Assembly (NCBI GenBank): GCA_963714275.1
Contig: CAVQNT010000002.1
Span: 896,001-960,000, forward strand
DNA: 64,000 bases
Source of the DNA: Candidatus Bathyarchaeota archaeon
GTDB lineage: Archaea; Thermoproteota; Bathyarchaeia; Bathyarchaeales; DTEX01
Reading direction: 5' to 3'
Positions 1-64,000 of this stretch are shown here, piece by piece. The number at the start of each line of letters is the position of its first letter. Positions within the stretch are counted from its first letter, which is position 1. The notes beneath the pieces are model-generated. The model saw only the letters and a list, made by a program, of their open reading frames with translations. It did not search any database and had not been told where the DNA came from. Both the position numbers and the translations under genes were made by a program.

Positions 1-1657
1 ACATGGGAACCACCAAATATCGCAACTTATTGTAAAGGTCTTGCAGTTCCCTGACTCTCCTCTCGTCTTCTTCTAACTGCTCTTCCAGCGATGGACCGAT
101 CGACCATCCTGTTATTCCTTCGATGCAGCCTTCCAACCACCAACCGTCCAGAACACTAAAGTTGATGACGCCGTTGTGCGCAGCTTTCATCCCGCTGGTG
201 CCTGAGGCTTCGAGTGGAGGTAGGGGAGTGTTCAGCCACACGTCAACGCCTGACGTGAGTTTAGCTGCAGTGTCTATGTCATAGTTCTCCAAGAAGGCAA
301 TCTTGATTTCGTCTTTGAGTAATGTTTTGTAACGGAAAATTTCCCTAATCATCTCCTTGCCAGAAACATCCCTTGGATGCGCTTTCCCAGAAAGAATCAG
401 TTGAATTTGGCCCCTTTTATTGATCTCTTTAAGCTGATCAATATCCGAGAAAATTAAGGTTGCTCGCTTATATGCCGTGGCTCTCCTCGCAAATCCGATT
501 GTTAATACTGAAGGGTCCATGCTCACATTTGTTTTTTTATTAACAAAGTCCAAAAGGTCCTTTTTGGCATCCATATGGGCGCTCCACAATTCGTTATTCG
601 GGACTTCGTCGACCCTTACGAGCAGTTCAGGTTCGTTCGCCCAGCCTGGGATGTACTTATCATAAAGCTCCCTGAAAACTTTACAGGTCCACATGTAGGA
701 GTGAACACCGTTCGTTATTGCCCAGATCGTGTGTCCCGGAAAAAGCTTCTTAGAAAACTCCATGTGAGCCTTGGTTACGCCGTTGATGTATTTGCTAAGG
801 TTCAGAGCCAGAAGGGTCATGTTTAACTTGTCATTTCCGCCTTCCTTTTTAATGACATCCAGCGGAAACTCGTCATTAAGCAGCTCCTGCACCAAATCAT
901 AGGGGAACTTGTCAAAAGCAGCTTCAACAGGAGTGTGCGTCGTGAATATGCAGACATTTCTTACTTTGTCCGGGTCCATGCCGTTCATTTTCATCAGCTC
1001 AAGAGTGAGAAGGCTTGAGTGCCCCTCGTTCATGTGATATTTCCTAAGGTCAAAATCCAACGCATTAAGTACCCTTATGCCGCCGATTCCGAGAATAATT
1101 TCCTGTTTCAACCTGTAACTTTCATCACCTCCATACAGGAAGTCCGTGATCTGTCTGTCTTCAGGCGCGTTTCCCTGAACGTCTGTGTCAAGGAACAGGA
1201 TAGGAACCAAACCACCCGTTAGGCTCTGGTACTCGTACAGCCAAGAGTGGACCTTAACTTTTCTGCAGCTAATTTTTACTTCGACTTCAATGGGCATCTG
1301 GTCCATAAATTTTGAGGGATCCCATTCGTCAGGATACTCGATTTGTCTGCCGTCTTCGGTTAATTTTTGTTTAAGGTATCCTTTTCTGGCTACTAGAGTT
1401 ATAGCGACAAGAGGGATTCTCAGATCCGCACTAGAACGGATTGTGTCTCCAGCTAGAACTCCAAGTCCTCCGCTGTAGGTCGGAATTTCGCTTTTTATCC
1501 CAATCTCCATTGAAAAGTAGGCGATGTATGATCTTTCAAGAAAAATGTGTCGACAATTGTCGCTACAAAAATAGTAGGTCCGTCCTCTAACATCAGCCTT
1601 AAATTCAGTTTTATCAGAAACAATGGGAACACCACAGATGGGATCCTTCACAATCAC
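1..1657 (-). CDS. glgP: Alpha-glucan (glycogen/starch) phosphorylase with N-terminal YHS/TRASH domain; runs off left edge
   Basis: Manual minus-strand translation: VIVKDPICGVP...YYFCSDNC...IAYFSMEIG...YSGGLGVLAGD, HMNEGH, FTTHTP, EASGTSGMKA; absent from ORF track because truncated by the window. Confidence 0.93.
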   Translation of the reverse strand, partial: MIVKDPICGVPIVSDKTEFKADVRGRTYYFCSDNCRHIFLERSYIAYFSMEIGIKSEIPTYSGGLGVLAGDTIRSSADLRIPLVAITLVARKGYLKQKLTEDGRQIEYPDEWDPSKFMDQMPIEVEVKISCRKVKVHSWLYEYQSLTGGLVPILFLDTDVQGNAPEDRQITDFLYGGDESYRLKQEIILGIGGIRVLNALDFDLRKYHMNEGHSSLLTLELMKMNGMDPDKVRNVCIFTTHTPVEAAFDKFPYDLVQELLNDEFPLDVIKKEGGNDKLNMTLLALNLSKYINGVTKAHMEFSKKLFPGHTIWAITNGVHSYMWTCKVFRELYDKYIPGWANEPELLVRVDEVPNNELWSAHMDAKKDLLDFVNKKTNVSMDPSVLTIGFARRATAYKRATLIFSDIDQLKEINKRGQIQLILSGKAHPRDVSGKEMIREIFRYKTLLKDEIKIAFLENYDIDTAAKLTSGVDVWLNTPLPPLEASGTSGMKAAHNGVINFSVLDGWWLEGCIEGITGWSIGPSLEEQLEEDERRVRELQDLYNKLRYLVVPM

Positions 1658-2259
1658 TACAACAACTCCAAACCATTAGGAACGATTTGGGCTTTTAAGC
1701 TCTTCTTGAACCAATACCGTGCTATGCTATAAACTGTTATTAATAAACCGCAGGCTATTGCTTCTGTTCCTAAAACCATTTGCCAAGTAAAGTAGTGTTC
1801 ACTGTAAAGGTGTATGAGGTAAGCGAATAGAATTAAGGCAAATCCTGAAAGAACGTCCGTGAGGACTCTTCTTTTAAGGTCTTTTGATGCAAGCCTGATT
1901 CCTGCCATTGCAAAGTCAAAGATTCCTACTACGCTGAAGAAAAACGTGGCGCTGTAAATCAGTCCTTCGGGCGGTCTTACAGGCATATGTGCGGTATTGA
2001 TTAGTATAATCCATGACCGGAAATCGTCTATAATGTTTGGGTTCATGGTGAAGACGATGCCAACTGTCAAGAGAAAGAACCCGAAAGAAACTAAGCCTAA
2101 ATAGTCTCTTTCTTTTTCTCCGAAACATGTGTCTCTTTCACGAACGTGCACCCTTGTTTCAACTCGGCTTGGCGCTTCAAATTTCAGGGACGCTCCACAA
2201 TAAGTGCAGAATTTGTCGCCTTCATTAGCTTCTGCTTTACACTTCGGACAGGTTGGCAT
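1657..2259 (-). CDS. Zinc-ribbon membrane protein
   Basis: CPKC..FCTYCG N-terminus, DTCFG motif, several TM segments; start trimmed to MPTCPKC. Confidence 0.75.
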   Translation of the reverse strand: MPTCPKCKAEANEGDKFCTYCGASLKFEAPSRVETRVHVRERDTCFGEKERDYLGLVSFGFFLLTVGIVFTMNPNIIDDFRSWIILINTAHMPVRPPEGLIYSATFFFSVVGIFDFAMAGIRLASKDLKRRVLTDVLSGFALILFAYLIHLYSEHYFTWQMVLGTEAIACGLLITVYSIARYWFKKSLKAQIVPNGLELL

Positions 2260-2362
2260 AACCGTTACCTCGTCTAAATATTTCGTTTCGACTATCTTAA
2301 GATTATGGATAAGTGTTCCACAACATCCTTTATCAACAACTTTTACTTTATATTGAGTTTCG

Positions 2363-3799
2363 ATGTCATTTCCTAGTAAAATTTTCTTCGTGGAACCGCC
2401 GAAAGAAATGTGGTTCGTCATGGGCGAGTATCTTCCTCCCCCATTAGGAATACTGGAGTTAGCCGCCTATCTAGAAAAATACAACAAAGACACTGACATA
2501 CAGGTTCTTGACTGCCAAGCTGAAGGAGTTGACTGGAAGCAGCTGGAGAAACGTATAGAATTATTTAATCCAGACATTATTGCACCTAGCGCATTAGCCA
2601 CATGCAACGTCTACACGGTAATTCGGACTTTAGAAATGGCTAAACGAGTAAATCCAAACATTACAACAGTCGTGGGCGGACAACACTTCACGGCTTTAGC
2701 TCATGAAAGCCTTGAGAAACATCCTGAAATCGATGTTGTTGTCAGAGGAGAAGGGGAACAAACGCTAAGTGAAACTGTTAAGGCGTTAGAAACTGGAAAA
2801 CCGCTTTCGAATGTTGAAGGAATCTCCTTCAGGCACGAGGGGAAAGTTGTTCACACGCCAAACCGTCCGTTAATCGAAAACTTGGACGATTTACCTTTTC
2901 CAGGCTACCATTTTGTCGAAGAACATGCGAGAAAATATCACTTCAAGATGATGGTAGGAGCAAATGTCGGATACACTCTTGTTGAAGCTTCAAGGGGATG
3001 CCCTCACCGTTGTGTCTTCTGTTCGCAATGGAAGTTTTGGGGTGGAAAGTGGAGGGCAAAAACTCCCAAACGTATCGTGGACGAGATTGAGTACTGCCAC
3101 AGGGAGTTCGGAAGCAATTTCATGTGGCTAACTGACGACAACCTAGGCTTAGGCGAAGAGACCAACAGTTTGTGCGACGAAATAATCAAACGTGGCATCT
3201 CGGATGACATTATGTGGTTCATTCAAGCAAGATGTGATGATATCTGCAACAACCAAAAAATTCTACCTAAGCTGAGGAAATCTGGTCTTCTCTGGATTCT
3301 CACAGGGCTAGAAAGTCACAGTCAAGAGACTCTTAACAGTTTCCGCAAGGACCTAAGCCCATCGTACGCAAAGCAAGCTGTCGATTTGTTAAAGAAGAAC
3401 GACATTTTCGCCCAAACAACCATGATCATAGGAAATCGAAAAGATTCTCATGAATCGATTCAAGGGCTTCGGGAGTTCGCAAACGAGGTTGACCCCGACC
3501 TAGCAATTTACATGATTCTTTCGCCATTTCCAGGAACCGACCTCTACGAGACTGCGAAGACTAACGGATGGATAGAAGACGAGAACTGGGCAAACTACGA
3601 TATGGCTCACGCCGTCATGCCTACAGAAAGCCTTTCGAGACAAGAAATCCAAGAGGAGCTTTATGAGTGCTACCGAAGCTTCTACGGTTCGATGAGAAGA
3701 CGCATGAAAAGCCTGTTTTCACCGAACTCGCTGAAAAGGAGAACATACAGGTACTTGGCAAGCCAGGGGCTTTTAAAGACATTAAGGGACTTATTTTGA
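2363..3799 (+). CDS. B12-binding radical SAM protein
   Basis: PPLG..LAAYL, VGGQH, RGEGE, SRGCPHRCVFC. Confidence 0.9.
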   Translation: MSFPSKIFFVEPPKEMWFVMGEYLPPPLGILELAAYLEKYNKDTDIQVLDCQAEGVDWKQLEKRIELFNPDIIAPSALATCNVYTVIRTLEMAKRVNPNITTVVGGQHFTALAHESLEKHPEIDVVVRGEGEQTLSETVKALETGKPLSNVEGISFRHEGKVVHTPNRPLIENLDDLPFPGYHFVEEHARKYHFKMMVGANVGYTLVEASRGCPHRCVFCSQWKFWGGKWRAKTPKRIVDEIEYCHREFGSNFMWLTDDNLGLGEETNSLCDEIIKRGISDDIMWFIQARCDDICNNQKILPKLRKSGLLWILTGLESHSQETLNSFRKDLSPSYAKQAVDLLKKNDIFAQTTMIIGNRKDSHESIQGLREFANEVDPDLAIYMILSPFPGTDLYETAKTNGWIEDENWANYDMAHAVMPTESLSRQEIQEELYECYRSFYGSMRRRMKSLFSPNSLKRRTYRYLASQGLLKTLRDLF

Positions 3800-4476
3800 A
3801 AAAACCAGCAAAAGTTGATGCCGTGGTTTTTTTTTACCTCGCAGTTTCCATTCTTGGCTTAATACTACTTGCCATCCTAACGTTCAACCAAACCGTTCCC
3901 AAAACGGACTTTCCTTGGCAAAAGCCAGCAACGGGATTGATCTATAGTGCAATCTGTGTTCTCGGAATAACAGCAGGACTCTCTCCTCGCCAATGTTCAC
4001 GTGTAACCCATTTTAAAGCAGCAAAGAGAAGCTTCCTTACAACACAAAAACGATTAGTGAACGAAGAAATTACAGCAACTTTTAGGGGGCATCATCCTAC
4101 ATGCGGAAATTTTAGTTCCCATGTTTTATTGTTTAGTGGCAGAATGTTATGTGCTGGTTGCACTGGACTGATATTCGGTGCAATATTGTCTCTTGCTGGG
4201 AGTGCCTTGTATTTCTTTGGCGGTTTATCAATTGGGGAATTTTGCGAAATCGCTTTTTGGATGGGTTTACTCGGAGTTATTTTTGGCTTACTTCAGTACG
4301 AATTGCCAGTCAGCAATAGTGTTCTGCACTTCTTTCTTAATGTTACATTTGTTCTAGGAGCGTTTTTTCTTCTTGTTGAGGTTAACATTGCTAATGAAAG
4401 TCTTCATGTTGAATCTGTATCTTTTGTTGCTGATTATTTATTGGATATTAACGCGTATCGAATTATCACGTATTGA
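3796..4476 (+). CDS. Membrane protein with HHPxC / CAGC motifs; 3' end may be frameshifted
   Basis: ORF 3667..4476, start trimmed to TTG overlapping upstream stop; GHHPTC, LCAGCTG, hydrophobic helices. Confidence 0.6.
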   Translation: MKKPAKVDAVVFFYLAVSILGLILLAILTFNQTVPKTDFPWQKPATGLIYSAICVLGITAGLSPRQCSRVTHFKAAKRSFLTTQKRLVNEEITATFRGHHPTCGNFSSHVLLFSGRMLCAGCTGLIFGAILSLAGSALYFFGGLSIGEFCEIAFWMGLLGVIFGLLQYELPVSNSVLHFFLNVTFVLGAFFLLVEVNIANESLHVESVSFVADYLLDINAYRIITY

Positions 4477-4547
4477 ACATAGAAAAAAGTGCTTCAGCTG
4501 CGGTTCAAAGCCGTGCAACTTTTCCTTCGTAAACTAAGATACTGTTG

Positions 4548-4877
4548 TTACCGTCTCGTTCTTCGTAGAATGCCATAAATCGCGCCTGCTACTATTAACA
4601 GACCGATGATAATCACGAAAAATGGTCCAGTGTACCTGCTTAAATCTTGTCCTAGCAGCATGGTGATTCCATAAAGAAGGATGAACATGCCGATGATTAT
4701 GCCTATGATGGCTCCTCCGTGGGGAAGACCGAAGCATTCATTTTCGATGCGTCCTCCAGGCTGCCCGAAGCACGTGTCTCTGTGTTTTTCTCTTACCACT
4801 TCAAGTCTGGCACCGCAACTAACGCAAAATTTTGCGCCTTCATCGTTCTGAGCACCACATTTTGTGCAGGTAACCAT
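4548..4877 (-). CDS. Zinc-ribbon membrane protein, paralog of 1657..2259
   Basis: CTKCG..FCVSCG, DTCFG, two TM helices. Confidence 0.75.
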   Translation of the reverse strand: MVTCTKCGAQNDEGAKFCVSCGARLEVVREKHRDTCFGQPGGRIENECFGLPHGGAIIGIIIGMFILLYGITMLLGQDLSRYTGPFFVIIIGLLIVAGAIYGILRRTRR

Positions 4878-5010
4878 AAACAATACCTCTTCTACATCAT
4901 TGAATTCTTGGTTATATAAACATTGCATTACTCAACATCTGAATTTAAGCTTTAATTCTTAAATATTCAGAGTGAATAGAATACTCCAAGTTTAGAGGTG
5001 TAGATGTAAA

Positions 5011-5769
5011 ATGGGTAAAATTCCAATCGGGTTGCAGCTTTTCTCTGTCCGCGATGATTGTACTCGGGACCTTCCCGGAACCTTAAAAGCCGTAGCCGAC
5101 ATGGGATACGACGGCGTAGAGTTTGCTGGATACTATAACAGGACCGCTGAAGAATTAAAGAAAATGCTTAACGAATTAGGATTAAAAGTATGCGGGTCTC
5201 ACATTGGACTCAATACGTTGTTAGGCGAAGAACTTGAGAAGACGGTTGAATTCAACAAAACACTTGGAAACAAATTCCTGATTGTACCTTGGATTCCAGA
5301 AGAGAAACGAAACTCAAAAGCAGTGTGGCTTGAAACTGCCAAATTGTTCAGCGAGATAGCCAAAAAAGTTAAACGTAAAGGCATGCACGTCGGATACCAT
5401 AACCACCACGTGGAGTTCATGCCTATTGACAGCGAATTCCCTTGGGACATATTCTACGGCGCAACATCCCCAGAAGTCGTAATGCAGCTTGACGTCGGAA
5501 ACGCCTTGCACGGAAAAATCAGCGTCGACGAGTTGCTTGCCATAATAAAGCGGTATCCAGGTCGCTCGTTAACGGTGCATCTTAAGGAACACTCAGCCAC
5601 AAACGACAAAGCCGTGATAGGTGAGGGAGACATGAAGTGGAAACAATTCTTTAAGCTGTGCGAAACCGTCGGTGGCACCCAATGGTACATCGTTGAACAA
5701 GAATCCTACGCGTATCCTCCGTTAGAGTGCGTAAAACGATGCTTGGAAAATTTGAGAAAAATGTTATAA
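5011..5769 (+). CDS. Sugar phosphate isomerase/epimerase (xylose-isomerase-like TIM barrel)
   Basis: GLQLFSVR, GYDGVE, GYHNH, QLDVGN, VHLKE, IVEQE. Confidence 0.88.
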   Translation: MGKIPIGLQLFSVRDDCTRDLPGTLKAVADMGYDGVEFAGYYNRTAEELKKMLNELGLKVCGSHIGLNTLLGEELEKTVEFNKTLGNKFLIVPWIPEEKRNSKAVWLETAKLFSEIAKKVKRKGMHVGYHNHHVEFMPIDSEFPWDIFYGATSPEVVMQLDVGNALHGKISVDELLAIIKRYPGRSLTVHLKEHSATNDKAVIGEGDMKWKQFFKLCETVGGTQWYIVEQESYAYPPLECVKRCLENLRKML

Positions 5770-5805
5770 TTTGATTATGTTTTCGCCTTAATCTAGGAGG
5801 ATTAG

Positions 5806-6147
5806 ATGAGTATGAGCAGTAAAAAGATGATCTACATAGCCAACTTCAAGGAAATCCCGGTCTTGGAAGCCAAAATCTTCATGTACCCCGTGGGCGACCA
5901 GAAAGGAACCGTTAGACCAGGCATCCTCATACATCTCGAAGATGGCTTCTATGCCTACGACGGTCTTTGCACTCATATGAGTGCTGAGGTAAAATGGAAC
6001 AGATACACCGAAAAAATCTGGTGCACCATGCATGACGGAATGTATGACCCGAAGACAGGCAGTCCATTCATGGGAATGCCAAGAGAGCCGCTAAAGAAAA
6101 TAGAGCTTAAAATAGAAGACAACGGAGACATATACGTCCAACTATGA
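5806..6147 (+). CDS. Rieske 2Fe-2S protein
   Basis: CTHM and CTMHDG motifs. Confidence 0.85.
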   Translation: MSMSSKKMIYIANFKEIPVLEAKIFMYPVGDQKGTVRPGILIHLEDGFYAYDGLCTHMSAEVKWNRYTEKIWCTMHDGMYDPKTGSPFMGMPREPLKKIELKIEDNGDIYVQL

Positions 6148-6486
6148 TAGAATTATTTTTAACAAAAATTATATAGTAGACCAAGTTAGACTTTAACTAT
6201 AAACAGGACCAAGTCTATTCGCTATCGAACAGATGCCTGCGAATCCTTGGATAACTCTTAGCTGAGCTCGTTCAATTTCGGTAATTGAGGTTAACTGAAA
6301 AGTCATGTAGGTTATAAATCCCGATTTTTGAAGACATTATGCCCTGATGTCCGCTCCGCTAATGGGTTGATGTTCCTCAAAAAAGTATCCTCAATCTTTA
6401 CCATAATCTTTTTTATAGAAACCTATAGATAGAAACATGAGTTCATTATAATGCGAAACAAGGTAACTAATTCGGGTGAGTTAAGA

Positions 6487-8975
6487 ATGTGTAATTGTCT
6501 CAAGCAAAACAGAAGCGGCGGAATATCGTACGGTCACTTCGATGATGAAACAAAGGAATATGTCATTTCACGTCCCGACACTCCGACGCCTTGGATTAAC
6601 TATCTGGGAGAGAAGGATTACTTTGCAATGATTTCAAACACGGGTGGCGGCTACAGCTTCTACCGAGACCCCCGGCAACGCCGAGTAATCCGTTACCGCT
6701 ACAATGCTGTTCCAGCCGACAATGGCGGACGCGCACTCTATTTGCGGCTCAGCGACGGAGACTTCTGGTCGCCTACTTGGCAGCCAGTACGTAAGGAACT
6801 TCAAGCCTACGAATGCTGTCATGGCGCTGGCTACACTCGCATCCGCTCAGTATACCGCGGAGTCGAAGCTGAGGTGACATATTTTGTTCCGTTGGGTCAA
6901 ACGATAGAGGTGTGGCGCGTTACCTTGCATAATACCAATGATGCGTCATTAGAGTTACAGGTTTTCTCGCTGGTCGAATTTTGCTTGTGGAACGCCCTTG
7001 ACGACATGACTAATTTTCAGCGTAATTACAACACTGGAGAACTCGAAGTTGAAGACGACGTAATTTACCACAAAACCGAGTATCGGGAACGCCGGAACCA
7101 CTTTGCCTATTTCGCCTGCTCAGAGCCCGTTACAGGTTTCGACACGTCACGCGACGCTTTCCTTGGTCCATACCGCGGCTTCGATCAGCCACAGGTAGTG
7201 CAAGAAGGAAAGTCGAACAACTTCGTCGCGCACGGCTGGGCGCCAATAGGGTCGCACCAAATCAGGTTGACTCTGGGGCCTGACGAGTCGCGAGAGATAA
7301 TCTTTCTGCTTGGCTACGCGGAGAACCAGCAGGACAAAAAATTTTCTGCTCCGGGAGTGATTAACAAGTCCAATGTTAAGCGGACCATTCGGCAATACCT
7401 TGATCCTGCCAAAGTTGATGCAGCCTTCGACGCGTTGCGGAAGTATTGGGATGAACTGTTCTCCATTTACAGTGCACAGACACCCGACAAACATGTGAAC
7501 CGTATGGTCAACGTCTGGAATCCCTACCAGTGCACGGTCACCTTCAACTTGTCGCGCAGCGCCTCATTTTACGAGTCAGGCATCAGCAGGGGAATAGGCT
7601 TCCGCGACACTAACCAGGACCTGCTGAGTTACATCCACATGCTTCCGGCACGGGCACGTGAACGCATCCTGGATTTGGCAGCGACGCAGTTACCCAATGG
7701 GGAGCTTACCACCAGTACGACCCACTCACTAAAAGGGGAAACGCGGACGTTGGTGGAGGCTTCAACGACGACCCACAGTGGCTGGTATTGTCGGTTGCTG
7801 CCTACCTTAAGGAAACTGGAGACTACTCAATTCTGGACGAGTCCGTTGTCTACGACAACAAGCCAGGCACGGAACAGCCCATCTATGATCATTTGAAACG
7901 TGCTTTACAGTACACTTTGGATCGACTTGGTCCGCACAGGTTGCCGTTAATTGGGCATGCGGACTGGAACGATTGCTTGAACCTGAACTGTTTCTCCGCT
8001 ACTCCGGGTGAGTCTTTCCAGACCCACATGGATACGACTGCTGGGACCACGGCTGAATCGGTTTTCATTGCTGGTCTTTTCACGTTGGCGGCGAAGGAAA
8101 TGTCAGCCATTTCCGAGCGCAGTGGACATCAGGATGATGTGGCGTATTACCTTAATCAAGCGGATCAGATGGCGCAAAAGGTCATGGAGCATGGTTGGGA
8201 CGGTGAATGGTTTCTACGGGCTTACGATCATTTCAGCGCCAAGATAGGCTCTAAAGAGTGCGACGAAGGACGCATCTTTATTGAGCCGCAAGGCATATGC
8301 ATAATGGCGGGCATCGGCGTAGACAACGGTCATGCGGTCCAAGCGTTGGATTCTGTGCAGAAACATTTGGCGACAGAACACGGCATCGTCCTGCACCAGC
8401 CTGCATACACGCGTTACTACCTAAACTTGGGCGAAATCTCCAGCTATCCGCCTGGCTACAAGGAGAATGCCAGCGTCTTCTGTCACACTAACCCGTGGAT
8501 AATGATTTCGGAAGCTATTCTCGGACGCGGAGACAGGGCTTTTGACTATTACATGCGTATCTGCCCCTCGACGCGGGAACCCATCAGCAACATTCACCGC
8601 TGCGAGCCATACATCTACGCTCAGACAATCGCTGGTCGCGACGCACCCACGTTCGGCGAAGCCAAGAACTCGTGGCTAACTGGCACCGCAGCATGGAACT
8701 TAGTTGCCATTACCCAATGGATTTTGGGTGTACGGGCTGATCATGACGGGTTGATTGTTGACCCGTGCATTCCCAAAGAATGGTCAGGCTTCAAAGTCAC
8801 ACGGCGGTTCCGCGGCGCAACTTACGTCATCGAAGTCAAAAATCCAAGCCACGTCTGCAAAGGCGTGAAGCAGGTGACAGTAGATGGCAAGATGCTTGAT
8901 GGTAAATTGTTACCAATATTCGGAGACAATAAATTGCATCAGGTAAGTGTGCTATTGGGAACAAAAGCACAGTAA
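6487..8975 (+). CDS. GH94 cellobiose phosphorylase-like enzyme, one frameshift near 7700
   Basis: YGHFDD..EYVI.RPDTP.PWINY; shifted frame restores GAYHQY..GFNDDP; [17 protein letters not shown]. Confidence 0.9.
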
Positions 8976-8982
8976 ACCTAGG

Positions 8983-10131
8983 GTGAAGTTTTTGAAGATT
9001 ACAGACGTCGAAATTTTCGCTACCAAAATTGACCTTGGAAAATTGGGCTGGCACCCAGTCATAATTCGAATCAACACTGACGCAGGGATTTACGGCGCCG
9101 GAGAAATTGGGCTTGCCTACGGCGTGGGAATGCTGCGTAACTTGGCGGAAAACTTCCTGATAGGAGCTGACCCGTCTCGAATCGAGCACCTGTGGGACAC
9201 TATGTACACGAAAACTTTTTGGGCACAAGGAGGCGGACCCGTCGTCTTCGGCGGCATGAGCGCAATAGACGAAGCCCTTTGGGACATCAAGGGCAAGGCG
9301 CTAGGTCTTCCCGTTTACGAGCTGCTTGGCGGTCGCTGCTGGGACAAGCTGAGGCTGTATGCGAACGGCTGGTACGGAGGCCTTGTGACTCCGGACGAGT
9401 TCGCGGAAAAAGCTAAAAGTATCGTGGCCGATGGCTACACAGCCTTGAAGTTTGATCCCTTCGGAGCTGTAACTGAAGGCGTTTGGAGCTTTCCGAAACA
9501 TGCGCTTGAACGGGAAAGGGCGGACATGGCTTTTGAACGGGTGAAGGCAGTTCGAGAAGCGGTTGGTTCAAACGTTGACGTTTTGGTTGAGGTGCACGGA
9601 AACTTGGGCACCACCTCTGCTATTCAGATTGGTAAACGGCTTGAGGAGCTCGATCCCTTCTTTTACGAGGAGCCAGTTGACGCGCTTAACATGGAAGCCA
9701 TGAAGAAAGTGGCGCAGAATGTCAACATACCGATCGCTGCTGGAGAGCGCCTGTACACGCGGTACGGGTTCCGACCGTACATTGAGGACCAAGTGCTCGA
9801 TATAATCAAGCCCGACCTCGGACTCGCGGGAGGAATAACAGAAGTCAAGAAGATCGCCAGCTACGCTGAAACCTACAGCATCCACGTGCAACCCCACAAC
9901 TGCGGCTCACCCATCGGCACAGCAGCTGCAGTTCAACTTGACGCGTGCATACCCAACTTCATAATACAGGAATGGTTCCCATACATGCCTAAGACGCACT
10001 ATGAACTCGTAAAGAAAGACCTGGAACATCAAGCTGTCAACAGCTATTTGGAGGTGCCGCGGACTTCTGGATTGGGGATCGAACTAAACGACGAAGCCCT
10101 GTCCCAATACGAATGCGTCCGTGTTAGCTAA
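8983..10131 (+). CDS. Mandelate racemase/muconate lactonizing family dehydratase (galactonate dehydratase-like)
   Basis: SAIDEALWDIKGK, LKFD, EEP, GERL, PHN. Confidence 0.88.
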   Translation: MKFLKITDVEIFATKIDLGKLGWHPVIIRINTDAGIYGAGEIGLAYGVGMLRNLAENFLIGADPSRIEHLWDTMYTKTFWAQGGGPVVFGGMSAIDEALWDIKGKALGLPVYELLGGRCWDKLRLYANGWYGGLVTPDEFAEKAKSIVADGYTALKFDPFGAVTEGVWSFPKHALERERADMAFERVKAVREAVGSNVDVLVEVHGNLGTTSAIQIGKRLEELDPFFYEEPVDALNMEAMKKVAQNVNIPIAAGERLYTRYGFRPYIEDQVLDIIKPDLGLAGGITEVKKIASYAETYSIHVQPHNCGSPIGTAAAVQLDACIPNFIIQEWFPYMPKTHYELVKKDLEHQAVNSYLEVPRTSGLGIELNDEALSQYECVRVS

Positions 10132-10201
10132 AGAAGACACCATTCACAGTATATTCACATAAGACGAAAAACAAAGAAAAATTACGCATCATAATTGTTG
10201 G

Positions 10202-10319
10202 TGGGCCGGGCCGGACTTGAACCGGCGGCCTCAGCCTTTCCTAACCCTCGTTATTGCGGGTTTGTAAGGGCTGCTTCAGGTCCTTGCGGGATATCCTAAC
10301 CATGCTAGACGACCGGCCC
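10202..10319 (-). tRNA. tRNA-Val(TAC) with two introns (25/26: 10275-10292; 37/38: 10238-10262)
   Basis: Acceptor GGGCCGG/CCGGCCC, T-arm GCCGG-TTCAAGT-CCGGC, anticodon stem CAGCC/GGCTG with CT-TAC-AA after removing two BHB-flanked inserts. Confidence 0.92.
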
Positions 10320-10426
10320 TCTGTGCGGTTAGGACAGTCTGTCTTATAATTTGCTGTTCGTGTTATTTACCATAGCACAACAGGTTCAAATATTTTACCA
10401 CTTTCGATAATACGATAAGGGGTATT

Positions 10427-11209
10427 TTACTTCACATTATAGGCTTTCTTGTAATATTCGTCAAGAATTTGTGGTACTTTGGTCTCGTTCTTTATGGTTT
10501 TTATTGCGTCCGCCAAAAATTCAACTATTTTATCAACAAGTATTTTGCCTTTCGCTTTTGTCGCATACCTCGGGTCGCCAACGTAAAGTTCAACTGCGTA
10601 AGCTTGCCAGTCGAACGGAGTTTCTATTCCTTTAGGCAATCCTGTGCTTCCGAGCTTGGCTTCTCTTTTGATGTTCCCCATTTTTATGTGGTCCCCGAAA
10701 AGGTGAAGCCCAATGCTTGTTTCTATTTCGCAGGCGTGACCGAAAGTTCTTCCTTCGCTTAGCTTGGCAGCTAATTCGTTGATGGGAGCCCAAGGTTCAA
10801 TCATGGCATATAATACGTAATCCTTTTTCTTGGTCAAACTGTCTCTCATAAAGATCCTGAGCAATGCGTTGTTTCCACCGTGACCGTTAACTATCAAAAT
10901 TTTCTTGAAACCGTTTCTCGCTGCTTCATCGCACACCTCCTCTAAAAGAGTAAGCAAGGTCTTGGCTGAAAGCGAAACCGTCCCCGAAAAATGCCTGCTC
11001 TCCGGAACATAAGCATAATACAGTGGAGGCAAAACCACCGCCTCCTCCTTTTCAGCTGCTATTCTCGCAATTTCGTGCGCAGTTATCGAGTCTGTCCCCG
11101 TCGGCATGTGCGGACCGTGAACCTCAATGGAGCCTATTGGCAGAACCGCGACAAGACCATTTTCAGTAGCTTTCTTCACGTCTGGACTGGTCATGTGCTC
11201 AAGCAACAA
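10427..11209 (-). CDS. Creatininase family protein
   Basis: PIGSIEVHGPH..GTD, NGHGGN, GHACEIETS. Confidence 0.9.
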   Translation of the reverse strand: MLLEHMTSPDVKKATENGLVAVLPIGSIEVHGPHMPTGTDSITAHEIARIAAEKEEAVVLPPLYYAYVPESRHFSGTVSLSAKTLLTLLEEVCDEAARNGFKKILIVNGHGGNNALLRIFMRDSLTKKKDYVLYAMIEPWAPINELAAKLSEGRTFGHACEIETSIGLHLFGDHIKMGNIKREAKLGSTGLPKGIETPFDWQAYAVELYVGDPRYATKAKGKILVDKIVEFLADAIKTIKNETKVPQILDEYYKKAYNVK

Positions 11210-11298
11210 TCAACATTCACCTACCAAAATCAGTGTCTACGTAAAACTATTTACAGTTATGCATAAGCAGCGGGATAAAATCTTAGATAACCCGCTGG

Positions 11299-12468
11299 CT
11301 ATTTCTGGAAATGACTTGACACCTTTTCCAGAGCCTCAATGATTTTTTTAAGGTCTTCATCGCCGAGGTTTGGGTGAACCGGGACAGAAAAAACCTTTTT
11401 CGATAAATCCCCCGCGACTGGACACTTAACTCTTGAGCCGTACCTTTTAAGGGCAGGTTGTTTTGACAGCGGAATCGGATAGTATACCATGCAGCCAATG
11501 TTCTCTGCCTTCAGGGCGTTCACGAACGTGTCTCTTGTGCACTTGTACTGGTTAAGGTTCATGATGACCGTGTAGTAGCTGTACGAGTGGTCCACGCCTT
11601 TTCCCGGTTTCTGGGGTTTTAACCCGCGGATTCGGCATAAACCTTTAGCGAGAGCCTTTGCGTTACGCTTTCTTTTTGCCAAGAACTCGTCGTACAACTT
11701 GAGCTGGTTGAGCCCGATGGCTGCAGCGATATCCGTTAATCTGTAATTAAGTCCTAATGTTACGGAGAGGTATCTTGTCTGCTGCCCGTGGTTTCGGAAC
11801 AACAATCCTTTCTCGTAAAGTTTTTTGGAGTTGGTTGTGACCAGTCCGCCTTCACTGGTCGTCAATGTCTTTGTTGGGTAAAAACTGTAACAATTTAGGT
11901 CGTCATAAGATCCCACGTCTTTTCCGTTGACCTTAGTTCCGTGAGCTTGGGCTGCATCGTTGACCAAGTAGAGGCCGTGTTCATCAGCGATTTCGCCTAA
12001 AGCCTTCATGTCCGCAGCGTTCCCAAACAGGTGCACGGGCGCAATGGCTTTGGTTTTGGAAGTGATTTTTTCCTTAACGTCCTCAAGGTCAATCGTCAAG
12101 GTTTCCCCGTCTATGTCGGCAAAAACTGGTTTCCCGCGGGCGAACACGACGGTGCTGGCTGTGGCTATGAAGGTGAAATCTGGAACAATAACCTCGTCCC
12201 CCGGCTTCAATATTGAAGCATAAGCAGCGTGTAAAGCGGCTGTCCCGGAACTAACAGCATAAGCGTATTCTGCTCCAACTCTTTTTTTGAATTCTTCCTC
12301 GAACTGTGTGGTTTTCGAGCCTTGTATGATGCAGCCCGACTTAAGTACTTCTGAGATATCGCGAATTGTCTTTTCTGGAAAAATCGGTTTAGCTATCGGA
12401 ATCTCCTTTTCGGAAACGGGTTTTCCGCCATTAATTGCCAGTTTTTCCATGCTTTCATCCTTTTCCAT
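11299..12468 (-). CDS. DegT/DnrJ/EryC1/StrS sugar aminotransferase
   Basis: SSGTAALH, DAAQAHG, SFYPTKT..EGG. Confidence 0.92.
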   Translation of the reverse strand: MEKDESMEKLAINGGKPVSEKEIPIAKPIFPEKTIRDISEVLKSGCIIQGSKTTQFEEEFKKRVGAEYAYAVSSGTAALHAAYASILKPGDEVIVPDFTFIATASTVVFARGKPVFADIDGETLTIDLEDVKEKITSKTKAIAPVHLFGNAADMKALGEIADEHGLYLVNDAAQAHGTKVNGKDVGSYDDLNCYSFYPTKTLTTSEGGLVTTNSKKLYEKGLLFRNHGQQTRYLSVTLGLNYRLTDIAAAIGLNQLKLYDEFLAKRKRNAKALAKGLCRIRGLKPQKPGKGVDHSYSYYTVIMNLNQYKCTRDTFVNALKAENIGCMVYYPIPLSKQPALKRYGSRVKCPVAGDLSKKVFSVPVHPNLGDEDLKKIIEALEKVSSHFQK

Positions 12469-12474
12469 TAGTAA

Positions 12475-13476
12475 TTACCGCCTTACTTTCCAAGGGGTTG
12501 GACCTAAAACCTCCTCGGTTGCCAGCGGTTTCCAAAATGACTCGTTCTTGACATACCAATTAACTGTTTCATTTAAGGCTGAATAAAAGGTATGCTGAGG
12601 CTTCCATCCCAATTCTGTGTGGATTTTTGATGAGCTGAGGCTGTATCTTAGGTCGTGGCCGGGTCTGTCCTCAACGAAGGTTACGAGGCTTTCTTTTTTC
12701 CTCAACATTCCAAGAATTTGCTTGACTAGCTCAATGTTCGAAACCTCGTTTCCTGAAGAAACGTTGTAAATTTCGCCCGGTTTACCTTTATCCAGAACGC
12801 GGAAGACCGCTTCACAATGGTCCAGCACGTAAATCCAGTCTCTGACGTTTGCCCCTTTGCCATAAACAGGCACCTGAAGGTTTCTGTATGCACGGATAAT
12901 GGTCTTCGGTATCAGCTTCTCTGGAAACTGGTATGGACCAAAATTGTTGGTGCACCGCGTTATTTTCACGTTTAAACCATAAGTTCTGTGATATGCCAAA
13001 CACAGCATATCCGCAGCGGCTTTCGTCGCGGAATACGGGTTTGAGGGAGTAAGCCTATCCGTTTCGGTATAGGAGCCTTCAACAGCGTCGCCGTAAACCT
13101 CGTCCGTGGAAACCTGAACGTAAACAGCGGAATCGTTGTTTTTTCGGATGGCTTCCAGCAACGTAAACACGCCCATGATGTTGCTTTTTATGAAAGGCGA
13201 CGGGTCCGCTATGCTTCGGTCAACATGGGTTTCAGCTGCGAAGTTTACGATGGCGTCTGCATCCTCGACGTGTTTATTGATAAACCTGGGATTTGAGATG
13301 TCTCCTTTAACGAAAACGTAATTCGCCGTTTGTTGCAGGTCTTTAAGGTTTTCGGGGTTTGAGCCTAAACCGAGCTTGTCGATGTTGGTGACCGCAATTT
13401 CGGGGTGTTCCCTAACTGTCTGCCTCACGAAATTGGCTCCGATAAAGCCTAAGCCGCCAGTTACTAGAAGACGCAG
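12475..13476 (-). CDS. rfbB: dTDP-glucose 4,6-dehydratase
   Basis: VTGGLGFIG, AAETHVDRSI, STDEVYG, YSATK, RPGHD.RY; start uncertain (CTG after AGGAGG). Confidence 0.92.
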   Translation of the reverse strand: MRLLVTGGLGFIGANFVRQTVREHPEIAVTNIDKLGLGSNPENLKDLQQTANYVFVKGDISNPRFINKHVEDADAIVNFAAETHVDRSIADPSPFIKSNIMGVFTLLEAIRKNNDSAVYVQVSTDEVYGDAVEGSYTETDRLTPSNPYSATKAAADMLCLAYHRTYGLNVKITRCTNNFGPYQFPEKLIPKTIIRAYRNLQVPVYGKGANVRDWIYVLDHCEAVFRVLDKGKPGEIYNVSSGNEVSNIELVKQILGMLRKKESLVTFVEDRPGHDLRYSLSSSKIHTELGWKPQHTFYSALNETVNWYVKNESFWKPLATEEVLGPTPWKVRR

Positions 13477-13490
13477 CTTTCTTTGTCCTC

Positions 13491-14852
13491 CTACGTGTGT
13501 TTGTTGATGAATTCCTTCATTATGTTTATCATGTAAGCAAGTTTCTCTTCTGTCAACCCTGGATAGACGCCGAGGAAAAATGAATCGTGCAAGATATGGT
13601 CGCTGTTCGAAAGTTTCTCTGCGACACGGCACTTAACGTTTTTGTACGCAGGATGACTAAGAATGTTTCCTGCGAAAAGCACCTTTACCTCAATGTTGTG
13701 TTTGGTAAACCATTGGGTAACATCCCTTCTCTTGAACGGTGCTTTTTCTGTGATTGTTAACGGAAAGGCAAACCAGCAGGGCTCGCTTTTAGGAAGAGAC
13801 TTCGGCAAAACAAAGAAGTCTTCGAAATTTTGAAACTCGTCAAACAAATACTTGAAATTTTTTTTCCTCGCCTCAATGAATCCTGTGAGCTTTTTGAGCT
13901 GAGCTAAGCCCATTGCTGCCTGGATTTCTGTGGGTTGAAGGTTAAAACCGATTTCCGTGTAGCTATACCGTTTATCGTAGTCTTCGGGCAGAATTGAATC
14001 GACCTGTCTTTCGTATCGGGCGGATTTGGGGCAGCCTTTGTCGGGGCAATGTTGAGGGTTGCAGATTGGTATTACGCACGTTCTTCCCCAATCCCGTAAG
14101 GAAAGTATTATTTCGGCAAGTTTTTCGTCGTTTGTTACGATGGTTCCTCCTTCTCCCGTCGTAATCTGGTGAGCAGGATAGAAGCTGAACGTGCCGAGAC
14201 TGCCGAATCCTCCAACGAGTTTTCCGTCGTACCTTGAACCTAAAGCGTCGCAGGCGTCTTCGATAAGGAACAGGTCATGTTCCTTGGCGAAATCAACTAT
14301 GTAATCCATGTCATTGGGATTGCCTAAAACGTGTGGCAAAAAAATCGCTTTTGTCTTTTTCGACAAAGCAGAGCATAGACTTTCAGTGTGAACATTGTAT
14401 GTACCAATTTCCGCGTCCAGCAGAACTGGAACCAGACCGTTCTGAATTATGGGGTTGATGGTTGTTGGGAATGTCGAGGCTGGCGTTATCACCTCGTCGC
14501 CTTTCTTAAGTCTATCATCGTCGCTGAGCCTGCTAGATGTTAGAGCTGAAGCAGCCAACAAGTTTGCTGAGGAACCAGAATTCGTCATCACCGCCTTTGT
14601 TACAGCGAGAAACCTTGCGAACTCCGATTCAAACCTTTTCGAATATTTGCCGACGCCGAACCATCCGTCAAGAATGGCGTTGAACATGCTCTCGATTTCT
14701 TCATGGTCGTACACGGCTTCGGCGTACCGCACCAAATCCCTGCCTGGCGTGAAGGTTTTTCCTGAGGAACGAGCCCGAAGAATGCGTCTTACGGTTTCGA
14801 AGATTTCGTCACGTAAAGGGGCTTCTTCATCCTTCATTTCCGTCTTCCTCAA
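13491..14852 (-). CDS. rfbH: RfbH/E1-type NDP-4-keto-6-deoxyglucose 3-dehydratase
   Basis: NSGSSANLLA, FPTT.NPI, SFYPAHQITTGEGG (His in place of the aminotransferase Lys), RDWGR. Confidence 0.85.
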   Translation of the reverse strand: MRKTEMKDEEAPLRDEIFETVRRILRARSSGKTFTPGRDLVRYAEAVYDHEEIESMFNAILDGWFGVGKYSKRFESEFARFLAVTKAVMTNSGSSANLLAASALTSSRLSDDDRLKKGDEVITPASTFPTTINPIIQNGLVPVLLDAEIGTYNVHTESLCSALSKKTKAIFLPHVLGNPNDMDYIVDFAKEHDLFLIEDACDALGSRYDGKLVGGFGSLGTFSFYPAHQITTGEGGTIVTNDEKLAEIILSLRDWGRTCVIPICNPQHCPDKGCPKSARYERQVDSILPEDYDKRYSYTEIGFNLQPTEIQAAMGLAQLKKLTGFIEARKKNFKYLFDEFQNFEDFFVLPKSLPKSEPCWFAFPLTITEKAPFKRRDVTQWFTKHNIEVKVLFAGNILSHPAYKNVKCRVAEKLSNSDHILHDSFFLGVYPGLTEEKLAYMINIMKEFINKHT

Positions 14853-15715
14853 CCTTTTATTTCTTTAAGCCATTCTATGGTTTCCTTCAAGCCTTTTTCC
14901 AGCGGGATCTCAGCTTCCCAGCTCATCAGCCTTTTAGCCTTTTCGTAAGAGCCGACCTGAGCCTTGATTCCTCCAAAAGCTTTGGGGTAATCGACAAACC
15001 TTATTTCTGACTTGCTTCCAGAAAGTTTTTTGACCATTTTGGCAACATCCAAATTGGTCGCGGCTTTTCCTGTGGCAAGATTAATGGCTTCTCCAGCTGG
15101 AAGGATTCTAGCCAACCATAATCCTTTCACTATGTCCTTCGCGTAGACGTAGTCTCGAGTGTCTAAGCCATCCCCGAAAACTGTGATCGGCTTATTCTTT
15201 ATAGCTTGGAAGTAAAAGGTCGGCATAATCTTGTTCAGTTGCTGATGTGGGCCATACGGGTTAAACAACCTAACAATCTTCACGTCCAGCCCATAACATT
15301 TGTAATACGTGTAACAGAACCTGTCAACTGCTGCCTTGGAAGCTGCGTATGGATTGGTTGGGTTGAAGGGAAAATCCTCAGTTATCGGAATACGCGAATC
15401 ACCATATACCTCACAGCTGCTAGGATAAACCAGCGGAATCCCGAGTTCCCGGCAAACCTCCAAAACATTCAGCGAGCCCTTAAGATTAACATCGATTGTA
15501 TGAACTGGGTTTAGGACGCTTTCAGCTGGTCTAGCCTCCGCTGCAAAGTGGTAGACAAGATCGCATTTCTTAACCTCGCTGCGAAGCTGGTCTTTGTTAA
15601 AAATGTCACCACCTTTTTTACGGGAAAAACCCAGTATTTCAACATTCTCTTCATGAAGAAGGTTTTTCATGTTGGTTCCGATGAAACCCGTGTCTCCAGT
15701 TAACAGCACTATCAA
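14849..15715 (-). CDS. NAD-dependent epimerase/dehydratase
   Basis: TGDTGFIG, YAASK, RLFNPYGP. Confidence 0.88.
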   Translation of the reverse strand: MIVLLTGDTGFIGTNMKNLLHEENVEILGFSRKKGGDIFNKDQLRSEVKKCDLVYHFAAEARPAESVLNPVHTIDVNLKGSLNVLEVCRELGIPLVYPSSCEVYGDSRIPITEDFPFNPTNPYAASKAAVDRFCYTYYKCYGLDVKIVRLFNPYGPHQQLNKIMPTFYFQAIKNKPITVFGDGLDTRDYVYAKDIVKGLWLARILPAGEAINLATGKAATNLDVAKMVKKLSGSKSEIRFVDYPKAFGGIKAQVGSYEKAKRLMSWEAEIPLEKGLKETIEWLKEIKG

Positions 15716-15731
15716 ACTTTTGTCACTTACC

Positions 15732-16823
15732 TTACAAAGCCACTTGCGAAGACTCGCCGAGGATGAATTTTCTTCCGCTGGGCTTAGATTCAGCGTTCGA
15801 AACAATCTTGGTGTTTGGACCAATTATACTGTCAGTAATCCGCTCTTTCACATCTAACAGGCAGCCGTCCATCACTATGCTATTAATTATCTCGCCTCGT
15901 TTTATGACCACATTATTGCCGATGCTCGTGTAGGGACCGATGTAGACGTCTGCTCCAACCGTTGAATTTTGCCCCACAACCGCGGGACCCATAATTAAAG
16001 CACCAGCCTTCACAAGTGAGCCTTGTCCTGTTGAGACCCGACCTTGAATTGAGGATTGAGATTCAACGGTGCCCTTTGTTTCCGGGGTCAGGTCGTCTAG
16101 CACCAAGCGGTTTGCTTCAAGAATGTCCTCAGGAGAACCCGTGTCCTTCCACCAGCCTGACACAACATAATGACCAACGTTGTATCCGCCCTCAACCAAG
16201 AGGTGAATAGCTTCTGTTATCTCGAGCTCGCCTCGCCAAGAAGGCTTCAACTTTTTAATCATGCTAAAGATGACGTGTCTGAAAAAGTATATGCCAGTTA
16301 ATGCGTACTGACTCGGAGGAACCTTCGGTTTTTCGACCAGACCTATCAATTTTCCGTCTTCGTCGAATTTTGCTACTCCGAAAAGCTGGGGGTTCTTAAC
16401 AGGACACAACAGTATCGTGGCGTCGTTATCTGAGGCTCTGAATTCGTCTGCGTATTTTTTTATTCCTCCCTTCAGCAGGTTGTCTCCAAGATACACCACG
16501 AAATCTTCTTTTTTTACGAATTCTTCACAAAGGTTAACGGCGTGAGCTATGCCTTTAGGGTTGCCCTGATGAATGTACGTTAGGTTGACCCCAAACTTGT
16601 CGCCATCGCTGTAATATTCTTTAACCTTCTCGGGGTAAATGTCTCCCAAAATTATGGCGACGTCTTTAATGCCTGAATCTCGCAGATCCTCAAGAACATA
16701 CTGCGAAATGGGCTTGTTGGCAATGGGGATCAGCTGCTTCGGACCTGTGTGGGTAAGCGGACGAAGCCTTGTGCCGTGACCTCCATGAAGAATTACGCCC
16801 TTCAAGATTGAAGCACAACCCAT
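15732..16823 (-). CDS. rfbA: Glucose-1-phosphate thymidylyltransferase (long form with left-handed beta-helix)
   Basis: GGHGTRLRP, KQLIP, LGDN, RGELEIT, WKDTG. Confidence 0.92.
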   Translation of the reverse strand: MGCASILKGVILHGGHGTRLRPLTHTGPKQLIPIANKPISQYVLEDLRDSGIKDVAIILGDIYPEKVKEYYSDGDKFGVNLTYIHQGNPKGIAHAVNLCEEFVKKEDFVVYLGDNLLKGGIKKYADEFRASDNDATILLCPVKNPQLFGVAKFDEDGKLIGLVEKPKVPPSQYALTGIYFFRHVIFSMIKKLKPSWRGELEITEAIHLLVEGGYNVGHYVVSGWWKDTGSPEDILEANRLVLDDLTPETKGTVESQSSIQGRVSTGQGSLVKAGALIMGPAVVGQNSTVGADVYIGPYTSIGNNVVIKRGEIINSIVMDGCLLDVKERITDSIIGPNTKIVSNAESKPSGRKFILGESSQVAL

Positions 16824-16997
16824 ACGGTTTAACTAGTGAGTATCATCTCAGAAACAATTAAGCTTATTCATCTTTCAGAAAATTTTCTAGAATATGGTGG
16901 TCTTCCGCTGATCGGTGGTGAAATCTATTAATCCAAGATTTGTTTAGCAGGCGGACCTCAACGGTGTGCCGTCAAGAAGACCAATCTGTTTAGGAAA

Positions 16998-17392
16998 CTA
17001 AATTACCTTGGTGAAAGTGTCCTTTATCTCAGCCAGCTCGTCCTCAGTAGCCTTGAGCCCTAACTCAAATGCTTGTTTATTTTCATCGTAGGTTTCTTGC
17101 TTTATCTCTTTGGCAATGTTACGCATTTCCAGAGTCGCGAGGAACAATTTGAGAAGCTCTGCTTGGTTTTCGAGCTCGTCACTCTTTCAGTCATTTTTTG
17201 CATGAGCGACTTTTGATGAGACTCTAAGTCAGCTATATTTTCGTTCAAGCCGCCTACAAGGTGCTCGTAAGTAGGCTGCGACATTCTGTTTTTTGCCAAC
17301 AACTCGTCGAGGGCTTGTTTCTTTCTGTTAGCCAATTCAAGCTCTGAATGGACCACTTCAAACGTATTCTTCCATGAACTCAACATAAACAC
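16998..17392 (-). CDS. CdvA-like coiled-coil protein, frameshift near 17180
   Basis: SWK..F..ELA.RKKQALD.LL...RMSQ.TY resembles Bathyarchaeia CdvA-like proteins as I recall them; shifted frame continues ...LEMRNIAKEIKQETYD...TKVI*. Confidence 0.65.
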
Positions 17393-17451
17393 CTTCTAAT
17401 CACATTGGGTACAACCATATTTTTGTCAGAATCACCATATAATATTTAACA

Positions 17452-18961
17452 TTAAGTCTCATATGCGACGGTTGGCCTACCAGTTCCCTCCGAAGTCAAG
17501 GATGTTACAATAACATATGGAACGCGTTGCTTAATGTAATTGACGATGTGTTTTAACCTCGCTGGGTCATAACTCAATGTCAGCTCGTCAAGAATAAAGA
17601 AGGGAAAGTCGGGCAAAAAAGTTTCCTTAGCAGCCAGCATCAGAATCAGGCTCACAGTAAGTTTCTCAGACGCACTAAGGGTCTCGATAGGTTGGCGGAC
17701 ACCGTTTTCACGCACAACATGCAGACCGAAGTTCTGGTCGAGGAAGACGTTTTCGAACCCTTTAAGCTCAAGTTCCCGGAACGCTCTGTTGACGTTTCGG
17801 TTAAACCGAAGCTTCGCAGAGGTCATGCGCCTCATGTATTTTTCTTGAAAGTACTCGATGACCCTGTTTAGCCATTCAATCTTCCGCATTGCCTCTTTTC
17901 GAACTTCGACAACTAAACGACCACCATATTTCGGGTCGTCTTCAGGGAACTTTTCAGCCTGCTGAATCGCCTCTTCCTTAAGGATTACTGCCTTGTTTAA
18001 GCGCTGGAGCTCCATCTCCAAAGTGTATAGTCCTTTGATTTTTTCTGAGATCTTATCCTGATATTGCCTTTCTATTTTTTCCGACTCGGCTTTTAGGTCA
18101 GCAAGTCGTCCGGATTCTTTTAAAATTTCTCTTTGAGTTTTTTCCTGTTTTCTTTTTGAGTCAGTAATACTGTTTTTTATTTGGGCAGCCACCTTAGCGG
18201 AGTCGTCAGTCAGGCTCAAGAAAACTTTTCAGCTGCTGCTCCTTTTCTTTTTCATTGTTTAGCTCTTTTCTGAGCTCAGACAATGTTGCCTCCTCTCTTA
18301 CGAGTCGAGCTTTTTTATCTTCCTTTCTCTTCGCTGCGTCTTGAACCTCATTTTCATGACTGGACCTGAGACTCGCAATTTTGGCTTCCGCCTGTTCACG
18401 CCTCAAATACAGGTTCGTCAGTTCGGTGACCAAAAGTGGAAGAGATTCAAATCTTTCGAAGCTTTGGCTGGCCAGTTCTCTGCTCATTTCGTTCACGAGT
18501 TCTTGAGCTACCGAGGAAACGGTGCTGTAGTATTTGCCATAAGAAAGATTTTCTAAATACTCTCTGAATATTGCTCCGCCACCAGTAATTTTGTGCACGA
18601 CTCCAGTTTCAGCCATAGCCACACATGCATCGAAGGCTCTGTGGTCTGCGAACGGCATCATAGGTCCTGATGCGACAACAGATCCTGAAGGGGTTCTTCT
18701 AAGCGTTTTCACGTATGACTTGCCACCGTATTGGACGGCGATTCTTCCTTGAACCTCGTCCAAGGCAAGGATGTGGGCTGGGGGAACTTGGTCAGAAAAC
18801 ATCGAGGTGAAGCCACGTATAAGGCTAGTTTTCCCCGAGGCATTTGGAGCCCTTATAATGTTAATTCCAGGCTTTATTTCAAGCTGGATTTGTTTCAGCG
18901 GACCTATGTTTTTAAGCTCCAGAACCAGCCTCTGCCGAGTATCTCGTTGCATACTTTTCAA
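17452..18961 (-). CDS. Sph-like archaeal SMC-related ATPase, frameshift near 18210
   Basis: LKNIGP, Walker A APNASGKTS, coiled coil, signature LSASE, Walker B FFILDE. Confidence 0.8.
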
Positions 18962-19112
18962 GTATCTCCTTTACTTTTTCTTTGTCTTCCGAGTTTTTTC
19001 TGAGGATGCCTAAAATTTGGGTCTCAAACTCAGACACGTACGGAATTGCTTCACCTGCTTTTTCAGCACGGGTTTTTGACACTGTTCTTCGCTCCAAAAG
19101 AATACTTATCAC
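18912..19112 (-). CDS. Small hypothetical protein upstream of the SMC-like ATPase
   Basis: ORF with TATA-like TTTATAAA upstream; could be the frameshifted N-terminus of the ATPase. Confidence 0.4.
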   Translation of the reverse strand: MISILLERRTVSKTRAEKAGEAIPYVSEFETQILGILRKNSEDKEKVKEILEKYATRYSAEAGSGA

Positions 19113-19210
19113 TTACAGTAATAAAAGGGATTTAAACTTTATAAAACGCTTTCCAATAACAAAAGCAGTTTTCAATATATTTGTATCGAGCTTGTTTAGG
19201 TAGGGCTTTT

Positions 19211-20125
19211 TTAGTGAGTGGTTACATTACATTTTCTTATATAAGCCGTGTAATGCCATCCTTTAGTGTTGTTTTAGCTTTTGAATCCAAGCATTTTTTC
19301 CGCTTTTGCTGTGTCTGCCAATGTGTCGTTAACATAGTTTTTGATGGGATTTGGCTTGTAAATTGGTTTAATGTTTTTTCCGATTAGTCATTCAGTGAAT
19401 CGATGATTTGGTTGAAAGCTGTATGCAACTCCTGTTCCAACATTGAAAATTTCGTATTCAAAGTCTTTTTCCATAGCCGACATTAATGCTTTTACAACGT
19501 CTCCAACGTAAATAAAGTCCCTTGTCTGGTTTCCATCCCCAAAGATCGCGGGCTGTTCTTCCTTCAACATAGCCCAAAGAAATTGAGTGATTATGTTTGC
19601 GTATTTGCCCTTGTATTTTTCTTTTGGTCCGTATACGCTGAAAAACCGTAGGCCAATGGATTTTACGCCATATAAAGCGTTGTAGAGTTTTGCCAGCCTT
19701 TCAATTGAGTATCTGCATTCAGTGTAATAGTCTGTAACATATATGGGCATGTCTTCACGGTAAGGGGGTTTATTTCCATTATATAGGCTACTACTGCTTG
19801 CGTAGACAACGTTGCATTTTTTTTTCTTAGCATATTCAAAGACTGTAATTGCGTCATTTATTGCCTCACCGACGAGTTCAGGATTATTTCTATACATAGG
19901 CGAAGAAGATGGTATGCCAAGATGGAAAATCATGTCAGGCTTCTGAACAAGCGACTCCATTTTACTATAAGGTTCACTAAAAATTTTGGCTCCTAAGCCT
20001 TTAAGATTATTAGGATTTCCAGTGTTCATGTTGTCGAATACATTTACAGAATGTCTTTCGTTTAAAAGGCTTTCAACTAGATTACTACCAATGAAACCGC
20101 ATCCGCCCGTAACAATTGTCTTCAT
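19211..20125 (-). CDS. NAD-dependent epimerase/dehydratase with 3' frameshifts
   Basis: VTGGCGFIG, RFFSVYGP, TRDFIYV; C-terminus TLADT.KA..LG in another frame. Confidence 0.85.
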
Positions 20126-20256
20126 CTAATAAGTCACCCTATAATTGTTCATTTTATCCTTTCAGCTCAGCTGACTATTTAGTTTTTATATGGTTATTTT
20201 TAAGCATTAAGTATTAATTAACAATTTTTAAAGTTCTTCTTTTTCATTCCAAATTT

Positions 20257-20541
20257 CTAGATTGTTTTCCTTTTGGACCTTTGTCGAATTGGTAGTTCAT
20301 AATTCTCGCCAATGAACCAGCCAAAAATGGCCACTAACGCTCCGAAAGTGATCATCAACAGTTGCGTAGGTATATCGAAGTTGAACACTGCTAGTGGACT
20401 AATAAAGATTACCAGCCCCGACACGTAGGCTAAGGCTCCGAAAACAGCTGAAACAGTCATGCCCACGATTTCATGAAGCTTCTTTCCTAAAATAAAACCA
20501 GCCAAAAACGTTATCAGGATCATGAGCCAACCAAGGTCCAT
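20257..20541 (-). CDS. Small membrane protein
   Basis: Three hydrophobic segments. Confidence 0.5.
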   Translation of the reverse strand: MDLGWLMILITFLAGFILGKKLHEIVGMTVSAVFGALAYVSGLVIFISPLAVFNFDIPTQLLMITFGALVAIFGWFIGENYELPIRQRSKRKTI

Positions 20542-20694
20542 TTTTACACTTTGCCCCTTCGTTCTTTTATGGACCCCTATCTTAAGCAATAACATTAAAT
20601 GGTTTGTGTATTATAAAACGATTCTTTGCATCAATATTTATGCACAAAGACGTGTAGGTACATCAAAGGTTGTCTTACCTATTACTAGTGACTA

Positions 20695-20800
20695 GTGTGC
20701 GTGAGTTTAAATTTTAATCTTTTTCTTCTTCTTTCTATTACTCTATACATTACCCCCTTCACTCACGCGCACGTGTGTGTGACTCACACAAAAAACACAA
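20695..20800. repeat. Palindromic core (20705-20719) plus TIR-like terminus related to the Cas1 element
   Basis: GTGTGCGTGA-GTTTAAATTTTAATC-TTTTTCTTCTTC matches the 35101 junction. Confidence 0.7.
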
Positions 20801-20806
20801 AATATC

Positions 20807-21610
20807 TTAAGAGAATATTAACAAAAATAGGGGGATTTCTGGAATCAGCTCGGTTTCGGTTTTCTTGTAATTGTAGTAAATGTCAATAAAAGCCAATCCC
20901 ACGAGCACGGTGAAGCCTGCGACGAGTATTGAGCCGATGAACGGGATTAGACTCAAGACGAAGCTGCCGACGATAGCTATGATTATGAGTATTATTATGT
21001 CGCCAAGTCTGTTGCCCAGTACTTTGAAGGCTATAGATATGCTGTCTCCTATTCCGGTTTCGTCTATGACCATTATGACGAACATCAGGATTACGACTGG
21101 AATAAGAATAATCGTAATCGCCAAAATGGCTCCGATTATGGAGGCAAGAATGAAGGGTAACATCCGTTTAACAACATAGTTGACACTCCTTGAAAGATCC
21201 AACTCCTCATTCAAGTAAGCATCCCTCGACATATCTATGGAAGCAAAAAACATAATGTAAGACACAACTGCCCCAATCAAATTCAAGATTACGCCAATTG
21301 CTGCCAGGCCGATTGCAGCAGGACCGAATAGGTCAGCGACCCACCACCATCCCAAGGGGAAGAACCACTGGGCAACAAGAGACAACACTGCAGAAACAAC
21401 TGCGCCGACCAGAGCCGGCACCAACACGTGAGGCTTTGAAGTAATAATGTTCACACCTTTCTGCAAAGAAGAAATCGCATCGGTCTTCTGAACTGGCGCA
21501 GTTTTAGCCTCTTCCTTCTTTTCTTCTCCGCCAACGAGATCGTGGCCACAATTAACACAGAATTTGGCGCCTTCTTCAACTTCTTTTCCGCAATTCGGAC
21601 AGAACAGCAT
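20807..21610 (-). CDS. Zinc-ribbon multi-pass membrane protein
   Basis: FCPNCG..FCVNCG followed by several TM segments. Confidence 0.8.
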   Translation of the reverse strand: MLFCPNCGKEVEEGAKFCVNCGHDLVGGEEKKEEAKTAPVQKTDAISSLQKGVNIITSKPHVLVPALVGAVVSAVLSLVAQWFFPLGWWWVADLFGPAAIGLAAIGVILNLIGAVVSYIMFFASIDMSRDAYLNEELDLSRSVNYVVKRMLPFILASIIGAILAITIILIPVVILMFVIMVIDETGIGDSISIAFKVLGNRLGDIIILIIIAIVGSFVLSLIPFIGSILVAGFTVLVGLAFIDIYYNYKKTETELIPEIPLFLLIFS

Positions 21611-22066
21611 GAAACTGCATTCCCTCCATATTTCTTTTTTCTATCTGCTTGAACACAAAATATAACGTGGAACTTTAAAAGCCTTTAAAAAAATTAAAAT
21701 TTAAAGGAAAAGTTGGAAATAGAGAGTGATTTTTCACTTGATAACATAATTAATGAAGGGAAAACCAGAGACAAGAAGCACGCCCTCATAGGAAAGTGTC
21801 TAGGTCCAAGTTCTGGGTTCTCATAATCCCCAATAACGGAAATCCTTTTGAGGCTATATATTTGACTGTATTTTTTCGATAAGGCTGAACCGCCAAAATA
21901 GTGAGCTATTCATACCGAGATTTCGCGCATGTCTCTCTTTTTCCTCTAATTGCGATTAACAGAAGCCATTTCAGCAAAAAATATTAGTGAGCTAGCGAGA
22001 GAAAAGAGACAATAATTAACTTTGGAGAAGAACTTAGAATGATGGTTTTAGCACATCAGTTTTTAC

Positions 22067-22558
22067 TTAGTTTCTGTTTAGGAGGTGTTTTAACATTGAG
22101 ATTAGGTCTTTTATGTCTAGAAGAATGATCATTATTCCTCCTAATGCAAGTGTTAAACTAAAGCCTTGTAGAACTTCAGCTAGGGTTGTCATCTTCCAGC
22201 CTAGCCAGATTCTTACTGGTTCTTTGTATAAAAAAATCATTATTGCTAATGTGATGGTTAGAAAAATGGCAATTCCAATGGACAGTAAGCCAACATGATA
22301 ATGATGAATTCTTTTTCCATGAAAACTTATTTTAAAAATAAAGAATCTCCATACTACTATAAAATATATTATAATCACTGTTAGGGGGGCTAAGGGGATC
22401 CAGAGTGGAATGCTTAGGTTGAAGGGCACTTGAACTGCGTAGAGTGGGCTTTTTTGCCAGAAAACTGTTATTACATGCTGGTCAAGGCGGATCCATAGGA
22501 AGTATCCGTCTAAGTGTTGGTTGAATATGATGCATATTGCGATGAAGGCGAAGAACAA
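22067..22558 (-). CDS. Membrane protein with RIHHYH motif
   Basis: ORF, hydrophobic, HHYHVG. Confidence 0.55.
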   Translation of the reverse strand: MFFAFIAICIIFNQHLDGYFLWIRLDQHVITVFWQKSPLYAVQVPFNLSIPLWIPLAPLTVIIIYFIVVWRFFIFKISFHGKRIHHYHVGLLSIGIAIFLTITLAIMIFLYKEPVRIWLGWKMTTLAEVLQGFSLTLALGGIMIILLDIKDLISMLKHLLNRN

Positions 22559-22695
22559 GACTTACTATAATTTTTATTTTTGATTCCTTAATTTTCATGG
22601 GTTTCTACCTTTATGTTTCATGAGATGTTCTAAGCCTTTTTTTCATGCGGACTGTGTGCTAAAGCAATGATCCTATGTTATTCATCATTACCTTT

Positions 22696-23939
22696 CTAGG
22701 TAACGTTTTTTGTGTGTCTTCCAGTCTTTTCTGTTTTAATCCATCTTCTTGGCAGTCTAAGGATCATCTGCATAAAAGCTGTTGCTGTTAGGATGCTTTG
22801 CAGGTTCCAGTAGGCGTATATGAATGGCAGCCAGATGACGTTTTTTATTTTCACTGGCTTTGTAACGTATATTAAGGCTACGCCTATGGTCAGAATAGTG
22901 GCAATTGCAAAAACCAGTGTGCCTTCTGCCATTACATTAAGTATTGGGTCGTGAATGGGGAACAAGAAGAGGTATAGCGACATTATGTAGCTCAGGAAGA
23001 AGAAAGAAAGCACGTATGGTCCCATCATTGTAACTTCAGCGTCGAATGTTTTTCTTTCAAACCTTTTTAAGAATCGTCCGTACTTAACAGCTACTTCCAT
23101 GTAACCTCGGTACCATCTTAGCCGTTGCTTAATCAGTTGAGAAAGATTTGAAGTACTTCTTGCCATGAGATAAGTTCAGGAGCTAATTTTATGCCGTAAC
23201 CTTTCTCCGTAATTCTTAGTGACATCTCCAAGTCTTCAACCAAGCAGTTTTCGTTCCATAATCCAACCTTCTCAATGACGTCTCTACGGATAAATTGGCA
23301 ACTTCCAGCTAGGGATACAAAAAGGTTGAGAGAGTCTTTTCCTTGTAAAAAGGTTTTAAGCCAAACTACCTCCTCATAGGATATCATCTTGGTCAACATG
23401 TTCTCATCAGCGTTTATTGTACAGGTGGTTCCCTGAACTGCTGCTATAGACGGATCTGTGAAGTATTCGGCTGCGTTTAGTAAGGTGTCAGGTTCAGGAA
23501 CATTGTCTGCGTCGAAAACGGCGACAATCTCTCCTTTTGCCTGTTTGAATCCGAAGTTTATGGCTGAAGGTTTTCCTGTTGAAACGTCACGGTGAAAGTA
23601 CTTTATGGTCTCGGGGCAGCGTGTAGCATAATCTTTACATATTTCTGGTGTTCTGTCTGATGAGCCATCTTCAACTAATATTATTTCCTTTTTTTCAGGT
23701 GGGTAGTTAAGCCGTACTAGGGCGTTCAATAGCCTTTCAGCAACTTTTTCTTCGTCCTTAAGAGGTACAATAATATTTATTGTGGGAAGATTGATGTTTG
23801 GCATTGCCTTGTTTTTTCTGTTTTTTGAATTTGATTGATGGAAGTGTCTTATTCCCATGGCTAGGATGGGGATGTTGTAGGCTGTCCAGACGTATATTAG
23901 AATCGTTAGAATGTAGGCAATCGCTAAGATTAGGTTCAT
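22696..23939 (-). CDS. GT2 glycosyltransferase (cellulose synthase-like), frameshift near 23150
   Basis: DGSSD, FDAD, VED, QRLRW split over two ORFs. Confidence 0.88.
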
Positions 23940-24594
23940 CTAGTCTTCCTTTTTACATTTTTTTTAATATTCTGCGAGAAGGGAAAGGTTCTTCTTCTCC
24001 TTTCTATCTCTCTCAGTGGGCAATTATCATTATTCTTCTACCTTTATATATAAAAATTAATGTAGCCAATCCTTTTACGTCATGGTGACAAGAATTCAGG
24101 TTGCTGGAGCTTCAATTTCAGATATTTATAGGGTTTAAAAAAAGAAGGGAAGGAGAAGGGATGACTTTTAAACTATGCGTTTCAAGTATGTCATCAATAA
24201 TAATTAGAAAAAGTCGTTTCAGAAGATGAGAATAATTGTTTAAAGTTGGTTAGCTGACTGTCGGGGACATGAAGTTTTACTTAGTGTGTGTATACTTGTA
24301 CCAGTTTTCAAAGTACAGTACATTTCTACGGCAGTTTTTTGGGACTAAGTAGATGACTGATGAAGAGCATGAGTTGTTTAGGTCTTTTTGGGAGAACATC
24401 AAGAAACTCAAACAGCCAGCCTGTTCTTGGTTCTAAGTAATGTTCAGCGCTGACTGGTTAGGTGTAACCTTACGGCATTTGAAGCTCTGGCTGAAACCGT
24501 ATCACAGTCCAATGTTAACGCTGAAGCAACTATGAGGGTGTCGGTGGGAAAACTTAAATAGGTGGGAATAATATCCTTTGGTGGGCAAAATACA

Positions 24595-24840
24595 ATGGAA
24601 ATCGTTAAAGTTGACGAGAAAGGCAGGATAGTCATTCCAAAAAGCCTCAGAGAGAAGACTGAAATGAAAGAAGGAAGCTATGTTACAGTTAAGGCCGAGA
24701 AGAAAGCCATACTCATTCAACCCCTGGAGCCAATTGCCAGAAAATACTTTGGAGCCTTCAAAATCGCCAAGTGGCCCAAAGACCTAGATGAATTTGTCGT
24801 CGAGGTTATGAAAGAATGGTGGACGCCGAAAGCTACGTAG
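24595..24840 (+). CDS. AbrB/MazE-type antitoxin
   Basis: KVDEKGRIVIPK.LR. Confidence 0.85.
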   Translation: MEIVKVDEKGRIVIPKSLREKTEMKEGSYVTVKAEKKAILIQPLEPIARKYFGAFKIAKWPKDLDEFVVEVMKEWWTPKAT

Positions 24841-25241
24841 ACATCAACATCTTCATTTATTGGCTCGGTAAACATCCGACTTTCGGTGAAGCAGCATACG
24901 AGTGGATTAGAAAGATTGAGGACAGCCCTCGCGGGAAATACGTAACATCCAGCCTAACTCTGTACGAGACACTAGTGATTATCGCAGGTTTAACAGGTAG
25001 AAATCTGAAGGACAAACAACTAGTGGAAGGTGTCATCGCCTCAATAACAGGCCTCAAAGGCTTAGTGATTGACCAACTGATGCCTGAAGACCACATTCAA
25101 GCCGTCGAATTAATGAAGGAGTATGACCTTGACTACGAAGACTCCCTGCACCTAGCTGCAGCATTGAGAACAGGTGCAAAACAAATAATATCAAACGATG
25201 AAGACTTCGACAATACGCCATTGAAGAGAACTTTCCTCTAA
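24816..25241 (+). CDS. vapC: PIN-domain toxin
   Basis: YVDINIF, E, D.LH.A, SND.DFD. Confidence 0.88.
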   Translation: MVDAESYVDINIFIYWLGKHPTFGEAAYEWIRKIEDSPRGKYVTSSLTLYETLVIIAGLTGRNLKDKQLVEGVIASITGLKGLVIDQLMPEDHIQAVELMKEYDLDYEDSLHLAAALRTGAKQIISNDEDFDNTPLKRTFL

Positions 25242-25308
25242 CGGGAGCTCAATGACCAATGAGTCAGCTACTACAAGTAGAGAAGAATGTAAGAAGAAAA
25301 AATTAGAA

Positions 25309-26178
25309 TCAAATATATTCTTTTGCTTTATCCAGTAATTTGTCAATTTCAATAAAATTTTGTTTATAACTATTTTTTTTGTTATAAGTAACTGCTGAAG
25401 TAAGGAATGCTGCTGATGACAAAACTAATGCTATCATTAAGAGCCAACAGTCTATTGCAACATACTCACCTTTTGGACCCTGAGGACCAATATCACCAGT
25501 ATCGCCTTTGTCACCCTTAAGTCCTTGAGAACCTTGAGCACCTGTGTCTCCCTTAGGACCCTGAAGACCCATAATATTTGCCACAACTGTCCAAAAGCCA
25601 GAAACTTTGTAGTAAATATTACCGCTTAAAAGGTCTAAGTAGAAATCACCATTTATTCCCAGTTCACTTGAGGGTAAACCTGAACCATTATACCATCTTG
25701 TTCCTTCACCTGCTGGACCCATAGGACCAACTGGACCTTGTGGACCTGTATCTCCCTTAGAACCTTGAGGTCCCACTGGTCCTTGATCACCAGTATCTCC
25801 TTTTGGACCCTGTGGGCCTTTTGTATTCAAAACAGTAAAGGTTGCAGATGCTGACTTTCCATCTACTGTTACTGTTATATTATAGGTGCCTGGAGTCTGT
25901 GTCTGTATTGTCATTATTACACAGAATGTTCCATCATGTGATGTGCAGGAGTCTCCAAGCCAACCTGGGACGGCTACTCCATTCCAGAAGATATGAATAC
26001 CTTGGTTTTTAGGAAAGCCGCTTCCTATGACTGTTATCACAGAAATACCAGAACTTGGAGTCAATGAAATTGATGGCGATGGTTCTACACAAGCTGCTGC
26101 AACACCTAGACAGGCGAATGTCCGTAGCACCAGAATTGAGGTAACTACTAGCAAAATGGTCTTTTGGTAGTTGGTCAT
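25309..26178 (-). CDS. Membrane-anchored collagen-like surface protein
   Basis: Signal peptide, Ig-like segment, two Gly-X-Y tracts, C-terminal TM. Confidence 0.85.
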   Translation of the reverse strand: MTNYQKTILLVVTSILVLRTFACLGVAAACVEPSPSISLTPSSGISVITVIGSGFPKNQGIHIFWNGVAVPGWLGDSCTSHDGTFCVIMTIQTQTPGTYNITVTVDGKSASATFTVLNTKGPQGPKGDTGDQGPVGPQGSKGDTGPQGPVGPMGPAGEGTRWYNGSGLPSSELGINGDFYLDLLSGNIYYKVSGFWTVVANIMGLQGPKGDTGAQGSQGLKGDKGDTGDIGPQGPKGEYVAIDCWLLMIALVLSSAAFLTSAVTYNKKNSYKQNFIEIDKLLDKAKEYI

Positions 26179-26513
26179 TCTTATCTAAAGAAGGCTTTCT
26201 AGCCAAAAAGATATGCTTTGTGAAAGTCTTTTTCAGAAGAATCTTATATATTAACATAGATCCTTGAGACATTGATTAACGAAGAAGCCTTGTTATTCGC
26301 TAAATACCTACGTGGCGAAAGAGAAACATGGGCTCCGAGAGTGTCATGTTTCGGTTGAATAGTCCTGTTAAATTATAGATGCATGGTATAGAGAATTGTA
26401 TCTATAAGTCTTATAATAATGAAATTAAAAAAGTCATTTGGGATAGTAATAGTGGTATGGAGTGTTATTAAGAAACATGAAGAGGAAAAAGAATATTATG
26501 AAGGTGAAACCCA

Positions 26514-26889
26514 TATGCCTTTTTGCCCGAAATGTGATAAAGAAAATCCAGTAGAAGCCTCTTACTGTTTTGCTTGTGGAAGCCAGTTATATGTTGCACC
26601 CAATCCATCATATCAGGCGATACAATACTCCACTGCGCAATACACAGCCGCTAAGTTCAGATTTGACTCTACACCTTATGTGTTTGTAGGGACGATTTGC
26701 GCCTTAATCAGCATATTCTTTGTGCCACTGCTCTTTGGAATAATTGCTATAATATGTGGTGGAACGGTTCTGAGAAAAGCTATACAAAGCAGTCAGAGAC
26801 AACAAGGCTGGTTTGTTATAGCCCTAGGCGTTCTATGCATGGTTATTGGACTCATATTGGGAATGTTGGCGGTCCTACCTTACATGTAA
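26514..26889 (+). CDS. Zinc-ribbon membrane protein
   Basis: FCPKC..YCFACG plus TM helices. Confidence 0.7.
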
Positions 26890-27203
26890 TACTCGCTTTA
26901 GCTTCTATCATGACACAAAACTTTTTGGAAGTACTCTTAAGAATCTCTATGTGCGTTTTTAGCGCGCGCGCTCTGGCTGTCGGTGACAAGTGTTGTGCCT
27001 ATTATAATTTATCTAGCTTCATCCGCTATCAGTATCAACTAATATTCCCAAATTCAAAGTTCCTCAATAACAACAAAAAGCAAGCAATTTTCTGTCTGAT
27101 AGTAATTGTGCATGCAGTGGCTTCAGTTCCAGTTTTGGCAATCCCTTGACCTAGAATTTATAGAAGTTAGTTAGTTAGCTCAGCTTGCTGGAAAGATGTG
27201 TCC

Positions 27204-27920
27204 TTATCGGTTGATGCGGATGACCAGCGCTCCGTCTCCGGTAATGCGGTCTGTGGTTGTAGTAACGTACACAGTGTACCCATATATGTTGAAGTAGTCG
27301 GGGTCTTCTCCTTGAGTAATTTTACGCTTGAGGAAGCTAATGGCATAATCGTTCATTCCGCCGCCAGCTACACCTGGAATGCTGCGGAAATACTGCGGAT
27401 CATCCTTCTCAATCTTAACCTCTGGAATGGGTGGCGTTGACCAGATGTCTCCACAAACTTCTCTAATAGCATTTTTAGCGAAGTTTTCGTCACTGGGCGG
27501 AGTTCCTACTACCACGGCATCAGAACGCCAAACGCCAAGAGATGACCTCGCGCGTTCAGCATACTCTTCGGGAGATAATGATCTGCGAAACAGAATCACG
27601 TATATTCTAATAAGCCCTGAGCCCACTTCTTTTACCATCCTTTCGGCTCTAGCTTCCTGCGGAGGGCTGACCTGGGGCGAAGCCGTCGGTTGTCTAACAC
27701 ATGCAGGTCGCGTGACAGCAGGAGCAATCTTTGACTTCCTAAGGCTTCTGTACCCACCATACGCTGCTGCAAGCGATATGCCCATTAATACGGTAACCAT
27801 GATGACTGCTATCGTACCATCTCCCGCTGCAATAATATAATAAACCACTGAAATTCCGCCTACAAACCAGATGAAACTAAGAAAGAACAGAAAGAAAGCA
27901 AGACCTTTCCACTTGCTCAT
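27204..27920 (-). CDS. Membrane-anchored hypothetical protein
   Basis: Two N-terminal TM; GYRSLRKSK.AP motif shared with 57910..58572. Confidence 0.65.
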   Translation of the reverse strand: MSKWKGLAFFLFFLSFIWFVGGISVVYYIIAAGDGTIAVIMVTVLMGISLAAAYGGYRSLRKSKIAPAVTRPACVRQPTASPQVSPPQEARAERMVKEVGSGLIRIYVILFRRSLSPEEYAERARSSLGVWRSDAVVVGTPPSDENFAKNAIREVCGDIWSTPPIPEVKIEKDDPQYFRSIPGVAGGGMNDYAISFLKRKITQGEDPDYFNIYGYTVYVTTTTDRITGDGALVIRINR

Positions 27921-28035
27921 TCCTTATTCCGCCTTGTCTCACCATTGTTATATAGCTTTTAATTAGGTTTATGGTGCTTCAACAAAACCTGTCTGTCTAT
28001 ACAATCTCTGTAAGGTTTTTCTGGGTCTGTGTTCG

Positions 28036-28245
28036 GTGAACACTTCGCCTTTAGTAGCTAACTTCATATTCGGAAAAGACCAAAAGATCTGGGCTGCAAA
28101 GAAGGTTGCACAATATGGTGATTTACAAGCCATTTCTGTCTTGAAGGAATACTTAGAAGTGGAAAAAGATGAAGATGTTAAGAGAGCTTGTCAAGAAGCT
28201 ATCGCTACTGTTGAAAGATTAAAAGAAAGAGAAGAAGAAGGTTAA
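28036..28245 (+). pseudogene. HEAT-repeat fragment
   Basis: AAKK..GD..AI..L...D.DV..A..A. Confidence 0.45.
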
Positions 28246-28750
28246 ATTTTAATTCCTTCCTTCCTTCTCTTTCGAATACTCCCTCTCCCTAAACAGACAG
28301 GTTCCCTTAAATTTCATTCAAACAAAGAAAACATCCTATATGAAGATCATACAACATACACTAAATGCAACTAAAGTAAAAACATTCTACGAAACGCTGA
28401 ATTAGAAATTCCACCATGTTGGGTTTTGGCTAGAAAACATTTTCGGGTAGTTACTCAGAACAATCGCTTTCCAAAACTTAACAAGATAAGAAACAGGCTG
28501 ACTTAAGGGAACTAAGAATGCTGTGTGTTGAATATGCTCCTGTTCATGTTTATTTCAGCGTTTTGGATTGGCTTTTCCCTGAGAGAGTGGGAAGGAAAAG
28601 CAAGTCTAACAAGGCTGAACCAGCCAGTGACGAGTATGTTTTTGATGTCGATTAGCGTGCGTGCGCTATTTTTATCCGTATATCCTTTTTAGAAAAGGGA
28701 TGTACTCGACATCCATATATTATTATTTTAATAAGAGCATACAATATGTA

Positions 28751-28804
28751 TTAAACATTTATAATGTTCTAAAGATGTTAAACATTTATAATGTTCTAGA
28801 GATT
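28751..28804. promoter_or_regulatory. 27-bp tandem duplication containing palindrome AACATT-TAT-AATGTT
   Basis: TTAAACATTTATAATGTTCTA twice, upstream of 28885. Confidence 0.55.
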
Positions 28805-28884
28805 TGTTTCATCAAGTTTTATAGTAATATATATTAACATTTAGACTATGAAAGTAAAGCTAGCTCAGCTAAACAAGTGATAAA

Positions 28885-29589
28885 ATGATAGATTTTATGA
28901 TGAGATACCCTTCCTTGAAGACGCCAGTTAGATGGCTAGTAGTGTTTCTAATACTCTCCGCAGTAACCATTACACCTGCCAATTCTCAGACGGAAACGAC
29001 AACCGAGACTACATCAGTAACTTCAGTAACAACGGAGACTACGACTGAGACTACCCAAATAACTTCAGTAACAACCGAGACAACAACTCAAACCAAGACT
29101 TCCGCAAGACGAACAGTAACTTCAGTAACAACTGCAACCACTACTCAGACTACGATCACAACTACGACTCCGGCAACCTCAGTTACAACAGCAACTACGA
29201 CTGCGACCACGACTCAGACTACTTTAGTAACGTCTGTAACAACTGCGATAACCACTCTGACAACAACTACTTCCACCCCATTGACCTTATTTACTACATT
29301 AAGGGAAACGACAACTACTACTACTTCAATAACGTCAGTATCAACAAAAACGGAGACTACTACTACTCCTGTAACATCAGTAACAACTGCGACAACAACT
29401 CAAACTACAACTTCAACTACGACTCCAGCACCGTCAATAATAACAGCAACAGAGACAACCACACTCATTTCAACTACAGTAATAGTTCCCACAATTCTAT
29501 GGTACGGTCTATGGTACCCAGTAATAGTGGGAATAGTAATATTCGCCATCATAATAAGCGTCTATGTACTGGCAAAGCCTAAGTCATAA
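28885..29589 (+). CDS. Thr-rich mucin-like surface protein
   Basis: Signal peptide, TSVTT repeats, C-terminal TM. Confidence 0.85.
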   Translation: MIDFMMRYPSLKTPVRWLVVFLILSAVTITPANSQTETTTETTSVTSVTTETTTETTQITSVTTETTTQTKTSARRTVTSVTTATTTQTTITTTTPATSVTTATTTATTTQTTLVTSVTTAITTLTTTTSTPLTLFTTLRETTTTTTSITSVSTKTETTTTPVTSVTTATTTQTTTSTTTPAPSIITATETTTLISTTVIVPTILWYGLWYPVIVGIVIFAIIISVYVLAKPKS

Positions 29590-30168
29590 TGATTAGGCTT
29601 GTTTTTGTGAATAAATGCGATGAATAATATATAAATTAAAGATAAAGAACATAAGGAGATTAGATTACTTCTTTTTCTTTAAGATATTCGCGAATGCAGA
29701 AGTTAATAAAGCTAGATGGGCTTCTTACTCCATTTTTTAGCTTTAGTTCATCTTTTTTCTCATCATAGAACTAAAAGCTCGCCTATAAACTTCTATTGGA
29801 ACTGCGAGTGATCTCCAACCTTCAACCATTCATGATTTCCTCCTTTATATTTTGAAGATACTACTACCCAGCATTGAAATCGATTTTGGATTTGGACGTT
29901 TTATAACAGTATAATATTTAAACTTTTTGATGTTATACATAACAGTTTATAAATAACTTTTGGGATGACGAATTCTCCTTGAACTTTTTTTATGTACAAC
30001 CGCATCTATCGACTTCTCGCATTTTCCTAATTCCTAAGGTTAACTGTGAAAATTCAAAAGAAGAGTTTATTCTAGTAGCTTGCTAGCTATGCTTTCCCAT
30101 GAAAAATTGACGAGGACACAGAACAATGAATGCCACTTACTGCAATATTAACACAAAACCTATATAAT

Positions 30169-30697
30169 AAAAAATTAATAGCAGACTGAAGCGAGAAGTT
30201 GAAGCTTATCTTTAAGAGTTTTAGGGCTGCTCTTTGCAGATTTGGGAATATTTTCTCTGGTCTGTTCATTTTTTGTTCCTTTTTATCGTTCTCTACCTGC
30301 TTGGAAACATTGGGATGGCACTTATACAATTGGGGCAGGAACGAGCAATGGACCTTTAGTAGAACTGTCCTATTGGCCAGTGGTTGAAGGAATGCTTGAA
30401 ATAAGCGGAGGCCACAATGATATTTATTTCTCAATAGAAGACTCTCAGGGAGGAACTGTAATTTCGAAAACGTTGGCGATAGATAGATACTACTTCGGTC
30501 CATTTCAGGCGTCACATAACACATATTATTTCAAGTTTGACAATAGTATAAGCCTGGATACACCCAAGACGGTATATTGGATAGTCCGTGCGTATTGGTA
30601 TAACCTTGTATTCTTAATATTTGGTGTTTCTTCACTGGCTTTGGGAATAATCGTATTGTTGTATGAAAGAAAAAAAGACCTATTCTTTCGTTGGCGT
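30169..30697 (+). pseudogene. Degenerate duplicate of gene 34522..35025
   Basis: Near-identical DNA to 34491-35022; damaged 5' end, stop codon lost. Confidence 0.7.
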
Positions 30698-30900
30698 AGT
30701 CAGCTATGGTTTTTGTTTTTGATGTTGTCTATTTGTAGTAGTATTTTGTTTTTATGTGTTGGGACAGCTTGTTTCAGCCTTAATTTGGGTAACAGGGCTT
30801 GAATCTTTGGTGGTTTGCGTCTTGAAACGTCTTTGAATGTCTTGGAAAGGCTAATAAGGTCTTAGAGGCTTGATTTGTCCGTGGGAAGCTGAGGTTTGAC

Positions 30901-31188
30901 GTGCCTTTAACGGAAGTGGTCAGTTTCAAAACGGTGTTACGGAGGGAAAACCGAGTTCAAGTACCTAGACAGATACGGTGGCACTATAAACTGGAGCCCA
31001 CTCAAGTCTTGAAGGTCACAGTAGACGTCGTAGGATCCTTAAGCGCAATAGAAAGCTTCTACGCAATAATGAGAAACGACGGACGCATAACAATACCGAA
31101 ACTAACGCTTAACCTGCTGCAGAGCGAAACCTACGACAAACAGAGCCTAACAGGCAAGGTTTTAGAAGTGCGACTTACACCTGCATAA
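30901..31188 (+). CDS. Duplicated AbrB-like domain protein (MPLT-type)
   Basis: NRVQVP..IR and DGRITIP repeats. Confidence 0.7.
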   Translation: MPLTEVVSFKTVLRRENRVQVPRQIRWHYKLEPTQVLKVTVDVVGSLSAIESFYAIMRNDGRITIPKLTLNLLQSETYDKQSLTGKVLEVRLTPA

Positions 31189-31280
31189 AAATGTTTAAGG
31201 GCGGACTGGGGAGTTACAGCCCTGCAACTAAAAGGTTAACGTAGGTGAGAATTCATCGGTGTGATTTGTTTTTTACATGG

Positions 31281-31679
31281 TCATTTCCAGATGCGTCTTA
31301 CCCATTTCACTCTGTCAAAGTCTTTGTCGTTCGAGTATATTTCTTTGACGTTATTGCTTTTCATCAATTGAAGGGTGAGGGCGTCTACGTAGTTTATGTT
31401 GTGTGCGTTCATATAGTCTATGGCTGAGAGCATGTCTTCCCAGGATACGGTTGCCTTGTGTAAGCAGATGTAGGAGTTTACAGCAATGATAAAGGTTTTG
31501 AGCCCTTGTCTGCGTCCGTTGTATTCTAGCCAGTCAGTTACCTCTTGGATGATAGCTGTGCTTGTAACGGCTTCCTCGCCGTCTTCGATCCTTTTGAGGA
31601 TGTTCTGGGAGGTTTCGAATGATGCTTGTGGTGATCCTGTAAGGATGTATATGAAAACATTGGAGTCGATGAACCTCAT
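31281..31679 (-). CDS. vapC: PIN-domain toxin
   Basis: FIDSNVF, DA, YSNDKDFD. Confidence 0.88.
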   Translation of the reverse strand: MRFIDSNVFIYILTGSPQASFETSQNILKRIEDGEEAVTSTAIIQEVTDWLEYNGRRQGLKTFIIAVNSYICLHKATVSWEDMLSAIDYMNAHNINYVDALTLQLMKSNNVKEIYSNDKDFDRVKWVRRIWK

Positions 31680-31945
31680 TCTTTAACCCTCGAAAGCTTC
31701 TTCTCGGACCGCTTTGCAGATGCCTTCCGAAGTTCGTCTTTAACCGGTTCGGTGATGGTAATGCCTTCTGCAAGGCCGCTTAGAAGTTTAGTTGGGTTGG
31801 GCACGGTTTTTGGCAGTAGCAGGACCAAGTGTCCTCCCTTTGTCTCCAGTGTTAGGGTGTCGCCTTCTCTGATTGCTAGCCTTTTCCTTATCTCGGCGGG
31901 GATTGTGATCTTACCTTTCTGGAGCACCTTAATTTGGGCACCCAT
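31676..31945 (-). CDS. AbrB antitoxin
   Basis: KGKITIPAEIR..L.I.EGD. Confidence 0.85.
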   Translation of the reverse strand: MGAQIKVLQKGKITIPAEIRKRLAIREGDTLTLETKGGHLVLLLPKTVPNPTKLLSGLAEGITITEPVKDELRKASAKRSEKKLSRVKE

Positions 31946-32229
31946 ATATATCACACAAGAAGGTAATTGACAAAGGACACATTTAAGTGTTCCCTTTCGC
32001 AACTAGCTAGCCAGTCAGCTAGAAGCAACAAGAATGTCGCAGTATTCAGCCTTTTCGACCAGTTGGGGAATGAGTTCTGGAGGGTTCTCAGGTCAGCGTC
32101 AATCGTGACATTGACCGAGTATTTAGCTAGTTTCATAGCCCGTGCGCAACTGTGACAAATGTTTCAATAGAACCTTTGTTCCGTAGGATTTAATAAGTAT
32201 GAAGTGTAAAGTTGGTAAGGGATGTAAAG

Positions 32230-32466
32230 ATGACCCATGTGAAAGTAAGCTCAAAATATCAGATAACTATTCCAAAAGATTTCAGGGAGGCACTCAGCAT
32301 AGAGGCAGGTGACCGGCTTTATGTTGGGCGGGAAGGTGGGAAGATTGTTCTTCACCCTTTCCCTAAGGTTACGAATCCAACAGATAAGCTGTATGGAAGC
32401 GTTAGAGGCGAAGAGGATGCTGTTGAAGCTGTCCGAAAGTTCAGGAGAGCTGGGGGCAGATCTTGA
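32230..32466 (+). CDS. AbrB antitoxin
   Basis: VSSKYQITIPK..R. Confidence 0.85.
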   Translation: MTHVKVSSKYQITIPKDFREALSIEAGDRLYVGREGGKIVLHPFPKVTNPTDKLYGSVRGEEDAVEAVRKFRRAGGRS

Positions 32467-32882
32467 CATACTATATAGACACAAATGTATGGATTTACGC
32501 CATGATTGCCCATCCAAAATATGGGGGAAAATGCAGGGAGATCTTGAGTAATATCGAGGCTGAGAAATTGGAGGCTGCCATTTCCACTCAAGTTCTAGGA
32601 GAGATCACAGGAGTCTTATACAGCCAGTATAAAGTGAAAGATACGACGTCCCAACTCAACGCGGTGCTCTCCTACCCAATTGATGTCTACATTATTCATC
32701 CAGATGTAATCAGAGTGGCAGCTGAGTACGCTCGAGACTATGGGATCACACCTTACGACGGAATCCATGTCGCCTCAGCAGTAGAAAACAATGTTAAAGA
32801 AATAGTTTCAGCGGACAGAGAATTTGACAAGGTAGAGACAATAAGAAGAATAGACCCGATAGAATTCAGCTTCTCCTCCTAG
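32463..32882 (+). CDS. vapC: PIN-domain toxin
   Basis: YIDTNV, YDGIH.A, SADREFD. Confidence 0.88.
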   Translation: MTYYIDTNVWIYAMIAHPKYGGKCREILSNIEAEKLEAAISTQVLGEITGVLYSQYKVKDTTSQLNAVLSYPIDVYIIHPDVIRVAAEYARDYGITPYDGIHVASAVENNVKEIVSADREFDKVETIRRIDPIEFSFSS

Positions 32883-33115
32883 GTAGGGTTCCATTAACTC
32901 TTCTCTGGCTTTTCTGATTGTTTTTTCTGCATGTTTCTACGCGAACTCAGTGGTATTCCAACCTATAATGAGGTTCAATGCTTTCTCGCTCGTTCCAGGT
33001 TGTTGTAATTGGTATTTGACATGTCTTATGTCATTGTCGCTGTGACCTACGTACTGTAAGCATTCATTCTCCATCTGGATCGCTTTGAACTTAACGGGCG
33101 CATCTCTATACTTTT

Positions 33116-33370
33116 TTACTCATAAATGGTCTTTCTGTGACCAACATCTAAGAAGACGACAAGTTGAGGCTTTGGTTCGATTATGTATATAATTCTATAT
33201 TTGTCCATTCTCCATCGCCATCGTCCCTCAAGCTCGCCTCGTAATCTAACACCTGAATAAGGGTTATTGAGTATCTCGTCGATAGCCCTTAAGATCCTAT
33301 TCTTTATGTTCTCTGGGAGTTTCTTGAACTCTCTAAGAAAACTTTTGGTTAAGGCAGCTTTGTAAGCCAA
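33116..33370 (-). CDS. relE: RelE/ParE family toxin
   Basis: KKLP..I, NPY.G..LRG, YRIIY, VGHRK.IY. Confidence 0.88.
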   Translation of the reverse strand: MAYKAALTKSFLREFKKLPENIKNRILRAIDEILNNPYSGVRLRGELEGRWRWRMDKYRIIYIIEPKPQLVVFLDVGHRKTIYE

Positions 33371-33379
33371 AGCCGTTAT

Positions 33380-33598
33380 TCACTCAGTAAATTTCTTAAT
33401 TTCACTGCTATTTTGAACTGTTATGTATTCTCCTTTCACGTATTCTTGTTCAGCCTTACGTATTCTCTCCAAGCCTTCCTTGTCCATTAACTCCTCAAGT
33501 GTTGTGAGAACCTCTTCAACTTTGGCTAGTCCCGTATAGAGGTCTTTTAACAACTCCTTGGGTATAGAAACGGTTTCTGCCACGCTATGCACCAGCAA
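33380..33598 (-). CDS. Putative antitoxin
   Basis: Upstream of relE; TLEELMD...ERIRKA. Confidence 0.7.
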   Translation of the reverse strand: MLVHSVAETVSIPKELLKDLYTGLAKVEEVLTTLEELMDKEGLERIRKAEQEYVKGEYITVQNSSEIKKFTE

Positions 33599-33779
33599 TA
33601 TTTTTTCTCTAGCCTCTTAATTAACTTTCTCTCAATGTGGGGAGGCTTATTACGGTTCTCGTTCATTCCAGGTTGTTGTTACGACGGACACTCCATCCGT
33701 ATTCATGGTTTAGGCCTCTAGATGAAAAGACAGGAAAACGTTTATTTTCTTGAAAAAGAGATTGCCCAGAAAGGTAAAA

Positions 33780-34301
33780 TTAGTCGTTTTCTGCTGTCAC
33801 TACAATGGTTGCGGTGGTTGGTTGGTCTGAACTCACTGATTTGGCAGTTGCAGTTATTTCAAAGTCGAATCTCCAAGCTCCAGACGCATCTAATGTTACA
33901 GCGGCTGGATCAGGCGCTCCTATTGTCATAGTGCAAGCCGTATCACCTACAATGTTGCTCCCGCCGGGTACAGCTGCAAACTTAACGGTTATAGTGTATG
34001 CGGTGTAGTATGAGGTTAACGTGTCTAAGTTGCTGTTGAAATGAAGATAAACGTTGGCTTTCGTTGTTGTGATGTTTAATATGTTGCCAAGACTCGGAAC
34101 TGTAGCTTTAGTAATGCTTTTTGTTTCTCCTTCTTCTATATTGCCTAAAGCGGAATTTTGCACTGTTAATGTGGTAACCTCTTTAATAGTTTGCGTTACT
34201 TGCAGCTGTGCTTGTTCATAGACATATGCTGAAACTGCTATGGCAGATAAACTTAGCAGTATAAACAGAACATTAACTATTGGTCTTCTTTGAATTCCCA
34301 T
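33780..34301 (-). CDS. Secreted beta-rich hypothetical protein
   Basis: N-terminal signal/TM, Thr/Ala/Val-rich. Confidence 0.7.
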   Translation of the reverse strand: MGIQRRPIVNVLFILLSLSAIAVSAYVYEQAQLQVTQTIKEVTTLTVQNSALGNIEEGETKSITKATVPSLGNILNITTTKANVYLHFNSNLDTLTSYYTAYTITVKFAAVPGGSNIVGDTACTMTIGAPDPAAVTLDASGAWRFDFEITATAKSVSSDQPTTATIVVTAEND

Positions 34302-34404
34302 GTTTTCTACCTAGTCAGCTAGATTCTTTTATCTTTATCTGGGATATCTAGCTGAAAAATAAAAAGTATTATGAATGCGCAGTATAGATTCCATATTCAC
34401 ATTC

Positions 34405-34503
34405 TTTATAATTTTTTGTGCGATATACGATACATACGATACAGAGGATGCAAACAGAAGCGGATAAAAGTAAATAAGAGAAAAAAAAGAAAAAAATTTA
34501 ATA
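34405..34503. repeat. Degenerate element terminus in reverse orientation
   Basis: Reverse complement CTCTTATT..TGTATCGTATGTATCGTATATCGCACAAAAAA resembles 50308-50395. Confidence 0.6.
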
Positions 34504-34521
34504 GCAGATTGAAGCGAGAAG

Positions 34522-35025
34522 TTGAATATTTCAAGAGTTTTAGGAATATTATTTCTGCTCTTCGTAGTTTTGGGAATATTATTTCTGGTCTGTTCATTTT
34601 TTGTTCCTTTTTACAGTTTTCTACCTGCTTGGAAACATTGGGAGGGTACTTATACAATTGGGGCAGGAACAAGCAATGGGCCTTTAGTAGAACTGTCCTA
34701 CGGGCCAGTGGTTGAAGGAATACTTGTCATAGACGGAGGCAACAATGATATTAATTTCTCAGTAGAAGACTTTCAGGGAGGAACTGTTATTTCGAAAACG
34801 TTGGCGTCAGATAGATACTACTTCGGTCCATTTCAGGCGTTTCAAAATACATATTATTTCATTTTCGACAATAGCATGAGTCTTAACCCCAAGACGGTAT
34901 ATTGGATAGTCCGTGCGTATTGGTATAACCTTGTATTCTTAATATTTGGTGTTTCTTCACTGGCTTTGGGAATAATCGTATTGTTGTATGAAAGAAAAAA
35001 AGGCCTATCCTTTAGTTGGCGTTAA
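34522..35025 (+). CDS. Membrane protein with GOLD-like beta domain
   Basis: TM-GGNNDINF..YYFIFDN-TM. Confidence 0.7.
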   Translation: MNISRVLGILFLLFVVLGILFLVCSFFVPFYSFLPAWKHWEGTYTIGAGTSNGPLVELSYGPVVEGILVIDGGNNDINFSVEDFQGGTVISKTLASDRYYFGPFQAFQNTYYFIFDNSMSLNPKTVYWIVRAYWYNLVFLIFGVSSLALGIIVLLYERKKGLSFSWR

Positions 35026-35100
35026 TTAATCTAAATGTCTCCGGGATTCTTATATTTGGGTACCATAGTCAGCTTAGCTCGTAGAATGGTTTGGGTTTGG

Positions 35101-35115
35101 GACTAAATTTTAATC
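35101..35115. repeat. Left target-site duplication GACTAAATTTTAATC
   Basis: Exact direct copy at 41506-41520. Confidence 0.92.
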
Positions 35116-35230
35116 TTTTTCTTCTTCTTCTTCTGTTATGTTCTGTTACGTTACGTTATATAATCTCGTCTTGTCTTCTTCTCTTATCTACTGACTCTCA
35201 CACTCTCTTCGCTCTGCACTCTGCTCCTCT
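35116..35230 (+). repeat. Left terminal inverted repeat
   Basis: Reverse complement of 41394-41505 except for one extra CTT. Confidence 0.95.
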
Positions 35231-35264
35231 CTGTAGAAAACAACTAGAACAAAGAAGACAAAGA

Positions 35265-35819
35265 CTAGGAATACTTCTCTAAATAATCATTTATGGCTTT
35301 GAGAATTCTTCCTTTGTAAACTTCATCTTTAACACTTTTCTCTATTATCCAAGAGCTGACAAAATCCGTTATAGGATGAATGCATAATCTTACAGCAATC
35401 TGTTTGTCAAGGCTTTCAGGGTCTAACTCGTATTCGATTCGGTTTTGAATCTCTTTTAGTTTCCTAAGAAAATGAAAAACTAGGGCTTCATCTATTTGTT
35501 CATTCTCAGGTAGAGAAAAAAAAGACTCTTTACTTTTTCGTTCGAATTCTGTCATTCTTTTAAGTTCATCTGAAGCTTCGATTAGTTTACCAAATTTTTC
35601 GTTGTTTAGGCTGTAAGTTACATATTGGCTTCCTTCTTTTGGAGTTCGAATGACATATTTGGCTTCAATTAGATGTTTAAGATGGTTATTCAATGTTGGT
35701 TTAGACATCTCTTCTGTTCGTCCATGCACAAAAAACTTGTATAGTTCATTGAAATGCATCTGTTCTTGGAGAAATAGAGCCACGAATATTTTGGTGCAGT
35801 ATTCGTCTAATCCTGTCAA
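35265..35819 (-). CDS. Winged-HTH transcriptional regulator
   Basis: MHFNEL..MSKPTL.NHLK.L....V.R...YSL; start trimmed because the longer ORF overlaps the divergent gene. Confidence 0.75.
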   Translation of the reverse strand: MTGLDEYCTKIFVALFLQEQMHFNELYKFFVHGRTEEMSKPTLNNHLKHLIEAKYVIRTPKEGSQYVTYSLNNEKFGKLIEASDELKRMTEFERKSKESFFSLPENEQIDEALVFHFLRKLKEIQNRIEYELDPESLDKQIAVRLCIHPITDFVSSWIIEKSVKDEVYKGRILKAINDYLEKYS

Positions 35820-35843
35820 GTTTTTCGCCTTTGTTAAGTTACC

Positions 35844-35855
35844 AGTAAATTTACT
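35844..35855. promoter_or_regulatory. Perfect palindrome AGTAAATTTACT in divergent promoter (candidate operator)
   Basis: Lies between the divergent wHTH and AbrB-like genes. Confidence 0.4.
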
Positions 35856-35911
35856 ACTAGTTAATATACTACTACTTAAACCTTTGTGTAAACACCTGTG
35901 AGGTAATAAAT

Positions 35912-36085
35912 ATGCCACATGAAGAAACAAGAAAAATAATCAAGGTAGGAGAAACTTCTTTCGCAGTTATCCTTCCAATGCCTTGGCTCAGATACTATAA
36001 ACTCGACAACAAAGATTCAGTTGAAGTCATTTCAGATGGCGCCGTAACAATAAAACCGCTAAAGAAAAAAGAGGCTAAACCATGA
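35912..36085 (+). CDS. AbrB/MazE-like DNA-binding protein (57 aa, not in ORF track)
   Basis: MPHEETRKIIKVGETSFAVILPMPWLRYYKL...VEV...VTIKP; GAGGT RBS. Confidence 0.75.
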   Translation: MPHEETRKIIKVGETSFAVILPMPWLRYYKLDNKDSVEVISDGAVTIKPLKKKEAKP

Positions 36086-36507
36086 CCGAAGACATGAAAC
36101 TGAAAGAACGAGCTGAATGGCAACAGTTCAACGAAGCCATCGAAAAAGAAGGAAAAGAACGCATCAGCCTCAGCGAATACCGCAAACTAGCAGAAAAAGA
36201 CAAGCATCCTGAAGACTTCATTGAAAATATAGGCTCATCTAGACCATTAGCTCACCAAGCCCAAGAAGAAATGAACGCTCAAAGGACAATTCGAGCCTTC
36301 AACATGGAAATAGAACTTTTGAAGAAAAACCCGAATTGCCACGTTGAAATTGGTCTTTCCCGTGGAGCTCCCATAAAAGGCGTTTTCAGAGGATTAGACG
36401 AAAGATACGCTAAAATTGCAGTTGAAGAGGACGGTTCAACGAAAGAATTAACCATAGTCCGCCTCGGCTACGTTGTTGCGATGCGAATTAGAATGACAAG
36501 TGAGTAA
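36082..36507 (+). CDS. Hypothetical protein with possible C-terminal Sm/LSm-like fold
   Basis: VEI.L..G..IKG.F.G.D pattern. Confidence 0.55.
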   Translation: MTEDMKLKERAEWQQFNEAIEKEGKERISLSEYRKLAEKDKHPEDFIENIGSSRPLAHQAQEEMNAQRTIRAFNMEIELLKKNPNCHVEIGLSRGAPIKGVFRGLDERYAKIAVEEDGSTKELTIVRLGYVVAMRIRMTSE

Positions 36508-36509
36508 CC

Positions 36510-37033
36510 ATGAGGTTTAGTCTTCTTTTGCAGAAAAGACTCAAAATCAGTCGGATTACTCTGTTCTTTAAAGGATATTTTCTGATATCTAACACTCAAA
36601 CGCTTGGAGGCGTAACCTCTAGGGTTGTTGGAGAAAAACGCATTCACTACATTTTTTGGGATTTTGACAAGTGCACTCTCGGAGAAATTGAAACAAAACT
36701 AGGTCAAATTCAGCGAGAATTCGGTCTCGGTAACATCTATGTAACCTCTGACCTTGAAGGTTCGTATCGAGCTTGGTGCTTCTCTAAAAGGTCTTGGATA
36801 GAATACTTGCACATTCTAATCAGCTCTTTTCCATTGTTGGATTACGGATTTTGGGTTTGGACAGTAAGACGTGGAGTGCAACATTGAGAATTAACAAAAA
36901 AGAGGGAAGACAACCTCAGCGTGTTATTTCATTCCTGAAAGGCTACGAAGAAACTAGCATTCCAGAAAAAATGGTTCATGTCATTTATGACACTGGAATA
37001 GAAAAAAGTGGCATGGTGGTCAAAATTGGATAA
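36510..37033 (+). CDS. Small AEP (primase-polymerase)-like protein, frameshift near 36875
   Basis: IFWDFD, YVTS..GSY, LLD, TLRI; two ORFs join by one base. Confidence 0.5.
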
Positions 37034-37361
37034 ATTCCCAGAGGCATTCGCAAGGTTCGAGGAAGACGTTGACACTGAAGAAATTGAAGATTTCAGAGAA
37101 TTGAAAGCCAGTTTCAGCCTCTGGGCTGGTGAACACTGGGTAGGTTCCTCGAGGCAGATAAGTGCTTTGAAGGTTGAAGCTCATAGACTTGGAATTTCCG
37201 TTCCAGTTGTGGCTAAGCCAAAACGGATTGCTAAGGGAAGAGCTCGCAGAGGCAAAGTTGAAGCTCGGACTTGGCGTTTCGAAAAGGTAACTGTGAAGGG
37301 TAAATCTCAACCTCGTTACCGAGACTTGGAGACTGGAAGGTTCATCAAAAAACCCGAGTAG
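37008..37361 (+). CDS. Hypothetical protein with basic C-terminus RYRD..TGRF
   Basis: Homolog at 51160..51375. Confidence 0.7.
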   Translation: MAWWSKLDKFPEAFARFEEDVDTEEIEDFRELKASFSLWAGEHWVGSSRQISALKVEAHRLGISVPVVAKPKRIAKGRARRGKVEARTWRFEKVTVKGKSQPRYRDLETGRFIKKPE

Positions 37362-37373
37362 GAAGGTGAAACT

Positions 37374-37610
37374 ATGAGGTGGAAGGATTGCGGATATTTA
37401 TGTGTAAGTAAAAGCGGAAAGAAAATTGTCATAGTCATTAAGCATATTCGATATGTTGCAACTTTGGAAGCGTTCATGAAAATCTTGGATGGAAAACAAA
37501 ATTACACTCTGATCTATGAACCGCCACAGAAAGAAGTGAAAAAAGGACTTTTTGATGAGATGAGCAAAGAAGAACAGCTGGAAAGAATGAAACTGCTTAG
37601 AGGTGATTGA
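37374..37610 (+). CDS. Hypothetical protein
   Basis: GGTGA RBS, operonic position. Confidence 0.6.
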   Translation: MRWKDCGYLCVSKSGKKIVIVIKHIRYVATLEAFMKILDGKQNYTLIYEPPQKEVKKGLFDEMSKEEQLERMKLLRGD

Positions 37611-37612
37611 GG

Positions 37613-37868
37613 ATGGCGAAAAAACAGAGTTTGGTTTTGAACCTCAATGAGAAAAGCGACTATGAAAGACTTGAAGAACTGCTTAACAAAGGATACGAGT
37701 TGAGGCAAGTTTTGAATAATCTTGTAATTTTGGAGCTGAAGGAAACAGAACAAAAAATTGTTAATCTTGGTCAACGTATCACATGACAAGGTAGATGACC
37801 TTCTGAAGGAAGGCTACGAAGTTAAAGAATCGTATAAAGACAGCGTGGTACTCGTCAAGAAGGCTTAA
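37613..37868 (+). CDS. Hypothetical protein with two LL..GYE repeats, frameshift near 37765
   Basis: ELLNKGYE and DLLKEGYE in adjacent frames. Confidence 0.5.
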
Positions 37869-37871
37869 AGT

Positions 37872-38078
37872 GTGAATCCATTGCACAAGTTGATGGTTGA
37901 CGAGTGTTTTAGTGGTGGCGAAACCCTGAGCATCGAGCTTGTTAGTAAGAGAACAGACCTACATTTTTGGGAGGCAGCACACTGGCTCGGTAAATTGGTG
38001 CATGAGGGAAGACTAAAAATCGTGTTTCGAAAAGACGGAAGAAAAGCAATTAAAACACTGTATTATGTGAGAGCTTAG
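37872..38078 (+). CDS. Small winged-HTH-like protein
   Basis: LS...VS...L...A...L.KL...G.L...YY. Confidence 0.55.
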   Translation: MNPLHKLMVDECFSGGETLSIELVSKRTDLHFWEAAHWLGKLVHEGRLKIVFRKDGRKAIKTLYYVRA

Positions 38079-38154
38079 CAGTTAGATCATAGAATTGAAT
38101 TATAGAAACTTGTTTCAGAAACTACAAAACAAGCGATCTGCATAGATTCTAGGC

Positions 38155-39189
38155 ATGGTTAAATCGAAAGTTTTGAAGCTATCTTGGATGGTCAAGGCTC
38201 TTATCTTGGAAGAGCTGAAGGCTGTTTCGAGGTTCGAGACAGAAACAAGAACATAACTCGTTATCCACATTTTGAAAGAGAAATAGGCGAAGCAGTCCTA
38301 AAAAGCGGAAACTACGTTTCAGTTGACGCTTTAATTGACCTTGCATTGTGGAATGTTGACACATACATCATGACCAAAAAGAACCGTGTTGCAGCAGTTT
38401 TAAAGAACCTAGAAGACGATTCTCACGTTAAAACTAGGGTTTGCCAATATAAAGCCCTAGAAGACGGTAAAGGCATTCAAATCGCTAAACAATTGGTTCA
38501 AAGCAAGAATCAGAGGACAATGTTCAGTTCTCAAAAAATATGATATTAAAATTCCAGAGCTAAACATTGAAGGAATGATTGAAAGCGTAAATTCGGAAAG
38601 CCTAGAATTTGCGAGAATAAAACTGACTTCTATTGAAGGCAAATTTTCAGAACTTTACTTCAAGCAGATTTTCAGCTTGTTTCCAGAGAACATTAGACCT
38701 AAGAAGAGAATGACTTTCAAGGCTTACGATGGAATAAACAACGTCTTCAATTTTGGCTATTACGTCTTGAAATGCAAAATTCATAAGGCTTTGATTAAGG
38801 CTAAACTTGAACCTTATTTAGGCTTTTTGCACAGTGTCCAGTTTGGGAAGCCTAGTTTAGTGTGCGATTTTCAAGAACTGTACCGCTACCTCATAGACGA
38901 TTTTCTGATTGAACGTAGAACGAAGTTTCACAAAAACGACTTTGTAATTATAACAGACTTTATGATGCGTCTTCGTATGGGAAAGAAGATTCACTTGTGC
39001 GATTACGAGACTGATAGTCTAGCTAAAGACTTAAATTCACTATTTGAACGAACAATCGAAATCCCACGTATAAAAGTCGGCAAAAAGCAAACACTTGAAA
39101 CGTTGATTAACGAAGAAACCTTACTATTTGCTAAGTATCTAAGAAATGAATGGAAATCTTGGACTCCAAGAATAGCGGTGTTAAAATAA
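38155..39189 (+). CDS. cas1: Cas1-solo endonuclease (casposase-like), frameshifts near 38180 and 38507
   Basis: G.YLG...G.F.V, SGN.VS.DAL, QY.A, IEG..S..YF, NNVFNFGY..L, LEPYLGFLH, SLVCDFQELYR..ID: catalytic E/H/D residues present. Confidence 0.93.
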
Positions 39190-39205
39190 GCCATTAGCGA
39201 AGAAT

Positions 39206-40223
39206 TTACTCCGAAAAGAAATCTTGGAGTCTTTTCATTTCTCCTTGTATTTCTTGGGGTTTGCTAATTTTTCTAGATTCTTCAGCTTGTAAATTGCATA
39301 GCCTCTTAAAGAAATATTCCAGCCTATTTTTCTCGATGTCCTTTCCGTAATAAATTTTGTATTTTTCATTATCCAATTTATCAGCAAGACCAATTTCACA
39401 GAACTTCTTTAGCGTGTTTTGTACCCACCTTTTCCTAATTTGAGCCATTTCGCCCTTCAAACCAGACCAAGGTATATAGTACTCGTAAGCTTTTTCTAAT
39501 ATTTGGTCAAGATTGACTTCAAAATCCTCACTTCCTTCACTGAAAGTAGGGAAAATTTCTCCCCATATCTCATTCATTAAGTATGATATCGGGGGTTCTT
39601 TTCTTGTGAATTTGCATGAAGAATATTCAACTGCTAGTTTTTGGATATCAAAGCTAATTCCATTTTCAATCCTTTTTTGTAGTTCAGCACAATTCACATT
39701 TCCGCTAACATGTTTAATGATAATTTTGTCTAGAGCTGGGAACTTCATGCCTTGTATTAGTCCCCATTCAGTTATACACAAACTTCTTTTAAGTTCTAGT
39801 TCTCCATCACTTACCATTTTTGATATGATTCTTAGAAACTCGAGCCGAATCTTCAAGATAAACAAGTAAGAGAACATCGTGGTTCTGCACCCATTTAACA
39901 GCTGTATCCCACCCTCCGACTTCTTTCATATACTTCTGTAATTGGGGCAGTAATCCAAGTCTGGCTATCGAATTCAGCTGAGGAATTGAGGTCTTAACCT
40001 CGCAAAGGATACCGCATTTATCATCATCATATTGCATAACAATATCAGGCTTTACCTCTTCTCCATCTTTCGTGCGGAATATGGGTTCTGAATAGACAAA
40101 TTTACAGCCAAACTTATAATTTTCCAAGTAGTTCTTTATTCCAAGCGTGAGAAGAACTGTATCGTAGTATCTTTGAAATTCAAGCTTCTTGCTTCTCAGA
40201 CAATATTCAAATTCTGAGGAAGC
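39206..40223 (-). CDS. PD-(D/E)XK nuclease-like cargo protein, frameshift near 39850
   Basis: KPDIV...LCEVKT; two overlapping ORFs. Confidence 0.6.
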
Positions 40224-40237
40224 CATTCTGAGAACCC

Positions 40238-41286
40238 TCACTCAAAGAAATCGGCTATTTTGCCTTCATGAAAGGCTCTCTATAAGGTGCTTTGAGAAAC
40301 GCATTAAAGCTGCCTTTGTGGCTTTGATTTGGGGCATAACTAAAAGTGAATCTGAATCGTATGTTCTGAGTGAAAATGATGAATTATCTATCCTATCAAG
40401 TAAAGTCAAATAGATATGAGGATTACCTTCGTGAACAATTGAATAGGAACAGAAAGGATATTCTTGAATTGTTTTTATAAATCTTTTACGAATTTCTTCT
40501 TCATCGAACATAGTTTCATCAAATTTAATAATAAGAGGATTTACCTTTTTCTGAGGGTCATCCTTTCTGCTTCTTCCTTCAAATCTCTTATACTTTGAAC
40601 GACACATCTCAGACCATTTTTGAAGTAAAACATAATATTCGTCGAAAGCCCCAAGAGAGTATTGCATAATTCCCTTTCTGCTCATACTAAAATCATATTT
40701 CGCTGAAATTACACTTATGCTGTCGATCCAAAGTCGATCTTTGCGAACAATCTCAAAGGTTTTTGTGAATTCTTGGGATTCGAATCGTATATTAGATACC
40801 CTTTGTTCTCCGAACATACGCTTGGCAACATACTTATTAGTGTTGAAGTCAACTTTCTTGTTTTCACTAAAAAATGTCAGAAGTTCAAAAATCTCTTGAG
40901 ATGTTAAATACCCTAATATAGCATTAGGATACATCATTGTAGTTAAGTATAAAAGGCATCTATCTACATAGCGCGAAGACTCACCTGTTATAAGAAAAAT
41001 TTGATTCTCTTTTTGAAGTGCATAAAATCTACCTTTTACATCCTGTTCCCTCATTCGTCTAGTTGCCTCACAAAACCATAGCTGAGTGAGGCTCTTGTTC
41101 GTTATGAGATAGGTTAGAATATTTTATCTCTATGCCCTCCTCTAAAGCCAAATCTTTAAGAATTTGTTCGAATTTCATATCTGAAAGCAAAGAAAGGACC
41201 TTTACAGAGCCATAACTTCGTTTTAGGGCAGAAGCGGAATAATTATTAAGTATAAGCTTCTGGGCGAACGTTATTTCATCAGACAA
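40238..41286 (-). CDS. Hypothetical cargo protein of about 350 aa after repairing frameshifts near 41070 and 40270
   Basis: ORFs 41068..41286 and 40266..41054 join; HEGNPH, D.SSF, PQ motifs. Confidence 0.6.
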
Positions 41287-41393
41287 ATCTTAATCCCTAT
41301 TATGTCTCAGCTCAATAAGACAATTAAGGCTTTGGGTTTTTCTAAAGGGATTAAAAATCTGTTTTATTGTCAGATTAGTGTAGAGAGTAGAGT

Positions 41394-41505
41394 AGAGGAG
41401 CAGAGTGCAGAGCGAAGAGAGTGTGAGAGTCAGTAGATAAGAGAAGAAGACAAGACGAGATTATATAACGTAACGTAACAGAACATAACAGAAGAAGAAG
41501 AAAAA
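41394..41505 (-). repeat. Right terminal inverted repeat
   Basis: Reverse complement of 35116-35230. Confidence 0.95.
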
Positions 41506-41520
41506 GACTAAATTTTAATC
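41506..41520. repeat. Right target-site duplication GACTAAATTTTAATC
   Basis: Identical to 35101-35115. Confidence 0.92.
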
Positions 41521-41795
41521 CCCACACACACACTTATTTTCTTTTATTCTTTTATTTTTTCTTTTATTCTCTTTCCCTCTGAACGTATATCCCGTGTATC
41601 GTGTATATCTCATACAACTGATTGACAAAATGTAGCACAAAACACATAAATACAAGTCTGTCATGAGGAAGCTGGAGATGTCTTAGTTAGCTAAAGAAAA
41701 TAATTTTTATTTAGCGCGCGCGCTAAGATTATTCAATTCCGAATTCTTGTAGACTATAGAACTGCTGAAGGTATTCTACGCCTTTTTCAGTGGTT

Positions 41796-41999
41796 TTAAT
41801 TAAGTCTGCCGTTGCCTTCAGAATTTGCGATTAATCCTGCTTTTTTGAGTTTTTCAAGGTACTCTTCCAGCATCTTGAAGTTCATGTTAGCTCCATACAC
41901 TATTCTGGTTTTTTTGGCGCCTTTGCTAGCAATTTTCAGAATCTCAGCAACAATTTCTAGGTTGCTTCTTCTCTGTGACATATACATTTTCGTTAACAT
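41796..41999 (-). CDS. Winged-HTH regulator, 3' frameshift
   Basis: RRSNLEI..EIL..GAKKTRI.YGAN.N. Confidence 0.8.
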   Translation of the reverse strand: MLTKMYMSQRRSNLEIVAEILKIASKGAKKTRIVYGANMNFKMLEEYLEKLKKAGLIANSEGNGRLN

Positions 42000-42103
42000 T
42001 GTTTCTTACCTCGCTTTCGAATTATAGTCCAATGTTTCGAACACAATGCTGGGCTTCCCGAATTGAACCTAATATAAATTCAGTCACTTGCGTAATCATC
42101 GCA

Positions 42104-42295
42104 TTAAATGGCTAGAAGATCCTTTGCCCTTTCAAGGATGTCTTCAGATGGTTTTATCAGGGGAGTTATAGGCTCTTGAGGAGTCTCTATCATAGTGTCT
42201 TGTGTTGCTCGGGCTTGTTTAGAATCTTTAAGTCCATTCAGATAGAGATTAGCTCCAAGTTCTATTTCATCAATTTCTTCTCTTTTGCTGAACAT
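42104..42295 (-). CDS. Small hypothetical protein
   Basis: GAGGT RBS; 5' region duplicated with that of 41999. Confidence 0.45.
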   Translation of the reverse strand: MFSKREEIDEIELGANLYLNGLKDSKQARATQDTMIETPQEPITPLIKPSEDILERAKDLLAI

Positions 42296-42653
42296 TGTTT
42301 CTTACCTCGCTTTCTAATTATAGTTCTATGTTTACCAAAGAAGACTATTTTAAGGTTCTCTAACAAAAAAGGATAGTTTTTACCAATATTAAACAAAAGA
42401 AAACGTTTTTTACCACATAAAGAAAAACGATCATACTATTTCTAGTTAATGGAAAAAATAATCCAATTTGTCCAATTTTGGAAAAAATTTAAAACGATCA
42501 AAATCTAGTTTACCGCTAGCTTAGTTAGTGATGGAGACAGATCTTGTTTAGGCTGTCCTGAGACTGAAACAAAATAATCCAACTAGAATTTCTCCGCAAA
42601 TTAATGAAATGTTCTAAGGCCTATTTTATAAGCGACCGTGCACATAATTATAC

Positions 42654-42872
42654 ATGAAAGTGATTATTTTGAGTTTTGATTTGACTGGAATAGTTTATTC
42701 CATAAGTTATAGAGTTGTTAATAAACTTAGAAAGGCAGGAGCTGTTTCTAGAGATAAGGCGATGACACCTGAGACTGCCAATCTAAACTTGCAGGAAATC
42801 GATTGGCTACAGTATTTAGCTTGTGACGCTTCAACAATTAAAAAGACAAGAGACGGGCTATACTATATTTAG
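42654..42872 (+). CDS. Small hypothetical protein
   Basis: ORF; KL..AGA.S...A.TP..A. Confidence 0.45.
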   Translation: MKVIILSFDLTGIVYSISYRVVNKLRKAGAVSRDKAMTPETANLNLQEIDWLQYLACDASTIKKTRDGLYYI

Positions 42873-43336
42873 CTCGCGCTATCAGTTACACAACGGCTAG
42901 CTCAGCTAGTTATTCTAACTGTTAGCATAATTCCCCATTTTATTCTATTTCTCTATTTACCCATTTCTAATTTTAGTTTTTGAACTGAATGCATTGATAT
43001 TGCACACACAGTTCATTGACGTTTTCAATAACGTTCTTTCAATGCAGAACTCAACGAGTAAATCCTTTTACTCGAAGTTAGCTCAGCTAAAAAAGAGACC
43101 CAAGAAGCAAGGAAAAAATAAACGAAAATCCGATGATATCGATTCCGTACAGAAAAAACAAGAAACCTAACTCGCCATATGTATATCCCTTAAAAATAAG
43201 TTGGAAGCTTCTCAATAACCATTCAAATAAACCCACAAAAAATCCTAAACGAAAACGTGTATGCCTAAGCTTATTTCTGTAATAGTATTCAGCAAACCAC
43301 CAAATCCATCCGCATATTTGCCAAGAATTGCTTAAA

Positions 43337-43522
43337 CTATTGTCTCGTCATAACGACGACTTCTTTAAGGGTTTCCCTTTCTTGTTGCCATAGTTCCCTT
43401 TTTAACAGGTCTCGGACAGCGAATCGGATAGCCGCGCTCCTAGATGAGTATATGCCCTGCTCAATCAGCTCGTTCAGCCCCTCCAAGCAGGCTTCGGGCA
43501 GCAAGAACGTCACCAACTCCAA
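43337..43522 (-). CDS. Ribbon-helix-helix (CopG-like) regulator
   Basis: LVT..LP...LE.L..L...G.Y.SRS.AIR.AVR.LL. Confidence 0.85.
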   Translation of the reverse strand: MELVTFLLPEACLEGLNELIEQGIYSSRSAAIRFAVRDLLKRELWQQERETLKEVVVMTRQ

Positions 43523-44066
43523 TTATAATCGCCTCCGTGTATGGGAAATCGATCGATCGCCATATGAAAACCTTTCAGGCTCCTAAAAAGGATGTTAAGT
43601 GTCAGCGATATCTCAGCATAATAGTATGCTTTCTGCGTAGGTTCGTACTGCTGCTAAAAGCTGGCTAGCTCACTAAAATTTTGGTACGAGAGATAGATCG
43701 ATCAGATAACGCTAGAAGTCATATTAGAAACTTAAAAGGCGAATACGATCCTATTCAAGCATCTTTTATCGACACTTAGGTATCCATATAGGTTGGTACC
43801 TAATCACTTTCAAAATTACCTCTCACCATTAAGGAAATAGCTGAGTACGTGAGTCACCTATCAGATAATAGAAACATTATATGCTTTTTGCCTGTTCGAT
43901 GACGACTACGTTGTGGATTTCCATTTTCGGAAAACATAAACCCGTTCTAGATTTAACTTGAAGATAATAACATCACAAATTGACACAAGGACACCGTTCC
44001 TTTTTCTTATCTAGAATTATATAATACTAATGATAAAAAGATTAATCTAAATTAAAGGTGAAAAAG

Positions 44067-44839
44067 GTGAAACATAGTATGTTGGGGGCTCAGTTGTATA
44101 CTGTAAGGAAATTTACCCAGACAATTCCAGATATAGCTGAAACTTTGAGGAAGATAGCGGATATTGGTTATAAAACAATTCAAATTAGTGCCTTAGGTCC
44201 AGTGGATCTAAAAAAGGTACTAAACTAGTTGAAGATAATAAACTATTAGTGGTAGGTACGCATACAGATTGGGATCGCCTTTTAAATAAACTTGACGATG
44301 TAATCGCTGAATATAAAATGTGGGGATGCTCTCACGCAGTTATAGGCGGACTTTTTGACCCTAAATACTGCAGTCTAAAAGGCCTCAAGCAATTCATGAG
44401 TGAACTGGGTCCTGTTTCTGAGAAACTGGCAAAAGAAGGCATCGATTTCTCTTACCACAATCACAATCACGAGTTGATGCGATACGGCAAAAAGACCTGG
44501 CTAGAAATGCTTTACGAACAGGTATCTCCTGAAGTGCTTAAGGCTGAGATTGACGTTTACTGGATTCAAGCTGGAGGTGGCGATCCAACGGTTTGGGTAA
44601 GGAAATGTGCGGGACGAGAACCTTTGTTGCATTTAAAGGACATGACAGTAGGACCAGGTAGACAGCAACGTTTTGCCGAGATAGGTGAAGGTAATATGAA
44701 TTGGCCAACAATTATACAGGCTGCGAAGGAAAGTGGCGTAGAATGGTATATAGTCGAACAGGATGAATGCTATGAACGAGATCCATTTGAGTCGCTGGCA
44801 ATTAGTTACCATAATCTTCAATCAATGGGCTTAAACTGA
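44067..44839 (+). CDS. Sugar phosphate isomerase/epimerase, frameshift near 44215
   Basis: GAQLYTVR upstream of the ORF; YHNH, EIDVYW, HLKD, IVEQD. Confidence 0.85.
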
Positions 44840-45050
44840 AACCATGATGACACTCACAATGCTACTGTAATCCATTTTTCACTGTTCACTCATCAGTTCC
44901 ACGGACAGAAGACGTTTTATAGGACGATTTATGTCTCATGGTTCTAATAGAGAAGTATGCAGAGAACGGCGTTTTATTTTTCCAGTCTAGCTCACTGCTG
45001 AGATTTTTAGGTGAAATCTCTTAAAGGGCAGAAATATAGCTGAACTAGAG

Positions 45051-45623
45051 GTGTTGAACTTGAAGAAAATCATAACTTCCTATCGTGTTATCTTTCCGAC
45101 ACCGGCAGCTCTGATAACTTCTGCTGATATTGATGGTAAACCAAATGTGGCGACAACTGGCGAAGTGTTTATGATCTCTCTTCGTCCATTGATAATTGCT
45201 GTGGGTTTTAGACGTGCTACATATACCAATGAATTGGTACATGCAACAAAAGAGTTTGTGGTCAATCTTCCCAGAAAAGAAATTTTAGGAGCAGTTGACT
45301 ATTGTGGGTGCGTCTCTGGACGAAACGTAGATAAATTTGGGATAACAGGACTCACGGCTTTACCAGCTAAACATGTTAAGCCTCCGCTCATAAAGGAGTG
45401 CCCTGTAAACATTGAATGTAAAGTTCGAGATGTGATAAATCTGGGATGCATGGATCGTGATATTTTTGCTGGCGATACTTTGGCAATTCATGTAGATGAA
45501 GAGATAATAGGTGAAGATGGTTTACCTGATCTGACAAAGTTCAGTGCAATAGCGTTTGCATCATCAAAATATTATCAGGTCGCACAGTTCCTAGAACATG
45601 TTGGATTCAGCATTAAAAAATAG
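45051..45623 (+). CDS. Flavin reductase family protein
   Basis: EFVVNLP, SGR.VDKF, PPLI.ECP..IEC. Confidence 0.88.
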   Translation: MLNLKKIITSYRVIFPTPAALITSADIDGKPNVATTGEVFMISLRPLIIAVGFRRATYTNELVHATKEFVVNLPRKEILGAVDYCGCVSGRNVDKFGITGLTALPAKHVKPPLIKECPVNIECKVRDVINLGCMDRDIFAGDTLAIHVDEEIIGEDGLPDLTKFSAIAFASSKYYQVAQFLEHVGFSIKK

Positions 45624-45771
45624 GGGATACGTAGGGCATCCATTTTTATATGAAAGACTTATGTGGTCATTCATTTTACTCATAGAAAAGTATATTTTAT
45701 GTTGATTTTTTGTGAATTGAAATTGGTAACTTTTTAATACTTTTTGTCACTTTTTGTTACTGGTGTTAATT

Positions 45772-45918
45772 ATGGAACAGTTTGTTGTGAGGGTTTTTCA
45801 AGGTGGAAAGGTTACTATTCCTAAGCGTTTGAGGGAGTTGTTTGAAGTTGAGGATGGGGATTATGTTAGGCTTACGTTGGTTGAGGTTATTAAGCCAAGG
45901 GTGAAGGGGAAGGCTTAA
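45772..45918 (+). CDS. AbrB-like protein (48 aa, not in ORF track)
   Basis: MEQFVVRVFQGGKVTIPKRLRELFEVEDGDYV. Confidence 0.75.
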   Translation: MEQFVVRVFQGGKVTIPKRLRELFEVEDGDYVRLTLVEVIKPRVKGKA

Positions 45919-46004
45919 ACATTTTATATGCTGTCCCCCTCCCTTGTTTTTCACATATGTTTTAAAAGGTAATTTGTGTGATTCTGGATTTTTGAGGTTC
46001 CTGA

Positions 46005-46565
46005 TTGAGCGCTTTGAAGCATGGTTTATTCAGAATTGGGTTTATGCTTTGTGATCGTTGCGTTTTAAATGGTGAATGCGAGAAGTTTCAGCCTAAAGCT
46101 CAGTGTTTGTTTGAGAAAGAGCTTTTATAAAGGTTGTTTCTGAGCTGACAGAAGAGTTTGAGCTTGAAAGCATAGACTGACAGAATTCTGTTAGAAAGGG
46201 TTGCGATGTACCTGATTCGCATTGCTAGAGCTGAAGTTTATGAAGCTTCCGTAGGAGTCAGTGAAAAATCTGTTATTTGGGGAGCCTACATTGGTCGCCT
46301 AGATAACACATTAATGAGCATTCTTAACGATTTGGCCTTAACAAGAAGCAAACGCAAACAGCTAGACAAAAATGATGCTTTACTTGTAAGCGTAGATGAA
46401 GTGCTCAAAAAGTTTGCGAAAGCTGAGGGTCAAACGAAAAAGCGTGAGGGGGTTGCTGAAAAAAGGCGGGTTGATTTGGCTTCAAGAAAGGCTTTGCTGT
46501 CAAGCTGGAGAGTGGAGTGTAGGAAGCTTCGGTTAATTGTTCGCAGGGGAGAAAGAGTTGGTTAA
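46005..46565 (+). pseudogene. Hypothetical protein with ALKHG and Cys cluster, frameshifted
   Basis: ALKHGLF..CDRC....C...C upstream of ORF 46206. Confidence 0.45.
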
Positions 46566-47037
46566 AAAAAGTAGGAGAAAAATTCCTAGAAATGCGTTAG
46601 AGCCGTTGATGCAAACATGCGAATGGATAAGTTGGGAGACGAAAAAGAAGCCTTCCGAGATTTTCAAGTATTTTCTGAGCCTGATGAGTAAATATGAGGA
46701 TTATTTTTACAGTCAGCCTTGGCCAAAAAATTATGACCATGAGAAAGCTACTAGTTTTACTGATGAAGACTTGGACTTTTTAGAAACTGAAAATGACTTC
46801 GACGAGAGACTTACAACTGTTGCCCTCAAAAAAAACATATATTTTCAGGGGTTTATGGGATACTTCGGCATGGTCTGGACGCGGAAGGCTTTTCATAAAC
46901 AGTTTATTAGGCCTCTTTATAAGCCTATTTTGGAAGCTTTCGAAAGCCGTATGCAAGAAAGTAATGATGCCCAGACTGTTGTGAACAAATTAAAAGAGGA
47001 CTATAGTATTCAGTTGATTCACGACAGTCTTAGTTGA
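46558..47037 (+). CDS. Hypothetical protein
   Basis: ORF overlapping the upstream stop. Confidence 0.55.
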   Translation: MVKKSRRKIPRNALEPLMQTCEWISWETKKKPSEIFKYFLSLMSKYEDYFYSQPWPKNYDHEKATSFTDEDLDFLETENDFDERLTTVALKKNIYFQGFMGYFGMVWTRKAFHKQFIRPLYKPILEAFESRMQESNDAQTVVNKLKEDYSIQLIHDSLS

Positions 47038-48183
47038 TCTATTTGATTATGAGTATCCAGACACGCCTAAGAGAAAGTTGATTAACGAAATATGTGAATA
47101 CCTACATACAGTTGAAGGACTACCATCATGCAGAGACGCTACATGCAAATGGTACTATAAACAAAAGTATCCGCAGACAAAAACCAATAATGGATAAACA
47201 AATTGAGGCTATATCTAAGGTCGTGCCCAGGCCTGTCTTCAACGAACGATAATAGATTATCTGGCTTATTTGAGATTCTAAGAATCTTTGACAATCTAGC
47301 TCACTCTTTAGTTTATGAGAGGCTACTTTGAGGTCTGCAATGTTCTATAAGAATATTACATGTTATTTTAATTATTGATCTGAACTTTAATCTGAAGCCA
47401 AATAGGTGTCTCTTTATAATTGGATTTATCTTCGACATCAAAAGAAGAGGAGGAAGACAAAGGGTTCTTTTAGGAAGTTGAGAAAGTGAGACTTTTACCC
47501 AGAATAACTAATTAACTAAAATATGTCTAGTATTTAGTTATATAATTTTGTTTCACAACACTTTTACTAATAAAAAAATATATAAAAAAAGATTTAAAAT
47601 GACTGAAAAGCCAGAAAAACAAGCCAGATACGAGACGGATCATCATAAGCGAGAGCTAATTTCTCTTATTGAAAAGCTTAACAAGAAAGCTGAACTCCAA
47701 CAAATAACAAAGAAAAATGACCTGTCAGAAGAGGAACATATTAGCTCACTAAGTTTTTTATTTCTTTCTCGTGTTCTTCAGCTATTTTGCAAGCTTCCTT
47801 GTATTCAGCACAGAGCTTATCAGTTTTTCCTCTTTCAAGAATAACTTTAGGCTTGTCTTTCCCATTTTTACTACTTATCCTTAATGTCACCATCCCTTCT
47901 TTCATCCGATAAACTCCGTACCGTATACATTCGTATTGACTGAACAGCAACTTTGTTATTGTCTTCCATCTGAGATAACGGTTAAAGCTAACTCACTAAT
48001 TCCCACTGGTAGCATCCAGCACAATTAAGTGGTATATCTTGTGAAGTCAGCTTATCTCTAAGGAACATGTCTCCATAAGCTTTGCCATACAGTTTCCCTG
48101 TCTTCTCGTAATAATCCCATTTCACATCAACTTCCTTAACTAGGAAGTAAGTTGTGAGGTGCCACGAAAACTGCCTAACCTTA

Positions 48184-48215
48184 TGTGTGAATTAAAATTT
48201 AATCCCAAACCCAAA
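48184..48215. repeat. Palindromic core without TTTTTC-type TIR (empty target or cassette junction)
   Basis: TGTGTG-AATTAAAATTTAATC-CCAAACCCAAA closely matches the reverse complement of the reconstructed pre-insertion site. Confidence 0.75.
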
Positions 48216-48246
48216 AAATAACTAACTAACGCGCGTTCTGTTTATT

Positions 48247-49128
48247 TCATGGGGGAGTCACGGTTACACTGAATGTCCAGATACCAATAGAATTTCTAAA
48301 CCAATAAGCATCAACGTTGACAACACCAAGTTCAAAAACAAAATATCCATCTTTTGGAATTGTAAACCTCGGCGGATCATCCAAGCTGATTTGTTCACAT
48401 GCGATATCACCTAGTTCGCTACCATTATTCAAAAATACGTAATTGTATCTCAGATACCATCCTTCTGTTACATCAGAAGGATAATCAAGAAGTCTCAAAA
48501 CAACAACATCTCCCTTTCTCAATTGGATACTTTGATTGAGGCTGTCAATTATGTGCATAGCGCTCCCTCGTATGTACCACTCATTTTGAAATTTGGCAAG
48601 CGCGTTTGCTTCAATTGGGGGATTGTATTCAATTTCTATTTTGAAGGTCTGTTTCAGTTTACCAAGTTTCTGAAAGTGGTCAAGAATCCTCGAATCGTTT
48701 CTAGGGTCTACGCCCTTAAAAAAATCTGAGGAAGGATACCCTTTTTCCAGCTTTATTGTACTGTCAGTTGTATTGACAAAAGTTTCTATAACTATTCCAT
48801 GATATGAAACAGATGAAATTGGAGTCCAAAAGGATCCATTATAAATCTCTTGGTTGCCTATTTTCAAAACAAAAGGCTCCCCATGGATTACACTTTCCAC
48901 TTTCAATGCTTGTATTTTCTTGACTCCTTCTTCAGTGAGTTTGATTTCGTGACTGCTTTTGTTATACCACACGATTTCGTCATCGGATATTACTAGTTCA
49001 TTGTTCTTCAGAAGGTAAATCCCAAATCCCTCACTCGAGAATCTGAGTTGATTAGTTAGGTAGAATCCTCCAGCGACTACAAGAACTGCAACTATTAGAA
49101 TGACCAATGAGATTTTGATTGTTTCCAT
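48247..49128 (-). CDS. Membrane-anchored secreted protein
   Basis: N-terminal TM, 293-aa ORF. Confidence 0.7.
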   Translation of the reverse strand: METIKISLVILIVAVLVVAGGFYLTNQLRFSSEGFGIYLLKNNELVISDDEIVWYNKSSHEIKLTEEGVKKIQALKVESVIHGEPFVLKIGNQEIYNGSFWTPISSVSYHGIVIETFVNTTDSTIKLEKGYPSSDFFKGVDPRNDSRILDHFQKLGKLKQTFKIEIEYNPPIEANALAKFQNEWYIRGSAMHIIDSLNQSIQLRKGDVVVLRLLDYPSDVTEGWYLRYNYVFLNNGSELGDIACEQISLDDPPRFTIPKDGYFVFELGVVNVDAYWFRNSIGIWTFSVTVTPP

Positions 49129-49414
49129 AATAGAGCTGCTCCTAAACCTTCTCTTATCTGTTTGGATTTAATTATTAAATTCAAGATAAAGGTGAAGTAG
49201 TAGAGTTGATTTTCAAGTTATAATTGCGATAGAATATGTCCTGCTGGCGCCATCAAACACCAGTCTAAGAAAAAAAACTCGAAATAATCAGAAATCTGCG
49301 AAAGAAATAGCAGAATGCGCGTTTGATTGACTGTTCGACCATTTGAGTGATTGATTGAGATTGATAGATAGAGATTGATAGAGAAAGAGAGAGAGTATAT
49401 ATAAGTGAGAAAGG

Positions 49415-49436
49415 TTGGGTTGGGATTAAAATTATC
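49415..49436. repeat. Degenerate core copy
   Basis: TTGGGTTGG-GATTAAAATTATC. Confidence 0.5.
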
Positions 49437-49499
49437 TTCGAATATAGTTTTATACAGTTTGTAGATTCCAATAGATAAAGGAGAAATCAGCTATCAGAA

Positions 49500-50171
49500 G
49501 TGGTTCAGATGAACATTGACGTTTTTCGGGATAAACTTAGCTCTCAATTAGGAGAAAACCTCAAATGTTTAGTTCATATGGGTAGTCGTGTTAGAGGAGA
49601 GGCAAGGGTTGACAGCGACTACGACTTCGCATTGATCGTTCACAACATAAACAGAAAAGTCTTGGATGAAATTAGAAATGTCTTCTCAGATTACCAAAAT
49701 GTTTCAGTCTATATTCTCGAAGAACAGGAATTAAGGCGTCTCCCAAAAGCCTTGTGCGCCACAAATTTGCAGTTTATCTACTCTAGGGTGGTCTATGGTG
49801 AATGCTATTTCCCAAAGCCGAGTACGGAGGACATCGACACCTACATTGGCATCATGAGGAGCGACGAGATTTTCGCTATTCGACATTATCTTACTCTCTC
49901 TCACGATTTGAGTAGATTAGTTGAAATAATTGGAATGCGACTAAAGATGGTGTACTTCTGTCTAACATATCTCATCTACAAGGAGACAGGCGTTCTCTCA
50001 AGAACAAGACTCGAGGCGATGGACTACCTTAAGAAGAAAAGCTCCCAGAGACTCGGGGTTGCTCTTCTTGAGATTTTGGAGAATTGGCAATCTATAGAAA
50101 CTTCGGCAGCTGAGAGAGTACGCGAGTATCTTCACATGTTGGAGGAGTTCTGGCGTACCCTTGAAGCATAG
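49500..50171 (+). CDS. Nucleotidyltransferase (MNT-like) with helical C-terminal domain
   Basis: GSRVRG....SDYD. Confidence 0.8.
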   Translation: MVQMNIDVFRDKLSSQLGENLKCLVHMGSRVRGEARVDSDYDFALIVHNINRKVLDEIRNVFSDYQNVSVYILEEQELRRLPKALCATNLQFIYSRVVYGECYFPKPSTEDIDTYIGIMRSDEIFAIRHYLTLSHDLSRLVEIIGMRLKMVYFCLTYLIYKETGVLSRTRLEAMDYLKKKSSQRLGVALLEILENWQSIETSAAERVREYLHMLEEFWRTLEA

Positions 50172-50281
50172 AATCTGGAGGAAAAAACATAGGGCTAGCT
50201 AGATGTGTTTGTTTATTTGTTTTTGTTTGTTTAGCCTTGTATTGGTAAGTATGAGTATTGGAGTATAGGGGCGTAAGTAAG

Positions 50282-50400
50282 TTTGGGTTTGGGATTAAAA
50301 TTTAATCTTTTTCTCTCTCTCTCTCTTATTTTATTTCTTATCCACGTTACAATGTATCCCATGTATCGTGTGTATCGTATATCACACAAAAAAACTAGAA
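50282..50400. repeat. Core (50293-50307) plus TIR-like terminus of a second, decayed element
   Basis: TTTGGGTTTGG-GATTAAAATTTAATC-TTTTTCTCTC. Confidence 0.8.
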
Positions 50401-50423
50401 AAAAATACGAGGGAAGCCTAGGG

Positions 50424-50690
50424 TTACTTCACCAATCCTTCGCCACGCATCTTAACCCAAAATTTATCTGCTTTGTGTCTAATATTCACTGGTCTGCAAA
50501 CAATACCCTTTTCCTTCAAAAACTGAAGGGCTTTTCTCCCAAGACCCTTTCTTTGAGGAGAAGAATGCATACCAAGTATCTTCAATCCGTCTTCATCCTC
50601 CCGAAGTGCAATTCGGACTTTCCCTTCAGTGAACTTGAAGTCAATGGTACAAGAGACTACGGGTTCAACGCGCGCTTTCATGGTAACCAC
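50424..50690 (-). CDS. Small GNAT-like protein
   Basis: QRKGLGR, A..FW.K. Confidence 0.5.
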   Translation of the reverse strand: MVTMKARVEPVVSCTIDFKFTEGKVRIALREDEDGLKILGMHSSPQRKGLGRKALQFLKEKGIVCRPVNIRHKADKFWVKMRGEGLVK

Positions 50691-50708
50691 ATTATCAATA
50701 TTGTTAGG

Positions 50709-51050
50709 TTAGGCTATTATCCTTTCCACTTCAAAACATAATAGAATGTCACCAAGAAAACTGACAGAAGCTATTGATGCTGAAAGAATTGATATTATAA
50801 CACCAAATAATTCGAGATGTTGCGGGTCATACTCTTCTATAGCCACAATAATTATTCCTAAAAGAATAAAGATCTCGGCAATCACGCCAAGAGAAATTCC
50901 AACCTTGTATCCTCTGTTACGATCTACCATTTTTTCGCACACCTTACTATCGAATAGAACCAGCGATATAAAAAATTTACGTGAGGGGAAGTACAACTTG
51001 AATATGTCTCTCAAAACTTTTAGAATTTGCGGTGTTTCCAATGCCTTCAA
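50709..51050 (-). CDS. Small membrane protein
   Basis: Two TM segments. Confidence 0.4.
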   Translation of the reverse strand: MKALETPQILKVLRDIFKLYFPSRKFFISLVLFDSKVCEKMVDRNRGYKVGISLGVIAEIFILLGIIIVAIEEYDPQHLELFGVIISILSASIASVSFLGDILLCFEVERIIA

Positions 51051-51159
51051 TATCTACTATCTATCTGATGACGAGATTTTTCGTTTACACAATGGTCCTT
51101 GATCTATTGAACAAGCACAACCAATAACTATGGAAGCATATTCTTCTCTCTTGCAGAAT

Positions 51160-51375
51160 TCATTGTTCAGGCTTCCGAATGAACCTTCCCGACTTTTTGT
51201 CTCTGTATCTTATCTGAAATTTACCGTGAACCGTAACCCGTTCAATCCGCCACGTCTGAGCTTCTTGCTCAGCAAACTTCAAACGAGCCTGACGTTCAGT
51301 GTATACGCATAAGAACTTTTTCGGGAACAGGAATGCCGATTTTTTCAGCCTTACTTTCAAAGCCAAATTTTCCAT
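51160..51375 (-). pseudogene. Truncated homolog of element gene 37008..37361
   Basis: TWRIERVTVHGKFQIRYRDKKSGRFIRKPE vs TWRFEKVTVKGKSQPRYRDLETGRFIKKPE. Confidence 0.8.
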
Positions 51376-51498
51376 AATAGCGTCACTTGCTTTCTTTTAT
51401 TAGTCTTTTACTGGAAGTCCGCGGATTTCATTGAATATTTAGAAGATATCCAAAACGGAGAAAAACAGGTCTGTTAAGTAAATCGTGCGCGCTTCTCT

Positions 51499-52584
51499 TT
51501 AAGGAAACTTTTTTCTCCTCTTTCTTAATATGAACAGAGCAGTCTTTGAGACGTATCCGTAAAGAATTGCTATTATTAGAATAGCGGAGAACGCGACAAA
51601 GGTTGTTGAAGAACTCTGAAGCCATGGGTATCCACTTGCGATACCTATAAAATGGCTAATCTGACCGTGCAGGACGAGGCTCAGCAAGATTAAAATGGCT
51701 CCTTCAATGGGATACTGAAGGATTTCAAGCTTCGGCTTTTCTTCGAGCAGAATTTTCTCGATAACGCTTATAACCGAGAGTAATCCCGCTCCGATCAAGA
51801 GCATAAAGGTTAAGGTCTCCGCAAAGGTCGCTCTGGCTTGAAGCACTGCAGGCACTTGGATAGTAGAGGTGAAGGATATAGCGAACAGAAATAGTGTTAG
51901 GCACACCGTGAGTCGTTGTTCAAGTTTGTCCGGTTTGATCAAGGGCAAACTGCCCAGCAGAAAGAATGAAATGAAGAGCACTGACAAAATTAGTTGGCTT
52001 GAGAACCATCTTTGAAGAAACATTTTTGTGTTAAGTTGAACAGTTTGAAAACCTTCTTTCCAATATGGCGCTATGACATCAAACCTTTCTTCAGGCGTTC
52101 CAGTCCCTTTGTATTCATCCAAGCCGGGTATCAAGCATATTATGCCAACTTTTGTGTTGTTGTAATTGATTAGGTCAAGTGGAAGATTAACAATGAACGT
52201 GAAGTTCAGCATATATCCGTCCATTGGGTAGAATTCAGTGTTTCCCTTCGGGTGGAAAGTCATTGTCTTGATCCCCCTATAGGTGTGACCGATAGGGTCG
52301 ACGACCTGCATTTCGAGTTGGTTATACTCTTCTCCATATTCTTGCGTTTGCAGCACAGACACCCTTAGATTGGGTTCAGTCAAGTTATATGGCATGTTCA
52401 TGAACTCAATTTGGACTTCCGCCGTTATTTCCTGCATCTCCATCCGTCTCAGCAAAACCGTGAACGAGAAAAAGTGTCCTTCTTTCTGCTGAACAGGCTG
52501 GGAAACACAGTTTGAAGTGCCTACGACGAATGTTTCTACTAATATAAGTATTAAGGAAAAAATAACCGCATGTTTGGAATTCAT
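51499..52584 (-). CDS. Membrane protein with extracellular domain and C-terminal TM bundle
   Basis: YPMD.Y motif, about 5 TM. Confidence 0.7.
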   Translation of the reverse strand: MNSKHAVIFSLILILVETFVVGTSNCVSQPVQQKEGHFFSFTVLLRRMEMQEITAEVQIEFMNMPYNLTEPNLRVSVLQTQEYGEEYNQLEMQVVDPIGHTYRGIKTMTFHPKGNTEFYPMDGYMLNFTFIVNLPLDLINYNNTKVGIICLIPGLDEYKGTGTPEERFDVIAPYWKEGFQTVQLNTKMFLQRWFSSQLILSVLFISFFLLGSLPLIKPDKLEQRLTVCLTLFLFAISFTSTIQVPAVLQARATFAETLTFMLLIGAGLLSVISVIEKILLEEKPKLEILQYPIEGAILILLSLVLHGQISHFIGIASGYPWLQSSSTTFVAFSAILIIAILYGYVSKTALFILRKRRKKFP

Positions 52585-52644
52585 GTTAGATAGTTCAACG
52601 ATTAAACTTAAGTATTATTATAACGCGCGTTCTGTGTATGTTTT

Positions 52645-53608
52645 TCATGTTTTTGTGTGTATTAAAAGTTTATGTAACTCTTCCCCGAAACCTTTTATTT
52701 GAACGAGGGTTCCTAGGCAGGTTGCTTCGTTTGAAAGATCTTTGAAGCACTTTGAGCATTGAGATATCTTTTTGAAGTTAAGGTTTCTCAACTTGTTCAT
52801 TAACTTGGATTGGTTGTAGATTGAATATAGCCGTTTTTCTCTCACGTTTCCTATGCAGAACTCTTTGAAGGCAAGTAAATGGCAAGGATAGACTGACCCT
52901 TCAGGATAGACGGTGAGAAACTTTCCTACGCCGCAGTTGAATTTATCCTTTGTCTCGCGCTTTAAATATAGCCCAAATGTTTCATACCAGAACTCCCCTA
53001 CAGTCCTTTCTACCTCTTCTGGGTTACATACAATTTTTTGATCTCTAGCCTTTCCTGCAAGCCTCAAAGGGGAGACATGGATCTTAAGGATCCCATTTCT
53101 GATCATGAAGTGCATAAAGTCTTTCAGATGTGGGAGGTTCAAGGAAGTAACAGTGATGAATGCCACAGGGTCTCCTCCAGCCTTCAGTATGTATCTAAAG
53201 GCATTTATTGCCCCCTCAAATGTTCCTTTGCCTCTTAATTTTTCGTTGACTTCTTCAAAGCCATCGATACTTATCCTTATCTCGTGAAAACTGTGAACCA
53301 GGTCACTTGCATTCTCTTCTTTTATCAAAGTGCCGTTCGTCGTCAAACACAGACTTTATGTCGTTTCCCGCATTCTTAAGTGATTGGGCAAGTTCCAGAA
53401 TGTCATTTCTGAGTAAAGGTTCGCCACCTGTGAAGATGATTCTCCTCGGGTTAAGCAGAGAGGCATCCCTGAGAACTGGAAACATCTCCTCTGTCGAGAG
53501 CTCTTTCTCGAAGGGCTCTCCAGCTGAGAAATAACAATAAACGCAGCGGAGATTGCAAGCCTTCGTGACATGAAGATAAACCGTGTCTAATGACCTGATA
53601 ACTTCCAC
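52645..53608 (-). CDS. Radical SAM/SPASM-type protein, frameshift near 53345
   Basis: CNLRCVYC, GGEP, TNG, SIDG, CG.G...G.VYPC, C..C. Confidence 0.88.
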
Positions 53609-55261
53609 GCCTCCTCGCTGAGGAATGCGGCGGGATCGTAAGGTGGATTCCCTCTACGTTTCAACTCGTTTGTCGCTATTTCCCTCTGAGACTCAAAACT
53701 TAGGTTGCCTTCGTCAAAAAAACTGCAAGACCAAGAAATTGTCACCTTAATATCTCTTCTCTGTGATATTTTATGCAAAATATTACTTGAGATCTGTGTA
53801 GGAATATTACAGAGTTCAAGAATTGCCTCCTTGTTCTCTTTCAAATCATAGTGGTAAGTTCCAGAGTCTTTACCTGTATCAATACGATCGGGTTTTTTGA
53901 TTCTTGGTACTTTAAGTATTAGAGCAGTATAGTCGCCAAAAAGAGTTCTCATTTTATCATACCAATCGCTAAAGAATCTATCAATGTTAGCCCATAAAGG
54001 ATATGGAAATTCAGAAAACAACCAATCTATAATTGCCTCTGCGCTTCGTAAGTCTCCTATTTTTCCAAGAGCAAATGCTACTGCTTGTCGAGTCCTCCAA
54101 TATTCCTCCCAAAGGTCCTCCTCTCCTTCTCTTGGTTTCCTTAGAACCTCAATGAGCGGTTCTACTGCTCTCGCATCGCCTATGTCTACAAGAATGCTTA
54201 TTGCTTCCAACCTGAGATCTTTATACTTTAAGGCTTGAATAAGTGGTTCAACAGCCGGCTTCCCTGTAATCTTAGTAAGGGCTCTATTCATTGTATCTAT
54301 GAAAATGCCTTTTTCGTAAGGCATAACTTGAATAATAGGTTCTATGGCTCTTGCATCTCCTATCTCCCCAAGGACCTCTGTTGCTTCCCTTCGAAAATTG
54401 CTGTATCTTAGGGCTTGGATGAGGGGTTCAACAGCTGGCTTTCCCAGTTCAGCCAGTAGTTCCCATTGCTTTTTCATAATTAGGTAATACGCTCTCTCCG
54501 TAGCGTCTTGTGGCTTCCAACCTATTTTATCGAGAGCTGCCTCTACATACCCTAAGGTTTCGATGGGTCGTATCGCCGGGTCACCTTCCTTAAATGTTTG
54601 AATAAGAGCTATCGCTGGTTTTCCAATTTTAACTCCTATCTTAACTAGAGCATCTATTACTACAAATCTTATTAATTTAAGGTGCTCAAGAGCCAAAATA
54701 AAATCTTCTTTCTTTAGTGAACGTGTGTCTCCCAAGGTTTTACTAAGGGATTCTACCGCTCTCGGATCACCCATCTCTCCAAGACCCTCAGCAGCCTTTT
54801 TCCGAACCTCCCAATTTTCGTCTTCTAGAGCTTGTATGAGGTAATCTACAGCCCTTTCGTCCCCTATCCTGCTGAGGGCATTCACAGTCAACAATCTGAC
54901 AATAGCAGATTTATTCCCCAAGGCTTGAATTAAAGCCTCAAAAGTCTGGTTTTCCGATTTTAGCAAGAGCTGAGGCTGCCTCTTTTGCAGCGATGTCGTC
55001 CCGCCTTAAAACATCAGCAAGTGGTTCTATGGCTTGCGTGTTGCCTATCTCACCAAGAGCAGTTGCAGCAATTATTCGTAAACGAGGATTTTCACCTTTT
55101 AGGATTTTAATGAGGTGCTCAACTGAGGGCTCTCCTATCCTGACAAGTGCTCTAGTTGCCGCACCTACTATTTCCAGATCCTTATATTCTAAAGCTTTTA
55201 CTAGACCATTAACATCTTTTGCCTTTTCCATCTTTTCAACATTAGGCTTGAATAACCACAT
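53587..55261 (-). CDS. HEAT (PBS lyase) repeat protein, frameshift near 54945
   Basis: Repeated A..ALG.IGD.RAVEPLI.AL. Confidence 0.88.
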
Positions 55262-55604
55262 TAGCCTGTATCCTTCCTAAAACCATAAGGACAAATTGCA
55301 CTTATTAGTATATTTCGCGCGAGCTATATTGCGTGTTTCTCGGGTGTGTGGATACATTGGTGCGTCTGAAGGGGTCAAGCCCTATTATGGCGAGACAACC
55401 TTTACCGGAGACTATCTTTATGAGAATCGGTTCTATATTACCCAAGGTTAGATGATTAGTACTAAATTCTAGGCTTCCAAGCTTCTCGTTCATCTCTTTG
55501 GAAATTCGCAAAAAGTAAAGCCTCTTTTTTCTTAAAACTTTAGAAAAGTCTTATAAATGCTCGGAAAATAGTTAGAGTAAATATATTTTTAGCTAGTGGA
55601 AAGA

Positions 55605-56714
55605 ATGGGTGAAGAAGAGAAGAAGGGGTTCTTTTTCAAGATTCAAGAGAAATATGAGTCGTACAAGAAGGAAGTCGAACAGAAACAGCAGGAGAGGTTA
55701 GAAAAAGAAAAGCAAAAAACTGTTAATGAAGTCAGCAAATGGATGAATGACTCTCTCAAAGACTTGGTCAGTCTGCCTACGGAATTTAAGCCCTTATCTG
55801 TCGGCGGCACTTTCGGCGTCGTTGGCGGATTCACAACTAAAGATAACGTGCCAGTAATCTCCTATATCACAATAAGATCTTATGAGAAACTGGTTTATCC
55901 AATGGATTATATTTTTGGAAGTTACGCAGAACGATCTGTTCCAACATCAATTATTGCAAAGAAGATTTCCACACGTTTTATGCGTTCAGAGAGGGTGTTA
56001 ATACCATTTGAGTCGCAACTTGGGGTAACGTTCGATGCCAAGGCAGTCTGGGAGAGAAAGACAGGCTGGAATCCATTGGTTGAGACAATGAACAATGATA
56101 AAGCCCTTATTTCAGCTCTAACATCATTGCCTAACCAATCTACTGTCTCCATTACTTCTAAGAGATATTTAACGTACAAGATCGATGATGCGAACGAAAA
56201 GAATCTTGAGTGTCAGTGTCAGATTATACCTTACGAGAACTTGGCATTCATCGGTATAAGGGCTATAGGACTTGTACGCAAGGATAATGTAAAGAATATT
56301 GTCAATTTGTTCAGAATCATGAGGGGCCACATATTGAGTTACGGACACACTGTGCCTACAAGTGGTCATGTCGCCCAAGACTGGATAAAGCTTCCCATTT
56401 TCATCATGAATGACTACTTTTTACCCGTGAAGCAGGCATTAACTGCAAAGCCTAAAGATAGAGAGGAAAAATCCGCTCAGGAAGTCTTGGATAGCGAGCG
56501 CACGCGCTTAAAACGGTTCTTGGTGCCAATAGAAGCTTATAAAAAAGCTTTCGTTGGAGAGAAGAAAGGAAGCTTTTCTTATCTTGTTGACGCAGAGAAC
56601 CCTGAAGAAGCGAAGAAGAAAGTAATCGAAATGTTCAATGAGAAGCAGGTTCCTGAAGGGTTCTCCGTTAGAAATATATCAGATCCAACTGACATGACAG
56701 ACTATTGGGGCTGA
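55605..56714 (+). CDS. Hypothetical protein
   Basis: 370-aa ORF, TTATAAA box upstream. Confidence 0.7.
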   Translation: MGEEEKKGFFFKIQEKYESYKKEVEQKQQERLEKEKQKTVNEVSKWMNDSLKDLVSLPTEFKPLSVGGTFGVVGGFTTKDNVPVISYITIRSYEKLVYPMDYIFGSYAERSVPTSIIAKKISTRFMRSERVLIPFESQLGVTFDAKAVWERKTGWNPLVETMNNDKALISALTSLPNQSTVSITSKRYLTYKIDDANEKNLECQCQIIPYENLAFIGIRAIGLVRKDNVKNIVNLFRIMRGHILSYGHTVPTSGHVAQDWIKLPIFIMNDYFLPVKQALTAKPKDREEKSAQEVLDSERTRLKRFLVPIEAYKKAFVGEKKGSFSYLVDAENPEEAKKKVIEMFNEKQVPEGFSVRNISDPTDMTDYWG

Positions 56715-57011
56715 CGTCAGCAAGCAATATCCCTTAGGAATGTTGCTTCGACCAATATTGATTGAAAAAAGGTAGCTAGCCTAGAGTGCTACACCATTTA
56801 ACAAGCACTATTATAGCGCGCGTCATCTCAATTTTAGATTCGATTCTTTAAGAGTTAAAATAAAAAAAAGGAAAAAAAAGACAATGTTATTCGGTGTATA
56901 GTTTGGAGGAAATAGATGAGGCTTTTAACTGGCTTGTGCTGATTCTTGGCACGCTGGCTGCGACTTTGATTGAATCTATACATACCTATTTAGATGAAAG
57001 GAGGTGTAAAA

Positions 57012-57602
57012 ATGGGTCTATTTAAAAGGTTTACAAAGCCATCTAAAAAAGAGGCAGAAGAACATGATTTCAACCATTTAATTGATATTCTTTTGCATGA
57101 TGAGAGCGTTGAGAAAAGGTACGATGCTGCCGTAAGACTTGGCAGCCTACATGATGCCCGAGCTGTTCCAGCTCTAATTCAAGCATTCGGAGATGGCGGA
57201 TCAATACATATCAAAGGTGTCGCTGTTGTATATGTTAGTGTAGCAGCGGTAGAAGCGTTAGGCGAAATCGGAGGTCCAGAAGCAACTCAAGTACTGAGTA
57301 AGGTGCTTCGAGTAAGCTCTAGTGGTATGTCATTCGCAGCAAAGAAAGCACTCAAAAAGCTCGGTGCCACAGACATACTCAGAAAATATGCTCCATTTTC
57401 TAATCAGTCTTGGGAGGCCATAACATTAGATGAAAGCGGAAATACTTATCGTGGATATGGTGTTCAAGGGCGGCAAGAGAGTCTTCAAAAGCTCACTGGA
57501 CCTGGGGATTATGTCCTCCTAGAGTGCTCCATCGCCGATATCTACGAGGAGAAAGGTGAAAGGAAGGCTTTACCCGATGGTGCTCCCCGTCCGTATAAAT
57601 AG
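57012..57602 (+). CDS. HEAT-repeat protein (may extend via frameshift)
   Basis: R..AA..LG.L.D.RAVPALI; GAGGTG RBS. Confidence 0.75.
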   Translation: MGLFKRFTKPSKKEAEEHDFNHLIDILLHDESVEKRYDAAVRLGSLHDARAVPALIQAFGDGGSIHIKGVAVVYVSVAAVEALGEIGGPEATQVLSKVLRVSSSGMSFAAKKALKKLGATDILRKYAPFSNQSWEAITLDESGNTYRGYGVQGRQESLQKLTGPGDYVLLECSIADIYEEKGERKALPDGAPRPYK

Positions 57603-57909
57603 GTTGGGAAGGTACTTATTGAGGCTGAAACGCCTTATCCGAAATCATCTCTAACCAATGGGTTAGTTAGTTTAGAAGCACGCAGACTACATCTCGACCA
57701 TGCCTTTAATGAGGAGATTTCAGTGATAGACTTGGCTGGCGACCCCGTAGAGTTGCTTTCAGTTCAGAAGAAAGCCTTTGTGGACTTTTCAAGAGTAGAT
57801 ACCTCTGGTTTAGAACAACTAAAGAACTTGATGATTTTCTGAGTCGCGATCTAGCTCAGCTAAACTTTCAGACTCTTTCTTAACCAGCACTGTCTCATGT
57901 TCAATCTAG

Positions 57910-58572
57910 CTAGGCTTTTTTTCGAGAATATTCAGCTTCTGCTTTTCCTTTTCGGAAAATGTGGTTTCCTATAAGCACTATTAGTGCACATGTTAGGGAA
58001 ATAACAGTGTAAGCAGGAATTCCCTGCGTAACCATTCCCCAAAAGTAAAATATGAAAAGAAGGAGCCCAGCAAGCATAATATATACCCCAAAGATTCTTA
58101 GAGCCATGGGAAAAACTCTTTCAAAAAATGGAAAGGTCTTTCCAAGTAACATTTGAAATCCAATGATAAACAGCATCAAGCTTGGTATACAGAAAACAGC
58201 AGTACTTATAGAATATAGTATGAAAGGTGGTAAAAAAGAGTTTTTTATCATCGAGTAAAAAACAATAAGTAGGATAATGCCAATCAGTAAAGCAATTAAT
58301 CCATAAAATTTTTCTTTTCCTGTAGACTCATCGTAGGACTGGGTTCCAGGATGTAAAGGAGCAACCTTGGATTTCCTCAGGCTTCTATAGCCAAAATATA
58401 TTATTGCGATTGAAGGGATTAGCCCAAACGCAATTACCAGAGCTATCACTAAGGCTGGATCAACGCCTTGAGGTACAGTTGCCATCATGGGGTATAAACC
58501 AGCAAGAACACTTACCAACCAATATATTCCAATGATGAACAGAAGGATGGCAATCGCCTTCCCTTTATTCAT
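57910..58572 (-). CDS. Multi-pass membrane protein
   Basis: Six TM; shares N-terminal module with 27204..27920. Confidence 0.7.
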   Translation of the reverse strand: MNKGKAIAILLFIIGIYWLVSVLAGLYPMMATVPQGVDPALVIALVIAFGLIPSIAIIYFGYRSLRKSKVAPLHPGTQSYDESTGKEKFYGLIALLIGIILLIVFYSMIKNSFLPPFILYSISTAVFCIPSLMLFIIGFQMLLGKTFPFFERVFPMALRIFGVYIMLAGLLLFIFYFWGMVTQGIPAYTVISLTCALIVLIGNHIFRKGKAEAEYSRKKA

Positions 58573-58742
58573 GATTAATCCAATCCTCCTTCTCAAAACA
58601 CAATTATAATCGATTTAATTTAAGGATCTGCCATTTTTATCGTTTCTGGTATAGCTAGCTGACTTAATAGCACAGATTATTTTCTGATGCTTGTGGCCCA
58701 AGCTGCAATTTCATGTTTCATTTGAAATCTGATATTGCGCAG

Positions 58743-59051
58743 TTATCCTCTCCACTCACCAATTCCATCCCAAGCGTGGTCGAGATAACGGCCTGTGAGA
58801 TGCCCCTTCTTATAGACTCGGTCATATACCTTCCGCATCAGGTTCATGCCGCCCTTTTCGTTTAGTTCTTCGCCGAACTTGAATAATTGGTTGTCAATTG
58901 CTTTCCACTCATTGTTCAGCGGGGTTCCCACCTTCGTGGCATTCAAATAGTCCTCTGCACAAATCTGGTCTATCCTATTAAGCAGTCGGATAATCTCGTC
59001 TACCATCCTCTCATTAACGGGAGGACCGAACAAACGACCTAGAAAACCCAT
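58743..59051 (-). CDS. Hypothetical protein
   Basis: GE.LN..GG..LM..V...WDGIG.W. Confidence 0.7.
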   Translation of the reverse strand: MGFLGRLFGPPVNERMVDEIIRLLNRIDQICAEDYLNATKVGTPLNNEWKAIDNQLFKFGEELNEKGGMNLMRKVYDRVYKKGHLTGRYLDHAWDGIGEWRG

Positions 59052-59292
59052 TTCTTAAACACCAAGATTGATCAATATCAATCTTATTACTTAAGACTAT
59101 TTTGTGATTATCGCGCGCAAAGAAGAGCCCTCATAATTTCGATCAACGTTAAAAACATTTAAAGAAGTATGAATACTAGGCAATAGGAGAAATAGGTGGA
59201 TTGTTTTTGGAAAAAAGAAAATGTCTGCTTCAAGGAAACCATCTTAGGAATAGCTCACTCGCTTTAACGTAGAAGGTTGAGTGTGTTTACTA

Positions 59293-61594
59293 ATGGGCAA
59301 GATAGTTTTAAAGCTAGTTTCCGCAATCATATTCTTACTTGCTTTATCGCCTTTCTTTTTGATGTTGGCTTCAGCTTCTCCTGATGTTGTAGTTATTAAT
59401 CCAACGGTTGTGACGGTTGAGCTGATAGCAGACTCCTATGTTAACAGTACCGATCCTGACGTGAATTATGGAGAAAATACACGCTTGAGTGTAGGGTCCG
59501 AAAAAATCACGTATTTAATGTTTGGACTGCCTGATCTTCCATTGAACGTTTCTATTGGGGAGGCAAGGCTAGAGCTGTATGCATCGAGTGGATCAACGTC
59601 AGGGTATATTGATGTTTATCATTGCCCTGATAATTCTTGGATTGAGAGCGGCATTACGTGGAACAACAGACCCAGCTACGATCCTGAAAGGATAGACAGG
59701 ATTGACCCAAGTGCCTGGACAGGGTGGGAAAATCCGTGGCATGTAACTGAAGTTGTACAAACGTGTTACTGGGAGGGCGACATGAAACTTACGCTGGTAA
59801 TCGTCTCCTCAAATGCTTGGGCTTATTATAACTCGCGAGAATCATATAATAAACCGCGTTTAATAATCAGTTACTTAACGCCTCCGACCTATACAGTTCA
59901 TGTCGAGTCAACTGATGAAACTGGCAGGACCTCTAATGAAGGCTCTATAACTATTTCAGGTCAATATTGCTCCCTTCCGAATGAAGTACTTGTAAAGCCT
60001 GGAAGTCTATCCGCTAGAGTTTTTTGGCGATTATGAATTTGTTAGGTGGGAAACAGACGGGGCAATCAGCGTTGCAAGCGCAACAGCGGAGGTAACTGAT
60101 GTCGAGATTCAAGGCGCAGGCTTGATTAGAGCTGTCGGAAGAAGCGCAGAACTCGCCCTTGAATCGGTCCAAAATACGGGCACCACGTCGAACATGGGCT
60201 ACATAATTATTGAAGATGAAATCTATGCAGAACGTTACTTCCTGCCGCAAAACATTCCGTTGATCAAGCCTGGAACATATAATGTTTCTTATGAGGGCGG
60301 ATACTCATTCATTAGATGGGAGACTGTCGGCAACATATCCGTCTCAAATCCGACTCAGCCAACAACAACCGTAATGATTTCCGCTGGCAGCAGCACCCTT
60401 AGAGCGGTAGGAAGCGTGGAGATCATGGAGTATGCTTATGACGATGGCCAAACTGGAACATATAACTATGAAAGTGGAGATGCAGGATCGATGTATGCGG
60501 TAAGGTTCACTCCCCTCTTTTCAGGAAAGCTGCTAAATGCTCGTTTCTACATTGTTACGGAACCAAACATCTTCAAGATTCATATAATGGACGAGAATAG
60601 AAACCAAATAATTGCTCCCTTCACATGCAATCCTGCCGCCGACGGTTGGTTCGTTGTTGATCTTTCCACCTTCAACATTCATGTAGAGGCAAGAAAAGAT
60701 TTCTACGTCGGTGTTGAGTGGGTTCAGGAAGGAAAACCCAGCATAGGCTATGATGATGATGATTTGCCACGTGATGATAGAAGTTGGTTTTGGAACGGCA
60801 CAAGCTGGGACCAATATCCTGTATACCACGACCTTATGATACGAGCTCAAATTGAAACAACCATGTATCCCAGTCAGATCACATGTTCCCTTAATCTAGT
60901 TTCAATGGCCTACAAGGAAGAGACTGAAATCTCCGGTTCAATATATCCTTTAAACCTAGAAACAGCAGAAGGCCTTGTGACGCTTCAATACGGTTCTTTT
61001 TCTCAATACGGTTCTGACGGCGTTTCATGGTTCAACATTACAACCGTCTCTTGTGCTTCATCAAGCTATTCTTATTCTTGGAGACCAACATTGCCAGTCG
61101 GAAGCTGATCTTATAGAGCTGCTTGGCAAGGATCTGAAACATATTTCGGATCTAAAAGTGAAACTCAGGAACTAGCCATAGTAAAGGCATACTCAACTTT
61201 GACCTGTTCGTTCGACGTCGAAAAAAAAGAGATTAACGAGGATGTAACCGTATCTGGGCAGATCAATCCCGTGATTAGGAACACAGAAATAATCTTGATG
61301 TTTACCAATCCGGAAGGGGTTCAATCTAACCAAACGGTTTGGACATCATCAGACGGTCGCTTCGACACCACTATGGCACCTAACAAGGAGGGAACATGGA
61401 ATGTGAAGGCCTACTGGGCTGGAGACGAAAACTATCATAGTGCCGAAAGCTCGATTTCTGAACTGGACGTTGCACTTCCTTTCCCTTATTGGATTATAGG
61501 TCTAGCCTTCATGGTTGTCATGGCAGGACTAATAATATTCTTCATATACAGAAGAAAGAGAAAAAGATCAATTCCAATGCCCCTCATTCGTTAA
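59293..61594 (+). CDS. Surface protein with DNRLRE/CBM96-like domain, internal repeats, Ig-like domains and C-terminal TM; frameshifts near 60020 and 61105
   Basis: DSYV...PD.NYG, W.E..ITWNN.P, SRE...P.L; three ORFs in register. Confidence 0.75.
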
Positions 61595-61701
61595 CATCCT
61601 ACAAAATGGCAAGGTTTTAGTAGTTCGACTTGCACCTGCATAAAAACGTTTAGCGCGCGTGCTATTAGTCGACTCATCTTTTATTCAAGTAACTTTATGC
61701 T

Positions 61702-62130
61702 TTAGAAGTCTTTAGGATGCACTCTTTGGATTAAGTCTACTTTGTCGTATTCTTTGTCCTCGCTGACTATTTTTGCTAAGTCGTGTTCAAGCATTGTTGC
61801 CACATTTATTGCGTCTTTAGGTCGTTTCAGCGGTGTGATCTCCATGATCTCAAGTGCGTGTTCAAAAGTGGCTGGTTTAATTTCATATTTCATAATTTTA
61901 GTCATTTTTAGATAGTCATAAGTGACACGGATGGCTGTTGATGGGGAGGTAAGCTTGGATAGAATGAAAAGGGTCTCTTCCAAGGTTTCTAGGCTGATAG
62001 CAGCGTTTACCTCTCCCTTTGCGGCTTTACTTATGATATTTAGGCATTCTTTGTGGTATTCTGCACTCTTGTCTATAGCGTGTATGAGTGTTGTAGAATC
62101 TAGGAAATAGGTGGGTTCATTTCGGTTCAA
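61702..62130 (-). CDS. vapC: PIN-domain toxin
   Basis: FLDST, DAI..A, SEDKEYD. Confidence 0.85.
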   Translation of the reverse strand: MNRNEPTYFLDSTTLIHAIDKSAEYHKECLNIISKAAKGEVNAAISLETLEETLFILSKLTSPSTAIRVTYDYLKMTKIMKYEIKPATFEHALEIMEITPLKRPKDAINVATMLEHDLAKIVSEDKEYDKVDLIQRVHPKDF

Positions 62131-62146
62131 GGAGTGCGACCCAGTC

Positions 62147-62419
62147 TTATTTTATAAGAAACTCTTTTAATCTTTCCTCATCTGCCTTCTTTTTTAACTC
62201 TTCTGCGGATAGTCCTATTGATATTGTTTTTGATAGCTCGGTTAAGTCCTGTAGGGGGTCCTCGGAAACTTTGCGAAGGCGTATGCTTATTTCCTTGCCT
62301 CTTGCGATTATGATGGCTTCGTCTCCTGTGCGAACGTCGTGGGCTTCACGCAGTTGTTTAGGCAATACGATTCTTCCTTGCCTCCCAACCCTTACCTTAT
62401 ATATTGATGTCATAATCAA
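62147..62419 (-). CDS. AbrB antitoxin
   Basis: VGRQGRIVLPKQLR. Confidence 0.85.
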   Translation of the reverse strand: MIMTSIYKVRVGRQGRIVLPKQLREAHDVRTGDEAIIIARGKEISIRLRKVSEDPLQDLTELSKTISIGLSAEELKKKADEERLKEFLIK

Positions 62420-62628
62420 TCCTCTGTGTCCATAATAAATCTAGTGGCATTATTTAAGGTTAGTGGTAATAAACTTTATAACTAGCTAGCAAAGACGCAA
62501 GCCATAAAGGGCCAACTGAAAATATTCCAAGTCTAGCTGGCTAATGGCCCTATGTAAGGGCGCGCTAAAATGTAGTTATTTTTTTATTCTAAGGAGATGA
62601 TAATGATAAAGATATAGGAGTTGATTAA

Positions 62629-63045
62629 ATGTCTGAGAAAAAACCTGACATTAGAGTTGGCTTTAAAAAAGAAATTATAGTTGTGGATAAGCTTCCGAAG
62701 CCGACCTTGCCATATTCTAATTGTGTAAAAGCTGGAAATCTCTTATTCGTTGCAGGACAGGTTGGAATAGACCCAGCAAACAATCAGTTAAAAGGCAGTT
62801 CAATTAGAGAGCAGGTAGATCAGGCTCTAAAAAACATGTCCAACATCCTTAAAGTTGCTGGAAGTTCCATGGAACATGTTGTCAAGACAACAGTATTCAT
62901 ATCAGACTTTGGAGATTTTGATGAAATGAACAAGATTTACTCGAAATATTTCCAAACCAATCAACCTGCACGCAGCACGGTTCAGGTCATCCTTTATAAC
63001 GGATTCAAAGTCGAAATCGAAGCTATAGCAATAATCCCTTCATAA
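62629..63045 (+). CDS. ridA: RidA/YjgF family enamine deaminase
   Basis: PYS, AGQ, VVKTTVF, PARS, VEIEAIA. Confidence 0.9.
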   Translation: MSEKKPDIRVGFKKEIIVVDKLPKPTLPYSNCVKAGNLLFVAGQVGIDPANNQLKGSSIREQVDQALKNMSNILKVAGSSMEHVVKTTVFISDFGDFDEMNKIYSKYFQTNQPARSTVQVILYNGFKVEIEAIAIIPS

Positions 63046-63567
63046 AACATGTGTTGTTCAAATCTATAAAAAAAGATGCCCAAATGAGTAAACCCTAGGT
63101 CATTTATTAGAGATAATAGGGGTGAAATTTACTTTATTAGTCTTTTAACCATCAAATTGATTGATAAAATGAAGAAAACGAACGTAACAGCCACCAGCTA
63201 TAAGAATCTAAGAAGCATTGAAAGATCAGGCATGGTTGTGCCCAACAAATGATTAATTCATATGATTTCTCTTCCTTCAATTGTAGGACAGCGGTGAATG
63301 CTATTTTATGATAAGTCTGTTTCAGTCTGTTTTTTTTAAACAGGGTTTGAATTTGGCTTATCTCACGTATACAGAAGGTTGCAGAAGGCTACAAAAGGTG
63401 TTAGAAGTACAGGGAAGGCTGGTTGAAACATGCCCTTAACTGAAACTGTAGCTAGCTCAGCTGGTTTATTTTTGAGTCTTTAGTATTGAGTGGTGGCGAA
63501 ATGTGATAGTTTTTCCGACATATTTATTAATGTAAGATGCTTTATACTTTGTAAGGCGGAATTGGCT

Positions 63568-63828
63568 TTGGTGGAAACTGTAACAGTCAGTTCGAAGGGT
63601 CAAGTAACGATTCCCTCAAGGTTGAGAAGGGAACTGAGGATAGTGAAAGGTGAGAAATTCTTAATTGTTCGCGAGGGCGACGTGATTAAAATGATTCCAA
63701 TGCCCAAATTGTCGAATTTAGCGGGTGTAGATAAAGAAGTGTTCAAGGGTAGAAAGCCTTCTGAGGAAATTGAAACCATGAGAAAGGAGTGGACTATGGA
63801 ATTTGAAAAACGAATCCATCAAGCCTAA
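63568..63828 (+). CDS. AbrB antitoxin
   Basis: VSSKGQVTIP..LR. Confidence 0.85.
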   Translation: MVETVTVSSKGQVTIPSRLRRELRIVKGEKFLIVREGDVIKMIPMPKLSNLAGVDKEVFKGRKPSEEIETMRKEWTMEFEKRIHQA

Positions 63829-64000
63829 GATTGTTTTGGACACGAAGCCTTTGATTAAGCTCTTTGCACAGGAGGAAGGTTGGGACGCGGTTCAGAAAAT
63901 CTTGTCTCGGGTTGAAGCTGGAGATTTAGAGGCAGCGATAAGCGTGGTTACGCTAACCGAAATCTATTACAAGTATATGAAGGAAAAAAGGGCAGATCTG
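63803..64000 (+). CDS. vapC: PIN-domain toxin, truncated by the window edge
   Basis: IVLDTKPL...E.G...V...IS.V.L.E. Confidence 0.8.
   Translation, partial: MKNESIKPKIVLDTKPLIKLFAQEEGWDAVQKILSRVEAGDLEAAISVVTLTEIYYKYMKEKRADL

What the first reader, a model, noticed from the sequence alone, without database searches (positions are those of the whole stretch)
35101..41520. Compact casposon-like transposon: solo Cas1 between long TIRs and a 15-bp TSD, with no family-B DNA polymerase
Seen: 35116-35230 and 41394-41505 are exact inverted repeats apart from one CTT. GACTAAATTTTAATC flanks both ends in direct orientation (13 bp if the terminal C/G belong to the TIRs). Cas1 (38155-39189) is the only recognisable integrase; there is no cas2, CRISPR array, DDE transposase, tyrosine recombinase or PolB. 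Established: casposons are defined by Cas1 + PolB + TIRs + TSD, and characterised casposases make TSDs of roughly 14-15 bp. Inference: this is a distinct, small (6.39 kb) Cas1-mobilised element class without PolB. Identical TIRs and TSD imply recent insertion.
Basis: partly seen in the sequence, partly recalled or inferred. Interest (0 to 1): 0.95.

Follow-up and report, generated by a model that had tools for sequence, protein, structure and literature searches.

The report
Cas1 transposon without DNA polymerase
A 6.4-kb mobile element in an archaeal genome appears to use a CRISPR-type Cas1 enzyme to insert itself into one specific 15-base site, yet it lacks the DNA polymerase found in all described relatives (casposons) and carries a small primase-like gene instead.

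Summary
Window 35116-41505 is a 6,390-bp element with 112-115-nt terminal inverted repeats, flanked by an exact 15-bp direct repeat. Contigs from two public metagenome runs join 35100 directly to 41506 with one copy of the 15-mer. That is the empty site, so this is a real and fairly recent insertion.

Cas1 is the only recognisable integrase inside. No PolB, Cas2, DDE or tyrosine recombinase was found. The genome has no cas2 and no CRISPR array.

The element belongs to a family. There are two more Cas1-bearing copies in this genome, and 8 of 15 related loci in Bathyarchaeia genomes show the same layout at 3.9-7.6 kb. All sit in the near-palindrome GATTAAAWTTTAATC or close variants.

The core is Cas1 plus two unnamed genes. 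One of them (ORF-A) gives weak but recurrent matches to archaeo-eukaryotic primase models (20 of 52 relatives).

The family's Cas1 forms its own deep clade (100/99). It is not nested in any Cas2-adjacent Cas1 sampled.

The window copy has two frameshifts in cas1 and one in ORF-A, so it may be defective. I found no description in print. I read it as a new PolB-less casposon family.

The parts
35088..35100 (.). (TTTGGG)n-like simple repeat directly left of the target 15-mer: target context, or the stub of an older element
   Evidence: Sequence read. The same kind of flank adjoins many copies of the 15-mer in the genome and in other genomes.
35101..35115 (+). Left copy of the 15-bp target-site duplication, GACTAAATTTTAATC
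   Evidence: 15/15 direct identity. Empty-site contigs keep a single copy ('both = 15').
35116..35230 (+). Left terminal inverted repeat, starting TTTTTCTTCTTC...
   Evidence: 112 nt, 99%. Termini are compared. A pyrimidine-rich TTT(T)CTCTC-type start is shared by 10 of 11 Cas1-bearing elements.
35265..35930 (-). 221-aa ORF with only weak helix-turn-helix hits (ArsR/MarR, E about 0.03). Possible regulator; not a core gene.
35912..36085 (+). 57-aa AbrB/MazE-type (SpoVT) DNA-binding protein
   Evidence: PF04014, E 1.6e-5, 25.2 bits, above the cut-off of 24.7. A different small ORF next to cas1 in the C4 and C7 copies looks similar by eye (not scanned).
36082..36507 (+). 141-aa ORF, no family found
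36510..37033 (+). ORF-A, a core gene, AEP-primase-like. Here it is split by one frameshift into 36510-36887 and 36794-37033.
   Evidence: Both pieces match the intact 177-aa C4 protein. Present in 10 of 13 candidate elements. The family has 729 representatives at E<=1e-3. 20 of 52 diverse members hit PF24387 AEP-like (best E 1.7e-4) and one hits PF16793 RepB_primase (7e-6), all below the curated cut-offs.
37008..37361 (+). ORF-B, a core gene of unknown function. It has a conserved N-terminal (M)DRFPEAFxRFE region and a basic tail, and always lies just downstream of ORF-A.
   Evidence: Present in 10 of 13 candidate elements. No Pfam or PHROG family.
37374..37610 (+). 78-aa ORF shared with the C7 copy and with L022
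38155..39189 (+). cas1, the predicted integrase. It is interrupted by a -1 shift near 38182-38190 and a +1 shift near 38507. The catalytic residues lie in the last piece.
   Evidence: PF01867 on both pieces. 74-77% identical to the intact C4 Cas1. Frameshifts placed. The E/H/D/E motifs IEGK, FLHSV and CDFQE are present.
39206..39877 (-). 223-aa cargo ORF, no family found
39807..40241 (-). 144-aa cargo ORF, no Pfam family. A PD-(D/E)xK-like pattern (PDIV...CEVK) was seen by eye only.
   Evidence: The nuclease idea is my reading, not a tool result.
40266..41054 (-). 262-aa cargo ORF, no family found
41068..41286 (-). 72-aa cargo ORF, no family found
41394..41505 (-). Right terminal inverted repeat
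41506..41520 (+). Right copy of the 15-bp target-site duplication
41521..41533 (.). CCCACACACACAC simple repeat directly right of the target
   Evidence: The same class of flank occurs at other copies of the 15-mer.

Best explanation
Window 35116-41505 is one copy of a family of small (3.9-7.6 kb) casposon-like DNA transposons of Bathyarchaeia-type archaea.

Shown:
- The element was inserted into a single 15-bp site, which is now duplicated on both sides. Populations without the insertion exist.
- Copies in this and other genomes share long TIRs that begin with a pyrimidine-rich run. They share the same near-palindromic 15-bp target, GATTAAAWTTTAATC or close variants.
- They share a core of three genes: cas1, ORF-A and ORF-B. 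None carries a family-B polymerase.

Inferred:
- Cas1 acts alone, without Cas2, as the integrase. It would join the 3' ends of the TIRs to staggered positions 15 bp apart on the two strands of the target, and gap repair would produce the duplication. This is the mechanism demonstrated for casposases.
- The G/T-rich repeat next to the 15-mer may serve as the recognition determinant, like the 18-bp upstream segment needed by the A. boonei casposase.
- Each insertion regenerates two copies of the target. New elements therefore land beside old ones, which would explain the islands of element ends in this genome.
- ORF-A, a small AEP-primase-like protein, together with ORF-B takes the place of PolB. 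It could prime copying of the element, or fill the gaps, with synthesis completed by itself or by host polymerases.

The window copy carries three frameshifts in cas1 and ORF-A. If these are real, it now depends on Cas1 and ORF-A supplied by intact copies such as the one on contig C4.
For: Insertion and TSD:
-.
- Empty-site contigs in 2 of 4 runs laid, from two studies. X3 record 21 is 396 nt and X4 record 26 is 313 nt. Each has 2-3 other letters per side and skips exactly 6,405 bases with 15 shared letters.

Family:
- 5 T-bounded inverted-repeat segments in this genome, 3 of them with Cas1.
- 15 related loci, 13 of them titled Bathyarchaeota or Bathyarchaeia. 8 have TIRs plus a flanking 15-mer.
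- In all 11 Cas1-bearing elements the two 15-mers match better as direct than as inverted repeats; 8 are 15/15.
- More than 2,000 Cas1 homologues at E<=1e-5. The top 120 are at least 67% identical, mostly on contigs of 1-7 kb.

Only integrase, no PolB:
-.
- tblastn with 14 queries found no hit in 12 elements. The queries were the cellular PolB and all 13 ORFs of 560-720 aa from the pPolB-linked loci, selected by length only.
- The genome has no pPolB.
- Its one intact PolB is 70-88% identical to full-length matches in 6 relatives and sits among housekeeping genes.

Not a CRISPR module:
- No cas2 in the genome and no array by a crude repeat finder.

Cas1 looks active in the family:
- E162, H227 and D239 are in 23 of 23 members. 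Position 242 is E in 20 and D in 3.
- Full-length match to TIGR00287 at 139 bits.

Cas1 is a separate clade, 100/99 support.

Core genes: cas1 in 11, ORF-A in 10 and ORF-B in 10 of 13 candidate elements.

ORF-A is AEP-like: 20 of 52 diverse members hit PF24387 and 1 hits RepB_primase; no other family recurs in more than one member.

Target is tied to the elements: 18 exact sites in this genome against 0 for the reversed control pattern and 0 in 28 of 30 relatives.

Precedent for a site-specific 15-bp TSD made by a casposase: PMC5137440, passages read.
Against: - No experiment links this Cas1 to the TIRs. The role is inferred from homology and from the absence of any other integrase. Several ORFs of each element have no recognisable family.
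- The window's own cas1 and ORF-A are frameshifted. Three class-I aminoacyl-tRNA synthetase genes have long open frames, so the assembly is not generally error-ridden and the copy may be dead. The reads available did not cover the frameshift positions at near-identity.
- The AEP assignment rests on sub-threshold matches. The best E is 1.7e-4, below the 27-bit cut-off. The C4 and window subfamily itself gave no hit, and only 2 of 28 close members did. Profile searches of the PDB found nothing. The motif-II histidine is not conserved.
- Pairing of the family with pPolB-linked (family-1 type) Cas1 has only 91/53 support, and the tool flags it as a possible long-branch artefact. Without that group the family attaches to an unresolved polytomy. 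No family 2-4 casposases and no Cas1 from outside Thermoproteota were in the tree.
- 7 of the 15 related loci did not show both ends with my 15-mer search.
- No near-identical second copy of the window element exists in the genome, so there is no sign of a recent burst here.
Confidence: 0.78

Rival explanations
1. The element is an integrative plasmid-like or virus-like replicon rather than a transposon. ORF-A and ORF-B would form a primase-based replicon that maintains an extrachromosomal form, and Cas1 would serve only to integrate that form into the 15-bp site, as an att-like site is used.
For: - AEP primases are typical replication proteins of small archaeal plasmids (general knowledge, not tested here).
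- The core pairs a primase-like gene with an integrase.
- Insertion is strictly site-specific.
- Many family members sit on metagenome contigs of about element size.
Against: - Long TIRs plus a TSD are the signature of transposase-type, two-ended integration.
- The four short contigs I inspected carry host flanks and are neither circular nor ended at TIRs.
- No circle junction or 'goes back' joint appeared in four runs (contigs only).
- No capsid or packaging gene was found.
- The two readings overlap: casposons themselves are thought to pass through an excised copy.
Confidence: 0.15
2. Cas1 is cargo or a relic, and an unrecognised transposase among the unnamed ORFs (ORF-B, or a nuclease-like cargo protein) moves the element.
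For: ORF-B is as conserved in the family as Cas1 and has no known fold. Most ORFs of the element have no family.
Against: - Cas1 is the most conserved gene and usually the largest.
- It keeps all four catalytic residues in 23 of 23 members.
- The 15-bp TSD equals the one made by a characterised casposase (PMC5137440).
- The non-core ORFs differ between copies.
Confidence: 0.05
3. The region is a decayed CRISPR adaptation locus or an assembly artefact, not a mobile element.
For: Cas1 is a full-length match to the general Cas1 model. By single-sequence search it is closer to an Archaeoglobus CRISPR Cas1 (4n06, E 1.7e-20) than to the M. mazei casposase (6opm, E 3.7e-13).
Against: - Empty and occupied forms of the site both exist in public data.
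- The same TIR/TSD layout is seen in at least 8 other genomes.
- The genome has no cas2 and no array.
- Cas1 lies outside the Cas2-adjacent clades sampled.
Confidence: 0.02

Closest known systems
Casposons, families 1-4 (Krupovic et al. 2014, PMC4046053; Thaumarchaeota survey, PMC6563490)
   Same: - A Cas1 homologue with intact catalytic residues as the only integrase.
- TIRs and a 15-bp TSD.
- Site-specific insertion and re-use of the same site by several elements. Tandem casposons are reported in PMC6563490 (passages read).
- No cas2 or CRISPR array alongside.
- DNA methyltransferase cargo in some copies.
   Different: - No family-B polymerase of either kind, in elements as small as 3.9 kb. 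Described casposons were found by searching for cas1 together with polB (PMC4046053), so PolB-less elements would have been missed.
- The core instead holds a small AEP-primase-like ORF and ORF-B.
- The target is a multi-copy intergenic near-palindrome, not a tRNA or ef-2 gene.
- Cas1 is a plain 340-350-aa Cas1 without extra domains and forms a separate deep clade.
Aciduliprofundum boonei casposase target (PMC5137440)
   Same: A 15-bp TSD at a defined site, with an essential recognition segment directly upstream of the duplicated segment (passages read). Here a (TTTGGG)n-type segment sits directly beside the 15-mer at many sites.
   Different: There the target overlaps the 3' end of tRNA-Pro and is single-copy. 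Here it is an AT-rich near-palindrome present at 18 exact sites, and at 91 sites with up to 2 mismatches (some of those by chance), in one genome. The role of the flank is untested here.
CRISPR-associated primase-polymerases, CAPPs (PMC8211822)
   Same: A genetic partnership between Cas1 and an AEP-superfamily enzyme. CAPPs are proposed to fill gaps or displace strands after Cas1-mediated integration (passages read).
   Different: - CAPPs sit in CRISPR operons with Cas1-Cas2 in bacteria. Here the partner is in a transposon without Cas2.
- ORF-A is much smaller (about 165-185 aa).
- ORF-A matched a different AEP model (PF24387), and only weakly.
- No homology between ORF-A and CAPPs was tested.
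Cas2-adjacent Cas1 of Thermoproteota CRISPR loci
   Same: Same fold family, length and catalytic residues. The highest profile scores among my references came from Cas2-adjacent Cas1 of genomes in the same order or class as the window's (95-106 bits).
   Different: The family is separated from all 17 sampled by a branch of about 2.5 substitutions per site with 100/99 support. It has no cas2 or array nearby.

Membership tests
Casposons (Cas1-dependent self-synthesizing transposons) | Encodes a Cas1 homologue (casposase) with the four catalytic residues | tested here: met
   PF01867 on both cas1 pieces. The intact C4 copy matches TIGR00287 at 139 bits. E, H and D are conserved in 23 of 23 family members, with E or D at the fourth site. 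The window copy is frameshifted twice.
Casposons (Cas1-dependent self-synthesizing transposons) | Encodes a family-B DNA polymerase inside the element | tested here: not met
   No PolB domain in the element's ORFs. No tblastn hit in 12 elements with 14 queries: the cellular PolB plus 13 long ORFs from pPolB-linked loci, chosen by length. No pPolB in the genome. The one intact PolB is a conserved cellular gene outside any element.
Casposons (Cas1-dependent self-synthesizing transposons) | Terminal inverted repeats | tested here: met
   112 nt at 99%. TIRs of 96-132 nt in 6 of the 8 related elements (L018, L019, L020, L022, L025, L026); L013 aligns over 21 nt and L017 only weakly.
Casposons (Cas1-dependent self-synthesizing transposons) | Target-site duplication of about 14-15 bp | tested here: met
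   15/15 direct repeat. Empty-site contigs keep one copy. The characterised casposase makes a 15-bp TSD (PMC5137440).
Casposons (Cas1-dependent self-synthesizing transposons) | Cas1 groups with casposases rather than with CRISPR Cas1 in a phylogeny | tested here: inconclusive
   Sister to 9 pPolB-linked Cas1 at 91/53 support with a long-branch warning. Unresolved when that group is removed. Families 2-4 were not sampled. By phmmer, 4n06 (CRISPR Cas1) scores above 6opm (casposase).
Casposons (Cas1-dependent self-synthesizing transposons) | Cas1 integrates TIR ends into the target in vitro or in vivo | not testable with these tools
   Needs biochemistry or genetics.
CRISPR-Cas adaptation module | cas2 next to cas1 | tested here: not met
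   PF09827 found nowhere in the genome, which is 91% complete. The same search found it in 189 of 401 genomes of the phylum.
CRISPR-Cas adaptation module | CRISPR array in the locus or genome | tested here: not met
   A crude finder of my own (18-mers, at least 3 copies at 45-100 bp spacing) found none in the 10 contigs. It is not a dedicated CRISPR tool.
Archaeo-eukaryotic primase superfamily (for ORF-A) | Match to an AEP family model above its curated threshold | tested here: not met
   Best E 1.7e-4 to PF24387, below the 27-bit cut-off; 20 of 52 diverse members match weakly and one matches PF16793 at 7e-6. Among close members 2 of 28 match. The window and C4 copies match nothing.
Archaeo-eukaryotic primase superfamily (for ORF-A) | Catalytic acidic motifs (DxD/E and a third Asp) and the AEP fold | tested here: inconclusive
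   The alignments show a near-invariant Asp in hhWD(F/L)(D/E), a conserved later Asp and an invariant TLRxSxK arginine. The motif-II histidine varies. The fold could not be predicted because the tool was off. PDB profile searches were empty.

The most novel reading that the evidence does not exclude
This is a fifth, PolB-less family of casposons, common in Bathyarchaeia. The polymerase module has been replaced by a miniature AEP primase plus a partner protein. A stand-alone Cas1 inserts the element into a short palindromic repeat, which the insertion duplicates. New elements therefore stack up between copies of the same 15-bp repeat. That makes it a living analogue of the proposed step from casposon to CRISPR repeat-spacer array, and a natural Cas1-primase partnership parallel to the CAPPs of CRISPR loci.
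Probability: 0.5. Interest if true: 0.9.

Novelty: new variant of a known kind. Interest (0 to 1): 0.82.

Why it matters
Casposons matter because they are the proposed source of the CRISPR adaptation machinery. So far they have been defined and searched for as Cas1 plus PolB.

A widespread family that keeps Cas1, TIRs and the 15-bp duplication but lacks PolB has three consequences.
- The Cas1 integrase module is separable from self-synthesis by PolB.
- The known host range widens to one of the most abundant sediment archaeal groups.
- It supplies a compact system for testing how a Cas1 without Cas2 picks a short palindromic target. The system is a 3.9-kb minimal element, a 15-bp target and an intact Cas1 of 344 aa.

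Two further points bear on open questions. Re-use of a self-regenerating repeat target is close to what a proto-CRISPR array is imagined to have been. The link to a primase-like gene bears on which enzyme repairs Cas1 integration intermediates.

Small site-specific Cas1 integrases could also interest people who build DNA-insertion tools.

Tried and rejected
**Orthologous empty site in relatives.** The 2.7-kb left flank has no orthologue in 30 relatives. Only short or paralogous pieces matched, and parts of the flank are repeated within the genome itself. I therefore could not show the empty site in assembled genomes. It came from metagenome contigs instead.

**Checking the frameshifts with reads.** The five runs found hold at most 0.09 of the sampled words. 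In the four runs laid, no near-identical contig covers 38182-38190, about 38507 or 36800-36890. The frameshifts remain unverified. X2 holds three pieces of the element interior with no differences (35542-35849, 35908-36058, 37107-37257) at depth 2-3.

**ORF-A fold.**
- The protein Atlas does not hold P0121 or P0191.
- Profile searches of PDB sequences gave only chance-level hits.
- PHROGs gave nothing useful.

**ORF-B.** No Pfam or PHROG family.

**Extrachromosomal form.** Four short contigs are not circular and do not end at TIRs.

**Two T-bounded segments dropped from the family.**
- C6:469852-475250 has perfect inverted repeats of at least 150 nt that include the 15-mer in inverted orientation. 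It has no Cas1, and by eye it holds host-like genes.
- C2:344086-350636 has a weak TIR score and carries TauE and DUF2341 genes.

They are still counted in the '13 candidate elements'.

**PolB near the C7 copy.** I considered that the PolB 6 kb from it might belong to a larger casposon. I rejected this: it is conserved at 70-88% identity in 6 relatives and lies among housekeeping genes.

**Co-occurrence of the 15-mer and Cas1 across relatives.** Not clean. 4 relatives have a family Cas1 (plus one weak match) but no exact 15-mer, and two have the 15-mer but no Cas1 hit.

**Literature.** Searches found no paper that combines casposons or Cas1 transposons with Bathyarchaeia. The papers I searched by terms describe no PolB-less or primase-bearing casposon. 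The library lacks most subscription journals, and the 2017 casposon review was not held.

Full report
**1. The observation**

- GACTAAATTTTAATC stands at 35101-35115 and again at 41506-41520.
- Directly inside these copies lie inverted repeats, 35119-35230 and 41394-41505. They are 112 nt long and 99% complementary.
- The left arm has one extra CTT in its (CTT)n start, so it begins at 35116.
- The outer flanks are ...GGTTTGGGTTTGG and CCCACACACACAC....
- The two 15-mers are identical in direct orientation (15/15) and match only 12/15 when read as inverted repeats. They are therefore a duplication, not the tips of the TIRs.

**2. The insertion is real and polymorphic**

I laid Logan contigs of four public metagenome runs on 34601-42000. 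Two runs from two studies each gave a contig that joins 35100 directly to 41506. These are X3 record 21 (396 nt) and X4 record 26 (313 nt). Each skips exactly 6,405 bases, 15 letters fit either side of the joint, and each flank has only 2-3 differences.

This is the unoccupied site with a single 15-mer. It fixes the duplication at 15 bp and shows that closely related populations lack the element. A third run (X2) holds three pieces of the element interior without any difference, at low depth.

An orthologous empty site could not be found in 30 assembled relatives. The flanking DNA is not conserved there and is partly repeated within the genome.

**3. Gene content of the window copy**

Pfam finds Cas1 (PF01867) in two ORFs: 38184-38543 (E 2.1e-9) and 38575-39189 (E 9.6e-25).

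- The start codon at 38155 is in a third reading.
- Compared with an intact paralogue, one base is missing near 38182-38190 and one is extra near 38507.
- The catalytic motifs lie in the last piece and are intact.

Other ORFs:

- a 57-aa AbrB/MazE-type protein (E 1.6e-5);
- a protein with weak HTH hits;
- about ten ORFs without any family.

No PolB, Cas2, DDE transposase or tyrosine recombinase is inside.

A second gene, 36510-37033, is split by a frameshift. Both pieces match one 177-aa protein of the C4 copy.

Three class-I aminoacyl-tRNA synthetase genes of the genome have long open frames, so the assembly is not generally full of indels. The three frameshifts may be real decay. The reads available did not cover them.

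**4. A family, not a singleton**

*In this genome.* The genome is 2.64 Mb in 10 contigs, and the window is C2:896001-960000. It has seven Cas1 matches. Two have open frames of 349 aa: C4:100381-101202 and C7:144376-145197.

A search for pairs of 15-mer sites whose inner flanks are inverted repeats found five segments. Three contain cas1:

| Copy | Size | TIRs and flanks |
|---|---|---|
| Window | 6,390 bp | as above |
| C4:99114-105173 | 6,030 bp | 118-nt perfect TIRs; GATTAAATTTTAATC on both sides |
| C7:143209-147639 | 4,401 bp | TIRs that begin with (CCCAAA)n |

The other two hold no cas1 and carry host-like genes. They are C6:469852-475250 and C2:344086-350636. I do not count them as members.

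*In other genomes.* In the collection of one genome per species, 15 loci encode a relative of the C4 Cas1.

- 13 are titled Bathyarchaeota or Bathyarchaeia.
- One is a Thermoproteota single-cell assembly.
- One is a 5.6-kb contig binned as Levybacteria.

Eight of the 15 show TIRs and a flanking 15-mer around cas1, and six of these have TIRs of 96-132 nt. The 15-mer is GATTAAAWTTTAATC, GGTTAAAATTTAACC, GGTTAAAATTTAAGC or near variants. Element sizes are 3,906 to 7,633 bp. In the other seven I found at most one such site; several are short contigs.

In all 11 Cas1-bearing elements the two 15-mers match better as direct than as inverted repeats, and eight are 15/15. The TIRs differ in sequence between elements, but 10 of 11 start with a pyrimidine-rich TTT(T)CTCTC-type run.

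*In metagenomes.* The protein database holds 2,076 Cas1 homologues at E<=1e-5. The best 120 are all at least 67% identical, and most are on contigs of 1-7 kb.

**5. No polymerase**

- A tblastn search found no hit at E<=0.01 in 12 elements. The 14 queries were the cellular PolB and all 13 ORFs of 560-720 aa from the pPolB-linked loci, picked by length. Several of the 13 are therefore probably not polymerases.
- Cas1 is usually the largest ORF, and the smallest element is 3.9 kb.
- Other large ORFs are DNA methyltransferases (two elements), a ClpP-like protease, or have no family.
- The genome has no protein-primed PolB.
- Its only intact PolB (C7:153885-156140) has full-length matches of 70-88% identity in six relatives. 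It lies among amidohydrolase, CBS, TIM-barrel and Rad51-like genes, outside any 15-mer-bounded segment. It is a cellular gene.

**6. The core genes**

All-against-all comparison of ORFs from the 13 candidate segments gave three families present in most: Cas1 (11), ORF-A (10) and ORF-B (10). ORF-B always lies directly downstream of ORF-A.

ORF-A is 163-210 aa long.

- The window and C4 proteins have no Pfam or PHROG match.
- A profile of 28 close members found 729 cluster representatives at E<=1e-3 among 1.84 billion proteins, nearly all 150-200 aa long.
- When 52 diverse members were scanned one by one, 20 matched PF24387 ('AEP-like', best E 1.7e-4). One matched PF16793 (RepB primase, E 7e-6). 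No other family recurred in more than one member.
- All these scores are below the curated cut-offs.
- Among the 28 close members only 2 matched.
- The alignments show a near-invariant Asp in a hhWD(F/L)(D/E) strand, a later conserved Asp and an invariant arginine in TLRxSxK. The position of the usual motif-II histidine varies between H and R.

I read ORF-A as a miniature, divergent member of the archaeo-eukaryotic primase superfamily, with moderate confidence. The fold could not be checked.

ORF-B has a conserved N-terminal helical-looking region and a basic, variable tail. It has no known relatives.

**7. Which Cas1?**

The intact C4 protein (P0001, 344 aa) matches the general Cas1 model over its full length (TIGR00287, 139 bits). 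It matches no subtype model above its cut-off. It has no added domains.

By single-sequence search of PDB chains, the best match is Archaeoglobus Cas1 (4n06, E 1.7e-20). The M. mazei casposase follows (6opm, E 3.7e-13).

- Nine Cas1 genes lying within about 4-8 kb of a protein-primed PolB. This is the layout of family-1 casposons.
- 17 Cas1 genes lying next to cas2.

With 23 family members (IQ-TREE, LG+C20):

- the family is one clade (100/99) on a branch of about 2.5 substitutions per site;
- the pPolB-linked group is one clade (100/99);
- the two are joined at 91/53, with the tool's long-branch warning.

Without the pPolB group, the family attaches to an unresolved polytomy of Cas2-adjacent lineages.

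So the family is not nested in any sampled CRISPR clade, and its link to casposases is possible but not shown. Families 2-4 and other phyla were not sampled.

The four catalytic positions are conserved: E162, H227 and D239 in 23 of 23 members, and position 242 as E in 20 and D in 3.

The genome has no cas2, whereas 189 of 401 genomes of the phylum have one. A crude finder saw no CRISPR array.

**8. The target**

- The exact pattern GATTAAAWTTTAATC occurs at 18 sites in this genome. The reversed control pattern occurs at none, and 28 of 30 relatives have no exact site.
- With up to two mismatches there are 91 sites, some of them by chance.
- Most of these sites are flanked by one of a few sequence types:
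  - a pyrimidine-rich TIR start;
  - (CCCAAA)n;
  - (CACAC)n;
  - other simple repeats.
- Eight sites have (TTTGGG)n on one side and (CACAC)n on the other with no TIR. This is the same context as the window's pre-insertion site.
- Similar G/T-rich flanks adjoin elements in other genomes.
- Each insertion regenerates two target copies. The window itself holds further sites with element ends, at about 20705, 28240, 48190 and 50293. This fits repeated insertion beside older copies.
- It is not settled whether the simple repeats are a recognition determinant, like the 18-bp upstream segment required by the A. boonei casposase (PMC5137440), or stubs of older elements whose TIRs begin with such repeats, as in the C7 copy.

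**9. Mechanism**

The best-supported reading is this. Cas1, without Cas2, joins the TIR 3' ends to positions 15 bp apart on the two strands of the palindromic target, and repair yields the duplication. The steps are as demonstrated for casposases and are inferred here.

ORF-A and ORF-B replace PolB. They may prime or carry out the DNA synthesis needed to copy the element or to fill the integration gaps. A similar role has been proposed for the CRISPR-associated primase-polymerases that partner Cas1-Cas2 (PMC8211822).

The window copy, if its frameshifts are real, would have to be mobilised in trans.

**10. Novelty**

Five full-text searches found no paper that links casposons or Cas1 transposons with Bathyarchaeia. 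Term searches within six papers found no description of a PolB-less or primase-bearing casposon.

The founding paper located casposons by co-occurrence of cas1 and polB, which would miss this family.

The library is incomplete and supplements were closed, so prior description cannot be excluded.

I rate this a new variant of a known kind: a casposon-like family that fails one defining feature (PolB) and meets the others.

Noticed in passing
G000 genome-wide, e.g. window 26263-26340 (C2:922263-922340); C7:139348-139419; C4:95919-96032; C6:198035-198232: About 20 loci keep only the last 25-45 codons of cas1. Each runs to the stop codon, with variable 5' truncation. At C6:417605-417949 such a cas1 end lies 114 nt from a (TTTGGG)n-15-mer junction. 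They may be terminal stubs of deleted elements. Why this end survives is unexplained.
   Followed up: partly
window about 20705, 28240, 48190, 50293 (C2:916705, 924240, 944190, 946293): Further copies of the 15-mer in the window. Most are flanked on one side by a pyrimidine-rich TIR-like start and on the other by simple repeats. The window lies in an island of such element ends. No clean TIR pairs were found for these.
   Followed up: partly
G000:C6:469852-475250 (L030): A 5.4-kb segment bounded by perfect inverted repeats of at least 150 nt. The repeats include a 15-mer-like site in inverted orientation plus part of the GGGTTTGGG flank. It holds no cas1. By eye it encodes Alba-like, OB-fold and TFE-like proteins (not scanned).
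   Followed up: partly
window 34492-35022 vs window 30169-30697: The gene left of the element (a 167-aa predicted membrane protein) has an 89% identical DNA copy 4 kb upstream. Other pieces of the left flank are repeated on C2 and C4. The neighbourhood is itself repetitive.
   Followed up: no
window 33116-33598, minus strand: Two small adjacent ORFs that by eye look like a RelE/ParE-type toxin with an upstream antitoxin. Not scanned.
   Followed up: no
G000:C2:470903-472097 and G000:C3:240001-241219: Two further family-B polymerase genes are each split over two reading frames. I did not examine whether this is real or due to assembly error.
   Followed up: no
L015 (MFNH01000027.1, 5,648 bp): A contig carrying a family Cas1 (69% identical) and one 15-mer with a TIR-like end is filed under a Levybacteria (bacterial) bin. 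All other named hosts are Bathyarchaeia or Thermoproteota. Mis-binning is likely.
   Followed up: no
window 35122 / 41586 in run X3: One contig joins 35122 to 41586 with 31 other letters between. This suggests a different small occupant or rearrangement at the same site in another population.
   Followed up: no
G000:C7:148067-149333 (L029 11067-12333): Two overlapping ORFs just right of the C7 element give weak, sub-threshold hits to archaeal or phage integrase domains (E 0.002-0.003). They lie outside the TIRs.
   Followed up: no
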